Below are positions 1 to 64,000 of a stretch of 64,000 bases of DNA, piece after piece (the first letter of the stretch is position 1; the number at the start of each line of letters is the position of its first letter). A model generated the notes under the pieces. It was not told the DNA's origin. It was given only the letters and a program-made list of their open reading frames with translations, and ran no database searches. Both the position numbers and the translations under genes were made by a program. The DNA is from an uncultured delta proteobacterium. GTDB taxonomy: Bacteria > Myxococcota_A > Polyangia > Fen-1088. The DNA lies in contig CAVYGB010000002.1 of assembly GCA_963767925.1 (NCBI GenBank), forward strand, positions 1,984,001 through 2,048,000. The letters are read 5' to 3'.

Positions 1-883
1 CGTGGGGTGTGAACTGGAAGTGCCAGCGCAGCTTGCCGCTGTCGGCGTCCACCGCCAGCAGGCAGTTCGAGTAGAGGTTGTCCCCCTTGCGCGCGTCGCC
101 GTTGTAGTCGGGCGAGGGGTTGCCGGTGCCCCAGTAGATGAGGTCGAGGGCGGGATCGTAAGAGCCGGTGACCCAGGTGGGCGCGCCCCCGGTGCGCCAG
201 CTCGAGCCCGACCAGGTGTCGTGGCCGGGCTCGCCCGGGCCGGGCACCGTCCAAAGGCGCCAGGCCCGCTTGCCAGTGCGGGCGTCGTAGGCGTCGAGGA
301 AGCCGCGGATGCCGAACTCGCCGCCCGAGATGCCGACGACGATCTTGTCCTTCACCGCCAGGGGGGCCACCGTCATCGAGTGGCCGGTGCGGTAGTCGGC
401 GACCTTGACCTCCCAGCGCACCTTGCCGGTCTTGAGATCCAGGGCCACCAGGTTGGCGTCGAAGGTGACGAAGAAGAGGGCGTCGTCCAGCACCGCCGGC
501 CCCCGGTTCACGGGGCCGCAGCAGCTCTTGACGTCGCGAGCGGCCGGGCGGCGGTAGCTCCAGAGCGGCCGCCCGGTGCGGCCGTCGAGGGCGGTCGCGA
601 TGTGCGGCTTCTCGGTCAGGTAGAGGACGCCGTCGATCACGATCGGCGAGGTCTCGAGCTTGCCCGCCTCGCGCGACTGGTACACCCAGACCGGCTTGAG
701 CCCGGCCACGTTGCCTGGATGGATCTGGGACAGCGGCGAGTGCCGCTGTCCGTTGTAGTTGCCCGAGTAGGTGAGCCAGTTGCCCGGCTCGGCCGCGGCG
801 TTGACGATCCGCTCGGCCGACACCCCCGCCGCGCCGGCCTGGGCGGTGGCCAGCAGCAGCACCAGGGCGGCGCCCCCGCCCAT
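1..883 (-). CDS. PQQ-dependent dehydrogenase, methanol/ethanol family (5' part; runs off the left edge)
   Basis: Translated by hand (absent from the ORF track): MGGGAALVLLLATAQA signal, NWLTYSGNYNGQRHSPL, ETSPIVIDG, vicinal-Cys SCCGPVNRG, ends WHFQFTPH. ATG 883 overlaps the upstream TGA. Confidence 0.93.
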   Translation of the reverse strand, partial: MGGGAALVLLLATAQAGAAGVSAERIVNAAAEPGNWLTYSGNYNGQRHSPLSQIHPGNVAGLKPVWVYQSREAGKLETSPIVIDGVLYLTEKPHIATALDGRTGRPLWSYRRPAARDVKSCCGPVNRGPAVLDDALFFVTFDANLVALDLKTGKVRWEVKVADYRTGHSMTVAPLAVKDKIVVGISGGEFGIRGFLDAYDARTGKRAWRLWTVPGPGEPGHDTWSGSSWRTGGAPTWVTGSYDPALDLIYWGTGNPSPDYNGDARKGDNLYSNCLLAVDADSGKLRWHFQFTPH

Positions 884-1773
884 CAGCGGCCCCCCCGCAG
901 CGAAGCGAGGAAGGCCACCAGATCCTGCAGCTCCCCGGGCGGCAGCGTCTCGGCGTAAGACGGCATCGGCGAGCGGCCCCAGTCCTTGTGGAGCTGCAGG
1001 AGGTCGCTCTTCCAGAACGACCGCACCTGGTTGCCCGCCTCGCGGATCTGGATCGAGAAGGTGTCCTCGTTGACGCGCACGCCGATGATCTCCTGGCCGC
1101 TCCGGGGTTGCAGCCGCACCTGCAGGAAGTTCTGGGTGATGAGGGCGTCGTCCCGGTAAGGCGACGCGCTCTTCGGCAGATCCGCCTCCGGGTCGGTCAG
1201 GGCGCTCGCCAGGTGGCGCGCTCCCCGGCGGGCCCCGATGTCGGTGAGCTCCGGTCCGGTGGCCCCGCCCGTCCCCCCGATGGCGTGACAGAGGGTGCAG
1301 CCCCCCTTGCCGAAGTACAGCTCCCGCCCGCGGGTGGCGTCGCCGGGCACCCGCTCGGGCGGGCGGCGGCCGAGCTGGAGGACCCAGTCGGCCACCAGGC
1401 GAGCCTGGTGGGGCTGCAGGTGGGCGTCGGGCATCTCGGTGCCGTCGATGCCGTCCTCGACGATGTCCAGCAGCGCGGCCCGGTCGGCGGCCCGCGCCAG
1501 CTTCGGCACCGCCAGCACCGGCCCCCGGCCGCCCTCGCCGTTGGGGCCGTGGCAGCTCGCGCACTCGCGCTGGTAGATCTTCTGCCCGTCCGCCTCGCCG
1601 CCCCGGGCCTTCGCCGGCGGCCGGGCCGGCGTCGCGCGCTCGGCCCGTGACGGAGGCTGGTGCTGGGCCCGGGCCGGTCCCGCCGCCAGGAGGAGCGCCC
1701 CGGCCAGCGCCAGCGCGGCGGCTCCGGTGGTCCGGAAGGAAGGTTCGGGGCTGCTCGGGCGCGCGGGCCTCAC
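883..1773 (-). CDS. Diheme c-type cytochrome with a C-terminal putative heme-binding domain
   Basis: Two CxxCH motifs (CASCH, CTLCH), GPELTDIG, SPMPSY, signal peptide. GTG start at about 1773 is inferred. Confidence 0.88.
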   Translation of the reverse strand: MRPARPSSPEPSFRTTGAAALALAGALLLAAGPARAQHQPPSRAERATPARPPAKARGGEADGQKIYQRECASCHGPNGEGGRGPVLAVPKLARAADRAALLDIVEDGIDGTEMPDAHLQPHQARLVADWVLQLGRRPPERVPGDATRGRELYFGKGGCTLCHAIGGTGGATGPELTDIGARRGARHLASALTDPEADLPKSASPYRDDALITQNFLQVRLQPRSGQEIIGVRVNEDTFSIQIREAGNQVRSFWKSDLLQLHKDWGRSPMPSYAETLPPGELQDLVAFLASLRGGR

Positions 1774-1817
1774 GTCGTCCCGGCTGTCATACCCCAGGAC
1801 GTCGCCCAGGTTTAGCC

Positions 1818-2309
1818 CTATGTCCGGGCGGGCGTGCCGGCAACGTTCCCCGCGAGGGCCGCGAGGCGCCGCGCGATCTCGGGGAGGGCGGTGCTCGAGG
1901 AGATGACCTCGAGCGGCGCGTGCGTCCGCTCGAGGAAGCGCACCTGGTTGTCGTCGTCGATGTCCGCGAACAGCAAGGTGGGCAGCTTCACCCCGGCCAC
2001 CCGCAGCGCGCGCAGGATGAGGATCCCCTGCACCTCGGCCAGCCGCCGCCGGGTCTCCTCGGGCCACACCTCGGCGCCGCTGGCCGCCCCCGACTCGTCG
2101 ATCAGGCGCTCGGGCGGGGCGCGCCGGAAGTCCAGGTCCAGCAGCAGGGCGGCGGCGTCGGGCGGGGCCCCGAGCTGCTCTTGCAGCTCGGCGTAATGGC
2201 CGGCCCGGTCGAAGCGGAACGAGCCGCCCAGCAGCCGCACGAACCGCTCGCTGTATTCGTGGCCGTCTTCACAGACCAGGAAGCGAGGGGGATCGCGCGG
2301 CGCCGACAC
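1818..2309 (-). CDS. Stand-alone atypical receiver-domain protein
   Basis: FLVCED and LLLDLDF motifs; insertion after the Asp resembles the receiver of the sigma54 activator at 6550-8316. Confidence 0.65.
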   Translation of the reverse strand: MSAPRDPPRFLVCEDGHEYSERFVRLLGGSFRFDRAGHYAELQEQLGAPPDAAALLLDLDFRRAPPERLIDESGAASGAEVWPEETRRRLAEVQGILILRALRVAGVKLPTLLFADIDDDNQVRFLERTHAPLEVISSSTALPEIARRLAALAGNVAGTPART

Positions 2310-2317
2310 GGCGCCGC

Positions 2318-3445
2318 TCAGAACGCGCCCGAGAAGACCGCCACGCCGCCCGCTCCGGACGGGGCCACCCCCAGCGCGTAGCCGGAGCGGCCGAGCGCCA
2401 TCGCGCTGCCCGAGTCGGAGAAGTAATACAGCACGCCGGCGCCGATGATGGACGCCGCCCCCAGGCCCAGCAGGACCCGCGAGCCCAGGTAGATCTGGCG
2501 GATGCGGTCGACCCGCTTCTGGGCGCAGTTGGGGCGGCAGCTATCGAGCCGCTCGGTCCCGCCGTTGGCGATGGCGGTGCCGACGAAGAAGCCGCCCACC
2601 GCCAGGACCCCGCCGCCCGCCAGCAACATGCTCGTGAGGGTGATCTGGCGGCTGCCCGTGCGCCCGCTCTGGTCGGGCGGCGCCTCCGGCGGCTCCTCGT
2701 CCGGATCGACCGCCGGCCGCACCAGCGAGGCCGGCGACAGCTCCGCGCTGCTGGAGGACTCGGTCGACTCGCTCGCTTCGGAGGACTCGCTCGCTCGGGA
2801 GGACTCGCTCGACCCGCTGGCGCTGCTGGCAGCGCCGACCGACTCGAGGGGATCGGCGGGGGGCGGGGCGGCCGCGGTGAGCGGGATGCTGGACTTGGCC
2901 AGGGCGTTGCCCCCCGCCTGCAGCGAGACCTCGATGGTGCGGTTGCGCTGGCCCTGGACGAAGACCGTCTCGAAGCTGGCGAGCACGTCGCTCCCCGAAC
3001 GAAACGACAGCAGGTGGCGGCCCGGATCCACCGGCACCGCCCGCCCGTCGGTCTTGGCCTTCAGCACCTCGCCGTCGAGCAACATGGTCACGTCGGTGAC
3101 GGCCTTGCCCGCCTCGCTGAGGATGATCGGCACGATGGTGGGGATGTCGTTCTCGATGGTGATGACCCGCCGGGCGCACTCCCGCCGGACGTTGGGGCCA
3201 CAGGTCGCCACCGCACAGCGGAGCATGGTCGCCTTCGCCTGGCGCAGCTTGCCGGACTTGTAGAGCGCGTCGGCGTTGCGATAGGTGTTGATACAGGCTG
3301 GGTTGCCGCCCCCGCCCCCGCCCCCTGCTGCCGGGCCCCTGCGCGCCCGCCGAGGAGCGCCTTCGCCGATGGTGACGTTCAACAGCAAGACGGCGGCGCA
3401 AGCCGCAACCTGGACGGTTCGCCTCAGCAGAATCTGGTGCAGCAT
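2318..3445 (-). CDS. Myxobacterial secreted/membrane protein (TPR-like N-terminus, PEGA-like middle, C-terminal hydrophobic segments)
   Basis: Signal peptide, Cys-patterned helical region, VPVDPGRH beta domain, Ser-rich linker, ends GAF. Confidence 0.65.
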   Translation of the reverse strand: MLHQILLRRTVQVAACAAVLLLNVTIGEGAPRRARRGPAAGGGGGGGNPACINTYRNADALYKSGKLRQAKATMLRCAVATCGPNVRRECARRVITIENDIPTIVPIILSEAGKAVTDVTMLLDGEVLKAKTDGRAVPVDPGRHLLSFRSGSDVLASFETVFVQGQRNRTIEVSLQAGGNALAKSSIPLTAAAPPPADPLESVGAASSASGSSESSRASESSEASESTESSSSAELSPASLVRPAVDPDEEPPEAPPDQSGRTGSRQITLTSMLLAGGGVLAVGGFFVGTAIANGGTERLDSCRPNCAQKRVDRIRQIYLGSRVLLGLGAASIIGAGVLYYFSDSGSAMALGRSGYALGVAPSGAGGVAVFSGAF

Positions 3446-3529
3446 GCCAAACCTCGTCGTCGTCGTCGTCGTTCGAGCCGAAGGCCGATCCTTAATACAC
3501 GGGCCGGGCGCTTCAACTCCTAATCGTCG

Positions 3530-6500
3530 TCAAGGGCCGTCAACCGCCGCCGATTCGCGGGCGATCGGGAAGGCGGCCCCGATGGCCTTGTAAAAGGGCG
3601 GTGATTCGCGTCGGACGACGAGGTGCCCGCCCCAGCGTCGGACCAGGTCGCGCACGATGCCGAGCCCCCGGTCGCCGTCGCGGCGCTCGATGTCGTCGAG
3701 GGCGACGCTGGTGGGCGCCGAGTCGGCCACCAGGAAGGTGACCAGGCGCCGCCCCGCCGCGTCCTGCGTCTCCTCGACCCGCAGCAGGACACGCGGATCG
3801 GCGGCGCCCCCGGCGGCCACCACCGCGTTTCGAACCAGGTTGGCGACGATGGTCTCCAGCGCCGCCGGCGTGACGGGGAGGTCGACGTCCAGCGCGGCCA
3901 GGTGCAGGCCGGGCGTGACCGCCGCCGGCCGGCCGGTGCGCCCCGCCCGGTCGGCCACCGGCCGCAGCCAGCTCGCCACCGAGGCCGGGTCGAGCCGGGT
4001 GCGGGGCGCCGCCGCCAGCAACGCCGCCAGGGCCGGGCCGCGCTCCTCGCGCAGCTCGCGATCGAGCGCCAGCAGCTCGCGGTCGCCCGCCCGGCTGGCG
4101 CTGCCTGCGGCCAGCAGCGCCTCGGCCCGGGCCAGGGCGCCGTGCAGGGGACCGAACACCGGCTCGCGGGCCAGCGGGACCACCGCCACCCCCGCCGCCG
4201 CCGCCGCCCGGCGCAGCCGCTCGAAGGCGGTGGCCACCGCGGCCGAGGCCGGGCTGGGCTCGAGCAGGGCGCGCGCCACCTCGGACCTCGGGGCGTCGGG
4301 CGCGCTCAGCATGCCCAGCGCGCTCGCCCGGTGCTTGAGCACGTCGTGGCGGATCTCGGCCGCCGCCAGCGCCACCTCGGGGTACAGGTCGGGCAGGCGG
4401 GCCAGGGCCCGCGCCACCGATCGGCCACGCAGCCGGCGCGCCAGCAGGAGGGCGGCGATCAGCAAAAGCGCCCCCGCCGCCACGACCATCCCGGTCCGCA
4501 CCCGGGCCGCCTGGGCCACCTGCCGGTCCTCGGCCTGCGCGTGCCAGGTGGGCAGCGCCCGCGCCGCCTCCTCGCGCATTGGATCGTCGGCCCCGGTGGC
4601 GCGCAGGAAACGCTCGCCCGCCGCCACCGCCTCGTCCCAGCGCTCCTGCGCCGCTGCCTCCCGGGCCAGCGCCCAGTCCGCCGCAGGCACCCCGGCCGCG
4701 CGCGCGGTTTGCAGATCCGCGGCGAGGGCGCGGTCCGGGCCTGCCTCGGGCGGGCGGCGGGCGGCGAGGCGGGCGATGCGGTCGAGCGCGGTCCGGCGCT
4801 CGCCCTCCTTGCCCGCGGCCAGCGCCTTGCGGTGACAGTCGAGCGCGTCGGCGGTCCGCTCCTGGTACTCGGCGATGCGCCCGAGCTCGATCAGCCACTC
4901 GGTCGCCACCCCGGCCCGGCAGCGTCCCCCCAGCGTGCGGGCCGCCTCCTCGGGCCGGCCGGCCAGGAGCTGGCGGCGCGCCCAGGCCACCGGCGTCCCC
5001 TCGCGCAGGGTCGGCTCGAGGTTCGCGCGCAGGGCCCGCGCCTCGGCCAGCCGGGCCGGCTCCACCTGCGAGCCGACGTAGGCGGTGAGATCGGCGAGCG
5101 CCCCCGCGCTGTCCCCCTCGCCCGCGCGCAGGACCGCCCGCTCGAAGCGCGCCTCCACCGCCCCCAGCGCCACCGCCCGATCGAGCCAGGGCTCCACCAT
5201 GCGGAGCACGTCGTCGTCGTGGCGGATCTTCAGCAGCTCGGTGGCCAGCCGGGCCAGCCCCTCGCCGTCGCCCCACAGCGCCACCACCGTGGGCCGCCCG
5301 ATGGCCCCGCCGAGCGAGAACAGCGAGGCGGCCGCCTCGACGTAGCCGGGCGAGTCGGCCAGCGCCTGGGCCAGCGCGGTCTGGGCCATCGAGGGGACGT
5401 CGTGGGCGATCCAGCGCTGCGCCTCGGACAGGAGGGCCTGCGCCCGCGCCGACGGAGGGCGGCCGGCCCGGGGCGCCTGGCCGCTGCCGGCGGGCGCGAT
5501 CTTGCTGGCCAGCTTGCGGCGCACCTCGCGCAGGTCGTTCCAGGAGGGCTCGAGGGCCAGCGCCTTGCGCAGGGCCTCGTCGGCCCGGGCGGCCTCCAGG
5601 CTGCCGCCGTGCTCGGCGAGGATGGTGCCGAGCAGCCGCCAGGCGCCGGCGTGCGAGGGGCGGAGCTGCAGGAGCAGCAGCAGCTCGCGCCGGGCCTCGT
5701 CGTGGCGGGCCAGCGCCACCAGGGCCCGCGCCCGCAGGAACCGCGCCCCGCTGGCGGTGGGGTGCTGCTGCACGAGGCCCCCCGCCAGATCGAGCGTCAG
5801 CTCGGCGTGGCCATCCAGCAGGTGCTCGCCGGCCCGGCGCAGGGTGCTGGCCGCGGCCGGCGGCAGCGTGGCCTCCGGCCAGTCGGCCAGGGCCAGCGCG
5901 CGCTCGTCCTCCTCGATGGCCCGCAAGGTGTCGTTGGCCCGCTTGCGGAGCTGCAGGGCCAGGCCGGCGGCGGGGAGCTGCGCGATCCGGCGGCGCGCCT
6001 CGGCCAGCCGCCCCACCCCGCGCTCGAGCTCGGCGGCGGCGATCAGCACGCTGTAGCGGCCGTGGGGATCCTCGCGCAGGGCCAGCATGGCCCGGTCGAT
6101 GAACGTGAAGATCTCCTCGCGCCGCTGCCAGCGCTCGGGGCTGTCGGTCATCAGCTCCAGGAGGTTGACGTAGGCCAGCCAGCGGCGGGGATCGAGGGCG
6201 ATGGCCTGGCGGTACATCCCCTCCGCCTCCCGCCGGGCCCCCAGCTTGGCGAGGGCGAAGCCGAGGTCGTTGGCGATGTGGGCCTGCCGGGGATCGAGGG
6301 CGTGGGCCCGGCGCAGCAGCTCGACCGCCTCGCCCAGCTGGCCGGCGTGCAGCCGGGACTTGCCCGCCGCGTGGTCGCGCGCGGCCGCCGCCGGATCGGC
6401 GGTCGGCTCGGCGGGGGCGGTCGGCGCTTGTGTCGCGGGCGCTGAGGGAGCTGCCGGCGCCGCCGCCGGTCCCGCGTCGGGCGGCGGCTGCCAGGCGGCC

Positions 6501-6549
6501 GGGGCCTGGGCCAGCGTGCCCCACAGCAGGGCGGCCGCGGCCGCGCCGG

Positions 6550-6553
<4 letters not shown>
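3530..6553 (-). CDS. TPR-repeat membrane sensor with a degenerate histidine-kinase module
   Basis: Likely start MTGAAAA (ATG 6553, overlapping the upstream stop); many TPRs (NDLGFAL, AWRLLG); one TM; EIRHDVLKH H-box, ANLVRNA N-box, GLGIVRDLV G2 box. Confidence 0.8.
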
Positions 6554-8316
<1,763 letters not shown>

Positions 8317-8335
8317 GTTCGTCCGGAACCGTGCC

Positions 8336-8674
8336 CTATTTCACGTTCCGGGCCAGCGCCTCGAAGGCCGGCTCGAGCGCCAGCACCCCCGCCAGATCCC
8401 CCCGCCCCGCCGCCGCCTCCACCCCCGCCACGGCCACCCCGAACGCCTCCAGCGGCGCCACCGGCAGTCCCGCTGGGGCAGCCGCCCGCAGCGCCTGCCA
8501 CAGCCCACCCGGCGTGGTCGCCCGCCCCTCGTCGTCGGTCAACGCGACAACCAGCTCCCCCGCTCGGACCGCGCCGCCGAGGTCCCGCCGATCCCGGGCC
8601 GGCCAGAGCAGCCGCTTGCAGAGGTCATGACGCACGCGCGCCAGCCAGGCCCGCACCCCGTCGTCGTCGCTCAC
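8336..8674 (-). CDS. Small hypothetical protein with an H-box-like RVRHDLCK motif
   Basis: First gene of the operon; motif matches the kinase IRHDVLK. Confidence 0.6.
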   Translation of the reverse strand: MSDDDGVRAWLARVRHDLCKRLLWPARDRRDLGGAVRAGELVVALTDDEGRATTPGGLWQALRAAAPAGLPVAPLEAFGVAVAGVEAAAGRGDLAGVLALEPAFEALARNVK

Positions 8675-8812
8675 GCAATATACATATCACATATCGTTAA
8701 TGTAGACCCCTCCCAGTTCCGTCTACCCCGTCCCCGTCCCCGTCCCCGTCCTCGCTCCGTTCCGTCGTTCCCGCTCCCGTTCCCGCTCTGCCCCGACGCC
8801 GCCCGCGAACCC

Positions 8813-8828
8813 CGGCACGCCCGCTGCA
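8813..8828 (+). promoter_or_regulatory. Probable sigma54 -24/-12 promoter
   Basis: CGGCACG-CCCG-CTGCA with canonical GG..GC spacing, about 33 bp before ATG 8861; AAGGA RBS in between. Confidence 0.6.
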
Positions 8829-8860
8829 ATCGACCGATCCGAAAGGAACTCGGTCCCAAA

Positions 8861-9259
8861 ATGTCCATCACCGGTCTCGCCTTCCTCATCGCCGCCACCT
8901 CTTTCGCCGGGGAGCTCGCCGCCCTGCCCGCGCCCCACGTCACCCTCGCCATCGGCTACCAGCTCGTGGGCCGCGAGCTCGCCCGCGTCGAGCGCGGCCA
9001 CGTCTTCGTGGCCGGCGACCGGGTGGTAGCCTGGTCCGCCGTGGCCGGCGTCCCCGCCGGCTTCATCGAGCACGTCTGGTCGCGCGACGGCGTCGAGATC
9101 GCCCGCCAGGTGCTCCCGGTCGGCTCGGGTCGCCGCTGGCGGAGCTGGTCCCGCCACACCGTCAAGCCCGGCAGCTACGAAGTCCGCCTCATCGGCCCCG
9201 ACGGCGCCGTCCTCGGCAAGACCCGCTTCGAGGTCGCCGAGCTGGAAGAGGACTGCTGA
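8861..9259 (+). CDS. DUF2914-like secreted protein
   Basis: Signal peptide; IEHVW...WRSWSRHTV.PGSYEVRL pattern. Confidence 0.75.
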   Translation: MSITGLAFLIAATSFAGELAALPAPHVTLAIGYQLVGRELARVERGHVFVAGDRVVAWSAVAGVPAGFIEHVWSRDGVEIARQVLPVGSGRRWRSWSRHTVKPGSYEVRLIGPDGAVLGKTRFEVAELEEDC

Positions 9260-9426
9260 CTGCTGACGACCGTCGCAAGAAGCCCCGTTCCCCGAGCCAA
9301 CGCCACACCCCGCGACCTCCACCTCCACGCGGCCGCGCCCAGCTGGCGCGGCCGCATTTGTCCCCTCCGCCGAGGGGCGCGCCCGGGTAAGATCGGGCTC
9401 GTGGGGCGCGGGGGCTGGCGTCGTGT

Positions 9427-10420
9427 GTGCTGATGGCGCTCGTCGGGAGCCTGCCGGCCGCCCGCGCCCAGCCCGGGCCCGATCTGCCGCTCGGGCGTTC
9501 CAACGTCGAGCTCACCAGCGCACTCTTCACCGGGGCGCCGCCGATCCCGAGCGGCGCCTGGTGGTCGCCAACCGCTCACGCTGAACGCCGACCTGAGCGA
9601 CCGGGCCGGCTTCGCCGGAGGGTTCGGCTGGGTCACCCTGAGTGAAAAGGACCGCGGCGGCCTCTGGGACAGCACCACCGCGATCGGCAACGGGTTCCTG
9701 ACCTTCTGGTGCCAGTTCGAGATCCCGCCGACCTGGCGTCTCTCGGTGGAGATCGCGGGCACCGCCGTGGCCGGCATCTCCGATGCGTCCCGGCCGGCGA
9801 TGCACGCGGCCTGGGACTCCTGGGTGTCGCCGACGGGAGGCTCGGGTTCGTGTTTCCGCTGCGGGCGGCGCGGGCCGCTGGGCTGGGCGGGCGGCCGGGG
9901 CAGGTCGAGCTGCAGAGCGGGCTTATCTTCATGCTCCCCCAGCAGAACGCCGAGGGCGACCCCTTCCGGAAGATGTTGCAGCTCGCTGGGCTACCGGCTC
10001 TGGCCGGGCGAGCGCTCTGCGCCCACCACCTTTACACCTCGGGCGAGGAGCCGAACGCCTGGGAGTCCCGCTCCGCTGGCGGGCGATTGGATCTGGCTGC
10101 TCTACGACGACAGCGCTCGGGTCTTCACCTTTTCTGGCGCTTGCGCGCGCCCGGGATCGCCGACTCGCCCCTGGGCCCCATGCTGCGCGCCGCCGCGAGC
10201 CGCCGGTGCTGAACGGCGACGACCTGCTGTTCTGGGAGGGCCCTCGATCCCGACCAGGTGCAGGCGGCGAAGGCGCGCCTCGTTTGCGCTCGTCCGGGAT
10301 TGAGCGGCATCGCCGTGACGCGAGCGGTCTTCAGCGAAGGCGCTGTCCCGATTTCTTGTCGCTCCCTCGGGTGCTCGGGCGATACCTTCGCGCTCCCTCC
10401 ATGCCGAGGCGATCGACCTT
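9427..10420 (+). pseudogene. Frameshifted secreted/outer-membrane protein gene (or sequence errors)
   Basis: Signal-like start; protein-like aromatic-rich segments hop between the + frames (GFAGGFGWVTL, GFLTFWCQF, VELQSGLIFML). Confidence 0.3.
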
Positions 10421-10564
10421 GGCGTTCAGCGGCGGGCAACCGAGGGAGCGGAGCGACTGAGGTGCTCGTCCGACTGCAACGCCTCAGCTGGGCGGGAAAT
10501 GAGGACGCAACGGTGGAGGCAAGCGACCTGACTGACGCGAGAAATGCGCCCCTGAACCTGAGGA

Positions 10565-11155
10565 TTAAACCCGTTCCCCAGTCGGCTTGCTTTGCCCGTG
10601 GAACTGGCTGTCGTTCCTTCTTGGAATGCCATCGACACGCTCGAAAATCAATTGTCCGATCGCGATGTCGGGATGGAGCATTATGTCGTGCAAACCAAAA
10701 TTCATTATTTCAAAGGTGATGGTACCCGTGAATCCGGCATGGATCGTGGGTGCCGTGAAGTGAATCAAAAGACCACATCGAGCGAATGAGCTTCTTCCTT
10801 CCACACGGGCAGCAATCGCGGGTCGTCCGTCCCGGATCGGAAGGGTAAGGGTCTCGACGGTATTTCCAAGCAAGAACTGCTGCGGCTTGAGCGCATATCC
10901 GCCGTCGCCATCCATTGTGACCTGTTTATAAATTTGACCGAGCAATTTCGGTAGTCCCCGACTTCGAAGGTCGAACGCGATGGGGCTCTTTTCTTTGCAA
11001 ATGCTCAGCGTCGGACCTAGTCGGATATTGACGGCGGTTGTGTCGTACGGCGAGTCTGGTTGCCCAAGAGAAGCGAATCTGGGGCGAGGCTCTGGATCGA
11101 TGAGGATGTCACCCTCGTCAATCGCGCGGTGAATCTCGACGTTTGACAGCACCAT
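10565..11155 (-). CDS. dcd: dCTP deaminase (trimeric dUTPase-fold family)
   Basis: MVLSNVEI start, VEGRSSFARCGL, TAPTIHAGFTGTITFEIMN, IGQLIFE; low-GC codon usage. Confidence 0.92.
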   Translation of the reverse strand: MVLSNVEIHRAIDEGDILIDPEPRPRFASLGQPDSPYDTTAVNIRLGPTLSICKEKSPIAFDLRSRGLPKLLGQIYKQVTMDGDGGYALKPQQFLLGNTVETLTLPIRDGRPAIAARVEGRSSFARCGLLIHFTAPTIHAGFTGTITFEIMNFGLHDIMLHPDIAIGQLIFERVDGIPRRNDSQFHGQSKPTGERV

Positions 11156-11157
11156 TG

Positions 11158-11415
11158 CTAGCGACCCGTCATGGCGTCTTTAGGGATTCTGGCGGTGGAC
11201 ATACCACCCTGAGATGGAACCTGGATGAGCGCGTTCCTTTCGTCCTCATCTAGCAACGTCACACTCAGAAGCTTTCGGCCTTCGTCAATCTGACCAGCAG
11301 TTACGAAAGCCGATACTTCCTCGCCCTCAGACGTTTTGAAGAAAACGGTCCTCTCGCTGGGAAACAACCCCTCCTCAACCCTCACTTTCAACCACCTTCT
11401 CTCCAGAGTCATCAT
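11158..11415 (-). CDS. Small hypothetical protein coupled to dcd
   Basis: GAGGAGG RBS, MMTLERRW start, stop 2 bp before the dcd ATG, same low GC. Confidence 0.75.
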   Translation of the reverse strand: MMTLERRWLKVRVEEGLFPSERTVFFKTSEGEEVSAFVTAGQIDEGRKLLSVTLLDEDERNALIQVPSQGGMSTARIPKDAMTGR

Positions 11416-11608
11416 CGATGGTCCTCCTCTGGCAGCGGTCAGCCACCCTGTAGCGTGAAGGTGCACTCGTCGGATCCGTCTGACTTCGACGGCCAGAGTA
11501 ATCTGGACAAAAGTTCAGGTCAAGGTTCCGCGAAAGATCAAGGGCCACCACGCAGGATGGTCGCATCGCTGGGCTTGACTTTCGTTCCGGAGGAACCGGG
11601 GTTGGCGT

Positions 11609-12175
11609 GTGCCGCCCAACGTTCCGCTTGGCGGCGCGGCCCTGGTGTCGTGGCTCCTCGCCGGCGGGACGGCCTGCCGGGAACCGGTGCGTGACGGCTT
11701 CCCGGCCTCGCTCGACCGGCGGTGTCCCGACGGCTTCGCGCTGCAAGGGGATCGCTGCTACCGGACGCCATCCGCGTCGCAGGCCCAGGACGCCGCCGCC
11801 GCTAATCCCGGCGCAGGCGGAGATGCCGCTGCGGGGCCGCCGCCGGGGACAGGCGGCGCCGATGCGCCCGCCGGCGCAGGGCCGCCGCCACCAGAAGCGG
11901 CGACCCTGGACGCGGCCGCCGAGCACGCCGCCGCCGACGTCGCCGGGGCGGCCGCCGATCCCCCGACCCCTGTGGGGGGGGCGCGTGCCTCGACGAGGTC
12001 GTACAGGTCGTCGCGGCCCCCAGCCATGCCTGCGCCCGGCGATCCGATGGATCGGTGTTCCGCTGAACTGCGGAGGGCCCCCGCCCCGCCGCGCGCGGCC
12101 GCTACTTCGATGCGGTGGCGGTGGCGCCGAGGTTCTGCAGGCGGGCCAGGTCGACCTTGCCGGCGGCCTCCTTGA
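11609..12175 (+). CDS. Putative lipoprotein with a Cys motif and Ala/Pro-rich tail (3' end uncertain)
   Basis: LLAGGTAC lipobox-like, CPDGFALQGDRC; 3' end overlaps the convergent gene. Confidence 0.4.
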   Translation: MPPNVPLGGAALVSWLLAGGTACREPVRDGFPASLDRRCPDGFALQGDRCYRTPSASQAQDAAAANPGAGGDAAAGPPPGTGGADAPAGAGPPPPEAATLDAAAEHAAADVAGAAADPPTPVGGARASTRSYRSSRPPAMPAPGDPMDRCSAELRRAPAPPRAAATSMRWRWRRGSAGGPGRPCRRPP

Positions 12176-12887
12176 CCGCCTCCATCGACACGCCGTTGCC
12201 TTCCGCCTCGACCATGAAGCGGCTGCCGACGATCACCCGCACCTCGCCGTGTTTGTTGCGGCTGTCCCACTTCTCGAGGGCCTTGTTGCCCGCCAGCGTG
12301 GTCGTGCGCTCGTAGCCATGATCGGTCTCCTTGTCGATGTCGACCGCGGCGAGCCCCATCCCGGCCAGGGCCAGGCTGCCGATCCCGGCCATGTCGATGA
12401 TCTTCAGCGTCAGGCGCGTGCCGCCTTCGCCCTCGTATTTGCCCTCCGCGTGGGAAGCGCCCATGCCGAGCGCGGCGTTCTTCTCGCCGGTGGCGCTGAC
12501 CCGCTTGAGCCCGCCGAGCGTCTCGGGCAACAGCGTCTTCAGCGCGCGGAAGTCGACGAGCGTCGTCTTGGCCGCGCCGGTCAGCCCGCTGATCGCCGCG
12601 GTGGCCGCCTGCATCCCGGCCGCCGCCGCCTGCATGCCCAGCGCCGCGCCTTGCGCCCCCAGCGCCGCACCCTGCGCCCCGAGCGCGCCGCCCTCCTTGC
12701 CCAGCCGGGCGGCGCTCTCCGCCATCTGCGCCTCGGCCTTGGCGAGCTGCGCCTGCGCGAGGTTCGCATGCTCCCTGGCCAGCTCGAGCTGCGCTTGCGC
12801 TGCCTCCGCCTGCTTGTCCACCTCCGACTTGCAGGCCGTGGCTCCTCCGACACAGAGCCCCAGCAACGCTGCGTAGATCCGTCTCAT
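12102..12887 (-). CDS. Lipoprotein: coiled coil plus a globular domain resembling the C-terminal domain of some bacterial Yip1-family proteins
   Basis: GGATAC lipobox; LKTLLPETLGGLKR...KETDHGYERT...RFMVEAEG. Confidence 0.7.
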   Translation of the reverse strand: MRRIYAALLGLCVGGATACKSEVDKQAEAAQAQLELAREHANLAQAQLAKAEAQMAESAARLGKEGGALGAQGAALGAQGAALGMQAAAAGMQAATAAISGLTGAAKTTLVDFRALKTLLPETLGGLKRVSATGEKNAALGMGASHAEGKYEGEGGTRLTLKIIDMAGIGSLALAGMGLAAVDIDKETDHGYERTTTLAGNKALEKWDSRNKHGEVRVIVGSRFMVEAEGNGVSMEAVKEAAGKVDLARLQNLGATATASK

Positions 12888-13076
12888 GTATGCACGCCTC
12901 CGCCTCCGATATTGTCCGACCGCCGCCTCAGGGCAAGCCGCGATGGTCACACCTCCGAGATCGTTGGCAGACTGGGCGCGCGCCGCGCAGGCCGAGGTGG
13001 CGCGCGGCAGGTGGCGCCCGCGCCATCACGGGGAGTCGGTAGGGTCGCGACGCGGAAAACCGCCGGCACAACCCGG

Positions 13077-13700
13077 TTGACGTCCGGTAGTGGGGCCCCT
13101 ATCGTCGCGAGGATTCGCAACCGACACCTCAAAGAGCTGGTGCGTACCGCTGCGGCGCTGCCCGGACCGAAACTGGACATCCCGCTGTGGGCCTCGCTTC
13201 GAGCCATCGATCTCGGGACCGCGCCTTCTCCCGTGACACCAGCGGGCGAATCGGGCGGAGCTTTGCCGCCCGTCCCGGCTGACGTCCTGAGGGAGATCGC
13301 CGCCTTGCGCGGGCTGGTCTCCCATTGCCTGCAGCGGCTGTCGGCCCGGATCGAGGACAAGCTCGGCGCCGCGCTGGCCGAGGCGCGCCGGGCCTGGGAC
13401 CAGGCCGACAGCGTCACCATCGTCGACGCCGACCTCGGTCGGACGCTCGGCGACGCGCGCCGCAAGCTGGGCGCCGCTGCCGCCGCCACCGGGCCGGAAC
13501 GGCGCGCGCTGGCCGCGGTCGGGCTCGAAGGGCTGCTGGCGCTCGAGGCAGCCTGTGGCCTCACCACTTTGGCCGAGCGGCGGCTCTCGTCGGTCATTCG
13601 CCTGCGCCTGCGCGCGCAGGACGAGGACCTCTTGCCCGGGGGACGCCCCTTTCTCGATCTGAGCGCAGCATTTGCGGAGGCGGCACGCGCATGGGGTTGA
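13077..13700 (+). CDS. Hypothetical helical protein, first gene of the MotA/MotB-like operon
   Basis: Protein-like 3' part of ORF 11607-13700; stop overlaps ATG 13691; TTG start inferred. Confidence 0.55.
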   Translation: MTSGSGAPIVARIRNRHLKELVRTAAALPGPKLDIPLWASLRAIDLGTAPSPVTPAGESGGALPPVPADVLREIAALRGLVSHCLQRLSARIEDKLGAALAEARRAWDQADSVTIVDADLGRTLGDARRKLGAAAAATGPERRALAAVGLEGLLALEAACGLTTLAERRLSSVIRLRLRAQDEDLLPGGRPFLDLSAAFAEAARAWG

Positions 13701-15847
13701 GCAGGATTCGCTGGATTCTCTCGGGCGCGATCGGCGTGCTGACGCTCGTCGCCACGGTGCAGGCCCTGCGCACCTACCTGGCACACGACCTCACGGTCGG
13801 TGTGCTGTCGGTGCTGGCGCTGGCCATCACCCTGCTGGTGGGGCTCGGCAGCCTGTTCTGGGCCCGCCGCCGCATCGAGCACGAGCTGGTCGCCCTCAAG
13901 CTGCCGCCGGCGAACACTCCATCGATCGCCGCCGCGTCCGATGCAGCGAGCGGCGACGCCCCCGCCGAGGCGGGCGGCGCGACCCCGACCGAGGCCAGCG
14001 TGGTGGTCAGCGGCGAGGTCGCAACCGAGGTCGCGGTGATGTCCAGCGGCGCCGCCCGAGAGACCGCCGTCGGGGCGCCCCCCCGCGAGGTGTCCCCGCC
14101 CATCGCCCCCCGTCCCGCCAGCGTCCTGCTGCGCGAGCGGCGCGAGCGCCTGCTGGCCATCCGGGCCTCCGGTGTGCGCCCCGATCGTCAGGTGCTGGCC
14201 GAGGCCACCGCCGCCGACGAGGCCGGGCGGGCTTATATCGGCCGCTACTTCGTCGCCACCACCGTCCTCATCGGGCTGGTCGGGACCTTCGCCGGCCTGA
14301 TGGCCACCCTCAGCAAGGTCGCCCCCCTCCTCCACGAGAAGGAAGCGGGCGGCCTGGCCCTGCTGGCCGCGCCGCTGGCCGGCCTGCACGTCACCTTCGG
14401 CGCCAGCCTGGTGGCCATCCTGGCCACCCTCGCGCTGGCTCTGGCCCAGGGCGATCTCGCCCTGCACGAGGAGCAGGCCCTGGCCGCCCTCGAGGACCGC
14501 ACCACCCACCACCTGATCCCCGAGCTTTGGCCGCCCAGCGAGGAGCCGGCCGAGCGAACCGTGCGGGCGATGGCCGACATGAAGACCTTGCTCGCCGAGG
14601 CGGTCGCCCAGTCGCTGGAGAAGAGCGCCGCCCGCATGGCCGAGACCGCCCGGGGTGAGTCAGAGCGCGCGGCCCAGGCCCTCGAGACGACCGCCCGCAC
14701 CGTCGAGCGGCAGATCAGCCAGCTCGGCGCCACCGTCGGCGGCGCCCTCGAGGCGACCGCGGCCAGCGTCGAGAAGCAGCTCACCAAGCTCGGGACCTCG
14801 GTGGGCGGCGTCCTGCAGACCAGCGCCGGCACGGTCGAGCACCAGATGACCCAGCTCTACGCCACCGTGCGCTCGGCCCTCGAGGCCAGCGCCAGCTCGG
14901 TGGAAAAGCAGATGACCCAGCTCAGCACCGCGATGGGCGGCACGCTCGAGGCCAGCGCCGGTTCGGTGGAAAAGCAGATGACCCAGCTCAGCTCCGCGGT
15001 GGGCGGCACGCTCGAGTCGAGCGCGAGCTCGGTGGAAAAGCAGATGGCCCAGCTCAGCGCCGCCGTGGCTGAGGCGCTCGAGGCCAGCGCCGGCTCGGTG
15101 GAGAAGCAGATGACCCAGCTCAGCGCCGCGGTGGGCGGGGCGCTCGAGGCGGCCACCACGCGGCACAACGCCGCCATGGCCGAGTCCGCCGCGGCCGCCG
15201 CCCGGCACGTGAGCGAGGCCGCCGAGGAGTCCGTGCGCCGCTCGACCGCCCTGGCCGAGGAGGCGGTGCGCACCACCACCACCGAGCTCGCCCGCACCTT
15301 GCAGCCGATGCTGGCCGCCGAGGCGCAGCGGCTGGAGGTGATCAAGGAGGCCTTCGGCCAGAGCGTGAGCGGCATCCAGCAGGCCACCGAGCGGCTCGCC
15401 GAGCTGCAGGGCGTGCTCGAGGGGACCGCCCGCGCCCAGGCCGCCGCCATCGAGAGCGCCGGGCAAGCGGTCATGGGCGCCTTCGACAAGACGGTGGTGG
15501 GGGCGGGCGCCTCTCTCGACGGCGCCGCCACCAAGCTGGCGGGCGCCGCCCAGCAGCTCAGCACCGGCTTCGAGACCTTCGGCCCCCGCATCGCCACTCT
15601 CTCCACCGAGCTGAGCGCCCTCGGGCGCGAGCTGGCTCTGCAGTCGGCCCGGGGTCCCGAGGGGGATCTCGGGGCGGTCGTGCTCGGCGAGCTCGAGCGG
15701 ATCGGCGCCGGGCTGGACCGTCTGGCCCAGCTGCAGCGGCTGGGCAGCGGCGCGGCCGGGGTGGGGGCCCCGCCGGCGGCCGAGCTGGGGGCGTCTCCGT
15801 CGGCCGAGTCCTTCGGGGCCGACGCGACGGAAGAGACGCATTCGTGA
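13691..15847 (+). CDS. MotA/TolQ/ExbB (ZorA-like) ion-channel subunit with a long repetitive helical tail
   Basis: Two N-terminal TMs; channel helices LIGLVGTFAGL and PLAGLHVTFGASL; about 430-aa C-terminal tail with 22-aa repeats. Confidence 0.85.
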   Translation: MGLSRIRWILSGAIGVLTLVATVQALRTYLAHDLTVGVLSVLALAITLLVGLGSLFWARRRIEHELVALKLPPANTPSIAAASDAASGDAPAEAGGATPTEASVVVSGEVATEVAVMSSGAARETAVGAPPREVSPPIAPRPASVLLRERRERLLAIRASGVRPDRQVLAEATAADEAGRAYIGRYFVATTVLIGLVGTFAGLMATLSKVAPLLHEKEAGGLALLAAPLAGLHVTFGASLVAILATLALALAQGDLALHEEQALAALEDRTTHHLIPELWPPSEEPAERTVRAMADMKTLLAEAVAQSLEKSAARMAETARGESERAAQALETTARTVERQISQLGATVGGALEATAASVEKQLTKLGTSVGGVLQTSAGTVEHQMTQLYATVRSALEASASSVEKQMTQLSTAMGGTLEASAGSVEKQMTQLSSAVGGTLESSASSVEKQMAQLSAAVAEALEASAGSVEKQMTQLSAAVGGALEAATTRHNAAMAESAAAAARHVSEAAEESVRRSTALAEEAVRTTTTELARTLQPMLAAEAQRLEVIKEAFGQSVSGIQQATERLAELQGVLEGTARAQAAAIESAGQAVMGAFDKTVVGAGASLDGAATKLAGAAQQLSTGFETFGPRIATLSTELSALGRELALQSARGPEGDLGAVVLGELERIGAGLDRLAQLQRLGSGAAGVGAPPAAELGASPSAESFGADATEETHS
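14678..15139 (+). repeat. Seven in-frame 66-bp (22-aa) tandem repeats
   Basis: Consensus ALEASAGSVEKQMTQLSAAVGG. Confidence 0.9.
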
Positions 15848-16476
15848 TCCGTCGGGTCCGCCGCAGCCCACTCTTCCCGGTCAACGTCTGGCCCCCGCTC
15901 GTCGACGCCCTCACCATGGTGCTGGCGGCCTTCGTGCTGCTGATCCTGGTGGCCCTGGTGGCCCAGCGTGGGCTGCTCGGGCGCCTGCGCGAGCGGGACC
16001 ATGAGCTGACCCAGCTCCGCGAGGAGAAGGCCCGCATCGAGCGGCGCCTGCGCGCGCTGGCCCCCCAGTCGGCCATCACGGTCGACGACGGCAAGGTCAT
16101 CTTGCAGGGTGAGGTGCTGTTCGCCACCGGCTCGGACGCCCTCACGCCCGAGGGCGACGCCCTGACGGCCGACATGGGCAGCAAGCTCGCCTCGCTGCTG
16201 GCGGCCGAGCCGGGCCAGATGGTCCTGGTGGGCGGTCACACCGACGACCGCCAGATCCACGGCGGCCGCTTCCGGTCGAACTGGGAGCTGTCGTCGGCCC
16301 GGGCCCTGGCCGTGGCCCACGTGTTGACCCGGGCGGGGGTGCCGCCCGATCGGGTCGTCGCCTCCGGCTTCGGCGAGCACCACCCGCGCGCCGACAACCT
16401 CGACGAGCCCGGCCGGGCCAAGAACCGCCGCATCGAGGTGCTGGTGGTCCCCATCCACGCGGTGTCGTCGCGATGA
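15844..16476 (+). CDS. MotB/ZorB-like OmpA-domain protein
   Basis: TM with Asp (VWPPLVDALT); GHTDD, NWELSSARA, GFGE, KNRRIE; GTGA overlap with the upstream gene. Confidence 0.9.
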   Translation: MIRRVRRSPLFPVNVWPPLVDALTMVLAAFVLLILVALVAQRGLLGRLRERDHELTQLREEKARIERRLRALAPQSAITVDDGKVILQGEVLFATGSDALTPEGDALTADMGSKLASLLAAEPGQMVLVGGHTDDRQIHGGRFRSNWELSSARALAVAHVLTRAGVPPDRVVASGFGEHHPRADNLDEPGRAKNRRIEVLVVPIHAVSSR

Positions 16477-17015
16477 CCGCCGCCGACGCCCCCGCAGCCG
16501 AGGTCCCCGCGCCCGACGCTCCCGCCGAGGTCGAGCTTCCGCCCGTCGCCGATCCGGCCGACGACCACGCCACGCTGGCCCGGGCCCTGTTCCGGCACGC
16601 GCTGGCGGCGTTCAAGGTGGTGCCCGAGGAGGCGCGCGGGCTGGCCCTGACCGCCCTCGATCGCTTCATCGCCAATCCGGGGCCGGCCGCCTTCGTGGCC
16701 GCGGTGCGCGAGCTGCGCGATACCCGGCGCCGCGTGCTCATCGCCCAGTTCGGCGGGGGCACCTTGCGCCGCGCCCTCAGCGGCGGCATCGCGGCCCTGC
16801 GCCGGGTGCCAGGGCTTCCGTCCGCGGTGGCCGATCGCCTGGCCGCCGACCTGCCCCTCGACGCCCTCACCGGGCAGCGGCTGTTCGCCCTCGTCGCGCT
16901 CTCGCGCACCTACGAGGCGCTGGCCGGCCGGGTGGCCGCCGACACCGAGGACATGCGCCGCCGCTACCAGGCCGCCCCGCCCCGCAAGCGCCGCCCCCCG
17001 CGCGACCGCTTCTGA
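16473..17015 (+). CDS. Hypothetical helical protein, last gene of the operon
   Basis: ATGA overlap with the OmpA gene; host-like codon usage. Confidence 0.7.
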   Translation: MTAADAPAAEVPAPDAPAEVELPPVADPADDHATLARALFRHALAAFKVVPEEARGLALTALDRFIANPGPAAFVAAVRELRDTRRRVLIAQFGGGTLRRALSGGIAALRRVPGLPSAVADRLAADLPLDALTGQRLFALVALSRTYEALAGRVAADTEDMRRRYQAAPPRKRRPPRDRF

Positions 17016-17063
17016 CGGCGCGAACGAGATGGGGCGAGGACGGACGCGGCCTCGGTCCCGCGC

Positions 17064-17972
17064 TCAGCGGCAGGGCGGGAGGTAGTTGTCGAAGCGGAGG
17101 CTGTAGACCACGACCTGGTTGGCGGTGTTGCCGACGAAGTCGAAGATCGTCGCGCCCCGCACGACGTCAGCCAGGGTGACCCGCGGCCGCCCCAGGCCCG
17201 GCACGAAGGTCCAGTCCTCGGGCTGGAAGCGGGCGGAGAGCGTCTTCGTCTCGCCCCCGGTCGCCGGCAGCTTCACCACGTGCTGATCGCCGCCGTGGGG
17301 CTGGATCCCGCCGCGCATCTGCACGTGCAGGTCGGCGGTGGCGCTGTAGCGGATGGTGAAGCCCTTCGACATCGTGAGGTTCGCGGTCATCGCCTCGTTG
17401 TTGGCGATGGGGACCACCACCTCGCTCCAGGGCCCGCCGGGAAAGCGAACCTTGGCGACGTATTGATCGCCCTCCCGGACCAGCAAGCTGCCGGTGGCGG
17501 GCACCGTGTTGGCGTGGGCCTGCCACTGCTGCAAGCGGCCGATCGAGGGGGTGGGGCACTCGGTGAGCGGCCCGCCGCCAAAGCCGTCGGAGGGAACCGC
17601 CGCCGACACGTCGCTGGCGCCCGCGTCGGCCGTCCGGGCTCGATCCGCGCCAGAGGCGGCGTCCCGGGGACGCCCGTCGGGCGTCCGGCCATCGGCTCGC
17701 CCCGCGTCGGCCCGGGCGCTGCCACCCGAGCCACCCGACGGCGCGCTGCCGCCGCTGCCGGAAGATCCACCGCTGCCACCGCCGCCGCCGCTGCCCGCCA
17801 CCGGGCTGCCGCCCGAGCCGCTCTGTCCACCGGACCCCGCCGGCGCGCCGGCCTGTCCGCCGGTGCCAGCCGTGTTGCCACCGGTGGGCGGGTTGCCCGA
17901 CGAGCCGGGCGCCTCCGCGGTGCAGGCGACGGCGAGCGAAAGCAGGAGACTCAAGGGCAAGACGCGCTTCAT
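17064..17972 (-). CDS. Lipoprotein with a Gly/Ser linker and a beta-rich C-terminal domain
   Basis: LSLAVAC lipobox, GGAGG RBS, GSGG repeats. Confidence 0.75.
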   Translation of the reverse strand: MKRVLPLSLLLSLAVACTAEAPGSSGNPPTGGNTAGTGGQAGAPAGSGGQSGSGGSPVAGSGGGGGSGGSSGSGGSAPSGGSGGSARADAGRADGRTPDGRPRDAASGADRARTADAGASDVSAAVPSDGFGGGPLTECPTPSIGRLQQWQAHANTVPATGSLLVREGDQYVAKVRFPGGPWSEVVVPIANNEAMTANLTMSKGFTIRYSATADLHVQMRGGIQPHGGDQHVVKLPATGGETKTLSARFQPEDWTFVPGLGRPRVTLADVVRGATIFDFVGNTANQVVVYSLRFDNYLPPCR

Positions 17973-19421
17973 TTCAGACAGACCTCCGATAGGGGGAAAC
18001 CCGAGCCCCGGATACTATCGCGCCCCCACCGCCGCGCCCCTCCTGACCGCCGATGATGCACGGATCGAGCATTTTCGACGCCTCCCCGCACAAAACGCAC
18101 CCCGTCGCCCCGCCGCCGTCGCTCCGCGTTCACGCCACCTGCCCCCAGCGCCCGGGCGTGCCACTCCGGCGCATCTCTCCGGCCCGTCCAGGTGAGGGGC
18201 GCTTGCCACGCCGCAGGCCTCACCCTCCGCGGGGGAGGGTGATGGTCCGTCGCGCCCAGCGGGGGAATTGATAATGAGAGTCGCAATCCGATTGTCCGAT
18301 TTATCCAAACGGCGCGCATACGTGACCGCGTGGACGTGAGGCGACCTGCCCGCCCGCCGCACGTGCGGATCCGGCAGAGTCGGCGCGAATCACGCCCGTG
18401 ATCATCGCCGGCAACATGCCCATGGCCGCCAGGCCGAAAGGGTCACGCACCTGCGTCGGCTCGAAGAAACTTTGGTGAATCTTCCTTGCCGGCGGTGACA
18501 AACGTCGGGGTGGGGAAGCGATCTTCAGCGACAACGGCACCTCTCCGACTCCCCGGCGACCGCGACGCGATCGCTGCCGGATCATCGCCTCTGCCAGATC
18601 CGTTCCCCGAGTTTGCGCAACTGGCGCGCGAAAATGGCTCAGGGTTCGTTCGGTAATTCCCGCCCCCCCACGTACGCCGTCGAGACCCATTCAACACAGC
18701 GCGGGCTGGTCTGCTCGCGGAGCCGCTGCCTCCCCTTCGTGTTCGCGCGCACCGGCCAGGCCTGCTGACGATGGCCGTTCCGGGGGGCGGTCAGCCGGTC
18801 GTCCCGCCCCATCAGGTCGTCCCCCCGTCCCACCTGATAGTCGGAGGGGTGGTGCGCCCGCGCCCCGGGCGGCCCCGGCGCGAGCGGCGCTGGTGGACCT
18901 CCTGAAAGGCGCGAGCGAGACCTACTGCGGCACCTCGCTGCCGCCGACGTCCGCGAGCACCTCGACACCCTCTCGGTCGTCCATTCGAGTCCGCCCTCCG
19001 CCTCGACACCCAGGCTCCGCACCCGCTCCCGCGGGCCTGAGCGCGAAGCCGCCCTGTCGGGTCGACGCCGGTTCGTGGGGCGCGCGGGCCGTGTGAACGG
19101 GCGCACGCCCGCCTCCACGCGCGCCGCCTGTTACCTGCTGCTTGCAACCGCGGCACCTGCGCGATACCAGACGACGGCCGTGCAAAACCTGGCTCGCGCG
19201 CTGGCACTTTCTCCGCGACCGACGAAATCGTCCGGCGCTTCCGCGGGTTCCATGCGGCGGCTATTCCCGTCGCTGACGACCCGATTTGGACGCGAAAACC
19301 GACTGGTGCAAAGGTTCGACCTGCCGCAATCTGCGCCCGTCTCGACGCCCTAGACGTTTAAGCGTCGAGTGGTTTGGCAACTAACAGACAACTAGCAGGA
19401 CAGACAAGGAGGGATCGACCG

Positions 19422-19658
19422 ATGCGGAGGATGGTGGGGCCGACTGGGTTGTTGGACGGATACGAGATCAGGCGGGCGTTGGATGCGATGGAGGGGCCGG
19501 GTGATACGAATCGTTCGAACGCGCTCTTCGAGCAGGTCATGGTGAAGCTCGTTGCGCGGGAACGGCGGTATCGTCGCCTGCGCCAGCTCGTCCAGGTCGC
19601 ACGGGCAGCCGTGGCGGCCGTGATGGGCGCCGGAGCACTCCGGCTGCTCACGCACTGA
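19422..19658 (+). CDS. Small hypothetical protein
   Basis: AGGAGG RBS; C-terminal hydrophobic helix. Confidence 0.5.
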   Translation: MRRMVGPTGLLDGYEIRRALDAMEGPGDTNRSNALFEQVMVKLVARERRYRRLRQLVQVARAAVAAVMGAGALRLLTH

Positions 19659-19752
19659 ATGAGCGGAGAGAAGTAGCTCCGGCGCGGCGGCCGGGTGGTG
19701 TGAAGCCGGTGACACTGGCTTCCGCAGGCTGGGTCAGGCAAGCTGGCCAGTC

Positions 19753-20076
19753 ATGAACCGCCCGCCGCCCGCGCCGCCCGAGCACGCTCAGACGCCGCGC
19801 TCGCGCATCGCCTCGGTGCTGCGAGAGGAGCTGGTAACGGCCCGCGAGCTGTCGCAGCGGGTGGGAGTACCGGAGAAGGACGTGACGGTCCACCTCGAGC
19901 ACCTCGCCCGGTCGGCGCGTCGAGAGGGCGAGCGCATGGTCGTCGCCCCCGCCGGGTGCATAAGCTGCGGGTTCGCCTTCGCCGACCGGGAGCGGTTCTC
20001 CAAGCCCGGCCGGTGCCCCCGCTGCCGGGGCACCCAAATCTCGCCGCCCCGCTTCGCGCTCGACGCCTCGGCCTGA
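19753..20076 (+). CDS. HTH + zinc-ribbon transcriptional regulator (COG3357-like)
   Basis: TARELSQ...HLEHLARS, CISCGF, CPRC, ISPPRF. Confidence 0.85.
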   Translation: MNRPPPAPPEHAQTPRSRIASVLREELVTARELSQRVGVPEKDVTVHLEHLARSARREGERMVVAPAGCISCGFAFADRERFSKPGRCPRCRGTQISPPRFALDASA

Positions 20077-20190
20077 CGCCCCCAGCGGTCAGAGGGCGGG
20101 GCGCGGCCGAACAATCAGACAGGTGCCCCGGGCATCCTCCGAGCGGGCGCTCCTGCCGGATTCGCCAGCGATTTGTGCTCCCCCCGGACC

Positions 20191-20238
20191 GTTCGCCCTC
20201 GCCCCGCGGCAGCGGGGAGAGGGTGGGGTGAGGGGTCT
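20191..20238 (+). repeat. Dispersed REP-like palindrome, copy 1
   Basis: GTTCGCCCTCGCCCCGC-GGCA-GCGGGGAGAGGG-TGGGGTGAGGGG; related copies at 29888, 36153, 60920, 61045. Confidence 0.8.
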
Positions 20239-20665
20239 CCGGTCAACCGTTGGCGCGCCAGGGCCGAGGGGACCGAAGGGGGGGCTGATGGCAAAATTCG
20301 CCGCTGGCCAGCGGGATACCTCTCCCGCCCGGCGGGATGTACGCCCACGACGGTTCTTCTCCCACTCCGCGAACCGGTCGTGTTATGGTCCGGTTTCTCA
20401 AGTACCGGCTCCGGCCGCCGATTGTCCTGATGTTTCTGGGGCGCGTGGTGCTGGCGGGCATTGCCCGGCGGCACTTCCCGCGGGGGGTGAAGGGACCCTT
20501 CGAGGGTCCGTTGCCAGTTGGTTCGCGGGGGCGTCGGGTGAGGCTCGCCGGTCCCGGTCCGAGACGCCATGTCAGCCGCCTGCCTCGCAGCGCCCGCGAC
20601 CCCCGTTCGCAGGCGCGTCGACCAGCGCCCCCCGGGTAGGGGGACGTGAGGGTGCCGTGAGCCGC

Positions 20666-22918
20666 ATGGCCTCCGAGTGGCCAGAGGGAACCGAGGCGCC
20701 TCCCGGACTGGGTGGCTACCGCCTCCTGCAGCAGCTCGGGCAGCGCGGCCGGGCGGCCACCTTCCTGGCTCGGCGGAGCGGGGCGGACGGGGTCGAGAAG
20801 ACCTTCGCCTTCAAGTGCCTGTTCGACGCGCTCGAGGGCTCGGCCGAGCTCGAGGCGCGGCTGCTGGACGAATGCCGGCGGGTGGCCGCCCTACGCCATC
20901 CCAGCATCGCCGAGGTCTACGACTTCGGGGCCAGCGACGGGACCTTCTACGTCGCCATGGAGCACGTCGACGGCCGCGACCTGGGGGCCATCCAGCGCCG
21001 CCTGCGCGAGCTGGGCCGCAAGATGCCGCTCGGGATCGCCCTGCGGCTGGCGGCCGACGTCTGTGCCGCGCTCGAGCACGCCCACGGCCGCACCGACGAG
21101 GTGGGCGCCCCGCAGCCATTGGTGCACGGGGGCGTCTCGCCCGCGAACGTCATGGTGACCCGGGAGGGGGTGGTCAAGCTGCTCGACTTCGCCACCGCCC
21201 GGGTCATGGGCGAGCGGCAGCCCGGACGCTCCGGGACGAACCCCGAGGAGCAGCCCGCCTTCCTGGCCCCCGAGCAGCTCCGCAGCGAGGGCGCCAGCTC
21301 CGGCGTCAGCGTGGGCGCCAGCGTCAGGGACGACGCCCGCGTCGACGTGTACGGGCTGGGCGCCGTCCTCTACCTCCTGCTCACCGACCGCCGCGCCTCG
21401 GACGAACCGCGCGACCTGAGGGCCCTGCGCCCCGAGTTGCCCGAGTCGGTGGTCGAGCTGACCCGCCGCGCGCTCGAGCCCGATCGGGAGCGCCGCTTCG
21501 CCAGCGCCACGGAGATGGGGCGGGCCCTGGGGGCCGAGCTGACTTTGCTGGCCCCCACCACAGGCCCGGCCAAGGTGGCCACCTTCGTCACCGATCTGTT
21601 CGCACCCGAGGCGTCCCGCGCGGTGAGCATGGTGGCCACCCGCATGGGATTGCCGGCCGTGACCATGCCCCTTCCCACCCTGCCGGCCGCCGCCCCGGCC
21701 CCCGACGCGCCGGCGAGCGCGCCCGCGGCGTTCGACTCCCTCCCGCCGGCGCCGCAGGTGAAGCCACAGCCGATACCGGCGGTGCCGTTCGAGGCCCTGC
21801 CGAAGCCGCAGCCGCTGTCGTCGTCGTACGACCCCCTCCCGCTCCCGCCGGAGCCAGCGCCAGCGAGCGTCATCGCGTACGGCGCCCTCCCGATGCCAGC
21901 ACTGGCCAGGCCGCAGGCGGTGCCCGGGACCGCGTTCGACCCGGCCAAGCCGCAGGCGTCGGGGGCGTTCGACGTCGCCAAGCCGCAGCCGCAACCGCAG
22001 CCGTCGGGGGCGTTCGACCTGAAGCCACAGGCGTCGGGGGCGTTCGACCTGAAGCCGGCGGCGTCGGGGGCGCTCGACCGGCACCGGCACCGGCAGGGGC
22101 AGCCGGAAGCGGCGATCCTGCTGGAGCGGGCGGTGCGCGTTGAGAAGACCGAACGTGCCGAGCGGCGCGATCGGCGCGCCACCCAGGGCATCCCCCTGCT
22201 CAACATCCGGCGGCGCTTTCGCCGCAAGCGGACCCTTTTGACGGTGTCGGCCCTCGCCGCGCTGGCCATCGTGCTGACGGGGGCCTTCGCCCTCCGCCGG
22301 GGCACCCCCCACCCCGACCCGCAGCCCGGGAGCCTGCCCGCCCCCGCCGCAACTGCGCCCGATCCCATCCCCCCTTCGCCGCTGACCCCGCCCTTGCCGG
22401 TCGCCGCGCCACCGCCCGCCCCCCCTGCGCCGGTGGCCCCGCTCGCCGCGGCCCCTCCGGAGACCCCTCCTGCGGTCCCGCCGGCCGTGACTCCCCCGGA
22501 AGGACCCCCTCCCGCCCCACCCACCTCCTCGACCCGGGCCGCGCTCCCGCCCCTCGACGATCCGATGGAGCTCCCTTCGGCCGAGCCCACCCGTCGCGCG
22601 CCCCCTCTGACCGGTCCGGGCGGCGTGTTCGACGGCCGGGTCCTGCAGAAGATCGTGCGCAAAGCCCGCGTGAAGTTCGCCCGCTGCCTCGCCTACCACG
22701 GCGAGAGCCAGGCCAAATCCCGCCGCCAGCTGGCAGTCTTCCTGCGTGTCGCCAGCACCGGCAAGGTCACCGCCGCCGACGTGAACCTGGTGGGCGTGAC
22801 CGACGAGCCCCTGGCCACCTGCCTGGAACGCGAAGCCTCCCGCCTCCGCTTCCCCCGCCACCCCGAGAAGGAAGTCCGCTTCTCCTTCCCCGTCTCCGGC
22901 ACCCGCCCCCTCCGCTAG
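20666..22918 (+). CDS. Membrane Ser/Thr pseudokinase with a C-terminal AgmX/TonB-C-like domain
   Basis: Kinase fold (FAFK, HPSIAEVYDFG, MEHVDG, APEQ) but VHGGVSPAN replaces HRD and DFA replaces DFG; Pro-rich linker, TM, LATCL..LRFP. Confidence 0.85.
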   Translation: MASEWPEGTEAPPGLGGYRLLQQLGQRGRAATFLARRSGADGVEKTFAFKCLFDALEGSAELEARLLDECRRVAALRHPSIAEVYDFGASDGTFYVAMEHVDGRDLGAIQRRLRELGRKMPLGIALRLAADVCAALEHAHGRTDEVGAPQPLVHGGVSPANVMVTREGVVKLLDFATARVMGERQPGRSGTNPEEQPAFLAPEQLRSEGASSGVSVGASVRDDARVDVYGLGAVLYLLLTDRRASDEPRDLRALRPELPESVVELTRRALEPDRERRFASATEMGRALGAELTLLAPTTGPAKVATFVTDLFAPEASRAVSMVATRMGLPAVTMPLPTLPAAAPAPDAPASAPAAFDSLPPAPQVKPQPIPAVPFEALPKPQPLSSSYDPLPLPPEPAPASVIAYGALPMPALARPQAVPGTAFDPAKPQASGAFDVAKPQPQPQPSGAFDLKPQASGAFDLKPAASGALDRHRHRQGQPEAAILLERAVRVEKTERAERRDRRATQGIPLLNIRRRFRRKRTLLTVSALAALAIVLTGAFALRRGTPHPDPQPGSLPAPAATAPDPIPPSPLTPPLPVAAPPPAPPAPVAPLAAAPPETPPAVPPAVTPPEGPPPAPPTSSTRAALPPLDDPMELPSAEPTRRAPPLTGPGGVFDGRVLQKIVRKARVKFARCLAYHGESQAKSRRQLAVFLRVASTGKVTAADVNLVGVTDEPLATCLEREASRLRFPRHPEKEVRFSFPVSGTRPLR

Positions 22919-22980
22919 CGATTTTTTCGCTCCGACTTCTTCGTCTCCGTCCCCGCCCTTCCCCCCCCCACGCCCCCCGT

Positions 22981-24243
22981 TCACTCCGCCTCCAGATCCT
23001 CCCGCGGCTTGAGCACCCTCGGCTCCCCCGCCCGGTGCAAAAACGCCACGAACACCGGCACCGGCCCCTCCCCCTTCCCGAACGCCGGCGGTGGCGGCGG
23101 AAACCGGATCCCCGGCTTCACCCAGGCCACCGCTCCGCTATCGAGGAAGTCCACCCCTGCCGAGGCGACAACCACCCCGTCGACGAGCACCCCCTGCCGA
23201 TCGAGCCGCAGCCGCACGACCGTCTTGCGCTCCACCTCGGACGTCGCGGCGAAGGCCTGCGAGGGGCGCCAGTGCTCGGCGATGGCGTGGTGGAGCTTGT
23301 TGGCGAAGCGGAACAGCCCCACGTCGAGGTGAAACGAGCAGCGCACATCGAACCCGCCGCTCGCATCGACGAGCTCGTCGGGCAGGGGGGGCATCGGCTG
23401 CATGCGGGCGACGGTCCCCTGGGCCTCGTGATCGAGGTCGGGGATGCCCGACGAGTCCTTCAGCTCGGCCCGCTCGACCGTGCCGTTGGCGCGCAGGCGG
23501 ACCTGCAGCCCGGAGACGAACATCGACCCCTCGAGCCTCCCCGTCGGGTCGACGCGGGCGTAGACCTCACCCGCCCGCCAGGCGGCGCGCAGGTGGCGCT
23601 TGAGCTGGGCCAGGAACAGCGAGCGCGGGGAGGGGACCGGCGTGCCGGTGCTGGGCGCGCTCTCCGGCGGTGGCGCCGGCACGGCCTTCTCGGGCGCGGC
23701 TGCCGGCGGCGCCGAGGCGGCGGCGGTCGGGCTGCCCGCCCGTGACGCCCGCCGGACCGCCCGGCGGGCCGGCCCTGGCCGGGTCGCGCCTTCCCCGGCG
23801 GGTCGCACCTGCGCGGGCGCCGGATCCACGCCGGCCACCTGGATCGAGTCGATGGCGCTCGCCGCCGCGCCGGAGGCGCTCGCTGCGCCCGTGACGCTCG
23901 CTGCTGCGCCGACGGCGCTCGGCTCGCCCCCGGTGGTACTCGCCCCGGCGCCGAGAGCGGGTGGCCCCTGGGCCAGGGCCTCGGCCAGCGCGCTCTCGTC
24001 GGCGCTGCTGATGCGGATGATTTCGTGGGGGTCGACGTCGACGTTGGCGATGCCGCCGCCGGGGAGCGTGCTGCCCGCCCGGGTCACGAACGCGGCGAGG
24101 CCGGCGAGGGCGAGCAGGTGGCAGGCCGCCGACAGCGCAAAGCCCAGCCCCATCCGTCGGCCGGTGCCGCGGCGGCGAACGTTAGGCTGTGGCTCCCAGG
24201 CTGGCAGGCCCAGCGCGGGGAGCGGTTCCGTCCGGGAACCCAT
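22981..24243 (-). CDS. TonB-family protein with two TonB C-terminal domains
   Basis: N-terminal SAACH anchor; SSGIPDLD and SAGVDFLD motifs. Confidence 0.8.
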   Translation of the reverse strand: MGSRTEPLPALGLPAWEPQPNVRRRGTGRRMGLGFALSAACHLLALAGLAAFVTRAGSTLPGGGIANVDVDPHEIIRISSADESALAEALAQGPPALGAGASTTGGEPSAVGAAASVTGAASASGAAASAIDSIQVAGVDPAPAQVRPAGEGATRPGPARRAVRRASRAGSPTAAASAPPAAAPEKAVPAPPPESAPSTGTPVPSPRSLFLAQLKRHLRAAWRAGEVYARVDPTGRLEGSMFVSGLQVRLRANGTVERAELKDSSGIPDLDHEAQGTVARMQPMPPLPDELVDASGGFDVRCSFHLDVGLFRFANKLHHAIAEHWRPSQAFAATSEVERKTVVRLRLDRQGVLVDGVVVASAGVDFLDSGAVAWVKPGIRFPPPPPAFGKGEGPVPVFVAFLHRAGEPRVLKPREDLEAE

Positions 24244-24347
24244 GCTGCGGCCCTCCCTGGATGCATCTTACCCTCCGCCGGCCCGGAAAAGGGGAAGGGT
24301 GCCGCGCCGGCGGCCGCTGGGCCGGCGCGGCAGATTCGCCCGTTCCC

Positions 24348-25899
24348 TCAGTTCCCCGCGGCGGCGTCGCCAGCCGGGACGCCGGCATCGGCCGCCGGGA
24401 CGCCGGCATCGGCCGCCGGGACGCCGGCATCGGCCGCCGGGGCGTCGGGCCGCGTGCCCGCATCACCCGCCGGGATGCCCGCGTCGCCACCGGGCGCCGC
24501 ACCGCCGTAGCTCACGCGGTAGATGACCCCGTTGGTGTCCTCGGCGAGCAGCAGCGCCCCCGTGGGATTGACCGCCAGGCCGGCCGGCCGGCCCAGGTAG
24601 GTGCGGCCGGCGCTGTCGAGGAACCCGCTCAGGAAGTCCTCCACCACCGGGCCGGTGGTCTCGGGGCCGGTCTCGGAGAAGCGCACGCGCACGACCTTGT
24701 AGCCGGTAGGCACCGACCGGTTCCAGGAGCCGCGGAAGGCCACGAAGGCGTCCCCCCGGTATTCGGCCGGGAACTGGTTGCCCCGGTAAAACAGGAACCC
24801 GATGGGCGCGCTGTGGGCCTGGTACTCGAAGCGACTCGCCTCGGTGGTCGGGCAGTAGGTCTCCTTGCTGAGGTCCACGCGTGGCTGGTCCACCACCGGA
24901 TCGACCGAATTCTTCGCGTAGCAGAAGGGCCAGCCGTAAGTCTTGCCCGCCTCGATCAGGTTGATCTCGTCGGGCGGGATGTCGTCACCGAGGCCGTCCG
25001 AGCCGTGGTCCGAGCCCCACAGCGCTGCGGTCGTGGGGTGCCAGTCGAACCCGATTGTGTTGCGCAGGCCGCTGGCGAACACCCGCGGCGAGGTCATCGC
25101 CATCGGGCTGCGGGCCAATATGGGGTGCTGCGGGTTGGCCGGGTTGGCGCTGGCCGTGCCGGTCAGCTCGAGGCGCAGCAAGGTGGCGTGCTCCGGGTTG
25201 GTCTCCGCGCAGGCGTTGCAGCTGCTGCCGACGCTGACGTAGAGCTTTCCGTCGGGGCCCACCGCCAGGGTGCGGTTGGGGTGTTGCCCGCCGTCGGGCA
25301 GGTCGGTCAGCAGCGCCTGCACGCCGGTCAGGCGCCCGCCCGCCGGGGTCGCCGCCAGCACGCCCTTCACGGTGGCGAGGTAGACCCGCCCCATGTGGTA
25401 GCTGATGCCGTGCACGCCCATCAGCGCCGGCGTCTCCATCGCCGAGGCGGCGATGACCCGCTCGCCGTCGTCGCTGGCGTCGCCGTCGTTGTTGAGGTCG
25501 CGCAGGCGCAGGACCTGGCCCTGCTCGCGCAAGGTCACGTAGACGTCCCCCTCGGGAGCCACCGCCATCATGCGCGGGTTGCCCAGCCCGGAGGCGAACA
25601 CCTGCACCCGGAAGCCGGGCGGCACGCGCAACTCTTGCACCGAGGTGGCGGAGAACTCCCGCCGCTCGGGCCGGTTCGCGGTGATCAGTACCGGCGTCGC
25701 CGGTCGGGCCGTCGCTCGATCCCGGCCGCGCGTCGCCCGCGGGGGCGTCCACCACCCGCGCATCGGCTGCGCCCCGCGCGTCGGCGGCGCTGGCGTCGCG
25801 GACGCCGCCGCCGGGGCCGGGCTCGCCCTCGTCGTCACACGCCCCCCCGACCCCGACCGCCACCACCGCGAACAACCATCTCGACGCCTGTATCTTCAT
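24348..25899 (-). CDS. PQQ-dependent sugar (sorbosone) dehydrogenase family lipoprotein; one apparent frameshift near 25690
   Basis: FASGLRNTIG, PPDEIN, YGWPFC, AHSAPIG, RGSWNR, GRPAGL; lipoprotein N-terminus MKIQ...GAC lies in another frame. Confidence 0.85.
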
Positions 25900-26053
25900 G
25901 CCCCGGAGGTGGGGATTGCCCCCACCTGCGGCAAGCCGCCTCCCAAAAAGTGGCAGCCACCCCTAAGGACGGCTCTGACGGTCACCGCCCGGCCGAGCGA
26001 CTGATGCAGAAACAGCCGGTCGCTCGCCACGCTCGGGCCGGCCAGCGCGTCGG

Positions 26054-27769
26054 CTACGCGGCCGCCGTGTAGCGGGTCTCGATTGCGGTGCGGATGCGGG
26101 CCCGCGATTCGGTGGGGGGCCAGGGTGGCGTCCGCCTCGACCGCGGCCGCCTCCTTGGCCAGCTCGGGATCTTTGATCGCCTCCTGGAACCAGCGCGAGT
26201 AGTCCCGCTGCCGCAGGTGGTGCATCCAGGTGTCCTCGTCCACCCCCTCGGCCATCTGCACGAACAGCTCGAGGTTGTAGGCCCGCAGGTTGAGCCGGTC
26301 CTCTGGCCCCTTGAAGTAGAAGCTCTTGTCCGGGCCGAGCTGGCCGGCGGCGTATTTGCGCACGTGCCGCCGCCGCTCCGCCTTCGGCACCCGGCAGGTG
26401 ATGGCGATCGGCGGCTTGCCCCGGAACCAGACCACGGCGTGCCCCGGCTCGGGCGTCGCGGGCAGCGGCCGGGGCGCCTTGTCCCCCAGGATCCCGGCCA
26501 GCTCCCCGAGGGCGTCGGGGGCCAGCTTGCCGAAGGTGACCGCCCCCTCCACCTCGGTCAGCAGCGCCGGCAGCACGTGACCGGGGTGCACCGTGATGTA
26601 GAGCAGGCCCCGGGACCCGTCGGGCAGGCTCAGCCCGCTGGCCTGGCGGCTGGCGGGCGCCACGTGGTGGGTCTCGTCGACGACGATCCAGTGGGGGCGG
26701 CCGGTCCGCGCGCGCAGCTCCAGCAGGCGCGGCAGCAGCGACTCGAAGTAGGCGGGCCGGTCCTCGAGGGGCACCCCCACCAGCGACACGTTCACGTTCT
26801 GGCGGGGCCGGGACAGCAGCTCGAGCACCTCGGAGACCGAAGGGGCGGCCCTGGCGTCCCCCAGGGTCATGGCCGAGGGGAAGATCGCGCATGTCCCCCT
26901 CGGGATCGATGATGCAGGTCTGGTAGCCCCGCTCGTCGAGCGCCTCGATGAAGGCGGTTGCCAGGCTGGACTTGCCCGCGCCCGAGCTGCCCGCGAACAG
27001 CAGCGGGCGCTGGTACGGAGAGACCGAGACGGTGGTCCCCACCGGGTCGGTGCCGAGGGGGATGGCGTGGCGGGCCAGCACCTGCTGCGAGGAGGCCAGG
27101 TCGTCCTCGATGATCTGCCCGATCAGCTCCTCGACCCCGCCGCCGTGGTCGGCCTTTGTCACCAGGTCGGCGCGCTGCCTTGACCGAGGGCAGGGCGTTG
27201 GCCACGGCCACTCCGCACTCGCAGCACCGACAGGAAGGCGTGGTCGTTCTCGGCGTCCCCCACCCCCACGGCGTTGCGCGGGCGACAGCTCGAGGTCCTC
27301 GAGCGCGGCCTGCAGCCCGGTGGCCTTGTTCAGGCCCGACGGCAGCACCATGACCGCGCCCTTGTTGAAGATCACCTGCAGCTCGAGCCCCATCTCCCGG
27401 ATCAGCTCGAGCACCTCCACCTCGTGCGGCTCCCAGGTGGCCACGATGACGTGACCGGCGCCGACCGAGACCGGCACGCGTTCTCTCAGCCGCTCGGTGA
27501 ACAGGAGGGCGGGCGGCTCGCCCAGGGCCCGGATCGCCCTGGTGGAAGGGGGTGTAGAGCAGGGCCCCGTTCTCCGCCACCACCCGGTCGAACACCCGGT
27601 CCACCTCGGGGAAGTTGGCCTGCAGGTCGTCGAGCTGGCGGCCGGTGACCATGACCAGCTTGCGCCCGGAGGCCTTCAGCTTGTGCAGGGCGGCCACGGT
27701 GGAGGGCGCCATCCGGCCGTGATGGGCCAACGTGCCGTCGTAATCGGCAGCGAGCACACGAAATCGCAT
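26054..27769 (-). pseudogene. HAD-IIB (Cof-like) hydrolase fused to a P-loop ATPase, with about 5 frameshifts
   Basis: DYDGTLA, VTGR, NKATGL, GDAEND, GSSGAGKS, IIDPEGD and IVVDETHH are spread over three frames. Confidence 0.8.
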
Positions 27770-27776
27770 CCGACAG

Positions 27777-28154
27777 TTATGGGTTCCGCGGGCGGAGCTG
27801 GCTCGTTACACGTTTGCCATCGGCCAGCCTGGTCACCAGGTCGGTGAGCTGCTGCTGCTCGCCGCTGTCGGCCACCGTCCCCGCCACCTCGATCCCGCTC
27901 TCCTCCACGACGATGTGGACGTCGCTGAGGTCGATCTCGGTGGCCTGGGCCAGCCGCTCGCGGAGCTGCTCCCCCTCGTCCGCCCCCGGCCGGGCGTGGC
28001 CCCCGTGTTCGCCCGGACGGAGCTGCTCGGGCAGCTCGGGGCCCAGGCGGCCGTGGATACGGAACCGGTGCCCGGCGTTAGCCCCTTCGGGCTCGTCGCC
28101 CGCCGGGTCGGAGGTGCCATGCTCGGCTTCCCAGACGCTGGAGGTGGTTGCCAT
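27777..28154 (-). CDS. BON-domain protein
   Basis: IDLSDVHIVV...EVAGTV...VTSQL. Confidence 0.65.
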   Translation of the reverse strand: MATTSSVWEAEHGTSDPAGDEPEGANAGHRFRIHGRLGPELPEQLRPGEHGGHARPGADEGEQLRERLAQATEIDLSDVHIVVEESGIEVAGTVADSGEQQQLTDLVTRLADGKRVTSQLRPRNP

Positions 28155-28390
28155 GATTGCCGAAACATGCGGGTGACCCCATCTCCTGGCAAGGAGTGAC
28201 CGAAGGAGCCCTGAAGGGTGCCCCTGGGCGAGACCGGTTTGGGCGCGGGCGTCGCGAACCGGAAGAGGCGGTTACCACTGGGAATCGGCAGTTACTCCGA
28301 CGTAACGGTCGCCCCCGCCGAAAGCCGCGACAACCCGTGGCTGTAGGGCGTTGTCGGGCTGGCCCGGAACATGAATGAGGGCCAGACGAC

Positions 28391-29467
28391 ATGAAGAACG
28401 AAAGCAACGAACTCGAAATGGGGGAGGCTCCGGGTAAGGGGCGGTCTTCGCGCCTGGCGATGCGGATCCGCCGGGCGGCTCAGCTCGCCTCGCGCGCGAA
28501 AGCCAAGACGTCTTCCGAGCCTCGAGAGGTTGTCCAGTTTCCCGCCGCCGACGGGACCCAGCCGGCCAAGCCGAAGGCCACCCGGTCCGCCGCGGCCCGA
28601 GCGCCCAGCGTGGGAACGGCCAGCGTCTTTCACCGCTACCTGCGCAGCCTGCACGCCGCCGAGGTCCTCCCGAACGAGGAGGAGAAGCGGCTGGCGCTCA
28701 TTTATCAGGCGACCAAGGACTCCGACGCCGCCGGCCGCCTCGTGCGGGGGAACCTCCGCCTGGTGGTGAAGATCGCCGAGGAGTACAGCCGCAACGAGGA
28801 CCAGCTCATGGACCTCATCCAGGAGGGCAACATGGGCCTCCTGCACGCGCTCGAGAAGTTCGATCCCAACCGGGGGGTCAAGCTCTCGTCGTACGCCGCC
28901 TGGTGGGTTCGGGCTTACATCCTGCGGTTCGTCCTCGGGAACTTCCGCATCGTCCGTCTGGGGACCACCCTGGCCCAGCGCAAGCTGTTCTACCGGCTCC
29001 GCCGGGAGCGCGAGCGGCTCGAGCGCAAGGGGGTCGAGGCCGACGTGAACCAGCTCGCCGATGCCTTGCAGGTGCGCCCCAGCGACGTCTCCGAGATGGA
29101 GCTGCGGCTGGCCTCGCCCGAGGTGTCGCTCGACGCCACCCCCCGCAACGACCGGCCCCACGCCACCTCCAACGTCGTGCCGGCCGACCCGTCCGTCCGC
29201 CCGGACCTGCAGCTCGAGAAGTCCGAGTTCCACGGCCGCCTCAAGAACTTCGTGGCCCGCTTCAGCGAGGGCCTGTCGGGTCGGGAGCGTCAGATCTTCT
29301 CCGACCGGCTGATCAGCGACCACCCGCTCACCCTGCGGGAGCTGGGCCGCCGCTACGGCGTCAGCCGCGAGCGCGCCCGCCAGCTCGAGTCGCGCCTGAA
29401 GGAGAAGATCCGCGTCTACCTCGAGTCCGAGTTCGCCGACGCCGGGGTCCTGGAGGAGGCGGCCTGA
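28391..29467 (+). CDS. rpoH: RNA polymerase sigma factor, RpoH/sigma32 family
   Basis: NLRLVVKIA, DLIQEGNMGL, YAAWWVRAYI, RpoH box GTTLAQRKLFYRL, VSRERARQLE. Confidence 0.9.
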   Translation: MKNESNELEMGEAPGKGRSSRLAMRIRRAAQLASRAKAKTSSEPREVVQFPAADGTQPAKPKATRSAAARAPSVGTASVFHRYLRSLHAAEVLPNEEEKRLALIYQATKDSDAAGRLVRGNLRLVVKIAEEYSRNEDQLMDLIQEGNMGLLHALEKFDPNRGVKLSSYAAWWVRAYILRFVLGNFRIVRLGTTLAQRKLFYRLRRERERLERKGVEADVNQLADALQVRPSDVSEMELRLASPEVSLDATPRNDRPHATSNVVPADPSVRPDLQLEKSEFHGRLKNFVARFSEGLSGRERQIFSDRLISDHPLTLRELGRRYGVSRERARQLESRLKEKIRVYLESEFADAGVLEEAA

Positions 29468-29887
29468 GCGGGCCGCCCCTCGCCAGGGCGTGATCGGGAC
29501 CGGCGGAGGATGCGGATCGCGGAAGTCAGTCCGCTCCACGAAGTGTTCCGCCCCGGCTGTACGGGAGGACGGAGCAAGTGCTCTCCTTCCTGACCGACGA
29601 GCCGGTCCGACAAGGCCACGACGTCACCTGTTCGCGAGCGGCGACTGGCAGACCGGCGCCCGCCTGGTGCCCGGCCGCCCCCGGTCGCTTCGGCTCGACC
29701 CCGCCTGCCAGGACTCTGCCGGGAGACGTTCGAGCGCCGGTTCACCGCGGCCCGGATGGCCGACGCAGCCCGTGGGGCGGCCGGGAGAACACCAGCCGGG
29801 TCTGGCGCAGCCAGTCCGGGGAGCGCGAAAACCTCCCTCGAACCCACCGCGAGCCCCTCGGATGATGACCGGGGCACCTGGCTGATC

Positions 29888-29935
29888 GTTCGCCCTCGCC
29901 CCGCGGCGGCGGGGAGAGGGTCGGGGTGAGGGCCT
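29888..29935 (+). repeat. Dispersed REP-like palindrome, copy 2
   Basis: Near-identical to 20191-20238. Confidence 0.75.
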
Positions 29936-30131
29936 CCGGCGTTCGCCGGCGACCGATCGGTGCCCTTTGTCGCGACCCGGGCCGGGCGGGGCAGGCCGAG
30001 GCCGCTCCCGCTCCCGGCCCCGGCCCCAAGACCCCGTGCAAAATCCTCGCCGCAGCCGGTCTAACGCGCTGGCGCTCGGAACAAACCCTGTATAGTGCCG
30101 TGTCACTCCCGGCTGTTGAAAAGGAGTCGAT

Positions 30132-31460
30132 ATGCGCGCGCCACCTGCTCTCCGCGTCTTCCTCCCGCTGGTCTGCCTGGCCGCCGCATCGGTCGCCGGC
30201 TGCGCCGCGGAGCCGGAGCCCGACTCGCTCGCCACCGGGCCCGAGGTCGAGGCGGTCTCGGCGCCCATCGTCGGTGGCACCCGGCAGATGGCCTGCCAGT
30301 GGCCCACCGCGGTCGGCGCGCTCGGCTGCACCAGCACCCTGGTGCACCCGCTGGTGATCACCACCGCCGACCACTGCGTGGCGGGTGGCGGCCCCCGCGC
30401 CATCACCTTCGGTGAGACCTGGAACGGCGCCGGCGTGGTACGCCGGGTCAACGTGCGCCGCTGCTTCCGGGGCACCACCAGCGGCGTGCGCGGCGACTTC
30501 GGCTTCTGCGTGCTGGCCGAGCCGGTGACCGACGTGCCGATCGTGCCGATCCTGTTCGGGTGCGAGACCGCCGTGCTCAAGGCCGGGCAGAAGGCGACGC
30601 TGGTCGGCTACGGCCGGCTCAACGGCACCAGCAACGCCGCCGGCACCAAGTTCGCGGTCGAGGTCGACATCAACCGCGTGCAGGGCAACGACATCCTGGT
30701 CGGCAACGCCACCTCCAGCGCCTGCAACGGCGACTCGGGCGGCCCGGCCTTCGTGAAGCTGGCCGACGGCACCTGGCGGGTGTTCGGCGCCACCAGCCGC
30801 GGCGCGGCCCGCTGCAACGCCGCCACCATCTACACGTTGATCCACCCCTTCGTCCCCTGGATGGAGCGGACCTCGGGCATCGACGTCACCCCCTGCCACG
30901 ACGCCGACGGCCGCTGGAACCCCGGCCCCGCCTGTCGCAACTTCCCGGTCAACCCCGAGGCGACCAACGGCGCCTGGACGGCCATGTGCAACAGCGTGAC
31001 CAAGGGTCCGCTGGGGGCCACCTGCGGCGAGCCCTTCGACGGCGAGGTCCCCGACGGCGGCCCCGTCTTCCCGCTGCCGCCCGACGGCGGAGCCGGCGAC
31101 GGCCGCCGCGACACCAGCGCGCCCGGCGATGCCCGTCCCGCCGACGCCTCGCCGCCCGACAGCACCCCGGCCGACACGGCGCCGCCGCCGCCCGATCTGG
31201 CCCCCGACACGCCCGTCTACCAGGAGATCGACGCGGCTCCGCCACCCCCTCTGGCAGCGCCCGTGGCGCCACCGCCCGCACCCGCCCCCGCGTCGGCTCC
31301 CCCGGTTGCCGAGCCGGTCGTGCCGCAGATCGAGTCGGTGCCGCCGGGCTGCCAGTGCAACCTGGCGCCCGGGCAGGGCGGACCGGGCGGCTCCGCGCTG
31401 CTGCTCACCCTGGCCGGCGCGTTCGGGCTGACCCTCCGCCGCCGTCGCCGCCGGAAGTAA
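30132..31460 (+). CDS. Trypsin-like (S1) serine protease lipoprotein with a MYXO-CTERM-like tail
   Basis: PIVGG, TADHC, GDSGGP; C-terminal GCQC...LLLTLAGAFGLTLRRRRRRK. Confidence 0.93.
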   Translation: MRAPPALRVFLPLVCLAAASVAGCAAEPEPDSLATGPEVEAVSAPIVGGTRQMACQWPTAVGALGCTSTLVHPLVITTADHCVAGGGPRAITFGETWNGAGVVRRVNVRRCFRGTTSGVRGDFGFCVLAEPVTDVPIVPILFGCETAVLKAGQKATLVGYGRLNGTSNAAGTKFAVEVDINRVQGNDILVGNATSSACNGDSGGPAFVKLADGTWRVFGATSRGAARCNAATIYTLIHPFVPWMERTSGIDVTPCHDADGRWNPGPACRNFPVNPEATNGAWTAMCNSVTKGPLGATCGEPFDGEVPDGGPVFPLPPDGGAGDGRRDTSAPGDARPADASPPDSTPADTAPPPPDLAPDTPVYQEIDAAPPPPLAAPVAPPPAPAPASAPPVAEPVVPQIESVPPGCQCNLAPGQGGPGGSALLLTLAGAFGLTLRRRRRRK

Positions 31461-31503
31461 TGCCGGGCCGTTCGGGCTGACCCTCCGGCGCCGTCGCCGC
31501 CGG
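31420..31503 (+). repeat. 35-bp direct duplication of the protease gene 3' end
   Basis: CGTTCGGGCTGACCCTCCG(C/G)CGCCGTCGCCGCCGG at 31420 and 31469. Confidence 0.85.
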
Positions 31504-31529
31504 GTGTGATCAGGATCGCCGCCGGGTGC

Positions 31530-31757
31530 TCACTCGGCGGCTTCCAGCGCCCATACCGGGTCGCCGGCGGGCTCGTTCACGACGGGGCGCTCCCGGTCGA
31601 GATCGTCCCCTTGCCGGAAGAACTCCAGCTCCAGGTCGCTGAAGACGTCCGTCAGCGGCAGCGCCACCTCCGGACCGGGATCGCTTGCCGGCGAGAACCG
31701 CGACGAAGGCCAGGTATCGTGCCTTGCGCCCGGTTTGCGCCGATTGCCTCGAGACAT
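31530..31757 (-). CDS. Small acidic hypothetical protein
   Basis: GGAGGTGG RBS; FSDLELEFFRQG motif. Confidence 0.55.
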   Translation of the reverse strand: MSRGNRRKPGARHDTWPSSRFSPASDPGPEVALPLTDVFSDLELEFFRQGDDLDRERPVVNEPAGDPVWALEAAE

Positions 31758-32092
31758 TGCTTCCACCTCCAAGAAATGGGGCCTGGCCCGAGCATCGTCC
31801 AGCGCGCCGCCGCCGTCTAAATACCCGCGCAAAGTTCCGGCGACACCAGGCCTGCCCCACCTACAACGTCCCCGCCCCCCACTTCTTCCAGCCCGCCTTC
31901 TGGCGGGGTGGCTCTTCCAGCGCCGCGTGCCGGCTCTTCAGCCGCCGCGAGGCGGGCCGGGCCCCAGGTCCATCACCTCTCCCCTCCCCATCCTGACGAC
32001 CGCGCCCGAGCGCGGAGCAGCAGGCAACAGACCGGGATCCTGCCCTTCCCGGATCTTCCTTGAACGACCGCGCGCGGTCTCCCGCTCGCCCG

Positions 32093-32260
32093 TCAGAGCT
32101 GGCTGCTGATCCAGGGCACCCGGGCAGCGAACCAGTCCTTCAAGATCGTGATCTCGTTCTCGTGGGCGCCCCCCTCGGGATCCATCACGGGCCAGCGGGC
32201 GAAGTGGCGGCCCTGCGCCTCCCGGACCTCGGCGGCCAGCCGGTCGATCGGGCGTCCGGC
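32093..32260 (-). pseudogene. Probable C-terminal remnant of a CotH-kinase-family gene
   Basis: IDRLAAEVREAQGRHFARWP...EITILKDWFAARVPWISSQL resembles CotH C-termini; no room for the rest of the gene. Confidence 0.45.
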
Positions 32261-32308
32261 GTGGCCCGCATGGCGACGTGGCGAGGTCCGGGATAGGCTC
32301 GCCCCGCC

Positions 32309-32665
32309 ATGCGTGAAGACGGCAAGATCGACTACCTCGAGCTGAGCGGCGCCGACCTCCCGCGCACCAAGCGCTTTTACAGCGAGGCCTTCGGCTGGCG
32401 CTTCGCCGACTACGGCCCCGGCTACGCCGCCTTCGAGAACGCCGGCCTCGACGGCGGCCTGCAAGGCGAAGAGCCCGGCTCCGCCCCCGCCACCCGCCCC
32501 GCCCCCCTGCCCATCCTCTTCACCCGCAACCTCGAAGCCATGATGAAGCGCATCGAGGAAGCCGGCGGCACCATCACCGTCCCCCCCTTCGACTTCCCCG
32601 GCGGCCGCCGCTTCCACTTCTCCGACCCCGCCGGCAACGAGCTCGCCGTCTGGTCCGAGAGCTAG
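32309..32665 (+). CDS. VOC/glyoxalase family protein
   Basis: IDYLEL...FYSEAFGW, FPGGRRFHFSDPAGNEL. Confidence 0.92.
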   Translation: MREDGKIDYLELSGADLPRTKRFYSEAFGWRFADYGPGYAAFENAGLDGGLQGEEPGSAPATRPAPLPILFTRNLEAMMKRIEEAGGTITVPPFDFPGGRRFHFSDPAGNELAVWSES

Positions 32666-32825
32666 TGCACCGCTCTCGAAATATCGTCAAGGCTGCGCCG
32701 ACGATCCTGCGCCCCCGCTTCGTCGCTCCTCCTCGGAATAGGCCGGATATTCGTCGTCGTCGCGCCTCGCGGGGCCGCAGGCTTGTCGCCGCCTGATTGA
32801 CGCTACTTCGAAGGCGGTGCACCAG
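32662..32825. mobile_element. About 160-bp palindromic MITE-like element
   Basis: Terminal IR GTGCACCGCTCTCGAAATATCGTCAA / TTGACGCTACTTCGAAGGCGGTGCAC, nested internal IRs, CTAG/CCAG flanks; partial extra end at about 32941-32970. Confidence 0.7.
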
Positions 32826-32986
32826 CTCCCGACCTGTCCACCCGCGCACCCGCCGCCCTCTCCCCGCCGCCGCCTGCGAGAGTAAGCCGAGGTCCCTTTC
32901 GCCGACTCGGACGCCCTCAACCGGTGCCCGGTAGCCCCGGCTCGTGCACCGTCAAAATATCGTCGAGCTTCCGCCAAGCCTACCTG

Positions 32987-33047
32987 CTCTGTCTCTGTCT
33001 CTGCTCCTCTGTCTCTGTCTCTGTCTCTGTCTCTGTCTCTGTCTCTG
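32987..33047. repeat. (CTCTGT)n microsatellite
   Basis: Read directly. Confidence 0.9.
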
Positions 33048-33201
33048 AAAACGCGAAGCTGAGTAGCAGTTGGGGCTGTGGGTATGTGGGCAAACGCGTC
33101 TGCGCGTTTGTCCAAGGGCTGTGGGCAGTCTGCTGTCCACAGCCCGGCATACCCATAGCCCACCCCAACCCCAGCGCCGCGCCTTCCGCCCATCCGGCGC
33201 A
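33045..33201 (+). repeat. Left structured inverted repeat flanking the transposase
   Basis: Reverse complement of 34122-34297; three hairpin arms. Confidence 0.9.
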
Positions 33202-33301
33202 TACCTCCCGCGCGAGGCCCGCCCGCAGACGCTCAGCCGTCCGATTCCCCTGAACGCCGCCGCCCCGGGTTCGTCGGAGCCGGACGTTCGCGCTTGAAAT
33301 C

Positions 33302-34012
33302 ATGCCGCGCCCGATATACTATTGCCTCATTCAAATGAAGAGCTGTCGAGGTCCCACTCAGCTCGATTTGCCCCGGACGTCGGGGTGGGGTGGGCGGCGG
33401 AAGGGGGCCGGGCGGCCTCCGATTCCCGGGCCGAGGCGACCGGCGCCGCATCGGGCGCGGGCGCCCCACAAAGGCGCCCATCCGCTGCACGTGACCCTGC
33501 GGGCCAGGGCGGGGTTGGTCTCGCTGCGGAGCAAGCGGGTCTTCAGAACGTTGCGGGACTGCTTTCGAGCCTCGAGCTCCGGGGTCTTCCGGGTCGTGCA
33601 GTTCTCGGTGCAGGCCGACCACGTGCACTTGCTGGTGGAGGCGGAGGACAAGGCGGCGCTGTCTTCCGGGGCGCGGGGGCTGGTGATCCGGAGCGCGCTG
33701 GCGATCAACCGGGTGTGCAACCGCGCCGGGCGGGTCTGGGGGGACCGGTATCACGCGCGCGACCTGACGACACCACGGGAGGTACGCACCGCACTCGTAT
33801 ACGTTCTCATGAACCACAAGAAACATGGCCTGCGCGACCGCGGCCACATCGACCCTTGCTCCTCGGCCCCGTGGTTCGATGGGTTCCGCGTCCCGCTCCC
33901 GCCGTCCACCGATCCCCCGGTCACCAGCTTCCCTCGCACCTGGCTCGCCACCGTGGGCTGGCGCCGCCACGGCCTGCTCGACCCCACCGAGTCCCCCAAG
34001 ACCCTTCAGTGA
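33302..34012 (+). mobile_element. Y1 HUH transposase, REP-associated tyrosine transposase (RAYT)-like
   Basis: HVTLR, SVQADHVHLLVEA (HUH), VWGDRYHAR, ALVYVLMN (catalytic Tyr), DPCSS; start may be 33335. Confidence 0.88.
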
Positions 34013-34121
34013 GCGCGCGGTCTGTGCCGCGTGCGGGACGAGGGAAGGGGAAGCGGCGCGCGGACCTCAGGGGCAAGGTGGCTGTGGGGGAGGGGGAGGT
34101 CGCAACCTCGGTGGGTGGGCG

Positions 34122-34297
34122 TGCGCCGGATGGGGGAAGGGCGGCGCTGGGGTAGGGGTGGGCTGTGGACATGCCGGGCTGTGGACAGCAGACTGCCCAC
34201 AGCCCTTGGACAAACGCGCAGAGCGGACGCGCAGACGCGCGGACGCGTTTGCCCACATGCCCACAGCCCCAACTGCTACTTAGCTTCGCGTTTTCAG
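34122..34297 (-). repeat. Right structured inverted repeat flanking the transposase
   Basis: Inverted copy of 33045-33201 with an expanded ACGCG loop. Confidence 0.9.
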
Positions 34298-34497
34298 AGG
34301 CAGAGGCAGAAGCAGAGGCAGAGGCAGAGGCAGAGGCAGAGGCAGAAGCAGAGGCAGAGGCAGAGGCAGAGGCAGAGGCAGAGGCAGAGGCAGAGGCAGA
34401 GGCAGAGGCAGAGGCAGAGGCAGAGGCAGAGGCAGAGGCAGCAGCAGAGGCAGAAGCAGCAGCAGAGGCAGAGGCAGAGGCAGAGGCAGAGACAGAG
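34295..34497. repeat. (GCAGAG)n microsatellite, about 33 units
   Basis: Read directly; a few GCAGAA/GCAGCA variants. Confidence 0.95.
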
Positions 34498-34576
34498 CCA
34501 GTCTGTTGCAGCGAACGGAAAGATGGCCGGGGTTGCTCGCTGCGCTCGGGACCCGGCGTCAGAAAATAGCCTGCAG

Positions 34577-34793
34577 CCTGGCTGCGCTCGGGGACCTGGC
34601 TGCGCTCGGGGACCTGGCTGCGCTCGGGGACCTGGCTGCGCTCGGGGACCTGGCTGCGCTCGAGGACCTGGCTGCGCTCGGGGACCTGGCTGCGCTCGGG
34701 GACCTGGCTGCGATCGAGGACCTGGCTGCGATCGAGGACCTGGCTGCGATCGAGGACCTGGCTGCGCTCGAGGACCTGCGCTGCGTTCGAGGA
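34577..34793. repeat. 18-bp tandem array (11 units plus one degenerate unit)
   Basis: CCTGGCTGCG(C/A)TCG(G/A)GGA, no spacers. Confidence 0.95.
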
Positions 34794-34849
34794 CCCCTCG
34801 GCAGAAATAGCCGGGGTTCCCTCCCTGCGCTGGGGGACCCGGGTGGGGG

Positions 34850-35221
34850 TCAGGGTTTGAAGTTTTGTTCGGCGATGGACCAGTCGCGGCGGCCGTAGGG
34901 GCGGGCCATCCACTGGGCGACGACCGAGGTGCAGTCGTCGCGGCCGGGGCGGCGGCTGTTTTCGAGGACGGCGAAGCGGTCGGGGGTGATGCGCTCGTCG
35001 AGGAAGATGGGCTGATTCTCGGCTTTCCACTGCTCCTGGAGCGCGGCGATGGCCTCGTCGGGGCCGGCGGCCTCGATCTTGGCGTTCTGCTGCGGCCAGA
35101 TGCCGAGCGGCTGCAGGACTTTGCCCTTCTCGTCGAGCAGGTCGGGCGGTGGCTCCTCGGAGACGCCGTCGACCTGACCGGGCGCGAACTCGAAACAGAC
35201 CCTCACCTCGAACTTGGGCAT
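34850..35221 (-). CDS. Hypothetical protein
   Basis: GAGGAGG RBS; typical codon usage. Confidence 0.7.
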   Translation of the reverse strand: MPKFEVRVCFEFAPGQVDGVSEEPPPDLLDEKGKVLQPLGIWPQQNAKIEAAGPDEAIAALQEQWKAENQPIFLDERITPDRFAVLENSRRPGRDDCTSVVAQWMARPYGRRDWSIAEQNFKP

Positions 35222-35410
35222 CGGAACGGACCTCCTCGCTGCTGCGTGCGAGCGTAGGATATTCGACCCGGCGAGGCGAGCCTCGTCATCACAAAACGCT
35301 GCACCACGCGGTCGAGGGGAGCGAGTAAAATGGTCAGCCCGGCTGACCAGAATCCGATCATCGGGGACGCGCCGGTGGTGTCTTCCGCTGGCAACGTGAA
35401 GGAGGCTCAG

Positions 35411-36070
35411 ATGCGCGCGCGCGACTCGAAGGTGGGATGGCTGTCGCTGTTACCGTCGCTGGTGCTGGGGGTGGCGGCGCTGGCGGCCGGAGGGATGGCC
35501 TGCCAGGAGGACGAGCCCCCGACGTTCTCGACCGGGGTGGATCGAGACAAGCCGCTCGGGACGGTCGACGGCCCGGAGGCCCAGGCGGTCTGCACCGCCA
35601 CTCGGGCCTGGACCCGGGAGGCGATCGCCCAGGAGAAGCAGCAGCAGCTCACCTGCCGGGTCACCGCCACTCTGGCCGCCGCGCTGGGGGCCGGGCTGGG
35701 CGGTGGGGGGACGCCCGGGGCGGGCGGCGTGCCCAGCGATGCCCAGCTCCGGATGACCTGCCAGGTGGCCTACGACCGCTGCCTGCTGGCGCCGGCCGCG
35801 ACCGAGTTGGGGCCGCCGACCTGCCAGGCCTTCCCGGCCGGCTGTACCGCCACGGTCGGCGAATACGAGGCCTGCCTGACCGACATCCCGCCCTTCGTCG
35901 ACAGCACGCTGACCACGCTGCCGAGCTGCGAGTCGCTCAGCCTCGTCGCCATCTTGTCCCTGGCCAACCTCACCAACACGCTGCCCGAGACCTGCAAGAC
36001 CTTCCAGAGCAAGTGCCGGGGCGCCGCCATCGGCGGCCTCCCCCCGGTCGGCGCCCCCGCGGCGCCCTGA
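35411..36070 (+). CDS. Cys-rich lipoprotein
   Basis: GGAGG RBS, GGMAC lipobox, CTATVGEYEAC. Confidence 0.75.
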   Translation: MRARDSKVGWLSLLPSLVLGVAALAAGGMACQEDEPPTFSTGVDRDKPLGTVDGPEAQAVCTATRAWTREAIAQEKQQQLTCRVTATLAAALGAGLGGGGTPGAGGVPSDAQLRMTCQVAYDRCLLAPAATELGPPTCQAFPAGCTATVGEYEACLTDIPPFVDSTLTTLPSCESLSLVAILSLANLTNTLPETCKTFQSKCRGAAIGGLPPVGAPAAP

Positions 36071-36152
36071 ACCGCCTGCAGTCGGGGTGCCGCGCCCCGC
36101 GGGGGGTGAAGAGCAGAGCGGTGGCCCGCTCCGGCGTCTGGTCAGGGCGACC

Positions 36153-36207
36153 ACCCCTCACCCTTCCCTCTCCCCACGTCCGCAGACGGCCGCGGGGCGA
36201 GGGCAAA
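36153..36207 (-). repeat. Dispersed REP-like palindrome, diverged copy
   Basis: CCCCTCACCCTTCCCTCTCCCC...GGGGCGAGGGC. Confidence 0.6.
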
Positions 36208-36282
36208 TGGGCAGCGAGGGGCCACAATCTCGGTGAATGCCCCGACTGATCGGCCGCTCGGATGAAGACGCCGGGGGGGGGG

Positions 36283-36364
36283 CGGCGCTTGCAGAACAGA
36301 ACAGAAAGTCGGGTTACCGCGCTCGGCGCTTGCAGAACAGAACAGAAAGTCGGGTTACCGCGCT
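36283..36364. repeat. Perfect 41-bp tandem duplication
   Basis: CGGCGCTTGCAGAACAGAACAGAAAGTCGGGTTACCGCGCT x2. Confidence 0.9.
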
Positions 36365-36380
36365 CGGCGCGGGGGCCCGA

Positions 36381-36740
36381 CTAGAAGCTCTTACCGTCTA
36401 CCTGCTTGACCGTGAGCTTGTTGATGTCGACGTCGTCGAGGCAGCGGGTGTTGATCGCCACCATGGGGCCGGTCTTGCCGGTGCCGCGGGCGAAGGACTT
36501 GACCCCGCAGGTGGTGCAGAACAGGTGGTGGATGTTCTTCCGGTTGAACTGGTAGTCCTTCAGGTCGGCTTCGCCCGACAGGAGCTTGAACTGCGTGGGC
36601 GGGACGAACTGGAGCAAGGTGCCGGTGCGCCCGCACATCGAGCAGTTGCAGGACAGGACGGGCACGCCGAGGTCGAGCTCGACCTCGTAGCGGACCTTGC
36701 CACAGTGACAGCCGCCGGTCTGTCTCGTCAGATCGCTCAT
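36381..36740 (-). CDS. GFA/CENP-V family protein
   Basis: GGCHCGKVRY, CNCSMC, FCTTCG, INTRCL. Confidence 0.95.
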   Translation of the reverse strand: MSDLTRQTGGCHCGKVRYEVELDLGVPVLSCNCSMCGRTGTLLQFVPPTQFKLLSGEADLKDYQFNRKNIHHLFCTTCGVKSFARGTGKTGPMVAINTRCLDDVDINKLTVKQVDGKSF

Positions 36741-36859
36741 GGGACGAAAAGATAGAGCAATCCCGGGCGGGAATCCGCCGAGATTGCTCTCATCTCTCCG
36801 TCGCTCGTTCCCGGGTGTCGCCGCCGGATGCCGGGGCTATGCGGGTCGGGCGGTGATCG

Positions 36860-37567
36860 TTACTGGGGGGTGGAGCTGGGGGGCGTGATGCCCGGGATGG
36901 GGTTCGCCTGCATGGGCGACTCCCGCGCGAGCAGACCCTGCAGGGCCGCCAGCCGGATCAGCTCGACCGGGGAACGGACCCCGAGCTTCCGGTTGATGTG
37001 CGTGCGGTGGGTCTCCACCGTCTTCACGCTGATGCACAGCGAGTCGGCGATGGCCTGCGACGAGTGGCCCTGGATGATCCGGCAGAAGACCTCCCGCTCG
37101 CGGTGCGAGAGGCGGCCCAGGCCGGTGGCGCCGTTGGCCTGCTTGCGCGGGCTGCGCCGATCGCCAGAGGGAAGATCGCCGGCGAGCTGCGGGCTCACGT
37201 AGGTCTCGCCCCGGGCTGCCGTCTGCATCGCCGTGACGATCTCACCCAGCGACTGCTCCTTGAGGGCGTAGGCCACGACTCCGGCGTCGAGGGCGTCGCT
37301 CAGGAACAGGGGGTTGCTATAGGTGGTCAGGAGCATCATGCGGACGGGGACGCGACGGCGCCGCAGCTCGCGAGCCGCGGAGATGCTGTCGGTGTCCTTG
37401 AGCATGAGCTCGGAGATCACCAGGTCGGGTTTTTCGGTTTCGATCAGCGAGTAGAGCTGTCGCGCGCTGTCCGTCTCGCCGACGACAGCGATCGAGGCTT
37501 CATGCCAGAGCGCCAGCCGGAAGGTGTCACGGAAGACTCGCTGCTCGTCCACGAGTATCACTCTCAT
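36860..37567 (-). CDS. NarL/LuxR-family response regulator (phospho-Asp replaced by Glu)
   Basis: PDLVISELML receiver; LSHREREV...ISVKTVETHR HTH. Confidence 0.9.
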   Translation of the reverse strand: MRVILVDEQRVFRDTFRLALWHEASIAVVGETDSARQLYSLIETEKPDLVISELMLKDTDSISAARELRRRRVPVRMMLLTTYSNPLFLSDALDAGVVAYALKEQSLGEIVTAMQTAARGETYVSPQLAGDLPSGDRRSPRKQANGATGLGRLSHREREVFCRIIQGHSSQAIADSLCISVKTVETHRTHINRKLGVRSPVELIRLAALQGLLARESPMQANPIPGITPPSSTPQ

Positions 37568-37772
37568 GGGCAGCAACGTGGGTACTGGCGGGGATGAAAA
37601 CCAGGGGTAATCGGTTTTTTTGTAGTTCTACGTAACGCACGGCGGAAACTCTGACGGCACCCGATGGACAGGTTCCCCATGCCGCCCCACGTTCGAAGCC
37701 GAGCTCGCAGTTGGGCTCGTTTTCGGTGACATCGGTGACATCGGTCCCCGACCCTTTCCAAGGAGGAGCGCG

Positions 37773-38243
37773 ATGAGGATCTCGAAACCAGAAGGCCTGT
37801 TGGTGGTGTTGGGCGGCGCAGCGGCGCTCGCCTTGCTGGGCTGTGATTCCGACCGGGACCCGCAGCTGCGGATCGTCAGCCCGGCCGCCGGTGAGACCAT
37901 CACCATGACCGACGACATGAAGATCACCGTCGTCATCTCGGCGAACGACTTTTCCATCAAGTCGCCCACCGAATGTGGCACGGACGCCCGCTGTGGGGTG
38001 GCCTACCTGAATATCGACGGCGACGCCTGCAACCAGCCCGGCAAGCCGTACAACAACGTCCTGGCCGACGGCCGCTTCGGCCAGGACTTCGTGGTCGAGG
38101 GCCTGTTCCAGTATTGCGCGCCCACCCAGAGATTCGGGACGCACAACGTGACGGTCTCCCTCCGCAAGCCAGACGGCAGCGCCGTGACGGGCGAGGGTGG
38201 CGAGCCGGCCGCGGCGACCATCTCGCTCGTCACCCGGATGTAG
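37773..38243 (+). CDS. Lipoprotein with an Ig-like domain
   Basis: AGGAGG RBS, LALLGC lipobox, LRIVSPAAG. Confidence 0.75.
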   Translation: MRISKPEGLLVVLGGAAALALLGCDSDRDPQLRIVSPAAGETITMTDDMKITVVISANDFSIKSPTECGTDARCGVAYLNIDGDACNQPGKPYNNVLADGRFGQDFVVEGLFQYCAPTQRFGTHNVTVSLRKPDGSAVTGEGGEPAAATISLVTRM

Positions 38244-38346
38244 CGCCCGGAGCCCGTGGTCACTGCCCGGTGACGATTGTTACCGGGCGGTGCCCGGTCT
38301 CGGGGGTGGAACCCCCAAATTCGGCGGTCCGGGCCGGGCTCGCGCC

Positions 38347-38362
38347 AGGCACACCGCTTGAA
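38347..38362 (+). promoter_or_regulatory. Possible sigma54 promoter (TTGAA variant)
   Basis: AGGCACA-CCGC-TTGAA about 60 bp before ATG 38423. Confidence 0.4.
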
Positions 38363-38422
38363 GCTCCCGACGCGAACGGGGTCCTTCCGGATCCCGACCA
38401 CCACTTTGAGTAGGAGGAGACG

Positions 38423-38653
38423 ATGAAGGTCAAGGACTTCAACAAGCAGCGCCTGCTCGAGGCGCTTGGCCTCGAGGAGCGTTCCAGCGGTTTTTCCGTC
38501 CTGATGGGCACCCTGGGCACCTTCGCCCTGGGCGCGCTGGTCGGGGCGAGCGTGGGCTTGCTGTCGGCCCCCCGGCCGGGCCGCGAGCTGCGCGGCAAGC
38601 TGAAGAAACAGCTCGACCGTCAGATCGCGGACATCGAGCAGCGTATAAGCTGA
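38423..38653 (+). CDS. YtxH-like small protein
   Basis: FALGALVGASVGLLSAPRPGRELR. Confidence 0.8.
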   Translation: MKVKDFNKQRLLEALGLEERSSGFSVLMGTLGTFALGALVGASVGLLSAPRPGRELRGKLKKQLDRQIADIEQRIS

Positions 38654-38711
38654 TCCGTGGCGGAAGGGTGGGGGGCTGCGGCCCCCTCTCCATTCGCTCC
38701 GTTCCCCGACC

Positions 38712-39113
38712 ATGGACAAGCAGCTCGTCAAGACGCCCGAGAAGACTCCGGCCCTGCGAGAGGATCTCGCCCGCCTGAGCACCCCCCAGCTCATCGCCCG
38801 GCTGGCCCAGGATGCGCAGAGCCTGGTCAAGGCCGAGATCGAGCTCGGCAAGGGCGAGCTGCGCCAGACCCTGGCCGGCGCCCTGGCCGCCGTCCGCCGG
38901 ATGGCCGCCGGTGTCTTCCTCGCCCTGCTGGCGGTCGGCCTGTTCGTGACCGGCACGGTGCTCGCGCTGGCTCAGGTGATGCCCGCCTGGGCGGCGGCCT
39001 TCAGCGTCGGCGGCGCCCTGACCCTGGCCAGCCTGATCGCGTTTTCAATGGCCCGCGCCGCCCGCCGCAAGCCCCCGAGCAACGGCGTCCCCTCCGACCC
39101 GCCGCCGCCCTGA
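38712..39113 (+). CDS. Holin-X/YqjE-like (DUF1469) membrane protein
   Basis: QSLVKAEIELGKGEL followed by two TMs. Confidence 0.8.
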   Translation: MDKQLVKTPEKTPALREDLARLSTPQLIARLAQDAQSLVKAEIELGKGELRQTLAGALAAVRRMAAGVFLALLAVGLFVTGTVLALAQVMPAWAAAFSVGGALTLASLIAFSMARAARRKPPSNGVPSDPPPP

Positions 39114-39132
39114 GGCGGGTGACGGACGTCCC

Positions 39133-40956
39133 CTACGGGCGCACGGCGCGCTCGAGCTGCAGCAGGGTGGGGCCGAGCTCCGTGCGGAGCAGCTCGTCGA
39201 GGTGCCAGAAGTGGAGCTGGCGGTCCTGCTCGTAGAACCAGCCGAGCACGAGGACGAGCAGATCGATGCAGGTGCGCGGGCAGCGCCAGCGCTGGCTGGC
39301 CTGCACCGGTCCGCAGGCCGCGTCGGCCTCGTCGAGGAAGCGGGTCAGCGCCTCGGTGAGGGCGATCATGCCCAGCATCACCCGCTGGGCCAGGTTGACC
39401 GCCAGGGTGGGCGGGTCGGCGGGGCTGAGCGGGGGCCGGGTCATGCGGGTCTCGAACACCGGCAAAAACTCGATCGCGATCGCCTCCAGGGCCACCGAGA
39501 CCGCCTCGGCCAGCCCGTCCCGCGAGACCCCGGCGGCGGCCAGCTCGGCGGTGAGGCGGCGGGCCTCCGAGGGGGCGTCGAGCAGCCGGCGGTAGGGGCG
39601 GGTGGCGGCCCGCAGCAGGCTCTGGGTGTCGCGCAGGCTGAGGTCGGTCTTGAGGGGGGCCTCGGGCAGCAGCGAGGAGGTGGGCAGGGGCGGGTCGGCG
39701 GGGCCCCGGCGGCGCACGTATTTGTGCTCGACCAGGTCGGCCAGCGCCTCGGCCACCACGACGTTGAGGGCCAGGCGGATCCGGCCGCGCAGGTCGTTGC
39801 GCACGACCCGGCCGAGGATGTCCCGGTCGATCGTCACCCCCTCGTTCCCGGGGACGAAGGCGTCGCGCAGCACCGGGCCCGGGTCGCTGCCGGCGTCGGC
39901 GAAGCGGTTGCCGCTGGCCGGGGTGACCGGGTCGCGCAGCTCGATCAGGCGGGCGTAGGACCACTCGAAGTCGCACAGCGATTCTTCCCAGCCGTGGCCC
40001 CACAGGTCGTGTACGAGGAACAGCTCCGCCTTCTGGGCGGGGATGAGGGTGACCATGGTGGCGAGCGTCTCGGCCACCACCCGCGGGCGCACCCCCTCGA
40101 ACCCGCGCAGGGAGGCCGCCGCCCGGGTCAGCTCGTCGAGCAGGGCGCTGTCGACCTCCTCCCGCTCGTACAGGCCGAACCCGGGGAAGCGCAGGCTCTC
40201 CAACGAGCCCTGCTGCTTCTCCACCCGGGCCAGGAACTGGGTGATGGCGGTGCGCTCGGCCTCGGGGCGGGCCGGGAAATCCGGGCGCAGCAAGGTGCTG
40301 CCCTCGAAGGGCAGGCCGAAGATCAGCGCCGTGCTGGTCAGCGTGAGGGTGACGTCGCCCGCGCGCAGGGGCAGGGGTCCGAACAGGCGGCGGAACAGGG
40401 CCAGCACCTGGGCGGCGAGCTGGGGCGAGCCGGCGGCGGCGTCCACCTCCCGGTGCAGCCGGGCGGTCAGCGTCTGCTTGAGGCGGAGGTTGGACGTCCG
40501 GCTCTGCAGGGCGCTCTCCAGGCGGGACAGCTCGGGCGAGTCCCAGCCGAAGCAGCGCTGGAGGGCGTTGCGCAGGGCCCCCCGCTCGGCCAGATCGCCC
40601 CGCAGGTCGGGCTCGAACCCGCGCAGGGTGCCGCTGCTGTGCCCGTCGACCAGGACGCGCCCGCCCGCCTGGGCGAAGTCGGGCCACAGCAGCGCCGCCT
40701 CGGTGAACCAGCGGATGTGCTTGTCGCTGCCGGGGGTCAAGGTCGGTGGGCTCTGGCCGGCCAGGGGGGCGGCCGCCCGCAACAGGCCGTCGACGATGGC
40801 GCCGGCCTGCCCCCGCCGGACCGAGTCGGGCGGGGCGGGCCGATCGAGCAGGGCCTCCAGCTCGGCCAGCCCGTCGAGCAGCGGGCGCCAGGTGCCGGGG
40901 ACCTCCCGCTCGAAGAGGGCCGCGTCGGTCAGCGGATCGGGCGCCTTGCCGCTCAC
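39133..40956 (-). CDS. Hypothetical protein, possible zincin-like metalloprotein
   Basis: GTG overlaps the ABC ATPase stop; [13 protein letters not shown] and AEALADL motifs. Confidence 0.7.
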
Positions 40957-41828
40957 ACGTCCACCGTGAGGGTGCCCCGGCCGTGCTGCCCGGTGGCCCC
41001 CCGGATGAGGGAGATGATCTTCTGCTCGAGCTGGCTGCATTCGGCCGAGCGCAGCCAGCTATCGGGCCGGGGCTTGGGGGCCGTCACCGGCATGTCGGCG
41101 ACGATGCCGGCCGGTCGGGTGGACAGCACGAGGATGCGGTCGGCCACCCGCAGGGCCTCGGTCACGTCGTGGGTCACGAACAGGGCCAGGCAGGGGAACC
41201 GCTGCCAGAGCTGGATGACGAGGTCCTGCATCTCGAGCCGGGTCTGGGGATCGAGGGCGGAGAACGGCTCGTCGAGGCACAGGATGCTCGGCCGCAGCAC
41301 CAGCCGCGCGGCCAGCGCTACCCGCTGCTGCATGCCCCCCGAGAGCTGGCGCGGGTACATGCGGGCCGAGGCGCTCAGCCCCACCGCGGCCAGCATCTCC
41401 TCGGCCCGCTCGCGCCGCTGGGCGGGCGGCACCCGCGCGCCCCACAGCTCCGAGCGGAAGGGGAGCAACACGTTCTCCTGCACGTCGAGCCAGGCCTTCA
41501 GCACCGGGCGCTGGAACACCGTGAGGACGTCGTCCTGGGGGCCCTGCACGACCCGGCCCTTGATCTTGACCTGCCCCTCGGTCGGCATCGGCGTGCGCCG
41601 ATCGTACATCCCGGAGATGGTGCGCAGGATGGTCGACTTGCCGCAGCCCGAGGGCCCCAGGATGCAGAGGGTGGCCGGGCGGTCGACGCCGAAGGTGATG
41701 TCGACAAGCACGCGGTTGGCCTGGCCGTCGTCGCCGGTGTAGTCCTGGCTGACGTGCTCGACCGCGAGCAGCCGTTCGCCGCTGTCGGCGGCGGGAGGGG
41801 TGCGGGGGGCGGGGGGGGTGGCCGACAT
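40953..41828 (-). CDS. ABC transporter ATPase, NitT/TauT family
   Basis: [30 protein letters not shown]. Confidence 0.95.
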
Positions 41829-41834
41829 GGTCGA

Positions 41835-42614
<780 letters not shown>

Positions 42615-42634
42615 GCCCCCCTCCTCTGCGCCCG

Positions 42635-44206
<1,572 letters not shown>

Positions 44207-44267
44207 GGTGACCTCACGCTGCATGATACCATTGATGGCAGGCCCGGTCGCCGCGCGCGGACCGCCC

Positions 44268-45095
44268 ATGGACGAGGTTAAAGAGGAAAAGAAGCGCAAG
44301 CCGTTCAGCCTGCTCGAGCGGGCCTTCTTCAACCAGTACAACTACATCCTGCTCGGCAGCGCCGCCCTCTACGCCCTGGCCACCCAGTCGTTCTTGCCGG
44401 TCATCGTGGGCCTGGGGGCCGAGACCCTCTGGCTGGTGCTGGGGGCCGACAGCGGCCCCTTCCGCCGCTGGGCCGATCGCCAGGAGGAGAAGGAAGCGCT
44501 CGAGCGCCTGGAGAAGGACATGGCCATCTTGCTGGCCGGTCTGCACGAGCACCACGCCGAACGGTTCCTCGTGCTGCGCCAGATGGTGGCCGAGATCGGC
44601 CGCCTGGCGGTCGAGAACAAGGGCATCGAGACCATGCTCCTGCGCGACGAGATGGCCAAGCTGGGCCAGCTCCTGCTGTCGTTCCTGCGCATGGCCACCA
44701 TGAGCCAGCGGCTGCAGGCCTACCTCGACGAGAGCCTGGGCAGCGACATCGAGCGCGACATCGCCCGGGCCCAGCGGGCCCTGCGCAGCGAGGGGGATCC
44801 CCGGGTGCAGGCCAGCTACAAGCAAGCTCTGGCCCTGGCCCAGCGCCGGCTCAAGCAGCACGACCAGATCGAAAACGCCCGCAAGGCCATCGTCGTGCAG
44901 ATGGACACCCTGGAGAAGGCCCTCGGCTTCCTCAAGTCGCACATCATGGGCATCGGCTCGCGCGACGAGCTGGCCAAGGAGCTCGACGGCCTGGTGCTCG
45001 GCGTCTCCTCGGTGGCCGAGCTGGAGGCCGCGGCCGACGAGGTCCTCACCGACGTGCGCATCACCGGCCAGGCCGCCCAGGCCGTCCGGCGCTGA
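44268..45095 (+). CDS. Two-TM plus coiled-coil hypothetical protein
   Basis: [12 protein letters not shown]-terminal TMs, long helical region. Confidence 0.8.
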
Positions 45096-45111
45096 GCGCG
45101 CCCCGCCCGGG

Positions 45112-45474
45112 TCAGGGGGCGGCCAGCAGGTCGGCCAGGGCGGTCTCCAGGCCGTGCAGGGTGAAGGGCTTCTCGATGAAGCGGCGGCGGGCCGGATCCG
45201 ACTGCCCGGGCCGGTACTCCTCCCGCCCGTAGCCGGACATGAAGAGGATGTACAGGCCGGAGCGGGCCGCCTCCAGGTCGTCGGCCAGGTCGAGGCCGCT
45301 GGCCGCGCCGAGCTGCAGATCGAGCACGACGAGGGCGATGGCTGGGTCGGCCGTCAGGGCCTGCCTGGCCCCCTCCGCGTCCCGGGCCTGGGCGGTGCTG
45401 TGGCCCAGGATCTCCAGGAACTGAGCCGTCAGCCGCCGTAGCTCGTCGTGATCGTCGACCACCAGCGCGCGCAC
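45112..45474 (-). CDS. Single-domain response regulator
   Basis: VVDD, VLDLQL, MSGY, IEKPF. Confidence 0.9.
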   Translation of the reverse strand: MRALVVDDHDELRRLTAQFLEILGHSTAQARDAEGARQALTADPAIALVVLDLQLGAASGLDLADDLEAARSGLYILFMSGYGREEYRPGQSDPARRRFIEKPFTLHGLETALADLLAAP

Positions 45475-45480
45475 GGGCTG

Positions 45481-46143
45481 CTAGGGCTCGACCAGGTGGT
45501 TGCGGATGGCGTAGCGGACCAGGTCGGGGATCGAGCGGACCGCCAGCTTCCGCATCAGATTCGAGCGGTGGCTCTCCGCGGTCTTGCCGCTGATCCCCAG
45601 GGTGGCGGCCACCTCCTTGGTGCTGTGGCCCTCGGCCAGGAGCTGCAGCACCTCGCGCTCGCGGGAGGTCAGGGTCTGGGTGGTGGCAGGGGCCAGCTCC
45701 TCGGGCTGGGGACCGCTGTGCAGGTACCCGCGCAGGACCAGCTCGGCCACCCGGGCCGAGAAGAAGGGGCGCCCCTGCTGCAGGCCCTCGACCGCCGACA
45801 CGAGGTCCTTGGCGGCGTCGCTCTTGAGGATGAAGCCGCGGGCCCCCGCCGCCAGCACCTCGCGCACCAGGTCCTCCGAGTCGCGCGCCGACAGGATCAG
45901 CACGGCGGTGCGGGGGGCCTCGTGCAGGATCCGGCGCGTCGCCTCGAGGCCGTTGAGCTCGGGCATGGCCAGATCCATGATGACGATGTCCGGGTGCAGC
46001 TCCAGCGTGCGCTCCACCGCTTCGCGCCCGTTCGACACGTCGGCGACGACGGTCCAGTCCGTCCCCTGCTCGAGCAGCGAACGCAGGCCGGCCCGCACGA
46101 TCTCGTGATCATCTGCGACGAGGATCCTCACGCTCGAAACCAC
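45481..46143 (-). CDS. NarL/LuxR-family response regulator
   Basis: VADDHEIVR, IMDLAMP, LTSREREV. Confidence 0.95.
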   Translation of the reverse strand: MVSSVRILVADDHEIVRAGLRSLLEQGTDWTVVADVSNGREAVERTLELHPDIVIMDLAMPELNGLEATRRILHEAPRTAVLILSARDSEDLVREVLAAGARGFILKSDAAKDLVSAVEGLQQGRPFFSARVAELVLRGYLHSGPQPEELAPATTQTLTSREREVLQLLAEGHSTKEVAATLGISGKTAESHRSNLMRKLAVRSIPDLVRYAIRNHLVEP

Positions 46144-46180
46144 GGCACCCCCTCGAGAGCCAGCCGCTGATTGTAAGGGA

Positions 46181-46789
46181 TCATGGGCGCCCGGGAAACC
46201 TGGCCTCGATCGAGGTGCCGCCCGGGCTGCGCAAGATTCGCAGGTTCCCGCCGGCTGCCCGGGCCCGCTGGCGCAGGCCCAGGGTGGCCAGGTCCAGGGC
46301 GGCGCCCCGGCGCATGCGCCCCTGCAGGGTCACCTGCACCCCCGCCCCGGCGATCGAGGTGACCCGCACGCTCACCGAGGCCTCGGTGGCGAAGGCCCCG
46401 GCGAGCGCCTCCTGTACAAGCCGGAACACAACCGCCTGCACCTCGGGGTCGATCGGCGCGGTTGTCTCGACGGCCACCCGCAAGCGGATGGCCCCCTCGC
46501 GCGCCGCCAGCCAGCCCAGGGCCGAGCCGAGACCGTTGCCGCCCGACCCAAGCGGGTACAGGCTGTGCGACAGGTCGCCGACCTCGCGGCAGGAGGCCGC
46601 CGCCAGCTCCTGGGCCTTGGTCAGGGCGGTCCGGGCCGCCGCCGTCAGCCCGGTGGCGCTGCGCTCGACGAGGGTGAGGTTCATCGAGACCGCGGCCATG
46701 GTCTGGGCCGTCGAGTCGTGCAGCAGCCGGGCCAGCCGCCGCCGCTCCTCGTCGCCCGCCCGCTGCAGCTCCGCGCACAGCCGCGCCAT
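46181..46789 (-). CDS. Sensor-less HisKA_3 (NarX-type) kinase core with a degenerate ATPase domain
   Basis: EERRRLARLLHDSTAQ; FRLVQEALAG lacks the N-box Asn; LRQRA..AGG, GGTSIEA. Confidence 0.7.
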   Translation of the reverse strand: MARLCAELQRAGDEERRRLARLLHDSTAQTMAAVSMNLTLVERSATGLTAAARTALTKAQELAAASCREVGDLSHSLYPLGSGGNGLGSALGWLAAREGAIRLRVAVETTAPIDPEVQAVVFRLVQEALAGAFATEASVSVRVTSIAGAGVQVTLQGRMRRGAALDLATLGLRQRARAAGGNLRILRSPGGTSIEARFPGRP

Positions 46790-46865
46790 GAGGGCCGCCG
46801 CCCCCTTGCCCGCTCGAGCGTCCTTCCGCGCCGCCAACCTTGCGATACCGACCCCCGCCCCGCGA

Positions 46866-47465
46866 TCAGCGCTTCCGGGGCCCCGAGCCGGGGCCCTCGC
46901 TGACGTAGCCGAAGAACATGCGCGCCCCCTGCAGGCGCGACTCCTCCACCACACACTGTGCGCGCACCGACTCCAGATCCTTCTGCAGACCCTCGATAGC
47001 GGCCCGCTGCTCGTCGATCTGGCGCTGCAGCTCGTTGATCGTCGCCTGCCGTTCACCCACCGCCTTCTCGCTGTCGGCCCGCTTGGCGTCGGCCACCGCC
47101 CGCACCACGTCGATCTTGCGGCCGGAGTCGGTGATGACGTCGGCCGGCGACTTGCCGATGGCGCCCAGGAAGGCCCTGGCGGCGGCCAGCTTGGACGTGT
47201 CGGGCAGGTTCGAGTCCAGGCCCCCCAGGAACCGCTCGAGCGCCTCGACCTCGTCGGTGTTGGGGATGCCGGCCTGATCGTAGAGGGTCTGGAAGTCGAT
47301 CGACCCGGTCAGCCCGGCCGGCGCGGTCCCCTCGGGCAGGGCCACCACCGGCTCGGGCGCCTCGGGCAGCGCATATTTTTCCAGGTCCGCGAGCACCTGA
47401 TCGGCGGTCCGGCCTGGCGTGTCCGCCACGATGAACACCGACTTGAGCTTCTGGCCCCAGGACAT
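46866..47465 (-). CDS. Hypothetical helical/coiled-coil protein
   Basis: GGAGG RBS; amphipathic N-terminus WGQKLKSVFI, IDFQTLYDQAGI, C-terminal coiled coil. Confidence 0.8.
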   Translation of the reverse strand: MSWGQKLKSVFIVADTPGRTADQVLADLEKYALPEAPEPVVALPEGTAPAGLTGSIDFQTLYDQAGIPNTDEVEALERFLGGLDSNLPDTSKLAAARAFLGAIGKSPADVITDSGRKIDVVRAVADAKRADSEKAVGERQATINELQRQIDEQRAAIEGLQKDLESVRAQCVVEESRLQGARMFFGYVSEGPGSGPRKR

Positions 47466-47517
47466 GCAGCAATCCTCCGCCGGTCCATTATACGCGGGCC
47501 GGCGGAGGGTCGGTCGA

Positions 47518-48636
47518 TCAAGCCACGTCGATGTCGAGGCCCAGCGCCACCCGGCCGACCAGCCGGTTGGCCTGCGGCTCCTGCAGCGGGTGGTAGCGCA
47601 CCCCCTGGGCGTCGCGGAACAGCCGCTCGAGCCCGGCCGAGCGAAAGAAGCTCCCGCCGCCCGCCACCGCCAGGGCCCGGTCCACCGTGGCGAGGACCGC
47701 CCGGGCGAAGACCGTGCGCCGGGACATCACGGCGGCGGTGGCGGCCGGTCCGGGCTTGTCGCTCTTGACCAGGTCGACCAGGCCGGCGTGGGCGAGCTGG
47801 GCGACGAGCAGCTCGTTTTCGAGCTCACCGACCGCCGGGGCGGTGAGGGGATCGTTCTTCTTGCGGGCGGCGAGCTGCAGGGCCACCTCGCGGGCCGCCT
47901 CCGCCACCCCCAGGTAGGCGGCGAAGAAGACCGGGAAGGCCACCAGCGAGACGGTGTGCATGAAGGGGTGCCACTTGCCGGCTGGCCGGCGCACGCCCCC
48001 CATGGCCGCGTCGGGGAGGAAGACCCCGTCGAGCTCGACGTCGTGCGAGCCGCTGCCGCGCATGCCCAGCACCCGCCAGGTGTCGAGGATCTTCACTCCC
48101 TGGGCGTCGAGCGGGACCGGAAAGTGGATCACGGTGGGCCCGTTCTGGGGGTCGTCGTACACCCCGGTGGTCATCAGCAGGTTGCCCTGGCCGACGCCGC
48201 TGGCGAAGATCTTGCGGCCGGTCAGGCGGAAGCCCCCCTCCACCTTCTCCAGCTTGCCCGAGCCGGTCAGCCAGTCCGCCCCGCCGGTGCTGATGAGGAC
48301 CAGCTTCTCGGCCGCCACCCGCTTGAGCAGGCCCTCGGGGGCCTTGTTGCCCGAGCGCCACAGGTAGGCCAGCGTCGCCACCAGGTGGCTGTGCATCGAG
48401 AAGGCCAGCGCGGTCGAGCTGCACGACCGGGCCATGGTCCGGACGAAGGCGCACAGCTCGGGGTGGCTGACGTCGCCGCCCCCCAGCTCGCCCGGTACGC
48501 CGGCGCCGAAGGCGCCTCGCTCCTTGAGGAGCGCGTAGTTCTCCTCGACGAAGCGGTCGTCGGCGTCGTGCTGGGCGGCGCGCTCCGCGAAACGCGGCCC
48601 CAGCTCCTGCATCACGGCTCGCCAGTCGAATCCCAT
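47518..48636 (-). CDS. Acyl-CoA dehydrogenase-fold flavoprotein (DszC/SfnB-like monooxygenase type)
   Basis: VPGELGG, GRKIFASG, WRVLGMRGSGSHDV, LERLFRD. Confidence 0.9.
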   Translation of the reverse strand: MGFDWRAVMQELGPRFAERAAQHDADDRFVEENYALLKERGAFGAGVPGELGGGDVSHPELCAFVRTMARSCSSTALAFSMHSHLVATLAYLWRSGNKAPEGLLKRVAAEKLVLISTGGADWLTGSGKLEKVEGGFRLTGRKIFASGVGQGNLLMTTGVYDDPQNGPTVIHFPVPLDAQGVKILDTWRVLGMRGSGSHDVELDGVFLPDAAMGGVRRPAGKWHPFMHTVSLVAFPVFFAAYLGVAEAAREVALQLAARKKNDPLTAPAVGELENELLVAQLAHAGLVDLVKSDKPGPAATAAVMSRRTVFARAVLATVDRALAVAGGGSFFRSAGLERLFRDAQGVRYHPLQEPQANRLVGRVALGLDIDVA

Positions 48637-48870
48637 GGGCTCCTCCTCTTGCTAGTGGACTGCGCAGCGGCAGCATGCTCCCACGTGTGGAGCGGCATGC
48701 TGCCACTTTTGCGCCCGGCCGGGGCGTCAGGAAACGCCGGGGTGTGGGTGATTTCCTCTCCGCGGCCCGGGGTGTCCCCGCTGTAAGGCGCTGTGTTCTG
48801 GCCCTGGCGCCCGACTTCCAGTTGTGCACCGGCCTGGGATCTTGCGTACGATAAAGGCCGGACGGGGTGC

Positions 48871-49275
48871 ATGACGACGAAGTTGCGGGAGCAGGGAGCG
48901 CGGGTTCTGGTGGTGGACGATAGCGAGGAGATGAGGGCGGCCCTTCGCCGCATGCTCGCCCCCATCGCCTCCGAGGTGTTCGAGGCCCGCAACGGGGTCG
49001 AGCTGATGGCGGCGGTGGCGGGCGAGACGCCCTTCGACCTCATCGTCACCGACGTGCGCATGCCCTGGATGAACGGGCTGGGGGCGGCGACGACAATCCG
49101 GAGGGCCGGGATCGACACGCCCCTCATCATCATCACCGGCTACTCCGACGCGGAGACCGGCCGGCGGATCGAGACGCTGCCGCGGGCGTCCCTGCTGCGC
49201 AAACCGTTCACGGGCGAGGAGCTGATCGCCGCCGCCCGGGACATGCTGGCCGCCGCTGTGCCGGCGGCGTCTTAG
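48871..49275 (+). CDS. Single-domain response regulator
   Basis: VVDD, VTDVRMP, ITGY, LRKPF. Confidence 0.9.
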   Translation: MTTKLREQGARVLVVDDSEEMRAALRRMLAPIASEVFEARNGVELMAAVAGETPFDLIVTDVRMPWMNGLGAATTIRRAGIDTPLIIITGYSDAETGRRIETLPRASLLRKPFTGEELIAAARDMLAAAVPAAS

Positions 49276-49279
49276 CGGT

Positions 49280-49654
49280 TCACTCGAGTTGCAGTCCGCA
49301 GTCGGAGCAGGCGCCCGAGACGAGCGGGGCGGCGGTGCCGCAGGCCGGGCAGGGGGCGTGTTCCCCCTCCGGCTCCGCCGCTGCCCGCCGCTCGCCCTCG
49401 AAGGTCCCCTCGCGCTCGAGGAGCTGCCACCAGCGCTCGGAGAGCAGCTTGGCCACCCGGGGGACGTCCTCCCTGGCCACCAGGACCTGGATCTTGGGGG
49501 CACAGGCGCAACCGTTCTTGCCGCAGCAGTCGGCCCGGGCCAGCAGCGCTTCGACCTCGATCTCCTCGCAGGCCGCCGCGATCTCCTTGGCGTCGGGCAG
49601 CGCCGCCGTGATGCAGGAGACCATCTGCGGTTCCTGGTCAGCGTCGTTTTCCAC
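49280..49654 (-). CDS. Cys-rich zinc-ribbon protein (DUF2007-like N-terminus)
   Basis: CCGKNGCAC, VLVAREDV, CPACG...CSDCGL. Confidence 0.7.
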   Translation of the reverse strand: MENDADQEPQMVSCITAALPDAKEIAAACEEIEVEALLARADCCGKNGCACAPKIQVLVAREDVPRVAKLLSERWWQLLEREGTFEGERRAAAEPEGEHAPCPACGTAAPLVSGACSDCGLQLE

Positions 49655-49727
49655 GGCCGGCAGTCTACCAGCCAGGCCACTGGATCTTGGTGACGACCGT
49701 CGTATGGTCCCTTGCAAGGAGCCTGAC

Positions 49728-50123
49728 ATGAGCGGCCTGCAACAAACGGTGATGGTGGTCGACGACGACGAGGACATCCGCGAGAGCCTCACGCTGGTGC
49801 TCGGTCAGCGCGGGTACCAGGTCATCACCGCCTCGGACGGTGCGGAGGCGCTCACCCTCCTGCGCAACGCCACCCGAGAGCCCTGCCTCATCTTGCTCGA
49901 CCTGATGATGCCCGGCATGAACGGGTTCCAGCTTCACCAGGCCCTGACCGCCGACCCGGTCCTGTGCACCGTCCCGGTGGTGGCCATCACCGGCGCCGGC
50001 CCCAGCGTGCAGCGCCGCTCCCTCGACCTCAACCTCGAGTACCTGCCAAAGCCCTTCGACTTCGCCGCCCTCCTGGACGTGGTGCGCCGCTTTTGCGCCG
50101 GCGCCGTGATCACCCCGAGCTGA
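49728..50123 (+). CDS. Single-domain response regulator
   Basis: VVDDD, LLDLMMP, LPKPF. Confidence 0.92.
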   Translation: MSGLQQTVMVVDDDEDIRESLTLVLGQRGYQVITASDGAEALTLLRNATREPCLILLDLMMPGMNGFQLHQALTADPVLCTVPVVAITGAGPSVQRRSLDLNLEYLPKPFDFAALLDVVRRFCAGAVITPS

Positions 50124-50219
50124 CCTGCTCGTTTGCGGGGTAGAGGGCGAGGGAAGGGGCAGGGGCGGTCGCCACCCCGGGCACCCGAACAGGCCGGGGC
50201 GCTAGACTCGTCGTCGAGC

Positions 50220-51089
50220 ATGGCGCTGGCGGAGCAAACCACCCGGGTGGTCCGGGGCCGATCCGAGGGGGGCTCCTGGGAGCTGATCTTCGGGCGCTGC
50301 CACCCCGCCCTGGCCCCCTACGTCCGCCAATATTGCGGCTACCGCGAGCGCACGCCCGCCCCGGTGCGCCGGCTGGAGATGCCGGCCGCCCAGGTGGTGA
50401 TGATCCTCGACTTCGGCCCCACCCTGCGGATGCTCGACCCCGTCGACGGGCGGCTGATCGTCCAGCACCCGGGTGGGTTCCTGGCCGGCCTGGACGACGG
50501 CTTCACCCTCACCGAATCGACCGGCGAGATGGACGGGATCCAGGTCAACTTCACCCCCATCGGCGCGCGCCTGCTGGTGGGGCGCCCCATGCACGAGGTG
50601 GCCCGCCAGGTGATCAGCCTGCCCGACGCCTTCGGGGCCGACGGCCGCCACCTGAGCGAGGCGATCGGCGAGACCCGGGGCTGGGCGGCCCGCTTCCGCC
50701 GGCTCGATGACCTGCTGCTGGCGCGGCTGCTCGGTGCCCAGGCCCTGCCGGGCTGGGTGGCGACGGCCTGGGATCGCATCGAGCGCAGCGGCGGCGCCAT
50801 GGACGTCGCCCGCCTGGTCAAGGAGATGGGCTACAGCCGCAAGCACCTGGCGGCGGTGTTCCGCGAGCACGTGGGCATGCCGCCCAAGGCGGTGGCCCGC
50901 CTGGTGCGGTTCCAGCGGGCGCTCGAGGCCCTGCGGGGCGGGGCGCGCGGCGACCTGGCCCGGCTCGCGCTGGAGCTGGGCTATTTCGACCAGGCCCATT
51001 TCACCCGGGAGTTCCGGGGCTTCTCCGGGATGACGCCGGCGGAGTGCCGCCGGCGGTGGCGCCCCGGATCGCTCGGGATCGCCGGGTAG
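50220..51089 (+). CDS. AraC-family regulator
   Basis: PHPAL-like N-terminus; FREHVGMPPK, GYFDQAHFTREF. Confidence 0.93.
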   Translation: MALAEQTTRVVRGRSEGGSWELIFGRCHPALAPYVRQYCGYRERTPAPVRRLEMPAAQVVMILDFGPTLRMLDPVDGRLIVQHPGGFLAGLDDGFTLTESTGEMDGIQVNFTPIGARLLVGRPMHEVARQVISLPDAFGADGRHLSEAIGETRGWAARFRRLDDLLLARLLGAQALPGWVATAWDRIERSGGAMDVARLVKEMGYSRKHLAAVFREHVGMPPKAVARLVRFQRALEALRGGARGDLARLALELGYFDQAHFTREFRGFSGMTPAECRRRWRPGSLGIAG

Positions 51090-51103
51090 GGCCCGGGCCC
51101 CGG

Positions 51104-51120
51104 GGTAACAAACGTACAAG
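51104..51120 (+). promoter_or_regulatory. Candidate AraC-regulator binding site
   Basis: AT-rich GGTAACAAACGTACAAG between the AraC and VOC genes. Confidence 0.45.
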
Positions 51121-51173
51121 CGGTGGGCGGCGGGCCCACCTACCCTGGGTGGGCAACCAAGAGGAGGACCACC

Positions 51174-51626
51174 ATGAGCGACAAGGTTTCGACAGGCGCC
51201 GGCGGCTACATCATGCCCTACCTGAGCTGCAAGGGCGCCGCGCAGGCGATCGAGTTTTACCTGCGGGCCTTCGGGGCCCGCGAGGAGTACCGCCTGACCA
51301 TGGACGACGGGCGGATCGGCCACGCCGAGCTGCTGATCGGGGCGGCCCGCTTCGGCGTGGCCGAGGAGTTCCCCGAGCTGGGGTTCAAGAGCCCCCTCAG
51401 CTACGGCGGCTCCACGGTGACCCTGCACCTCTATGTCGAGGACGTGGACGCCTTCTTCGCCCGGGCCCGGGAGGCCCAGGCCAAGGTGCTCGAGGCGCCC
51501 AGGGACGAGTTCTACGGCGACCGGGTGTGCCGGCTGGGCGACCCTTCCGGCCACGTGTGGATGATCGCCACCAAGAAGGAGGAGGTCTCGCCCGAGGAGA
51601 TGCGCCGTCGCATGCGGGGGGCGTGA
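51174..51626 (+). CDS. VOC family protein (PhnB-like)
   Basis: PYL..AAQAIEFY..AFGA, IGHAEL, FYGDR...DPSGHVW. Confidence 0.93.
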   Translation: MSDKVSTGAGGYIMPYLSCKGAAQAIEFYLRAFGAREEYRLTMDDGRIGHAELLIGAARFGVAEEFPELGFKSPLSYGGSTVTLHLYVEDVDAFFARAREAQAKVLEAPRDEFYGDRVCRLGDPSGHVWMIATKKEEVSPEEMRRRMRGA

Positions 51627-51718
51627 GGGGTTGCGCCACCGCACACGCGCCGACACCGGCGCCGTCGGGGCGGCCGATTGCTTTTGAGGCAGGTGGGCAA
51701 AGCGCCTAAAATGTCGCC

Positions 51719-52429
51719 ATGTCCGAAGGCGGCGGTTTCTTCAAGCGTCTGAACAACCTGTTCCGCGGCTTTCTCAGCCTCTGGATCTCCGACGTCGAGA
51801 AGGAGCACCCGGAGATCGCCTACGAAAACGCCATCAACGCCATGCTGGAGAAGTTCGCCCGGCTCAAGCGGGCGACCGCCGCCATCATCCGCCGGCGCGA
51901 CGAGATCCAGGAGCGGTTCGGCAGCCAGTCGAGCGAGCTGGCCCAGGTGAGCGCCGACCTCGACGTGGCGGTGCAGACCGCCCGGGACGACCTGGCCCTC
52001 ATCCTGATCCAGAAGAAGAACATCCTCGAAAAGGAAGTGGCCGAGCTGAAGGTGGAGCTCGAGACCGCGGCCCGCGACGCCGACGAGGCCAAGGCGGCCC
52101 TCATCCAGGTGCAGGCCGAGATCAAGAAGCTCAAGGCCGAGAAGGACAACATGCTGGCCAAGATGGAGAGCGCCAAGGCCCGCGTGCGCATCCAGGAGCA
52201 GCTCGACGGGCTCTCGGTGGACGCGGAGGTCAAGGCCCTGGAGAACGTGCGCGGCCACATCAAGAACACCATCGCCCAGGCCAACCTCGGCAAGGAGCTG
52301 GCCGACACCTCGCTCGACGCGAAGCTGCGCCAGCTCCGCTCGCAAACCGGCGAGGTGACCGCGCGCAACCAGCTCGACGACCTCAAGGCCAAGCTCGCCG
52401 CCAAGAAGGCCGCGCAGAAGACGATGTGA
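51719..52429 (+). CDS. pspA: PspA/IM30 (Vipp1/ESCRT-III superfamily) protein
   Basis: Amphipathic [21 protein letters not shown], long coiled coil, LDDLKAKL end. Confidence 0.85.
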
Positions 52430-52442
52430 CGGTCGGGGGGAG

Positions 52443-54359
52443 GTGCGCGTGGCGGTGAGCGGCGACAAGGGCGGGGCCCGGCCCCCGGCGGGCAAACATC
52501 CGGGCTGGGCGGAAGAGCTGCGGCGCCGCTACCTGCGGGGCGAGGCCAGCCAGTTCATCCTGCACGGCAACGTGTTCGACGTTGTCGAGTGGGCGGGGGA
52601 GCTGCTGCCGCTCGGCGAATATCTCACCGAACACCTGCTGGGCGAAAACAAGGACACCATCGTCGTGTTCAACCTCGCCACCGGGGGTCGCACCGTGCGG
52701 CGCAAGGTGGACCTGGGCGGGCTGGAGGACCTGCTCGGGCAGCGCCAGCCGGCCAAGTTCCTGCCCGCCATGGAACGGCTGCTGAAGACCGGTCAGCGGG
52801 TGGCGCTCATCATCGAATACGCCGAGACGGTGGCGCCGGCGGCCGACCCGGCGCTCATGCAGGACGACGACCGCACGGCGGTCGTGACCTTGCACCGCTG
52901 GTCGATGTCGCCGGAGATCGAGGCGGCCGACAACGTCGTGCTGCTGCTGGCCGAGACCCTGTCGGAGCTTCACCCCAAGCTGGTCTCCAACCCCAAGATC
53001 GCCACCGTGCGCCTGCCGATGCCCGACGAGGAGACGCGCCGGCGGGTGGTGGCGGTCTGCCAGCCGGAGGCCGATCCGGCCTGGCGCGATCGGCTGGCCG
53101 CGATAACCGCCGGGCTGCGGGCGGTGCAGATGCAGGCCATCTTGCAGCCGGCCCCCGGGGCCCAGGACCAGGCCAGCGAGGAGGAGCGGGTGCGGTTCCT
53201 CGAGGGGCTGCTGGCCCCGGCGGGCGCGGCCCGGCCCGCCGATCTGGAGGTGCGGGCCCGCAAGCTGGCGGGGCTGACCCGGGGCATGTCGAGCGAGGAG
53301 GTGCGCACGCTTATCGCGCCCGAGGCCGGCCCCGACCCGGAGGCGGGGGTGGAGGAGGCCCGGCGCCGGCAGCGCGACGAGATCGACCGGCTGATCGCCC
53401 ACCGCAAGCGCGAGATCATCGAGCGGGAGTGTTACGGGCTGATCGAGTTCGTCGATCCGGGGCACGACTTCCGGGTGGTGGGGGGCATCGAGGCGGTCAA
53501 GGCCGAGCTGCAGCGGATCGCCCGCAACATCCGGGAGGGCAACGTGGCCCGGGTGCCGATGGGGCTGCTGTTCACCGGGCCCATGGGGGCGGGCAAGACC
53601 TTCGTGGCCGAGGCGTTCGCCAAGGAGTCGGGGCTCACCACCATCAAGCTGAAGAACTTCCGCAGCAAGTGGGTGGGGGCCACCGAGGCCAACCTCGAGC
53701 GGATCTTGCAGGTGGTGCAGGCCATCGGGCAGGTGCTGGTCATCATCGACGAGGGGGACCGGGCCTTCGGCAACCAGACCGACGGCGACGGGGACGGGGG
53801 GACCTCCTCGCGGGTCATCGGGCGGCTCAAGGAGTTCATGTCCGACACCAGCAACCGGGGGCGGGTGCTGTTCATCCTGATGACCAACCGCCCCGACAAG
53901 CTGGACGTCGACATCAAGCGGGCCGGCCGGCTCGACCGGAAGATCCCCCTGCTCTACGCCCAGAGCGCCGAGGAGGTGGAGGCGGTGATCCTGGCCCAGC
54001 TCCGCAAGCACCGCTTCGAAAACGGCCTCTCCTTCCCGGCCGATCGGGCGGCCCTGTCGGCCCGGATGCTGGGCCTGTCGAACGCCGACTTCGAGGCCAT
54101 CGTGCTGCTGGCGGGCGAGCTGGCGGCGGCCGCCGGCCCCGAGCAGCGCACGCCCCGGCTCGACCGGGGCCTGCTCGAGCAGGCCATCGCCGACTACCTG
54201 CCCTCGCGCGACACGAAGATGCTCGAATACATGGAGCTGCTCGCGGTGTTCGAGGCGTCCAACCGCAAGATGTTACCCGCCAAGTACCAGACCATGAGCG
54301 CCGAGGAGCTGCAGGCCCGCCTGGACCTGCTGCGCCTCGAGTGCGGCAACCGGAGGTGA
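52443..54359 (+). CDS. Classical-clade AAA+ ATPase (inactive N-terminal AAA domain plus active domain)
   Basis: GPMGAGKT, pore loop [30 protein letters not shown]. Confidence 0.92.
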
Positions 54360-54362
54360 CCG

Positions 54363-54821
54363 ATGGAGTTTTTCCCTGAGCTCGAGGTGAGCGCCACCCA
54401 GGCCGAGGCGATCGCGCGGGGGCTGTACGCAGTGGCCCTCGTCGACGGCCTGCACGAGCGCGAGCTGGCCCTCATCTCCGACTTCTTCGGCAACACGGTC
54501 GAGGACGGGCGCCCCGAGCACGTGGGCGCCGCCGCCCTGGCCCGCCTGGGCCCCCTCGAGCCGGCCGCCCTGGCGGCGGTGCTGGCCGGTCAGGCCCACC
54601 GCGAGCTGTTCCTGAAGACCGCCTACCTGCTGGCCTGGGCCGACGGCCAGGTCTCGCCCGGCGAACGCACCACCATCGACGCCTTCGCCGCCGCCCTCGC
54701 CCTCGGCGCCGACACCGGCAAGCGCCTGGAGTCGGAGGTGAAGGACTACCTCCTGCGCCCCTTCGCCAGCCTGATCAACGTGGAAGGCGCCGCCGCCATC
54801 GCCAAGAAGCTGGGGCTGTAG
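54363..54821 (+). CDS. TerB-like protein
   Basis: Two acidic motifs VALVDGLHERE and LAWADGQVSPGE. Confidence 0.8.
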   Translation: MEFFPELEVSATQAEAIARGLYAVALVDGLHERELALISDFFGNTVEDGRPEHVGAAALARLGPLEPAALAAVLAGQAHRELFLKTAYLLAWADGQVSPGERTTIDAFAAALALGADTGKRLESEVKDYLLRPFASLINVEGAAAIAKKLGL

Positions 54822-54824
54822 CCG

Positions 54825-55721
54825 TCAAGCCGCCAGCCCCAGCGGGCGGGTGCTGGCGGCGTCGAGCAGGTAGTCGCGGAAGGCGGTGACCTTGCGGGGC
54901 AGGTGCTGGGCCCGGGAGTGGACCAGGGCCAGGCGGCCGGCGGGGCCGGCCAGGCGGGGCAAGACGCGCACCAGCTCGCCGCGCGCCAGGTCGCGCTGGG
55001 CGAGGAAAGCGGGCAGGGGGCCGAGGCCGGCGCCCGCCCGCAGGGCGTTGCGCACGAACAGGAAGTCGTCGGCCACGATGTTGCCGACCGCCTCGAGCCC
55101 GAACGCCTTCACCGGCCACTCCCTGCGGAACTGCACCCAGTCGTGGGCCCGGGCCTCCTCGGGGCTGCGGGGCGTCCCCCGGCGGGCCAGGTAGGCGGGC
55201 GCGGCGAAGAGCTGCGTCTCCACCATCGCCAGCTTGCGGGTGACGAGCGACGAGTCGGGCATGCGCGCCGCCCCGAAGGCCCGGATCGCCAGATCGAACC
55301 CCTCGGCCACGATGTCGACCCGGCGGTTGGTCAGCCGCACGTCCACCCGCACGCCGGGATAGCGGCGCACGAAGCCTGGCACCAGCTCGGCCAGGAAGAC
55401 CGCGCCCAGGTCGTGGGGCGCCGTGATGCGCAGGTCGCCCGAGGGCAGCTCCTCCTGCTCGGGCAAGGTGCCGAGCGCCTCGCGCAGCGATCGCAGCAGG
55501 GGCGCGCTCCGCTCGTAGACGGCCGTCCCGGCCGTCGACAGCGCCACCCGGCGGGTGGTCCGGTGCAGGAGCTGGGCGCCCACCGCCGCCTCCAGGCGGG
55601 CGATACCCCGGCTCACCGAGGACTTCGGCATGGCGAGCCGGCTGGCGGCGGCCGAGAAGCTGCCGGCGTCGGCCACCGCCACGAAGAGCCCGACGAGGTC
55701 GAGGGGGATTGTTCCACTCAT
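54825..55721 (-). CDS. LysR-family regulator (CrgA/DmlR-like)
   Basis: FVAVADAGSFSAAA, LLHRTTRRV, EGFDLAIR. Confidence 0.95.
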   Translation of the reverse strand: MSGTIPLDLVGLFVAVADAGSFSAAASRLAMPKSSVSRGIARLEAAVGAQLLHRTTRRVALSTAGTAVYERSAPLLRSLREALGTLPEQEELPSGDLRITAPHDLGAVFLAELVPGFVRRYPGVRVDVRLTNRRVDIVAEGFDLAIRAFGAARMPDSSLVTRKLAMVETQLFAAPAYLARRGTPRSPEEARAHDWVQFRREWPVKAFGLEAVGNIVADDFLFVRNALRAGAGLGPLPAFLAQRDLARGELVRVLPRLAGPAGRLALVHSRAQHLPRKVTAFRDYLLDAASTRPLGLAA

Positions 55722-55727
55722 GGAACA
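55710..55727. promoter_or_regulatory. LysR-type dyad operator
   Basis: TGTTCC-ACTCAT-GGAACA overlapping the LysR start, divergent to yceI. Confidence 0.6.
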
Positions 55728-55798
55728 GTATCTTGCTCGGAGGGGGGCTGGTTCTCCAGCGGGAACACGGCATAGTGAGTCTCGAAAGGAACGCGACC

Positions 55799-56419
55799 AT
55801 GCAACCCAACACCAACCAGCCCGACGTCGTCTCCGCTTCCCTCCCTGCCTCCGTGCCCGCGCCGGGCGCCGCCGGCCTGACGGAGTGGGAGATCGACACC
55901 GCCCACACCACCACACAGTTCTCGGTGCGCCACATGATGGTGGCCAAGGTGCGCGGTCAGTTCGAGAAGGTGACCGGCACGGTCAGCCTCGACGAGGCCG
56001 ACCTGACCCGCTCCCGGATCGAGGTGATCATCGACGCGTCGACCATCAGCACCCGCAACGAGCAGCGCGACGGCCACCTGAAGTCTCCCGACTTCTTCGA
56101 CGTGGCCCAGTACCCCGCCATCACCTTCAAGTCGACCCACATCGCCGACAAGGGCGGCGGCCACCTCGCCGTCACCGGCGACCTCACCCTGCACGGCGTG
56201 ACCCGCCCCATCACCCTGGCCGTCGAGGGACTGACCGCCCCCCTGAAGAACCCCTACGGAAAACGGGTGCGCGGCGTGGAGGCCAGGGGCAAGCTCAACC
56301 GCAAGGACTGGGGCCTGACCTGGAACGCCGCCCTCGAGACCGGCGGCGTCCTGGTGGGCGAGGAGGTGGAGCTCCAGATCGACGCCGAGCTGGCCGAGAA
56401 GGCCCCCGCCGCCGGCTGA
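55799..56419 (+). CDS. yceI: YceI-family lipid/polyisoprenoid-binding protein
   Basis: WEIDTAHT, FSVRHMM, RDGHLKSPDFFD, GDLTLHGVT, NRKDWGL. Confidence 0.93.
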   Translation: MQPNTNQPDVVSASLPASVPAPGAAGLTEWEIDTAHTTTQFSVRHMMVAKVRGQFEKVTGTVSLDEADLTRSRIEVIIDASTISTRNEQRDGHLKSPDFFDVAQYPAITFKSTHIADKGGGHLAVTGDLTLHGVTRPITLAVEGLTAPLKNPYGKRVRGVEARGKLNRKDWGLTWNAALETGGVLVGEEVELQIDAELAEKAPAAG

Positions 56420-56429
56420 CCGAGGTGCC

Positions 56430-57497
56430 GTGACAAGGAATCGACGAGACGTCCTCAAGGGGATCACGCTTGCCGCCGCCGCCGTGCCGCTGGGCGCGGC
56501 GGCCGGATGCAACCGCGTACCCTCGCGAGGAAAGGTGGAGAGCCCAGCCATGACCAGCGACAACGCCCCCGGCACTCTTTTCACTGGCTCATCGAGCCCG
56601 ACATCTCCGCCCGGGGCCTCTCCGCCTCCTTCGGCTGGCTCTTCGAGCCCGCCCCTGCCCGCCGGAGGCGCCCCGGCTGCCTCCGCCGCATCATCATCGA
56701 GCCCGACCGCGCGCGCGGGCGGGGCCGGTCCCATGCCGGTGATCTTCCTGGCCCACGGATCGCCGATGCTGCTCGACGACGCGGGCTGGATGGACGAGCT
56801 GGCCCGCTGGGCGGCGGTGCTGCCCCGTCCCCGGTCGGTGCTGATGCTCTCGGCCCACTGGGAAGAGCGCCCGACCACCCTCGCTGCCACCCGCACCCTC
56901 CCGCTGGTCTACGACTTCCATGGCTTCCCCGCCCGCTACTACCAGGTCAAGTACCCGGCGCCGGGCGCCCCGGAGCTGGCCGAGCGCGTGCGCGCCCTGG
57001 CAGGCGCCAGCGGCCCCATCGCCGAAGATCCCCGCCGCGGCCTCGACCACGGCGCCTACGTCCCGCTGGTGGCCATGTACCCCACCGCCGACGTGCCCGT
57101 CCTGCAGGTATCGCTTCCCACCCTCGAGCCGGCCCCGCTGTTCGCCCTCGGCCAGGCCCTGGCCCCCCTGCGCGACGAGGGCGTCCTGATCGTGGGCAGC
57201 GGCTTCCTCACCCACAACCTCCGCGCCGCCGACTTCAGCCCCACCCCCACCACCCCCCGCTGGGCCGCCGAGTTCGACACCTGGGCCGCCGAGAGCATCA
57301 CCCGCGGCGACATCGACAACATCCTCGACTACCGCCAGCGCGCCCCCGCCGTCCGCCAGGCCCTCCCCACCCACGAACACTTCGTCCCCCTCCTGGTCTC
57401 CCTCGGCGCCGCCAGCCAGTCCCCCAACCAGGTCCAGTTCCCCATCACCGGCTTCCTCGCCGGCTCCCTCACCCGCCGCTCCGTCCAGTTCGGCTGA
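56430..57497 (+). CDS. Class III extradiol (DODA/YgiD-type, LigB fold) dioxygenase with a Tat-like N-terminal extension
   Basis: FLAHGSP, SAHW, YDFHGFP, GLDHG, GSGFLTHNL, PTHEHFVP. Confidence 0.9.
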   Translation: MTRNRRDVLKGITLAAAAVPLGAAAGCNRVPSRGKVESPAMTSDNAPGTLFTGSSSPTSPPGASPPPSAGSSSPPLPAGGAPAASAASSSSPTARAGGAGPMPVIFLAHGSPMLLDDAGWMDELARWAAVLPRPRSVLMLSAHWEERPTTLAATRTLPLVYDFHGFPARYYQVKYPAPGAPELAERVRALAGASGPIAEDPRRGLDHGAYVPLVAMYPTADVPVLQVSLPTLEPAPLFALGQALAPLRDEGVLIVGSGFLTHNLRAADFSPTPTTPRWAAEFDTWAAESITRGDIDNILDYRQRAPAVRQALPTHEHFVPLLVSLGAASQSPNQVQFPITGFLAGSLTRRSVQFG

Positions 57498-57643
57498 GCC
57501 GCTCCTGGCAGGGCCGGGGAGGTCCGACGGCGTATACTTGAATAGGGCAATATCTTGGGCCTCCTCGTCGCCCGTTCGCCCTCGCCCGACGGCGGGGCAG
57601 GGAAGGGGTCAGGGGCGGCTCGCTTGCGGCGGGTCGTCGGGAC

Positions 57644-59068
57644 ATGCTCGGGGGGTATGAGCGGGTCGTCGTGAAGGGGTCGTCCGAGCTACCGGGGCTG
57701 CCAGGCGGGTTGCCCGGGGTGGGCCACTTGCTCGCCTTCCGGCGGGATCCGCTCGGCGTCTTGCGGAGGCTGAGCGCGCTGCCCGGGGATCTCTGGGCGC
57801 TGCGCCTCGGTACCCGTCGCGTGATCGTGGCCAGCAGCCCCGCCGTCGCCGAGGCGCTCCTCGTCCGGCTGGCGCCCGCGCTGGAGAAGGGGCCCCTGGT
57901 GCGCCGCTGGAGCCGCGGCCTGCTCGGCGAGGGGCTCATCGCGTGTGCGACCGACGCCCACGCCACCCATCGCGCCCAGCTCACCTTGGCCTTCTCCCCG
58001 CCCCGCCGCGAGGCCACCCTGCGCACCCTCGGCCTCGCCGCCGCCGAGGCGCTCGCGAAGCTCCGCGCGGCGACGACCAGCGCCGGAGCGGGGGGGATGT
58101 CGCGCGGGGGGCTGTCGATCGAGCTGGGGCAGGCGGCGCGGGAGCTCGTGGCGGCGGTCCTGGGGCCGGCGCTGTTTCCCACCGTCGGCGCTGAAGCCTG
58201 GCGCGCGATCGTCGCCGCGCTGGACGCGGTCAACGGCTATCTCACCGCCCGCATCCGCAACCCGCTGCTCCCCCCGATCGGCGGACCCACCCCCGGCGCC
58301 CGCCGGGCCGCCACCGCCCTTCGCGCCCTGAACACAGCGATCGACAGCGAGATCCGCGCCCGCCGCGCCGCCCTCTCCCCGCCGGAAGCTGCCGCGAGCT
58401 CCGGCGATCTGCTCGATGTCCTGCTCGGCAGCCGCGACCCTGACGGCTCGCCGCTGTCGTCCGACCGGATCCGTGATGAGCTGGTCACCTTCCTCGCCGC
58501 CAGCTACGAGACCACCGCCAGCGCCCTGACCTGGACCCTCGCCCTCCTCGCCCAGCACCGCGCCATCGCCGCGGGCGTCCGCCAGGAGGCGCGCGCCGTC
58601 GCCAGGGCAGGCGCGCCCCTCACGGCCGAGGATCTCCCCGCGCTCGTCGCTTGCGAGCAGGCGATCCGGGAGGCCCTCCGCCTCTGGCCACCCGTCCACA
58701 CCCTCGGCCGCGAGGCTCGCGAGCCGATCCTCCTCGGCGGCCACACCCTCCCTCCCGGCACCATCCTCGCGTTCAGCACCTACCTCCTCCACCGCCGCCC
58801 CGACCTCTATCCGGCCCCCGACCGCTTCTCCCCCGACCGCTTCTCCCAGGCTCCCGCTTCCCCCGCGCGCTTCGCCTACCTGCCCTTCGGCGCTGGCCCC
58901 CGCGCCTGCATCGGCGGCGACCTCGCCCTCTGCACCCTGAAGCTCCTCGTCTCCGGCCTCCTGGCCCACGACACGCTCGTCCCCGCCGCCACGTTCCACC
59001 TGGCGCCCCAGCTCCTCGTCACCCTCCGTCCCCGGAGCCCCCTCTCCCTGCACCTCGCCCCGGAATAG
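57644..59068 (+). CDS. Cytochrome P450
   Basis: FLAASYETT, EALRLWPP, FSPDRF, PFGAGPRACIG. Confidence 0.95.
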   Translation: MLGGYERVVVKGSSELPGLPGGLPGVGHLLAFRRDPLGVLRRLSALPGDLWALRLGTRRVIVASSPAVAEALLVRLAPALEKGPLVRRWSRGLLGEGLIACATDAHATHRAQLTLAFSPPRREATLRTLGLAAAEALAKLRAATTSAGAGGMSRGGLSIELGQAARELVAAVLGPALFPTVGAEAWRAIVAALDAVNGYLTARIRNPLLPPIGGPTPGARRAATALRALNTAIDSEIRARRAALSPPEAAASSGDLLDVLLGSRDPDGSPLSSDRIRDELVTFLAASYETTASALTWTLALLAQHRAIAAGVRQEARAVARAGAPLTAEDLPALVACEQAIREALRLWPPVHTLGREAREPILLGGHTLPPGTILAFSTYLLHRRPDLYPAPDRFSPDRFSQAPASPARFAYLPFGAGPRACIGGDLALCTLKLLVSGLLAHDTLVPAATFHLAPQLLVTLRPRSPLSLHLAPE

Positions 59069-59109
59069 CCCCTCTGGCCAGTCCGATCCCGCGCCCCGGG
59101 CGGCGGTGG

Positions 59110-59994
59110 TCAGGCACGGTGGGCCCGCCGGGGGCGGGGGTGGTGGGCCTGCTCGAAGGGGGGAACGCGGGTGGCCTCGGCGGGGGTGAGGTGGAGGCGG
59201 TGGGTGCCGAACAGGCCGTCGCAGAGGGGGAGCATGAAGTTCAGGTTGGCACGGGGGTCGACGTGGTGGACGTAATGGCGCCGGTCGAGCCAGCGGAACC
59301 AGCGGCGGCGCTCGATCCAGCGGTCGCGGGGGGTGTGCATGGCGCCGTGGACGTGGGCCAGGGCGAAGGAGACGGCGGCGAGGGTGAGCCCGCAGGCGGC
59401 GAGGAAGAAGGGGTCGCGGGTCAGCAGCCAGGCGGGCAGCAAGATGAGCGGGACGCCGGTGGCGGCGTGCAGGGCCACCTGGCTCCACTCGGTGAGGCGG
59501 CTGTCGAAAGGGGTCTCGGCCATGCGGAACGGGAGCAGCGGGGCGCGCACGCGCATGAAGGGGAAGGGGCCCGCCTGCACGTAGCGGGTCGGTGGGAACA
59601 GCGCCACGTGGTGTCCTTGCTGGTGGATCCGCCGCAGCAGCCCCAGCCCGGGCATCCGACCGTGGTACAGCACCCGGTGCACGAGCCACTCGCCGAGCGA
59701 GCACAGCGCCAGCGTGAAGGCGACCGCGGCGAGGGCCGTCAGCGCGGGCGGCAGCCGCTGCGCGAGAACGGCCAGCGCCAGACAGCCGCCGACCAGGATC
59801 ACCCCACCCGCGACCGGGCGCACCCCGCGCGCAGCGGTGGGGCCCGGAGCGCGACGCACGCCTGGCACGTACGCAACGGTGGGATCTGGGCTCGGGCGCC
59901 CCTCCGGCGCGTGTCCGGGCAGGGCGTGGCGGTGCGCGCCGCGGGTGGGTGGCGGCGGGGCGGTCGGTCGGGGGCGTTGCTGCTTCAGTGCCAC
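59110..59994 (-). CDS. Sterol desaturase/fatty-acid hydroxylase family membrane enzyme
   Basis: His boxes EWLVHRVLYH, HQQGHH, HGAMH, HYVHH, NLNF..PLCDGLFGT; start uncertain. Confidence 0.8.
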   Translation of the reverse strand: MALKQQRPRPTAPPPPTRGAHRHALPGHAPEGRPSPDPTVAYVPGVRRAPGPTAARGVRPVAGGVILVGGCLALAVLAQRLPPALTALAAVAFTLALCSLGEWLVHRVLYHGRMPGLGLLRRIHQQGHHVALFPPTRYVQAGPFPFMRVRAPLLPFRMAETPFDSRLTEWSQVALHAATGVPLILLPAWLLTRDPFFLAACGLTLAAVSFALAHVHGAMHTPRDRWIERRRWFRWLDRRHYVHHVDPRANLNFMLPLCDGLFGTHRLHLTPAEATRVPPFEQAHHPRPRRAHRA

Positions 59995-60785
59995 GCGCGG
60001 GTGTAGGTGATGGCGCCGTCGAGGCGTTTGCGGACTTCCTGGCCGATGCGGAGGAGCTGGAACGGGTGACGGCGCTGCTGCTCGGCCTCGTAGACGAGCA
60101 GGCGGTAGAGCGACAGGGCCTCGGGGATGGTGAACTCGTAGCGAACGTCGGCGTCGCCGGTCAGGCCGGGGGTGTGGAAGAAGAAGCCGTCGACGTTGAG
60201 GACGGTGGCGCCGACCACGACCTTGTCGCCGTGGTAGGTGAGGCCGGTCGGGTTCTTTATCGCGAAGTGCATGAAGTCGTCGACGCCGAAGCCCTTCTTG
60301 TCGCCGGGGTCGGTGAAATAGAACATCCCGTGGATCCGCTCGAGGCAGGGGACGAACAGCACGTAGGCGATGTGGAAGATCTCCTGCTCGTCCAGCTTGC
60401 CATCGGCCAGCGCGTCGCGGAGGTTGCGGAGCTGCGTCAGCGTGACCGGGACCACCAGCGTGGCCGGCCGCGCCGCCGCTTCCGGTCCCCGGGTGAGGGT
60501 GGCCCGCCCGTCGGCCAGCGCCACCGAATAGGCCAGCCGTCCGTCGAGCACCACCGCGATCACCTCGTTCATGCCGGCGAGCAGGCCGTTCGACTCGGCG
60601 CTGCGCCGGCTCTGCTCGAGCAGCCCCTCGGCCTCCTCGAGGTCGCCGCCGTGCACCTCCAGCACCGGCGGCGGCTGCGGCCGTACGGTGGACACATATC
60701 GAGACGACGCGCAGCCGGCCAGCAGGGCCAGCGGCAGGGCGGTGCGCAGGACGCCGGCGAGGCCCGGGACGAACATGCCCCGCAT
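59985..60785 (-). CDS. Lipoprotein, possibly with SCP2-like lipid-binding domains
   Basis: LLAGC lipobox; YSVALADGRATLTRG..ATLVVPV and PGLTGDADVRYEF segments. Confidence 0.65.
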   Translation of the reverse strand: MRGMFVPGLAGVLRTALPLALLAGCASSRYVSTVRPQPPPVLEVHGGDLEEAEGLLEQSRRSAESNGLLAGMNEVIAVVLDGRLAYSVALADGRATLTRGPEAAARPATLVVPVTLTQLRNLRDALADGKLDEQEIFHIAYVLFVPCLERIHGMFYFTDPGDKKGFGVDDFMHFAIKNPTGLTYHGDKVVVGATVLNVDGFFFHTPGLTGDADVRYEFTIPEALSLYRLLVYEAEQQRRHPFQLLRIGQEVRKRLDGAITYTRAWH

Positions 60786-60919
60786 CGTACCGCGCCCGTG
60801 CCAGCAGGGCCCGCCCCCGCGCAGGGTTTGCCGGCGGGCGACCCGAGGCGGAGGACGAGATGGAGGTAGGTCCCCGGGCGACGCCGAAACCCAGAGGTCG
60901 CTGCACGGGTCAGGGGCGG

Positions 60920-61093
60920 AGACCCCTCACCCCACGCTCTCCCCGCTGCGCGGGGCGAGGCCGAACGATTGGCGAGTTGCCAGGGTCGACTTCGAACCCG
61001 GGGAACCGGCGCGGATCTCCCGAGAATTCGGCACCTCGTTGCTCGTTCGCCCTCGCCCCGCGGCAGCGGGGAGAGGGTGGGGGTGAGGGGTCT
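60920..61093. repeat. Inverted doublet of the dispersed REP-like palindrome
   Basis: Reverse copy 60920-60966 and forward copy 61045-61093. Confidence 0.8.
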
Positions 61094-61110
61094 GCCGGGG
61101 GAGCGGTCGG

Positions 61111-62898
61111 GTGGCGCCCCTGGCGCCCTGCGGGGAGGCTCTTCGGGCGATCCGCTATGCTTGGCGGCTGCCCTTGCCGGCGCGGTCCACGCCCTTGCGG
61201 TCCTTGCGACGCCTCCTCTCTGCCACCCCCCACCAGGGCGGCGACCTGCGCCTGCATACCGTCGCGCCCGACGTCTTTCTGTACCGGGGGTACTTCAGCA
61301 ACTCGGCGGTGTTGCTGCTGCCGCGCTCGGTGCTGGTTGTCGACAGCCAGGTGACGCCGCGGGCGGCACAGCCGCTGCTGGCCCAGCTCCGCGCGCTCAC
61401 CGATCGGCCGGTGCGGTTCGTGTTCAACACCCACCACCACGGCGACCACGTCGGCGGCAACGCGGCCTTCGCCGGCGCCGAGCTCCTCGGCAGCGCGCGC
61501 ACCGCCCGCTCCGTCGTCGAGCGCGCCGGCGAGCGGCTGGACTACGCCCGCACCTTCGGCCTCGAGATCGACGAGGTCCCCCCGCCGGTGCCGCCCACCC
61601 GCACGTTCGACGAGCGCCTCGACCTCACGGTCGACGGCGAGCGGCTGGAGCTGTTTCGCGCTGGACAGATCGAGACGCCCGACGCGGCCGTGCTCTGGTG
61701 GCCCGCCCGCCGCGTGCTGGCCGCCGGTGACGGCGTCGCCACCGCCGGCTACCCCTACCTGGGGGTCCCCTTCCTCGACGAGGGCCTCCGCGACGATGGC
61801 CAGTGGATCGGCTACCTCGAGCGCCTGCGCGCGCTCCGACCGCGCGTCCTGCTCCCCGGCCACGGCCCCGCCCTGGTCGGCGAGCGCCGGATCGCCCGTC
61901 GCCTCGACCTCCTGATGTCCCTCATGCGCGACCTCCTGGCCGCCACCCGCGCCGAGCTGAGCGCCCTCGCCAGGGAGCGACCGCTTCTCCTGGCCGAGCC
62001 CGGCGGCGGCGCCGCTGCGGCAGCGCGCGGGGGTGACGCTCCGCCGGCTGGTCCCGGCGCGAGCCAGCTCCCGCCCGCCGAGATCGCCGCGCTGGTTGCG
62101 CGCATCGACCGGCGGCTGGCCCGCTATGGCCGGCGCGCCGACCTCGAGCAGTCGGTGGCGACCCAGCGCTTCGCGATCTACCGCGCCCTCAACGGCTGCC
62201 TCCCCGGCCGCGCCGGTCGGGGCTGGTGGCACGACCTGCGCCCGAGCGCCCTCGCCGTCGCCCCACCCGCCGAGGGCGCGGCCGAGGTGGCCCGCTGGGT
62301 GCCGGCCGCCCCCGCGCCCCCCGCCGCCCGCCTCGAGGATCTGGCTCGCCAGGGTCGCCGCGATCTCGCCATCGCTGCCGTGGAGTGCTGGCTGACCCAG
62401 CAGCCCGCCGCCGCCGCGCCCGGCGCCTCCACCGGCGCGGACGCCGCCACCGTCCCTACCGCCGCCGCCGTCCCCACCGCCAGCGGCGTCTCCGTCGCCC
62501 ACGCCCTGCTGGGCGAGCTCTACTTCGCGGGCGCCGCCGAGGTCCCCTCGAAGATCGACGGCACCGAATACATCCGCGCCGCCGCCGGCGCCGCCCGGGC
62601 GGCCCTCGCCCTCGATCCGCGAGCGCCGCTGGCCTTGCTCGACCTCGGGACCATCGAGATCCTCAGCGCCCTCATCGCGGGTCAAGATCCCACCCGCGGG
62701 GCCGGGCGGGTGCAGGCCGCCCTGCTCTCCGGCGCGCTCGACCGCCCGCAGCGCCGCCGGGCCCGCTTCGCCCTCGCCAAGGCCGAGCAAGCCGCCTTCC
62801 GGCCTGCGGAGGCCGACCGGCGGCTGCGCGATCTCCTGCCCGCCTGGGCCCGGCCTCTGTTTCCCCTGCTGCGCACCCGCCTGCGGAGCTTGCCGTGA
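61111..62898 (+). CDS. Metallo-beta-lactamase-fold hydrolase with a helical C-terminal extension
   Basis: LVVDS, NTHHHGDHVGGN, AAGD, LPGHG; start uncertain. Confidence 0.88.
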   Translation: MAPLAPCGEALRAIRYAWRLPLPARSTPLRSLRRLLSATPHQGGDLRLHTVAPDVFLYRGYFSNSAVLLLPRSVLVVDSQVTPRAAQPLLAQLRALTDRPVRFVFNTHHHGDHVGGNAAFAGAELLGSARTARSVVERAGERLDYARTFGLEIDEVPPPVPPTRTFDERLDLTVDGERLELFRAGQIETPDAAVLWWPARRVLAAGDGVATAGYPYLGVPFLDEGLRDDGQWIGYLERLRALRPRVLLPGHGPALVGERRIARRLDLLMSLMRDLLAATRAELSALARERPLLLAEPGGGAAAAARGGDAPPAGPGASQLPPAEIAALVARIDRRLARYGRRADLEQSVATQRFAIYRALNGCLPGRAGRGWWHDLRPSALAVAPPAEGAAEVARWVPAAPAPPAARLEDLARQGRRDLAIAAVECWLTQQPAAAAPGASTGADAATVPTAAAVPTASGVSVAHALLGELYFAGAAEVPSKIDGTEYIRAAAGAARAALALDPRAPLALLDLGTIEILSALIAGQDPTRGAGRVQAALLSGALDRPQRRRARFALAKAEQAAFRPAEADRRLRDLLPAWARPLFPLLRTRLRSLP

Positions 62899-63848
62899 AC
62901 GGCCCGCCCGCCGCTCTGCCGCCCCTCGCCGGCGTCGCGCTCGGACCGGCGCGCTCCCCGAACCGTTCGCTCGTCGCCGGGGTCAACGCCCTCTTCCGCA
63001 GCCGGGAGGCCGAAGCGCCGGCCGCCACCCGCCTGCTGCACGATCCCTACGCCCGGCTCTTCCGCGAGCGCCACGCGCTGGTCTGGGCCTTGCGCGGGCT
63101 GCGCTGGCTGCTGCCGCCCCTGCGCCGGCTGATCGACGACCTGCAGATCGCCCACTGCGTCCGCCACCGCAGCATCGACGAGCTGTGTCTCCAGGCCGCC
63201 GGCCGCGACGGCTTTCCGCAGATCGTCCTGCTCGGCGCGGGCTACGACACGCGGCCGCTCCGCCTGGCCGCCGCCCTCCCCGGCGTCCGCTGGATCGAGG
63301 TGGACCACCCGGCCACCGCCGCCCGCAAGGCCCACCTCTGGTCCCGCCAGCCACCCCCCCCGCCCCCGGCCGCCGACGACGCCCCCCCCGCCCCCGCCTC
63401 CGCCCGGGTGGCCCTCGACTTCACCCGCTGCCTCCCTCCGACCCCCGACCACACCTGGCTGGTCCACCCTTTGCGCGCCGTGGGCTTCGACCCGGACGCC
63501 CCCGCCTGCTTCGTGCTCGAGGGCCTCGCCCACTACCTGCCGCGCCCCGTCCTCGCCCGCCTCCTCGGCGCCGCCGGCGCGGGGCCTGGCCGCCGCCGCA
63601 TCATCCTCAGCTTCATCCGCCCCGAGATGGCCCGGGCCGCGCCACCCCTCTTCGTCACCCTGGTGCGCCTCCTGCGCGAGGTCCCCACCACCCACCTCGC
63701 CCGCGACGAGCTGGCGCACCTCGCCCGCGCGAGCGGTCTACACCTGCGGGACCATTACACCTTCGCCGACCAGGTCCGCCACCTCCTGCCCACGCCCCCC
63801 CGCCGCACCCCCCGCCTCACCCAGGATCTCGCCACCTTCGACGCGTGA
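62895..63848 (+). CDS. SAM-dependent methyltransferase (leucine carboxyl methyltransferase/TIGR00027-like)
   Basis: DPYARLF, QIVLLGAGYDTR, IEVDHP, LEGL; GTGA overlap with the MBL gene. Confidence 0.9.
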   Translation: MNGPPAALPPLAGVALGPARSPNRSLVAGVNALFRSREAEAPAATRLLHDPYARLFRERHALVWALRGLRWLLPPLRRLIDDLQIAHCVRHRSIDELCLQAAGRDGFPQIVLLGAGYDTRPLRLAAALPGVRWIEVDHPATAARKAHLWSRQPPPPPPAADDAPPAPASARVALDFTRCLPPTPDHTWLVHPLRAVGFDPDAPACFVLEGLAHYLPRPVLARLLGAAGAGPGRRRIILSFIRPEMARAAPPLFVTLVRLLREVPTTHLARDELAHLARASGLHLRDHYTFADQVRHLLPTPPRRTPRLTQDLATFDA

Positions 63849-63915
63849 TCCGGAACCCCGCGGCCCCCCTGCAAACGGGAACCGCAGGCGGCGCGGCTGT
63901 GTGTAATCTCGGCCG

Positions 63916-64000
63916 ATGCCGCTCCCGCCCCCCGACGTCTCCCCGCCCACCCAGCCGCCGCTCCCGGAGCGGGCCGGCTTCTGGGAGCGCCTCGGCGAGC
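63916..64000 (+). CDS. Start of a CDS running off the right edge
   Basis: MPLPPPDVSPPTQPPLPERAGFWERLGE, open to the window end. Confidence 0.4.
   Translation, partial: MPLPPPDVSPPTQPPLPERAGFWERLGE

Follow-up and report, generated by a model that had tools for sequence, protein, structure and literature searches.

On the plus strand of the window (the whole 64,000-nucleotide stretch of DNA that was analysed), four genes follow one another at 13077-17015, with minus-strand genes on either side (Table 1). As the initial annotation had described, they overlap, by 10, 4 and 4 nt along g1-g2-g3-g4. The G+C content of the window is 73% and spurious long open reading frames (ORFs) are abundant; the coding status of all four frames was supported by their codon-position G+C content. 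Neither Rfam nor a tRNA scan gave any match in the window. A Pfam scan of 14 neighbouring ORFs revealed no flagellar, Tol, helicase or HNH domains, in agreement with the initial annotation, and no nuclease or other recognisable effector was detected in the operon with Pfam and PADLOC, or with Foldseek against the PDB in the case of the flanking proteins g1 and g4. The TTG of g1 is the sole canonical in-frame start within 13011-13140, and close g1 homologues begin at the same place. A caveat on this start codon is that it coincides with a promoter-like match (1 site versus 0.0 expected in shuffles), the significance of which is uncertain.

Table 1. Positions of the genes and features at the locus, numbered from the first nucleotide of the window.
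Feature	Position	Strand	Description
Flanking genes	12102-12950 and 17064-17972	-	bracket the operon
g1	13077..13700	+	TTG start, 207 aa (ORF call)
Sigma-70-like promoter match	13077..13105	+	TTGACG, 17 nt, TATCGT; overlaps g1 start codon
g2	13691..15847	+	ATG start, 718 aa (ORF call)
MotA/ExbB-type core of g2	14246..14467	+	residues 186-259, GLVGTFAG at 195-202
Predicted cytoplasmic helical tail of g2	14558..15844	+	approximately residues 290-718, about 430 aa, pI 4.9
Tandem repeat in g2 tail	14678..15150	+	66 bp (22 aa), 7.2 copies, 77% matches
g3	15844..16476	+	GTG start, 210 aa (ORF call)
OmpA-type peptidoglycan-binding domain of g3	16117-16428	+	residues 92-195, Pfam OmpA E 4.7e-17
g4	16473..17015	+	ATG start, 180 aa (ORF call)

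The hydrophobic segments of g2 form two pairs in the hydropathy profile, residues 8-59 and 186-259. The GLVGT motif and long tail pointed out in the initial annotation were both found, the motif at residue 195, inside the second pair. A Pfam match of the apolipoprotein repeat type falls in the tail, and the tails of 27 family members (g2 and 26 orthologues) are between 235 and 772 aa long, with a median of 425 and pI values of 4.4-5.4. The best PADLOC models for g2 were those for ZorA3 (E 1.7e-16, 3.5e-14 and 1.1e-8), although the match was far weaker than that of a canonical control (>960 bits). When the g2 family was compared with six canonical ZorA3 proteins by hhalign, a probability of 98% and an E-value of 1.8e-13 were obtained over 328 columns. 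The profile alignment spans both transmembrane (TM) pairs and the beginning of the tail, and places GLVGTFAG of g2 on GMLGTLLG of canonical ZorA3. Pfam gave no MotA_ExbB (PF01618) match at E<=1 and no DUF802 match, and no flagellar MotA, TolQ or ExbB model of NCBIfam was matched. Judged by these alignments, g2 qualifies as a relative of ZorA3.

g3 begins with a TM helix containing WPPLVDA. The TM Asp and the NWELS-bearing OmpA domain that had been described for this protein were both recovered: the Asp is residue 21, invariant in 14/14 aligned sequences, and NWELS lies at residue 146, within the Pfam OmpA domain. The best PADLOC model was ZorB3 (E 2.6e-43, 146 bits, residues 14-205), and identity to canonical ZorB3 was 36-39% over the full length for 6/6 proteins. 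With NF006547, the NCBIfam model for canonical ZorB3, g3 scored 139.6 bits, below the cut-off of 194, while a Ralstonia ZorB3 control reached 396.7. We assign g3 as a ZorB3 relative, and the PADLOC comparison bears out the Zorya-like core pair that had been suggested from the DNA letters.

We considered whether g2 and g3 represent a housekeeping stator or energiser pair (flagellar MotAB, TolQR, ExbBD) lying beside two unrelated small genes. The OmpA domain of g3 does resemble the domains of MotB, PomB and TssL in solved structures (best E 3.2e-17), and some g3 homologues carry the source name 'flagellar motor protein MotB'. However, g3 scored only 41-102 bits with the NCBIfam models for MotB, MotD and MotS, all far below the cut-offs of 250-312, and g2, as described above, matched neither MotA_ExbB nor any MotA, TolQ or ExbB model. 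We know of no member of the MotA, TolQ or ExbB families with a long tail like that of g2. The lack of flagellar and Tol genes in the 14 neighbouring ORFs and the co-inheritance of the flankers with g2-g3, described below, also speak against a housekeeping pair, which we regard as very unlikely.

The two flanking proteins are small and basic. g1 has a pI of 9.7 and is probably soluble; its one borderline hydrophobic window (residues 144-162) lies within a predicted bundle helix. Its AlphaFold2 (AF2) model (pLDDT 81.4) is all-helical, with helices at residues 68-103, 118-135, 140-179 and 193-206. No Pfam, PADLOC or NCBIfam family was matched at E<=1, and among the 120 matches listed for its 135 homologues, 119 are without a Pfam domain. 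g4, likewise helical, is very basic (pI 10.8); its N-terminus is disordered, and its C-terminus forms a basic tail (PPRKRRPPRDRF). The AF2 model of g4 reached a pLDDT of 91.2. The protein had no relevant Pfam or PADLOC match; 19 homologues were found, and 112 cluster representatives via profile search. Foldseek searches of the PDB with the g1 model, and of the PDB and BFVD with the g4 model, returned generic helical bundles only and no match at E<=0.001. ESM Atlas look-alikes of g1 and g4 gave no usable match. A weak FliG_M match appeared in 4/90 g1 relatives (best E 0.041); we took it as noise because Foldseek returned no FliG.

As the window is G+C-rich and full of spurious long ORFs, g1 and g4 might be chance ORFs, the true unit being a two-gene pair. 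The protein-level conservation of both refutes this: conserved columns are present in families of 135 proteins (g1) and 112 cluster representatives (g4). In addition, the codon-position G+C pattern suits both frames, relatives occupy the same positions in other genomes and both AF2 models are confident. The probability that the flankers are chance ORFs is, in our estimation, negligible.

The initial annotation had presented the four-gene layout as new, with ZorC, ZorD and ZorE as the only known Zorya partners. This did not hold: in the parts of Payne et al. 2021 (PMC8565338) that deal with type III Zorya, the layout is DUF3348, DUF802 (ZorA), OmpA (ZorB) and DUF2894. The accompanying claim that the partners themselves are unfamiliar stood, in that neither flanker is detectably DUF3348 or DUF2894. 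DUF3348 (PF11828), the type III feature upstream of zorA, was absent from the 25 families listed for 90 g1 family members (7 further families had at most one member each, best E >0.21), and hhalign of g1 against six DUF3348 proteins gave E 0.3. Likewise, DUF2894 (PF11445), the feature downstream of zorB, was absent from the 25 families listed for 93 g4 family members (18 further families had a single member, best E >0.13), and hhalign of g4 against DUF2894 proteins gave E 0.14. Over both pairings, and g1 against g4, hhalign values were 0.14-0.4. BLASTP of g1 and g4 against six canonical DUF3348 and six canonical DUF2894 proteins, in both pairings, reached a best E of 0.18, and hidden Markov models (HMMs) built from six canonical proteins per flanker found nothing at E<=1 in 36 Myxococcota loci; with profiles made of six betaproteobacterial sequences each, a very remote relation may escape. 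In the positive controls, the Ralstonia flankers scored 2e-90 (DUF3348) and 2e-62 (DUF2894). When terminal consensus motifs were compared by eye, the basic tail of the downstream flanker was the sole common feature. These comparisons suggest that the flankers have either been replaced or diverged beyond recognition. If both accessory genes have been swapped for unrelated helical proteins, the operon would be a fourth Zorya-type system, confined to Myxococcota, a proposal that we put forward only tentatively.

The distribution of the cassette was examined in 36 Myxococcota loci obtained by a pattern-based genome scan, which is able to miss loci. A g4-family ORF lies after g3 in 35/36 loci. A g1-family ORF is present in 26/36, that is, before g2 in all 26 loci with a complete g2; 8/10 of the loci without one are interrupted by a contig end. 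The four genes are thus co-inherited in Myxococcota. The outer neighbours in the window recur in 1/36 loci only, so outer synteny is not conserved, and the alternative of a housekeeping family in conserved core synteny fails. Together, the co-occurrence of the flankers with the pair and the lack of core synteny favour the Zorya-like reading of the initial annotation. We also sought bridging lineages in the other 43 scan loci (L039-L081), and found OmpA-domain proteins only, apart from one weak ZorA-like fragment in L069 (E 7.7e-5).

Among the ORFs around the loci, the 112/152 lying within 4 kb of the cassette were scanned. PADLOC matches at E<=1e-10 were found in 8/112, all to generic domains (Ser/Thr kinase, ABC ATPase, helicase, MerR, permease), and no integrase or transposase was seen among the 112. 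In function, the neighbours are a mixture of housekeeping, metabolic and regulatory genes, and the cassette lies outside defence islands. This counts against a defence role, as does the identity of g3 across the Myxococcota loci, 55-83%, a high figure for a defence gene.

These observations are in line with a second reading, in which the same machine would be specific to the lineage of Polyangia-type Myxococcota and serve as an ion-driven sensor or maintenance device of the envelope. Its tasks might be, for example, the response to envelope stress, the remodelling of the cell wall or motility on surfaces, and the flankers would be its cytoplasmic adaptors. The heterogeneous neighbourhood, lacking mobile-element genes and specific defence systems, would suit such a role, as would the strong conservation of g3 (each of its best 120 database matches is at least 61% identical) and the absence of a nuclease or recognisable effector from the operon. 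The canonical cassette, too, is situated among metabolic genes and occurs in 135 Ralstonia megaplasmid records. On the other hand, the closest characterised relatives are Zorya proteins, and in the section of PMC8565338 concerned, type III is reported to confer protection from phage. Moreover, all 36 loci come from metagenome-assembled genomes and none from a named cultured myxobacterium, which, albeit in a scan that can miss loci, speaks against a phylum-wide core function. The outer synteny, kept in a single locus, also counts against this second reading. Taking both sides into account, we consider a non-defence role possible but rather doubtful.

With moderate confidence, we regard the operon as a Myxococcota relative of the type III Zorya module, a motor with two partners whose most likely function is phage defence. 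This reading is based on the homology to ZorA3 and ZorB3, the same gene order, the co-inheritance of the four genes, the common charge pattern and the confident folding of both flankers as helical proteins in AF2. Against it count the dissimilarity of the flankers to DUF3348 and DUF2894 although the controls score, the position of g3 below the NF006547 cut-off, the lack of DUF802 in g2, and the fact that no solved ZorA or ZorB chain is among the PDB sequence matches. As far as defence is concerned, the evidence described for type III in PMC8565338, in the portion of the article concerned, is itself a single heterologous experiment, in which E. coli was protected.

By homology to ZorAB, g2 and g3 would form a ZorA5B2-type complex in the inner membrane, tethered to peptidoglycan by the OmpA domain of g3. 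A flow of ions (protons) past D21 would turn g2, together with its tail of approximately 430 residues built of 22-residue repeats, around g3. g1 and g4, presumably cytoplasmic and translationally coupled to the motor genes, take the places of DUF3348 and DUF2894; their operon structure and physical properties suggest that they may read or regulate the acidic g2 tail. In a defence role, the motor would sense an envelope perturbation caused by phage and convert it into an anti-phage response.

Type III is the least understood Zorya type and has no recognisable effector. In the literature that we searched, we found no description of how its small proteins work and no link between Zorya and a myxobacterial system; PMC12505986, in the portion consulted, describes other matters. 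The operon provides a second, independent flanker pair with the same order, size class, helicity and charge pattern around a homologous motor, and is a natural comparison for which partner properties matter. The family is sizeable, comprising 135 g1 relatives, 112 g4 cluster representatives and, in Myxococcota, 36 genome loci. The Pfam and PADLOC models for the type III accessory proteins do not pick it up; defence annotation therefore probably under-counts such systems in Myxococcota. If both accessory genes have indeed been replaced by unrelated proteins, the tail-bearing motor may be a portable sensor module that takes interchangeable, non-enzymatic partner pairs, and its output would need no nuclease, the tail and partners acting for instance on membrane energetics or a host process.

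Among known systems, MotAB/PomAB and TolQR/ExbBD have in common with the window pair an ion-channel core with a GxxGT-type TM3 motif and a B subunit bearing a TM Asp; MotB/PomB also have the OmpA-type domain. The pair differs from MotAB, TolQR and ExbBD in its long tail, its two dedicated small partners and its missing flagellar or Tol gene context; g2 gave no MotA_ExbB match at E<=1, and g3 reached no MotB, TolR or ExbD family cut-off. Zorya types I and II likewise combine a MotA-like subunit bearing a long cytoplasmic tail with a MotB-like subunit bearing a TM Asp and a peptidoglycan-binding domain, as in g3, and by analogy the 5:2 motor mechanism may be the same as that described for ZorAB in parts of PMC11946911 and PMC11890865. 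However, the models of these types scored much weaker (ZorA1/ZorA2 against g2, E>=6e-8; ZorB1 and ZorB2 against g3, at most 56 bits), PADLOC found no match to ZorC, ZorD or ZorE for the four operon proteins, and Pfam found no helicase or HNH domain in the operon or in the 14 neighbouring ORFs. From type III Zorya, the window differs in its flankers, in the 22-residue repeats that g2 carries instead of the Pfam DUF802 repeat of canonical ZorA3, in the g3 score under the canonical NCBIfam cut-off, and in its host, Myxococcota rather than Pseudomonadota. The gene order of type III was followed in six betaproteobacterial loci, three of them annotated (L001, L082, L083) and three via ORF assignment (L002, L084, L085). 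Nuclease and helicase are lacking in both groups. Both have an acidic, repeat-rich ZorA tail (pI 5.0-5.1 in canonical proteins, n=6, and 4.4-5.4 in Myxococcota, n=27) and a basic downstream partner whose end is a basic Pro/Arg/Lys tail. The core pairs of the two groups are homologous by sequence and stand in the same co-oriented order of small protein, ZorA, ZorB and small protein, with sizes of 246, 698, 215 and 219 aa in Ralstonia and 207, 718, 210 and 180 aa in the window.

The four genes of the cassette (g1, upstream flanker; g2, channel subunit; g3, its OmpA-domain partner; g4, downstream flanker) had been described in the initial annotation as a Zorya-like motor operon, and every element named there was found in the sequence. 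The successive overlaps among the genes are 10, 4 and 4 nt, and each of the four frames is backed by G+C per codon position. Minus-strand genes (12102-12950 and 17064-17972) enclose the cassette, and the operon is therefore self-contained. g2 has two pairs of hydrophobic segments; the GLVGT motif (residue 195) falls in the second pair, after which comes a tail of about 430 residues. The tail includes a 66-bp (22-residue) tandem repeat in 7.2 copies (window 14678-15150). g3 carries the MotB-type transmembrane Asp (Asp21, in WPPLVDA) and the NWELS sequence, the latter inside a Pfam OmpA domain. A sigma-70-like promoter match (13077-13105; TTGACG, 17 nt, TATCGT; 1 observed versus 0.0 expected) overlaps the TTG start of g1, and close g1 homologues start with 'LT' at this same site. 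Either the g1 start is genuine and the promoter match is due to chance, or start and promoter signals overlap. The window as a whole (G+C 73%) is Myxococcota-like in content, with genes for a sigma-54 activator, a Ser/Thr kinase and a TonB protein. It also contains a 946-aa frame (3605-6445, plus strand) with no Pfam match and an unusual G+C per codon position (0.96 at the first, 0.84 at the third); this frame either encodes a low-complexity protein or is not a genuine gene.

Genes of the cassette and of the low-G+C islet upstream of it
Feature	Position	Strand	Length	Matches
dCTP-deaminase-like gene	10565-11155	-	196 aa	Pfam DCD 5e-28; PDB dCTP deaminases 6e-15
102-aa ORF	11158-11466	-	102 aa	no match
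g1	13077-13700	+	207 aa	
g2	13691-15847	+	718 aa	
g3	15844-16476	+	210 aa	
g4	16473-17015	+	180 aa	

Concerning the core pair, g3 matched the PADLOC ZorB3 model over residues 14-205 of 210 (E 2.6e-43), and the other ZorB types in PADLOC gave at most 56 bits. The top three PADLOC models for g2 were all ZorA3 (E 1.7e-16 to 1.1e-8). Pfam MotA_ExbB did not match g2, and likewise did not match the canonical ZorA3 of Ralstonia. The best NCBIfam model for g3, NF006547, gave 139.6 bits, below its cut-off of 194. Since the Ralstonia ZorB3 scores 396.7 bits with this model, NF006547 is the canonical ZorB3 family. When compared with six canonical type III loci taken from betaproteobacterial plasmids, g3 was 36-39% identical to their ZorB3 over the full length. 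When a profile of the g2 family (27 sequences) was aligned with canonical ZorA3, the match had a probability of 98% (E 1.8e-13) and spanned 328 columns, taking in both transmembrane pairs and the first part of the tail. On these PADLOC, identity and profile matches, g2/g3 is a distant relative of ZorA3/ZorB3 and not a pair of the flagellar, Tol or Exb kind.

The flankers gave a different picture. At E≤1, neither g1 nor g4 had a match in Pfam, PADLOC or NCBIfam, and no recognisable catalytic domain was found in these databases. The Ralstonia flankers, used as a positive control, reached 2e-90 and 2e-62 with Pfam. A word-based search returned 135 relatives of g1 (119 of the 120 listed without a Pfam domain) and 19 of g4, and a full profile search gave 112 cluster representatives for g4. 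When 90 g1-family members were scanned singly against Pfam, DUF3348 was absent among the families listed, and the remaining families had at most one member each (best E >0.21). The same held for DUF2894 in 93 g4-family members (remaining families at most one member each, best E >0.13). HMMs built from the canonical flankers detected nothing at E≤1 across the related loci. The AF2 models were confident and all-helical (pLDDT 81.4 for g1 and 91.2 for g4), with no structure match at E≤0.001 in PDB for either, or in BFVD for g4. Hydropathy indicated no transmembrane-like segment in g4 and a single borderline window in g1 (residues 144-162, 1.69 against a threshold of 1.6), within a predicted bundle helix. 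FliG, the rotor partner of MotA, was not returned by Foldseek of the g1 model; weak Pfam FliG_M matches in 4 of 90 g1 relatives (best E 0.041) are probably noise.

Scanning of genomes yielded 79 loci, 36 of which carry a g3 orthologue (55-83% identity). All 36 are Myxococcota-type metagenome-assembled genomes, with no named cultured species among them. A g4-family ORF lies directly 3' of g3 in 35 of the 36, the exception (L038) ending within g3; two matches are weak (L035, E 1e-8; L036, E 1.4e-6). A g2-family ORF is found upstream of g3 in 34 loci; 26 of these sequences had themselves gone into the HMM, but tblastn with g2 alone detected g2 in 28 loci. g1-family ORFs were present upstream in 26 loci, which are all those with a complete g2. 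Eight of the ten loci lacking g1 are truncated by a contig end, and the other two are L035 (1573-2714) and L036 (6391-9070). Their g3 is the most divergent of all (54-57% identity), and they retain a weak g4-like ORF, with no recognisable g1 or g2; in L036 an unlike 498-aa ORF precedes g3. They may represent a further variant of the module. In g2 and its 26 orthologues the tail ranges from 235 to 772 residues, and this spread, together with the repeat-built tail, suggests that its length is tuned by gain and loss of 22-residue repeats.

The neighbours of the window cassette are retained at only one of the 36 loci (L003), and elsewhere outer sharing is almost nil. Ser/Thr kinases are the sole recurrent neighbour family (5 of 36 loci and the window). 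The 112 of 152 neighbour ORFs lying within 4 kb of the cassette have mixed housekeeping, metabolic and regulatory functions, and neither an integrase nor a transposase is among them; the eight with PADLOC matches at E≤1e-10 all involve generic domains. With neighbours so varied and PADLOC matches few and generic, the cassette is an autonomous four-gene module, outside conserved core synteny and defence islands. The flankers co-occur with the g2/g3 pair and conserved core synteny was not found among the 36 loci, both of which favour the initial annotation. In the window itself, a low-G+C islet (10500-11500, about 50-60% versus the mean of 73%) with two minus-strand ORFs, located 1.9 kb upstream of the cassette, looks horizontally acquired.

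In terms of mechanism, the proposed motor model is based on homology to ZorAB (PMC11946911). g2 and g3 would form a 5:2 inner-membrane complex, in which the OmpA domain of g3 would bind peptidoglycan. Proton flow at the Asp21 site would rotate g2 with its tail, and the tail may relay a signal to cytoplasmic partners, here g1 and g4. A putative stoichiometric association of g1 and g4 with the tail fits the tight translational coupling, the strict co-inheritance and the pairing of an acidic tail with basic flankers. The weakest step of the model is a presumed defence role, taken by analogy from the nearest characterised relatives, among which a Stenotrophomonas type III system was reported to protect E. 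coli (Payne et al. 2021, PMC8565338). An envelope function other than defence is a serious rival, which we consider less likely than not.

Payne et al. 2021 (PMC8565338) define type III Zorya by a zorA-zorB pair with a DUF3348 gene on one side and a DUF2894 gene on the other, and their text names the two encoded proteins ZorF and ZorG, respectively. PADLOC-DB v2 (PDLC00652-00658) has the opposite naming, 'ZorG3' for DUF3348 and 'ZorF3' for DUF2894 models, as checked on the Ralstonia megaplasmid locus L001 (3115-3852 and 6599-7255). The canonical cassette occurs in 135 Ralstonia megaplasmid records (L001 and 134 others), and its surroundings in the loci inspected are ordinary metabolic genes, not defence islands. 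The annotated order in the Ralstonia, Variovorax and Caballeronia loci is DUF3348, DUF802, OmpA and DUF2894 (246, 698, 215 and 219 aa in Ralstonia), and both gene order and size class are common to the window cassette. The initial annotation was right about a Zorya-like core pair with unrecognised flankers, but over-stated the architectural novelty, because the known partners it considered were only ZorC, ZorD and ZorE; type III Zorya already has this layout.

Whether g1 and g4 are replacements for the canonical flankers or their diverged orthologues was considered by sequence comparison. They share operon positions and size class with the DUF3348 and DUF2894 proteins, and hhalign against the six canonical flankers, whose profiles are shallow (six sequences each), gave E 0.3 for g1 and 0.14 for g4, with swapped pairings equally negative. 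In both groups conservation is highest in the B subunit and lowest in the flankers: identities are 54-82% for g3, 36-68% for g1 and 33-64% for g4 to the window proteins in the Myxococcota loci, and 71-84% for ZorB3, 49-65% for DUF3348 and 46-60% for DUF2894 to Ralstonia in Betaproteobacteria. Taking into account that the B subunits are only 36-39% identical between the groups and that the canonical profiles are shallow, orthologous flankers could have drifted past detection. As the two defining components, DUF3348 and DUF2894, were tested for and not found, the cassette should not be classed as type III Zorya. It is a Myxococcota-specific relative of that type, with both accessory proteins from undescribed families. 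The two groups also have in common an acidic ZorA tail and a basic downstream flanker (median pI 11.5 in 93 g4-family members, 8.2-10.1 in the canonical proteins) that ends in a basic Pro/Arg/Lys C-terminal tail.
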